DNA of 12,167 nucleotides from an uncultured Aquificales bacterium (lineage in GTDB: Bacteria; Thermosulfidibacterota; Thermosulfidibacteria; Thermosulfidibacterales; Thermosulfidibacteraceae). Location: assembly GCA_964453345.1 (NCBI GenBank), contig CAYVOC010000004.1, positions 56,519 through 68,685 of the forward strand, written 5' to 3'. Shown here piece by piece: positions 1 to 12,167 of the stretch. Below the pieces are notes generated by a model that worked only from the letters and a program-made list of their open reading frames with translations, was not told the DNA's origin and made no database searches. Position 1 is the first letter of the stretch. Every line of letters starts with the position of its first letter. Both the position numbers and the translations under genes were made by a program.

Positions 1-773
1 GAAAAAACCGTCTCCCACACAGGATAGATGACGACCATCATAACAAACCAGGGAGACAGATTCGCCCTGTTGACCAACAAAAGCCCCACAACAGCCACAA
101 GATATCCGAGAAAATAGGCTCCCCCGTCCCCCAAAAAGATGGATCCCCACGGATAATTCCAGACAAAAAAGCCCAAAACCGCAAAGAAAGCAGACAAACT
201 CAGAAACAACCCCCCGCTGTGATTGACCAGATAGGCAACAACCGCATATGTCGCAAAGGTTATCAAAGCAACCCCGGAACAGAGGCCGTTGAATCCATCT
301 ATGATGTTGAAGGCCTGAGAAACACCGGCTATGGCAAAGGCCGTAAAGGCGAAGGAAAAGAGGCCTGAAGCGAAAAGAGGATCAAGAAGGGATATGCCCA
401 CCCTCCTCAACTCAACGGGCAATAGAGCACAGGCAAGCATCCCGGAAACAAAGGAGGCCGCCAACCTGCCTTTGGGACTCACATTCCTTGTGACGTCCTC
501 CAGAAAACCCGCTACAAAGACCGGGATCCCGGCAAAAACAACCCTTCCATACTCGCCTGCAAAGGGCTTGCCAGAAGCGAAATACAGAAGGCAAACAACC
601 ATCATGGAAGCAAAAATGGCAAGTCCGCCTATCCTTGGCACCTCACCCACATGGAATTTCTGAACGCCCTCAGCCTCATCATAAATGCCCTTCTCCCGGG
701 CAAGCCTTATCAACACACCACACACAACCAGGCTTACAAAAAAGGAGAGGATCAGGGAATAAAGCGCTTTCAC
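1..773 (-). CDS. MraY/WecA-family (glycosyltransferase family 4) polyprenyl-phosphate N-acetylhexosamine-1-phosphate transferase, 3' end outside window
   Basis: Not in the ORF track, so translated by hand. GTG at 773 directly follows the GTPase stop (TAA-GTG). It reads MKALYSLILSFFVSLVVCG...QKFHVGEVPRIGGL...GFLEDV...AFNIIDGFNGL...WNYPWGSIFLGDGGAYFLG...IYPVWETVF. It has many TM segments and the family motifs PRxGG, NxxDGxNGL and FLGDxG. The frame is open to the window edge. Confidence 0.9.
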   Translation of the reverse strand, partial: MKALYSLILSFFVSLVVCGVLIRLAREKGIYDEAEGVQKFHVGEVPRIGGLAIFASMMVVCLLYFASGKPFAGEYGRVVFAGIPVFVAGFLEDVTRNVSPKGRLAASFVSGMLACALLPVELRRVGISLLDPLFASGLFSFAFTAFAIAGVSQAFNIIDGFNGLCSGVALITFATYAVVAYLVNHSGGLFLSLSAFFAVLGFFVWNYPWGSIFLGDGGAYFLGYLVAVVGLLLVNRANLSPWFVMMVVIYPVWETVF

Positions 774-1316
774 TTACAACCCCTTATCACCCTTAAGATA
801 GCCCAAAACATCGTCCAGAAGCTCCAATAGAACCCCCTTCACACTCTCCCTGTCCGTAGCTATGCAGGGCACCACCTTAACGCTGCTGTCAAGATCGAGA
901 ATGCTCCTCACATACTCAGGGGGCCATGCATCGGGAAGATCCTGCTTGTTGGCAGCAACAATATACGGAACCTGAAGCCTGCTGTAAAAATAATCTATAA
1001 TGGGGCGGGCCTCCTTTATCCTCTCCACCTTTGCGCTATCAACGAGAACCACCACGCCAAGGGCACCCTCGCAGAGTATATCCCACATAAAATCAAACCT
1101 CACCTGTCCAGGAGTTCCAAAAAGGTAAAGGATTATATCATCCTCCAGGGTTATTTTCCCGTAATCCATGGCGACTGTGGTATGTCCCTTCTCCTTAAGC
1201 TCCTCCGAACTTGTGACCACCTCCTCTGTGGTAACAACCTCTATCTCGCTTATGGTCTGGATAAAGGTTGTCTTCCCTGCCGCATAGGGACCTGTCACCA
1301 GTATCTTCAATTTCAT
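774..1316 (-). CDS. MglA-family small Ras-like GTPase (TTVAMD/GTPGQ type, CvnD-like), 180 aa
   Basis: Motifs are G1 GPYAAGKT, switch [10 protein letters not shown]3 GTPGQVRF, G4 NKQD and G5 CIAT. Start moved from 1421 to the ATG at 1316 (MKLKILVTG), which forms an ATGA overlap with the upstream stop at 1313-1315. Confidence 0.9.
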
Positions 1317-2029
1317 TTCATACCTCTCAGTCTCTTTATGAGCCTGGCAACCAGCTTCACAGAAAGGAAATCTGCAAGTCGGAAGGCCCTGCGGGGCGCC
1401 CTCTGGATCAGGCCTGCACACAAAAAGCCGAAGAGTCTCTGCTTCACCTTGATGGGTGGAAGGCCCGTGTATTCTATAATCTCAGCCACCGTTCTTTTGC
1501 CATCAACAGCATCAAAGACCCTGTAATCATCGGCATCAAACTGGACCTGTGAAAGCATCTCATCGGCACCCTTGACCTTTCTAAATACCATCTCATCGGA
1601 GGATATTTTTCTTTCAAGAATTTCGGGATCGCTTATCCTTTTGGACTCACTAATAATGATTCTTTCGGTGCTCATGAGAAACTCTTTCACATCGTCATCC
1701 ACAAAGAAGTTGGCCTTTTCAAAGGAAAAGGTCCCCTTCGTTGAGGAGACAAAGGCCGCTATGGAGGATTTGATCCTGGCAATAAGTCTTGAAAACAAAG
1801 CGGCATCCTTAGTTTTAAGAGCGGTGACGAAATCCTTCACCAGCTTCTGCGTAAAAAGATCGTATGCTCTGTCAGCCCTGAAGGCAAAGGCGATTTTGCC
1901 GTCAACAAAATACATACCTATGTAGCCATTCCCCACATCCACAACCAGAATACCGGTTTCTCTATTGTCCCTGAGGATTTGAAGAAGCTCTATGGGGTGC
2001 AGATGCTCTAACTCACCCTTTATAGCCAT
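1313..2029 (-). CDS. DUF4388/PATAN-domain protein with C-terminal winged-helix-like region, 238 aa
   Basis: The N-terminus [30 protein letters not shown]...[12 protein letters not shown] and the later GTFSFE match the DUF4388 pattern. The C-terminal [38 protein letters not shown] is wHTH-like. AAGGTGAG SD lies upstream. It sits between roadblock and GTPase genes. Confidence 0.82.
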
Positions 2030-2033
2030 AAAC

Positions 2034-2339
2034 TCACCTTACAAGCATCAGTATAGAAAGACCCCCCGCCAAAGGCACGCCGATTATCCTGCCCCTGTCG
2101 GTCTCCACGATCACCTTCTTCAGGTCGCTACCCCTCAAATCCTTAGCCACCCTCTTCGCCAAGGAGACGAAAGAGGCCCCCATGGCGGCAGCCCTTTCCT
2201 GATCCTTCCCGTCAACCATGGAATAAACGGGAAAACCATCGGAGGTCACAACAACCACAGCCTCCACCTCTCTATGGACGGAAAGAACCCTCTCAACGGC
2301 AAGCTTCAGTCTTTCCTCGTTCAATTTGACAGCCGACAT
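2034..2339 (-). CDS. Roadblock/LC7-domain (MglB-like) protein, 101 aa
   Basis: [14 protein letters not shown]...[41 protein letters not shown] is a typical roadblock pattern. ATG at 2339 overlaps the pilM stop (TGATG). An alternative TTG lies at 2342. Confidence 0.88.
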
Positions 2340-3385
2340 CAACCTGCCTCCGAAAAGATCAAACTTAGGGTCCCTCCCAGCGCCAAAGACAGGGGATTGG
2401 AAATCTCCTCAACGAACACCCTATCGAGCTTCCTGGAAAGGCCAAACCTTCTTAGGGGCATCATGGGCTCAACATCGGGAACTGCAGTAAACTCCCTCAG
2501 CAGGCCCGGCATATAGGGATTCAAAGCAGCCCCACCGGTTATGTATATCTTATCAACCACAAAATCCCCCAACCTCGATCCCACCACCATAAGCTCAGAG
2601 GATATAACAGAGCACAGCTCTCTGGTCGCATCAGAGAGGATCACCTCATCAACCCCACCGCTGCGCAGCCTGTCAAGGGCCTCCTCAACCGAAATTCCCG
2701 CAGCCTCGGCAACCCTCCTCGCAATCATCCCCTCGTTGGCGTCGGACAAACACTGGCCCAGAACCATGTTCCCCTCTTTTACAAATACCACATTGGTGTT
2801 GGTCTCGCCAATATCCAGAAGTATCACGGCATTGTGATCCGCAACCTCGGGATAGTTGAACAAAAACAGATTTGCAAGGGCCGTGAAGGCCGTATCAACC
2901 ACCGCCACCTCAGCTCCCATGCTGGAAAGGATCCTCCTGCATCTCTCAAGAACATCTTTTTTGGTTATCACGCAAAGAGCCATATTTCTATCCCCATGGG
3001 CGAAGACGTGTATATCGTAGGATATCTCATCAAGGGCGAAGGGGATCCTCGTTCTCAACTCCTCCTCAACAAATCCCCTGACATTTGCCACATCCTTCGG
3101 AAGCTCTATAGCGTGCACCATAACAAGCCTTCCCGGCATCACAAAGGAGACCTTTGTCACCTTCTCCGGGATATACCTCCAGACCGTCTCCATAATTCTC
3201 ACAAAGGAGACGCTATCCAGCACCTCAACAACACTGGACACAGGTTCAGGATAATCAATGGTGGTAGCATACACCACAACGGGCCTTTTCCTTTCCGGTT
3301 CAACCACCACAAGCTTCACACCAGAAGTCCCAAAATCTATACCCGCAACCCTCTCCCTTTTTCTGAAAAAATCAACGATGGCCAC
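2339..3385 (-). CDS. pilM: Type IV pilus assembly protein PilM family (actin/FtsA-like ATPase fold), about 348 aa
   Basis: Phosphate-1 [12 protein letters not shown], phosphate-2 [11 protein letters not shown], adenosine IYITGGAA and PilM-type [11 protein letters not shown] are present. Preferred start is the GTG at 3385 ([10 protein letters not shown]) with GGGGGG 5 nt upstream. The TTG at 3403 is an alternative. Confidence 0.82.
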
Positions 3386-4826
3386 AGCTGCCCCCCATCG
3401 CAAATTCCAGCAGATAATTACAAAGTTTCGGGGATTCCTTCAAAAGTGACGCCATTCTATCAAAGGACTCCCTCAAGCTCTCCCTGTAGCACACCCCGGA
3501 TGGCCTTCCGCCTATGGCCCGGACAAAGCCCTCTCTAACCCCATCGTTCTCAAATATCCCGTGGATATGGGTTCCGCACACATTCCCGACAACCGCCCCG
3601 TCCACTCCCTCATCGGTGCGGAACAAGGCCAGATCCTTGGGCACCTCAACCCTTCCGGAGTGGATCCTGTATCCGCAGATCCTTCCCCTAAGCCAGGCCG
3701 GAGCCCGATCCGTCGCCTCTACCTCAACCCCTCCAACCATCTTTTCCTCACAGTAGACCACCTCACCGGGGATAAGGGCAAGTCCCCTTTCACTTCCCCC
3801 ACCTTCCCGACCCGTGGGGTCAACCAGCCTCTCAAGCAGCATGTGGAAGCCTCCGCATATCCCCACAACCGCAACTCCCTCCTCAGCCTTCTTGACAATG
3901 GCCCTATCCAGCCCCCTATCCCTTAGCCACCTGAGATCATCAAGGACCCTCCTGCTTCCCGGAAGTATAACCGCCGCCACACCCTCAAGATCCTCAGGGG
4001 ACACACACCACCTCACCCCCACCCCCTCAACGGAAAAGGGAGCCAGATCGGAAAAGTTGGAGACCTTGGGATACCTGATAACTCCAATGACCGGATGCCC
4101 GAACTTCCCCCGTATATCCAGCGAATCCTCAGGCGGAATAACATGCTCCACATAGGGCAAAACGGCCAGAACCGGTATCCCCGTTCTCTCCTCCAGAAAA
4201 TCCAGTCCCGGCTTCAGTATATCCAGAAGCCCCCTGAACTTATTGATAACAATCCCTTTCAGCAATCCCCTCTCTTTCTCATCCAGCAGCTCATAGGTGC
4301 CCACCACCTGAGCAAACACCCCTCCCCTGTCTATATCGGCCACAAGCAAGGCCTCACCGCCAAAATCCCTGGCAAGAGCCATATTGGTGTAATCCCTATC
4401 CTTAAGATTCACCTCAACGGGGCTTCCCGCCCCTTCCGCCACCACAACCTCATACTCATCCAGCAGCTCGCCCAAAACCCTGTAGGCAACAGGCCTCACC
4501 CGGTCCCTGTATTCGTCAAAGGTGGCCGAATGGACAAAGCCCTCGGATCTTCCAAGAACTATAAGCTCACTTTTCGCATCCCCCACAGGCTTCAAAAGAA
4601 CCGGATTGAACCTCACCGAGGGTAGCTCATCACAAGCAAGGGCCTGAACATACTGGGCCCACGCCATCTCACCATCGGCTACGGCAACGGCGTTAAGGGA
4701 CATGTTCTGGGCCTTGAAGGGAGCCACCTTCACCCCGAGCCTTCTGAAGAACCTGCAAATGGCTGTTGCCAGAAAACTCTTTCCCGCCCCGGACGATGTG
4801 CCAACTATAAGAAGCAGCCTCCCCAC
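3372..4826 (-). CDS. cobQ: Cobyric acid synthase CobQ (adenosylcobyric acid synthase, glutamine-hydrolysing)
   Basis: Motifs [46 protein letters not shown] and INKFRG are present, with the GATase Cys in GICGG and His in HIHGIF. GTG 4826 is preferred over TTG 4835 because it gives the usual short N-terminus before GT and lies downstream of the predicted promoter. Confidence 0.93.
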
Positions 4827-4835
4827 GGTCTTCAA

Positions 4836-4866
4836 ACTTTACAGGAACAGAGAACGGATGTAAACT
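4836..4866. promoter_or_regulatory. Overlapping divergent sigma70-type promoters (cobQ operon / acyl-CoA synthetase)
   Basis: Plus strand: TTTACA(4838-4843)-N17-TAAACT(4861-4866). Minus strand: TTTACA(4864-4859)-N17-TAAAGT(4841-4836). GGAGG SD at 4883-4887 serves the ATG at 4893. Confidence 0.65.
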
Positions 4867-4892
4867 GGTAAAAAAACAACCTGGAGGTAGAA

Positions 4893-6974
4893 ATGGGCTT
4901 TTCAATAAACAGCTTTTTCAAACCCAAAAGCGTTGCGGTTGTGGGAGCAACCCCCTCTGAGAAGAAGGTGGGTTACGCCATAATGCGCAATTTAGTAAAG
5001 CACGGATACACTGGCAAAATATATCCCGTAAACCCCAAAAGGGACGAGATTCTGGGAATCAAAGTCGTAAAGAACCTGCAGAATCTACCGGAAGCCCCGG
5101 AGCTTGCCATACTGGCGGTCCCTCCGAGGGCATGTATAGAGGCCGTTGATACCTTGGGCAGCATGGGAACAAAAGCCTTCCTTGTCATCTCCGCCGGATT
5201 CAAGGAGTCCGGGGAAGAGGGCAAGAGGCTTGAAAAGACCCTCGTGGAAACAGCCCATAAATATGGGGCGAGAATAACAGGGCCGAACTGCCTCGGCATA
5301 ATAGACACCCACACACCTCTGAATGCCACCTTCGCAACCGTTATGCCACCGACCGGGAATGTGGCTGTCGTTTCCCAGTCCGGAGCGTTACTCAGCGCCT
5401 TTCTGGATTGGTCTATCGATGAAGGAGTTGGCTTCTCAAAGGTGATAAGCTTAGGCAACCAGTGCGATCTGGACGAGGCAGACTTCATAGAATTCTTAGG
5501 GGAGGATCCTGAAACGGATGTGATACTCGTATACATGGAAGGGGTGGCCAACGGGACCAAGCTCATAGAGAAGATCCAGAAGGCAAGTTCGCAAAAGCCC
5601 ATACTGATTCTAAAGGTGGGAAGAACAGAGGCCGGATCCAGGGCCTCCTCCTCCCACACCGGATCCATAACCGGATCCGATGAGGCATACACAGCAGCGT
5701 TCAGAAAGGGAGGAGCCATAAGGGCGAAGACCATGGAGGATCTCTTCATCGCCGCCAAAATGTTCTCCCGCTACAGACCTGCACCTGTGGGGAATATCGC
5801 CATCCTAACCAACGCAGGGGGCCCCGGCATAATGGCAGCGGATGCAATAGAAGAGGCCGGACTTAAACTCGCCAGCCTTAAAAAAGAGACCAAAGAAAAG
5901 CTCTCCCGCGTCCTGCCCCCAGCAGCCGCCCTGAACAACCCAGTTGACGTCATAGGCGACGCAGACGCCTCAAGATACAGAAACGCCCTTAAGATACTCT
6001 CAGAAGCCGAAGAGGTTGACAGCATTCTTGTTTTGCTAACTCCACAGCTTATGACCGAAATAACCGAAACCGCAAGGACCATTTCCCGGTATAAACACCA
6101 GAAACCCACCATCTGTGCATTCATGGGCAAACACAGGGTAAAGGAGGGAGTAGAAATACTGAAATCCTCCGGTGTGCCCAACTACGACTTCCCGGAACAG
6201 GCCGTTGAAGCCCTGAGATTTACAGAGTCCTACCTTAAGGCGAAGGGAGGCTATCCCCTGAGGGCCGATGTCCATGTGGATCAGAAGCAGATAGACGAAG
6301 CCAGAAAAATCCTTGAAAAGGCAAAAGACCAACAAAAGGTTCTCGACGAATACATCGCCATGGAACTGGTTGAAGCCTTCGGCATACCCACCCCCAAAAG
6401 ATCCCTCGCCAGAAATCTGGATGAGGCCATAAAAGCAGCAGACAGCATAGGATACCCTGTGGTGTTAAAGATATCCTCTCCGGAAATCCTCCACAAAAGC
6501 GATGTTGGGGGGGTCATCACAGACGTAAAGAGTCCTGAAGAGTTGGAAAAAGCCTTTAGAGAGCTTATGGCAAGGGCCTCTAAGATAACGGAGAAAATCA
6601 GAGGGGTTATGATAGAAGAAATGGCACCTCAAGGGGTGGATCTTATCATCGGATTCAAAAGGGACGACACCTTTGGGCCAGTGGTAATCGTGGGACTTGG
6701 AGGCATTTATGTGGAGATTCTGAAGGACGTTGCCCACGGGATAGCCCCTATTTCCGTCATCGAAGCCACCGGCATGATAAGAAGCCTCAAGAGCCTCCCC
6801 ATACTCGAAGGAGCAAGGGGAAGAAGCGCCGTAAACATCCCCCTGCTGGCCGAAACCATATCACGATTCTCCCTGCTGGCCCAGGAGCTTACAGATCTGA
6901 AGGAAGGAGAGGTCAATCCCCTAAGGGCAACGCCCCAGGGAATCATCGCCCTCGACGCAAGATTCATCCTGTAA
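4893..6974 (+). CDS. ADP-forming acetate/acyl-CoA synthetase, fused alpha-beta subunits, 693 aa
   Basis: CoA-binding region [31 protein letters not shown], phospho-His SHTGS, TNAGGPG and NNPVDV are present. The ATP-grasp domain has [22 protein letters not shown] and ends ALDARF. There is no GNAT domain. GGAGG SD. Confidence 0.93.
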
Positions 6975-7706
6975 TTACTCTATGTAATAGGTCACCCTGC
7001 GAAAGCGCTTTCTGCGCTTGGGGAAGAGTCTATAAAGAAAGATGCCTGATATGAAGCCCCCTATGTGGGCGAACCAGGCGACGCCGGTGGGCATCCTGGT
7101 GGTGAGCGTGGCTATGCCATTGAGATACTGCATGAAAAACCACAACCCTATGAAAATAAGAGCGGGGATCCTCACAACGGTCACGAAAAAGAAGAAAAAG
7201 ACTAAGGTCTCCACCTTGGCCCAGGGGAACTCTATCATGTAGGCTCCCAGCACCCCGGATATGGCGCCACTTGCCCCTATCATGGGCACGGGAGAATGGG
7301 GCATAACGACACTGTGTATGAGGGTGGCAAGGATCCCGCACAAAAGGTAGAAAATCAAGAATCTAAAGTGCCCCAGGACATCTTCCACATTGTTTCCGAA
7401 TATCCACAGAAATAGCATGTTTCCGGCAAGGTGCATGAACCCTCCGTGCAGAAACATGCAGGTTATCAAAGTCACAGGAACCGGTGCTGCGCTGGTGAAG
7501 TGATGCCCGTAGAGGTAATACTCTATGGGGATTTTGCCTCCCGTCATAATCCTTAAAGGTATGGCACCGTAGGCGTAGATTATCTGATTGAGAACGGGCT
7601 TGGGCAGGGATATCTCCCACAAAAAGACAAGTACATTCACAACAATAAGCGCTATGGTAACGTAGGGCGTGGTTTCGGTGGGGTTTTCATCCCTTATAGG
7701 TATCAA
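6975..7706 (-). CDS. Rhomboid-family intramembrane serine protease, 243 aa
   Basis: N-terminus MIPIRDENP, MFLHGGFMHLAGNMLFLWIFGNNVED, catalytic Ser in GASG and catalytic His in AHIGGF. TTG start with GAGGGGAG SD. Confidence 0.95.
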   Translation of the reverse strand: MIPIRDENPTETTPYVTIALIVVNVLVFLWEISLPKPVLNQIIYAYGAIPLRIMTGGKIPIEYYLYGHHFTSAAPVPVTLITCMFLHGGFMHLAGNMLFLWIFGNNVEDVLGHFRFLIFYLLCGILATLIHSVVMPHSPVPMIGASGAISGVLGAYMIEFPWAKVETLVFFFFFVTVVRIPALIFIGLWFFMQYLNGIATLTTRMPTGVAWFAHIGGFISGIFLYRLFPKRRKRFRRVTYYIE

Positions 7707-7721
7707 TCTGCTCTCCCCTCA

Positions 7722-8177
7722 CTAAGGCTCATAAACATCACCCACGTAAATCTTTATATCCAAACCTTTATCCTCTATCATAGCTCTTATCAAGCCGCAC
7801 CCTGCCACCAACTCATCCTCCACCCACACCCTGTTAAGGCCGCAACAGGGACTCTTCTCCTTTAAGAAAAGCCTTTTAACCCCTGCAAGCCCTGCGATTT
7901 TAAGGGCATACTCACATCCTTTGATAAGCCTTTCTGTTACATCTTCACCCTTCTCGTTCACTATTCTGGCTTTACCTTTAAGAACTGCCCTTGCATCTCC
8001 CCCGTAGAACTGGGCTGGAGGCCTTGGCGTGGTGAGTCCTGCAAGCTGTTCGGGGCAAAAGGGAACAGGGCTGAAGCGCTCCAGGAAGCGCTCCAGCCCC
8101 TTCATCCGTTTATGCCCGCCATCATACCTGCAGGGGATTCCCAAAAGACAGAGGCTCACCCCCACAGGTTCCTTCAC
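7722..8177 (-). CDS. DUF523/YbbK family (TudS thiouracil desulfidase-like) Fe-S protein, 151 aa
   Basis: Motifs [34 protein letters not shown] and [12 protein letters not shown] start overlaps the clpB stop (GTGA, 8174-8177). Confidence 0.9.
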
Positions 8178-11100
8178 AGCTTCACCACCTCAAAGGTGAA
8201 CTCACCGTCCTTGGCGTCCACAATCACCTTGTGCCCTTCGGTGAGCTTGCCCTCAAGTATCAGCTCGGAAATCTTATTTTCAATGTTCTTCTGTATGGCA
8301 CGCTTGAGGGGCCTTGCACCCATGAGCGGGTCAAAGCCTTCCTCAGCCAGAAGCTCCTTGGCAGCATCGGTAAGCTCTATGTCCATCTTCTGATCCTGCA
8401 GTCTCTTTCTTAGCTGCTCTATCTGCAGATCCACTATCTGGAGTATCTGCTCCTTGGTGAGCGGATGGAAGACCACTATTTCATCTATCCTGTTGAGGAA
8501 CTCGGGCCTGAAGTAGCTCTTCACCGTATCCAGTATCCTCTTCTTCGCCACCTCAAAGGCTTCCTTGAACTTCTCAGGATCCCTCATTATCTCAGGGTTG
8601 TTCATCATATCCCTGAGGTATTCGGAACCCAGATTGCTGGTCATGATTATCACGGTGTTCCTGAAGGAGACCGTTCTCCCATGGGAATCCGTGAGTCTTC
8701 CATCGTCCAGCACCTGCAGGAAGAGGTCAAAGACCCTGGGATGCGCCTTCTCTATCTCATCAAGCAGTATCACGGAATAGGGCCTGCGCCTGACGGCCTC
8801 CGTAAGCTTTCCTCCCTCCTCGTAGCCCACATATCCGGGAGGCGCACCGATGAGCTTGGCAACAGAATGCTCCTCCTTGAACTCGCTCATATCAAGCCTG
8901 ATAAGGGCATCCTCGCTTCCAAAGAGGAACTCCGCCAAGGCCTTAGCAAGCTCGGTCTTACCCACACCGGTGGGGCCAAGAAAGAGGAAGCTGCCCAAGG
9001 GCCTTCTTGGATCGGACACACCAGCCCTCGCCCTTCTGATAGCCTCGCACACAGCCTTTATGGCCTCATCCTGCCCTATAACCCTCCTGTGGAGGTATTC
9101 TTCCATCTTAAGCAGCTTCTTCTTCTCCTCCTCCATCATCTTGGAGGCAGGCACACCGCTCCACTCGGAAACCACCTTGGCCACATCCTCCTCGTCCACC
9201 ACTATGTCGGAGGCAACACCCTCTTCCTTTTTCTTCTTGAGAAGCTTCAATTCTTTTTCCAGCTTGGCCTTCTCAATCTTCAGCTCCGTCTCCTTATCTA
9301 TATCCTCAGCCTCTTCAGCCTTCTTTATCTCCTCATCCAGCTTGGATATCCTGTTCTCAAGCTCCTTTATCTTCTCCTCTATATCGGCACTCTTCTTCAC
9401 GGCAGAAATGGACTTCTCAAGCTGCTCCTTCTCCTTCTTCAGCTCCTCTTTCTTCGCCTCGTCCTTCTCCTCGGCAATTCTCTTCTCCAGCTCCTTTATC
9501 TTCTCCTCCAGCTCCTTGGCGGATTCCCTTTGATAAATCACCTCCAATTTCTTCTTGGCTGCAGCCTGGTCCAGGGCATCTATGGCCTTGTCAGGATTGC
9601 GCCTGTCCTGGATATACCTTCCGGTAAGCTTTACCGCAGCCTCTATAGCCTCATCGGATATGCGCACGCCATGATGCTTCTCATACTTGGGACGAAGCCC
9701 TTTCAGTATCTCCACTGTGGCTTCAGCGGAAGGCTCGCTCACAAATATGGGCTGGAAGCGCCTCTCAAGGGCCGGATCCTTCTCAATATACTTCCTGTAT
9801 TCGTCCAAGGTGGTGGCGCCTATCACCTGGAACTCGCCCCTTGCAAGGGCGGGCTTCAGTATGTTCGCCGCATCCATGGCACCTTCAGCCTTGCCGGCTC
9901 CCACCACATTGTGGATCTCGTCAATGAAGAGTATCACATCGTCCCTTTCCTTAACCTCGTCCACAATGGCCTTGAGCCTCTCCTCAAACTCGCCCCTGTA
10001 CTTGGTTCCCGCAAGCAGGGCGCCCATATCCAGCGAGAGAATCCTTTTATTCTTCAGGCTCTCCGGAACATTGCCCTTCACTATCTCCTGGGCAAGTCCC
10101 TCCACAATGGCGGTCTTACCAACACCGGCTTCACCAACCAGAACGGGGTTGTTCTTCTGGCGCCTGGAGAGAACCTCAATGACCTGCCTTATCTCCTTGT
10201 CCCTGCCTATAACAGGATCCAGCTTGCCCTGTCTCGCAAGCTCGGTTAAATCAACAGCATACTTTTCCAATGCTCCCTTTTCCTCTTCCGCCATCTCTTC
10301 CCTTATTCCCATGGCTTTACCCTCCTTAGAAATTGCTTTCGTAAGCTGATTCAGTATATTGCCCCCAACCGTATCGGGCTGGGAGACAAGAGCATCCACT
10401 ATATCGGCAACCCCCACCTCCTCCTTGCCGGAAGACGCCCTTTCAAGCACCCTCTCCACGAAGTAGGAGTAGCCAATCTTGTCAAACTTCTCGTTGAACA
10501 GAAGCCTTAAAACCTCGCGGATTATCCTTCTCGGGTCAATACCGGAGTTGACAAGCTGTTGCAGAGAATTGGATATCTTCTCGCCTATATCGGTGAGATA
10601 GACAATCAGCTCGTCCACAGAGTCCTCAGGGATCCTGTATCTTGCCGCAGCCTCCCTCACATAGTCCACAAAGGCCTTGGGCACCTCAACGACCTCTTCC
10701 CTCAGGCTCCAGCGGACGCTGGGACGCTCAAAGTCGCTGAAGAACTCCTCCAAAAGTCCGGAGAATATATCCTCACCGAAGAACTCCTCTATGAGGCTCC
10801 TCCTTCTACCCCTCACAGGCACCCACCTGTTCACCTTCACCGGAACCTTATCTTTAACTCTTTCACCCTTCATGCTTCTGTATACAGAGTCATCTATCTG
10901 AAGCAGAAGGGCTTTGAGCACATCATCGGCGAAATCCATGCCGTATTTGCCCCTCAGCTCATCCCTGGTCTTCATAATAGCCTGCCTGTAGCTCTCCTCA
11001 ATGGAGGAAAGCTGGGAGTAAAGATTATCAAGGGCCTTCTCCACCTCGGCTCTGGCGGAGGCAGGATCTATTCCCTTTTTCTCAAGCCATTTATAAAAGG

Positions 11101-11230
11101 GATTCCCCTCCCTTTTGGCAAAAAGCGCCCAGACAATGTGGTCCGTATCAATGAGGCTCTCCTTTCTATCCCTTGCCCTCTTTTCGGCAAGCTCAAAAAG
11201 CCTCTTAGCCTTATCGTTCAGCTTCACCAT
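8174..11230 (-). CDS. clpB: Class I Hsp100/Clp AAA+ chaperone, ClpB-like, with enlarged N-domain, 1018 aa
   Basis: NBD1 has [29 protein letters not shown] and LERRFQ. A coiled-coil M domain follows. NBD2 has [31 protein letters not shown] and GARPL. AAGGAGGAG SD precedes ATG 11230. No [LIV]GF ClpP loop. Family call is firm, subfamily is not. Confidence 0.88.
10310..10327 (-). promoter_or_regulatory. Putative internal ribosome-binding site and in-frame start (Met307) inside the Hsp100 gene
   Basis: Minus strand AAGGAGG(10327-10321)-N8-ATG(10312), in frame, at the N-domain/NBD1 boundary. Confidence 0.6.
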
Positions 11231-11272
11231 GGCACACTCCTCCTTAAATAGTGGTTAAACCTTCGCCTATAA

Positions 11273-11300
11273 ATTTTAGCCTCCCCCCAGAAGTTTGCAA
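11273..11300 (-). promoter_or_regulatory. Putative sigma70-type promoter of the clpB operon
   Basis: Minus strand TTGCAA(11300-11295)-N16-TAAAAT(11278-11273) in the AT-rich intergenic region, about 40 nt upstream of the start codon. Confidence 0.6.
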
Positions 11301-11326
11301 GATTATTTTCAAAAAATCTTAGCAAA
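11294..11326. repeat. Imperfect AT-rich inverted repeat overlapping the clpB -35 (operator or weak terminator of the MscS gene)
   Basis: TTTGC-AAGATT-a-TTTT-c-AAAA-AATCTT-a-GCAAA is a palindrome with two single-base bulges. Confidence 0.5.
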
Positions 11327-11332
11327 ATATTA

Positions 11333-12167
11333 TCAACTCACTTTAACCACCCGACCGAGGGCCCTATCGGTGGGGAACTGGAATATGGAAAGCCCAAACT
11401 CGGAAACGGAAGCGATTATATGATCGAAAATATCAGCCTGTATCTTCTCATAAGGCACCCAGCGAGTATCCGCCACAAAGCAGTAAACCTCAAGGGGCAA
11501 CCCCTGAGGGGTCGGAGCAAGCTGTCTAACCATCAGGGTCATATCTTTTCTGACCATGGGGTGCACCTTCAGGTATTCCTCTATGTAAACCCTGAAGGTT
11601 CCCAAATTAGTAAGCCTTCTCCCATTCAGGATGGACTCTTCCAGATCAACGCCCCTTTTTGCCGCATCCTCCTCTATTTCTTTTAGCTTTCTCTCTATGT
11701 AGGGTTTCAGCAGGTGGATCTTTTTGAACTTCGCTATCATCTGGTCATCGCAGAACCTCACGCTGTTCTGGTCTATGTAAATGGCACGCTTGATCCTTCT
11801 TGCACCCGTCATCTCCATGCCGCGCCAGTTCTTAAAGGAATCCTCAAGAAGCTTGTAGGAAGGCACCACCACCAGGGTATTATCCCAGTTTCTCACAATG
11901 AGGTTGGGCAAGGTTATATCCACCACCTCACCGTCCACCCCATACTGCGGCATCTCTATCCAGTCCCCAACCTGTATGAGGTTCTGGGAAAGCACCTGGA
12001 AGGTCGCCACGAAAGAGAGAAGTGTGTGGCGAAAAACCAGCATGAGCACCGCGGACATGGCACCGAGTCCGCTGAGAATGCTCCACGGAGACTTGTTCAC
12101 CAAAGCGCAGATGGCTGCAATGCCTGCACCAACCCAAACAATAAGCTTTACAACCTGAATGTATCCC
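11333..12167 (-). CDS. ybdG: YbdG/MscM-type miniconductance mechanosensitive channel (MscS family), 5' end outside window
   Basis: The frame is open past 12103 to the edge (GYIQVVKLIVWVGAGIAAICALVNKSP). Motifs LSGLGAMSAVLMLVF, GDWIEMPQYGVDGEV, NWDNT, SFKNWRGM, RRIKRAIYID, TNLGTFR, MVRQLAP and GLPLEVYCF. Tandem TGA-TAA stop. Confidence 0.92.
   Translation of the reverse strand, partial: GYIQVVKLIVWVGAGIAAICALVNKSPWSILSGLGAMSAVLMLVFRHTLLSFVATFQVLSQNLIQVGDWIEMPQYGVDGEVVDITLPNLIVRNWDNTLVVVPSYKLLEDSFKNWRGMEMTGARRIKRAIYIDQNSVRFCDDQMIAKFKKIHLLKPYIERKLKEIEEDAAKRGVDLEESILNGRRLTNLGTFRVYIEEYLKVHPMVRKDMTLMVRQLAPTPQGLPLEVYCFVADTRWVPYEKIQADIFDHIIASVSEFGLSIFQFPTDRALGRVVKVS

Follow-up and report, generated by a model that had tools for sequence, protein, structure and literature searches.

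A PilM paralogue in a tight operon with Roadblock, PATAN and MglA-family GTPase genes in Thermosulfidibacterales

The DNA analysed here (the window, 12,167 nucleotides in full) comes from an uncultured bacterium of the Thermosulfidibacteraceae. It carries four tightly joined genes on the minus strand, running from position 3385 to position 774, whose domains were called with Pfam and NCBIfam. The first gene (2339..3385) begins with GTG and encodes a PilM-like ATPase of 348 aa, called class C below (PilM_2, 68.2 bits); an alternative TTG start at 3403 would add 6 aa. Then come a Roadblock/LC7 protein of MglB/CvnB-like type (2034..2339, 101 aa; Robl_LC7, 53.8 bits), a protein with a DUF4388 (PATAN) domain and a winged helix (1313..2029, 238 aa; DUF4388 at residues 4-131, 45.9 bits), and an MglA-family small GTPase of the GTPGQ type (774..1316, 180 aa; ATP_bind_1, 86.8 bits). 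The PilM-like stop and the Roadblock start have one base in common (TGATG), a 4-nt gap separates Roadblock from DUF4388 (TGA-GTTT-ATG), and DUF4388 and the GTPase overlap by 4 nt (ATGA). Shine-Dalgarno sequences of the GGAGG type lie 5' of the Roadblock, DUF4388 and GTPase starts. The coordinates and junctions of the four-gene module agree with the preliminary description of this DNA, and the strand is minus. Inspection of the translations also bore out its statement that no INLLP-like N-terminus is found on the Roadblock, DUF4388 or GTPase protein.

The tight gene string is longer than four genes, since cobQ (cobyric acid synthase; 3372..4835, minus strand; NF001989, 484.6 bits) runs from 4835 to 3372 and shares 14 nt with the start of the PilM-like gene, and a gene for a WecA/MraY-like GT4 glycosyl-phosphate transferase (3..773, minus strand; Glycos_transf_4, 105.4 bits) starts at 773, immediately 3' of the GTPase stop (TAAGTG). 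Though cobQ lies in the same transcription string, it is probably functionally unrelated to the module. It is also found 5' of the PilM-like gene in two other genomes (G003, G005), though not in genera g2 and g4. The genes 3' of the GTPase differ in the five other genomes with the same gene order (listed below), so that GT4 is not conserved with the module. Since the junctions of cobQ and GT4, surely unrelated genes, are equally tight, close spacing alone is little proof of a shared function. The same two neighbours favour a reading in which the PilM paralogue and the other three genes have no functional link and are neighbours by descent or by operon packing in a 1.5-Mb genome.

Positions 1-5200 contain 8 terminator-like sites, no excess over the 7.3 expected from shuffled sequence, and a promoter scan gave no informative signal. 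The stretch is present in 8 DNA runs from 5 studies, 5 of the runs being labelled hydrothermal vent metagenome, and no RNA run is listed as containing it. Scanning metagenomes with A1, the PilM alignment at genus level, returned one locus, a fragment of 1.8 kb with 97% identity to the window; in the wider alignment A3, conservation is too low throughout for such a scan.

The GTPase matches Arf (49.8 bits) and TIGR00231 small_GTP (46.4 bits, cut-off 42.5), and the solved chain nearest to its profile is MglA of T. thermophilus (3t12, E 2.5e-13). Its identity to 15 relatives in Aquificota-labelled genome records is 53-78%. Its motifs read GPYAAGKT (G1), HTTV with no arginine (G2), GTPGQ (G3) and NKQD (G4); all four are invariant in 16 rows, with Thr for Asp in G3 (TxxGQ). 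The hallmarks of group 1, which are an arginine finger by the G2 threonine and TVPGQ, are absent. By the criteria given in the portion of PMC4316618 drawn on here, HTTV and GTPGQ place the protein in groups 2-5. The preliminary description had named the right family, MglA, and the protein belongs to the GTPGQ kind without an arginine finger rather than to the kind that sets polarity in Myxococcus.

The Roadblock protein is the sole match to Robl_LC7 (cut-off 23) in its genome at E <= 0.01. The solved chains nearest to its profile are 7f8m (E 3e-28), 9jue_D and the conservon protein CvnB5 (3leq, E 7e-14), and MglB reaches only E 1.6e-3. A D-G pair is invariant in the Roadblock alignment (A4), and the window's copy is without the C-terminal helix of about 25 aa seen in Aquificaceae copies. 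The protein is presumed to regulate the GTPase, as a GAP or as a GEF platform; its gene lies two genes upstream of the GTPase in the same operon.

The DUF4388 protein (Pfam cut-off 25), presumed to be an adaptor, has a helical insertion, a winged helix and a conserved basic C-terminal helix; in its AF2 model, helices spanning 61-95 are inserted between two strands, 45-52 and 100-105. On the Kyte-Doolittle scale the hydrophobic moment of the C-terminal helix is unremarkable. Foldseek returned no PDB match at E <= 0.001; chain C of GATOR1 gave the best of the matches that fell short of that threshold (E 0.026-0.042, TMq 0.32-0.33). A separate list of matches (VIA) is taken up by the winged helix and barely covers the N-terminal domain. 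The seeming resemblance of PATAN plus winged helix to the longin plus winged-helix subunits of GTPase regulators is treated as a lead and not as a result. The winged helix was also considered as a relative of DUF742 (CvnC) and this was rejected, as there was no match at E <= 0.01 with the whole protein or at E <= 1 with the C-terminal 99 aa.

The Roadblock-PATAN-GTPase trio is a conserved cassette. Of 32 loci taken from Aquificota-labelled genome records, 25 have it, always in the order Roadblock, PATAN/winged helix, GTPase, and it is mostly headed by a membrane protein, without PilM. The head is a 236-242-aa membrane protein in Aquificaceae, a small membrane protein with a 320-598-aa protein in Hydrogenothermaceae, and a two-TM, HAMP-like 'TM300' protein in families f2 and f3. 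No PilM-like gene stands beside 22 of the 29 loci having DUF4388 and a GTPase, a count that includes short contigs such as L041 and L044.

A PilM-like gene joined to the cassette was found only in the window's order, the kin of Thermosulfidibacter. Class C PilM and the GTPase are both present in 12 of 18 genomes of the order, and they lie within 3.3 kb of each other in 10 of the 12; the exceptions are G005, where they do not, and G013, whose contigs are too short to tell. Six genomes (the window's own, G000, with G002, G003, G008, G004 and G007) have the colinear operon PilM-like, Roadblock, DUF4388, GTPase, in which adjoining genes overlap or stand apart by no more than 5 nt. They represent three genera with different flanking genes, so the synteny, whose conservation the preliminary description had said to check, is not peculiar to the window's genome. 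The PilM-like gene stands beside the cassette in two further arrangements, in two further families. It is convergent with TM-Roadblock-DUF4388-GTPase-V4R in G012 and G016, and it lies about 3.2 kb from TM-DUF4388 in G009 and G011. In G004 a TM-HAMP gene lies 5' of the PilM-like gene, so the apparent replacement of the membrane head by PilM is not clean.

Several observations speak against an obligate link. Besides the 22 loci free of PilM, four genomes (G010, G014, G015, G017) retain class C PilM beside a V4R gene, and in these no GTPase was found with the A5 profile, which matched 12 other genomes, and no PATAN protein with the A2 profile, a search that had no positive control. Both this paralogue without the cassette and the cassette without PilM suit the absence of any functional link, as does the fact that every adjacent case comes from one order, so that the cases are not independent. 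Against it, the four-gene block stays constant while its flanks change between genera, the adjacency outlasts two rearrangements, one to convergent genes and one to a spacing of about 3.2 kb, and class C PilM and the GTPase are jointly missing in G001 (95% complete) and G006 (71% complete). Mere neighbourhood is an improbable explanation in our judgement.

The genomes with V4R suggest another partner. V4R, which has the TRAPPC3 fold, or some other ligand-binding input could be the true partner of the PilM paralogue, with the cassette as a downstream or optional output and V4R lost from the window's family, f1. Every family f3 genome with the PilM-like gene has V4R convergent to it, with or without the cassette (G012, G016, G014, G015, G017). 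In G011 and G012 V4R lies 3' of the GTPase, and in G016 the two form a single 339-aa fusion protein (ATP_bind_1 plus V4R). However, a tblastn search of the window's genome with the G012 V4R as query gave no homologue at E <= 1e-3, V4R is absent from the six colinear operons, and convergent neighbours have no shared transcript. We consider this reading very unlikely.

The remaining evidence concerns what kind of PilM the first gene encodes. The AF2 model of the PilM-like protein (pLDDT 89.9, pTM 0.90) has a predicted actin-like ASKHA fold with the PilM/FtsA type of subdomain layout. Its ten best Foldseek matches are all PilM entries (5eq6, 5eoy, 5eox, 5eou, 3jc8, 2ych; E 1e-21 to 2e-25, TMq 0.67-0.79), with FtsA behind at E about 1e-17. 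It carries the acidic and glycine nucleotide motifs GIDFG, LLDIGE and ITGGAA, which we take to be the phosphate 1, phosphate 2 and adenosine motifs, and across 15 class C rows G193 and T283-G284-G285 do not vary. The window's protein passes the Pfam PilM_2 cut-off of 27, whereas with TIGR01175 pilM it scores 61.3 bits against a cut-off of 133. Class C is a small family, with about 11 representatives at 230 bits or more and a canonical PilM plateau near 200 bits. In G014 the PilM-like frame is interrupted by an in-frame TAA.

In the window's genome pilNOPQ lies on a separate contig (G000:C9), and its PilN starts with an INLLP-like peptide (MRQRRIIRINLM...). The gene directly 5' of pilN there is a 240-aa stub, and this gene is reduced across family f1. 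In genus g1 the stub is 234-254 aa long, and both phosphate motifs (1 and 2), the adenosine motif and the IIB helices are missing from it. It matched no Pfam family at E <= 1, aligned with PilM by hhalign over 141 columns in register at a probability of 23% (E 9e-4), and gave a single tblastn match (E 5e-4), so a relationship to PilM is weakly suggested. In the sister families a pilM lies directly 5' of pilN (G009, G011, G012, G013, G014, G015), and families f2 and f3 have both this pilN-linked PilM and a class C copy. A separate canonical pilMNOPQ, which the preliminary description had said to look for, was therefore found in the sister families, and in the window's own genome its place is taken by pilNOPQ headed by the stub. 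Family f1 also has a second full-length PilM paralogue, class B, which in the window's genome is on contig C8. PilB, PilT and PilC of this genome are encoded on contigs G000:C2, C17 and C24. The order thus holds three classes of PilM paralogue: pilN-linked, AtuA-linked and GTPase-linked.

A PilM tree of 47 rows was built with MreB as outgroup and with the interrupted G014 row left out. Eleven pilN-linked PilMs of the order and ten canonical PilMs form a clade with 98/98 support, and all module-linked rows fall outside it. The module-linked PilMs are not one clade, and the rows of genus g1 sit on long branches. In AU tests, constraining classes C and D together gave p 0.041, and constraining the seven family f1 rows together gave p 0.096, which is not rejected. 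By this phylogeny the window's protein is a paralogue of the pilN-linked PilM, which fits the repurposed copy that the preliminary description gave as one of two possibilities. Of the three outcomes named beforehand as counting against the proposal, two were not found, as the adjacency is not unique to this genome and the protein does not group with ordinary PilM.

A paralogue could still do the ordinary work. The PilM-like protein might be the lineage's working pilus PilM, moved from pilNOPQ to a place beside a GTPase that regulates piliation, as MglA does in Myxococcus through SgmX, and it would then bind the N-terminus of PilN and also PilB/PilC. The reduction of the pre-pilN gene in f1, with the g1 stub lacking nucleotide motifs and IIB helices, is consistent with this, because a full-length ATP-binding PilM, if one is needed, must then come from elsewhere. 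PilN keeps its INL(M) tail, the closest folds are PilM:PilN structures (2ych, TMq 0.79; 5eou, 0.73-0.74), and class C proteins outside g1 score as ordinary PilM does (PilM_2, 118-161 bits). One class C orthologue is annotated as 'pilus assembly protein PilM' in one source. On the other side stand the coexistence of class C with a pilN-linked PilM in f2 and f3 and the position of class C outside the 98/98 clade. Class B, which is full-length, could serve PilN in f1 equally well, and the stub is probably still PilN's partner, since it overlaps pilN by 4 nt and is kept in three genomes of g1. G001 has pilN and pilO and no class C PilM, an argument that is weak because the genome is 95% complete. 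Altogether we find a relocated working PilM unlikely.

We give an even chance to the reading that the locus is a small-GTPase signalling cassette in which the PilM paralogue is a dedicated part and not the pilus-alignment PilM. The contacts, the direction of the signal and the target that follow are what we infer for such a cassette. Its first position is filled by the PilM paralogue in the window's family and by a membrane protein in most Aquificota-labelled records. The paralogue, an ATP-binding actin-fold protein with the PilM-type subdomain layout, would sit at the inner membrane by gripping a bitopic membrane protein, PilN or perhaps another, at its short cytoplasmic tail. Placed there, it could be a docking platform or an effector for the GTPase, whose nucleotide state would be set by a Roadblock dimer. 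The PATAN plus winged-helix protein would form the bridge to a target machine, and the type IV pilus motor seems the likeliest candidate for it, given that in Synechocystis PilB1 and PilC are partners of PATAN domains in binding (bioRxiv 10.1101/2021.06.11.447907, in the part drawn on here). As output, a membrane machine would be switched on or placed. The direct action of the GTPase/GAP pair and the PATAN protein on the actin-fold protein, and a role in positioning or polarity, both put forward in the preliminary description, are likewise conjectural.

A more specific and more doubtful version, which we think unlikely, is that PilM has been split in family f1, with a nucleotide-free stub staying with PilN and a full ATP-binding paralogue wired, as first gene of the operon, to the GTPase, so that GTP loading of the MglA-type protein would directly gate its recruitment, as an actin-fold platform, to the base of the pilus or some other machine of the envelope. 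If true, this would be a case of a bacterial small GTPase controlling an actin-family protein through dedicated, co-encoded Roadblock and longin-like regulators.

To our knowledge, the targets of MglA-type GTPases outside Myxococcus are largely unknown, and hardly any effector is known for groups 2-5. In this operon the GTPase, the Roadblock protein and the PATAN adaptor are tied to a PilM-fold ATPase as their one defined candidate partner. Four small soluble proteins from a thermophile offer a direct route to testing signalling from a GTPase to an actin fold, and the three PilM classes and the reduced g1 stub bear on the evolution and re-use of the pilus alignment complex. The lineage is narrow and, except for Thermosulfidibacter, uncultured. 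A PilM gene in an MglA operon was not described in titles and abstracts among the matches listed, with subscription journals and supplements lying outside the search, and no publication was found on the combination of DUF4388, Roadblock and GTPase or on a PilM-like protein with a small GTPase. We regard the locus as a real, conserved variant of the known MglA/MglB/PATAN theme in which the PilM link is new and the mechanism is inferred.

The closest published setting is MglA/MglB of groups 2-5 (Wuichet and Sogaard-Andersen 2015, PMC4316618). In the portion of that paper drawn on here, which cites Makarova 2006, the co-occurrence of MglA, MglB and PATAN is already published, groups 2-5 have GTPGQ and no arginine finger, group 5 is reported in Aquificae, and neighbourhoods are variable for groups 1, 4 and 5. 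Shared with the window are GTPGQ in G3, threonine in place of the G2 arginine finger, a Roadblock partner with the D-G pair and occasional PATAN neighbours. Unlike the groups as described there, the present loci have a fixed order of Roadblock, PATAN/winged helix and GTPase (25 of 32 loci) and, in one order, a PilM paralogue. The word pilM occurs 0 times in that text, a count that leaves aside supplementary table S2, which might list such neighbours.

The actinobacterial conservon CvnA-B-C-D likewise comprises a head gene followed by genes for a Roadblock protein, a small protein of winged-helix type and a GTPase, four in all, and its GTPase likewise matches ATP_bind_1 and is of the GTPGQ type (PMC4316618, same portion). 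The window's Roadblock profile matches CvnB5 (3leq, E 7e-14) far better than MglB. Unlike the conservon, the window has a PilM-fold ATPase as head and no CvnA-type histidine kinase, with no kinase domain in the window's genes, and its third protein is DUF4388 plus winged helix and not DUF742. The phylum differs as well.

The type IVa PilM proteins (2ych, 5eou, 3jc8) share fold, subdomain layout and nucleotide motifs with the window's protein. They differ in that the window's gene is not beside pilN, and its protein lies outside their clade and below the TIGR01175 cut-off; class C also coexists with pilN-linked copies in the sister families. In Helicobacter pylori, PilMNO has been co-opted into a flagellar cage (PMC10823254, in the part used here), which is a non-pilus-assembly job for a PilM homologue such as is proposed here. 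In H. pylori the gene remains part of a pilMNO operon and its product acts together with PilN and PilO, and no GTPase is involved according to that part of the source.

In the focal adhesions of Myxococcus, MglA binds the actin-like MreB, as described in the part of PMC4508894 used here, and this pairing of a Ras-like MglA GTPase with an actin-fold protein is common to both systems, with direct contact being proposed for ours. Unlike the window's PilM paralogue, MreB forms filaments and is not encoded in the mglA operon, and the Myxococcus MglA belongs to group 1, with an arginine finger. Lastly, in the PatA-type regulators of cyanobacteria PATAN serves as the output domain and binds the motor of the pilus (PilB1, PilC; bioRxiv 10.1101/2021.06.11.447907, same part). 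There it goes with a receiver domain and chemotaxis-like systems, whereas the window's PATAN is joined to a winged helix and sits with a GTPase.

On the minus strand of the window lies an operon of four genes: a PilM-like gene (3385-2339, GTG start, 348 aa), a Roadblock gene (2339-2034, 101 aa), a DUF4388 gene (2029-1313, 238 aa) and a small-GTPase gene (1316-774, 180 aa). The preliminary description had assigned these four domains, which were borne out by Pfam and NCBIfam, and the junctions it gave proved exact: TGATG between the PilM-like and Roadblock genes, a 4-nt gap between Roadblock and DUF4388, and ATGA between DUF4388 and the GTPase. Upstream, cobQ (4835-3372, minus) runs 14 nt past the start of the PilM-like gene, and downstream the start of a GT4 transferase gene (from 773 onward, minus) abuts the GTPase stop. 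The source genome (G000; 1.5 Mb, 64 contigs) is 99.9% complete, and the window is its segment C4:56519-68685. Elsewhere in the window, a ClpB gene (8174-11230, minus) encodes 1018 aa, with a Clp_N match at residues 15-67 and the ClpB model match beginning only at residue 293; the roughly 170 extra residues of this N-terminal region matched no Pfam family at E <= 0.1.

The PilM-like protein scores above the threshold for Pfam PilM_2 (68 bits) and under that for TIGR01175 (61 bits against 133). It keeps the nucleotide-binding motifs, and the solved structures nearest to its AF2 model (pLDDT 89.9) are PilM, with FtsA behind. The model of the DUF4388, or PATAN, protein (pLDDT 86) has a beta/alpha core with a helical insertion, followed by a winged helix at residues 140-213. 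Its conserved, basic C-terminal helix (residues 216-238, window 1313-1384) is modeled with low confidence and ends in an invariant Gly in all 10 aligned orthologues; this helix could serve as a tail that docks to a partner or binds membrane.

Sequence comparison across the window's order, represented by 18 genomes, indicates that the window's PilM-like protein is a paralogue and that the order has at least three PilM classes. Class A lies immediately 5' of pilN in the sister families f2 and f3, with a reduced form in one genome, G008; in the window's genus, g1, it is a stub of 234-254 aa lacking the nucleotide motifs. The stub gene of the source genome (G000:C9:37671-38393, equivalent to L004:2049-2771, minus, 240 aa) overlaps the pilN start by 4 nt, and the gene is kept in three genomes of g1. 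This 240-aa protein, in which no Pfam family was found, gave a weak alignment with PilM (hhalign probability 23%, E 9e-4) and may be a PilM reduced to a GspL-like form. Class B is flanked in every case by a nitrilase-like gene on one side and an AtuA-family gene on the other; it occurs in six genomes of the window's family, f1 (G000:C8:20761-23841, and loci L033, L037, L084, L085 and L086), and is a full-length PilM-like protein (347 aa, PilM_2 73.7 bits). Class C is the window's own kind. With the pilN-linked copy being a stub, class C might be the working pilus PilM of f1, a reading that we consider unlikely but keep in view; the tree bears on it from the other side. In that tree (IQ-TREE, LG+C20+F+G4 by PMSF, 47 rows, MreB outgroup, interrupted G014 row excluded), class A and 10 canonical PilMs form a clade with support 98/98, and all rows of classes B, C and D fall outside it. 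Class C is not resolved as a single clade in the same tree; the AU test gave p 0.041 with C and D constrained together and p 0.096 for the seven class C rows of f1. The g1 rows of class C are long branches, and their PilM_2 score is 68 bits versus 118-161 bits in other class C proteins. A word-index search with the window's protein returned only two close relatives (49% and 44% identity, the next at 28%), and in an exhaustive profile search about 11 representatives scored higher than the plateau formed by ordinary PilMs.

The class C gene is present in 16 of the 18 genomes, and the GTPase in 12, each time together with class C. Six genomes (G000, G002 and G003 of g1, plus G008, G004 and G007) have the PilM-like, Roadblock, DUF4388 and GTPase genes colinear, successive genes overlapping or spaced by at most 5 nt, amid differing flanking genes. 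We regard the domains, the operon and its recurrence as established. The PilM-like gene is convergent with the cassette in G012 and G016, lies about 3.2 kb from TM-DUF4388 genes in G009 and G011, and is on a separate contig from the GTPase in G005; G013 holds both on contigs too short to show their spacing. That the neighborhood reflects inherited packing only is, given both the varied arrangements and the persistence of the four-gene block amid changing flanks, distinctly improbable in our judgment. Neither gene was found in G001 (95% complete) or G006 (71% complete). Four further genomes (G010, G014, G015 and G017) retain class C adjoining a V4R gene, and neither a GTPase nor a PATAN gene was found in them, which counts against an obligate tie between PilM and GTPase. 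In G014 the class C frame (L022:7739-8812) is broken by an in-frame TAA into pieces of 222 and 130 aa, which could reflect gene decay or an error in sequencing. An alternative reading takes V4R, not the GTPase, as the real partner of the PilM paralogue; we hold it to be very unlikely. Genomes of f2 have two neighboring PilM-like genes, class C and its sister class D (L030:6217-9384; L035:1899-5079), arranged divergently near TM-DUF4388-GTPase genes.

The cassette of Roadblock, DUF4388 and GTPase is a conserved unit in its own right. A DUF4388-protein profile run against one-genome-per-species contigs gave 32 loci, whose record labels include Aquificaceae, Hydrogenothermaceae, Persephonella, an Aquifex aeolicus MAG and Thermosulfidibacter, among others. 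Scored by tblastn with proteins of the window and its relatives, 25 loci have the order Roadblock-DUF4388-GTPase, 29 have DUF4388 and GTPase, and seven additionally have a PilM-like gene, all seven from the window's order. What precedes the cassette varies, which fits the idea of a core unit whose heads can be exchanged. In f2 and f3 it is the gene of a two-TM, HAMP-like protein (about 300 aa) and in Aquificaceae that of a membrane protein of 236-242 aa; in Hydrogenothermaceae a small membrane protein is encoded there together with a protein of 320-598 aa. A V4R gene lies 3' of the GTPase in f2 and f3 (L040:6136-6612; L091:3579-4055), and in G016 V4R is fused to it (L061:903-1922, 339 aa, ATP_bind_1 + V4R). 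These loci link a GTPase with V4R in bacteria; the V4R/TRAPPC3 fold has been treated in Asgard archaea (PMC10933270). In an alignment of Roadblock proteins, those of genera g1 and g2, whose operons are headed by the PilM paralogue, stop right behind the last strand (window copy 2034-2339), missing a C-terminal helix of about 25 aa that is present in Aquificaceae, Hydrogenothermaceae and f3; in G008 a short version of the helix is present.

The source genome also encodes pilNOPQ, flagellins and five T2SSE matches (pilus and secretion ATPases). A type II secretion or pilus-like cluster with pseudopilin-like genes (G000:C45:86-10034) includes a 557-aa T2SSE-family ATPase and a 349-aa protein with a C-terminal PilN domain (a GspL-like fusion), as well as, as read from sequence, a putative 404-aa GspF-like platform gene and a 663-aa secretin-like gene.

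We infer every contact between the operon proteins. On the reading we think most likely, the locus would be a GTPGQ-type MglA switch whose usual membrane head is exchanged for a PilM paralogue; in G004 the paralogue would join the membrane head instead of replacing it. By analogy with PilM:PilN, a peptide bound in the paralogue's groove may keep that protein at the membrane, where the GTPase would use it as platform or effector. The nucleotide state of the GTPase would be controlled by the Roadblock dimer, and the PATAN/winged-helix protein would link the switch to a target, plausibly the motor of the pilus.

Cassette GTPases are 53-78% identical between lineages and have GTPGQ in G3 and Thr-Thr in G2, described by Wuichet and Sogaard-Andersen as marks of MglA groups 2-5, which they report to lack an arginine finger, unlike group 1 of Myxococcus and Thermus (PMC4316618). 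The Roadblock profile hits conservon CvnB5 (3leq) at E 7e-14, a far stronger match than the one to MglB at E 1.6e-3. The same genome has a second, differing MglA-type cassette (G000:C2:55950-58834, equivalent to L089:951-3835, minus). Its products are a 323-aa PATAN/DUF4388 protein, a 187-aa protein with a weak resemblance to Roadblock (Robl_LC7 E 0.052), a 260-aa TM-HAMP protein and a 191-aa Ras/Arf-like GTPase. The G3 motif of this GTPase, TVAGQ, resembles the TVPGQ of MglA group 1. There is reported precedent for MglA binding the actin-like MreB (PMC4508894), for PATAN domains binding PilB1 and PilC (bioRxiv 10.1101/2021.06.11.447907), and for co-option of PilM/N/O by a flagellar motor (PMC10823254). 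No PilM gene inside an MglA/MglB/PATAN operon was found in the open-access literature searched. Co-occurrence of MglA, MglB and PATAN was already known (PMC4316618).
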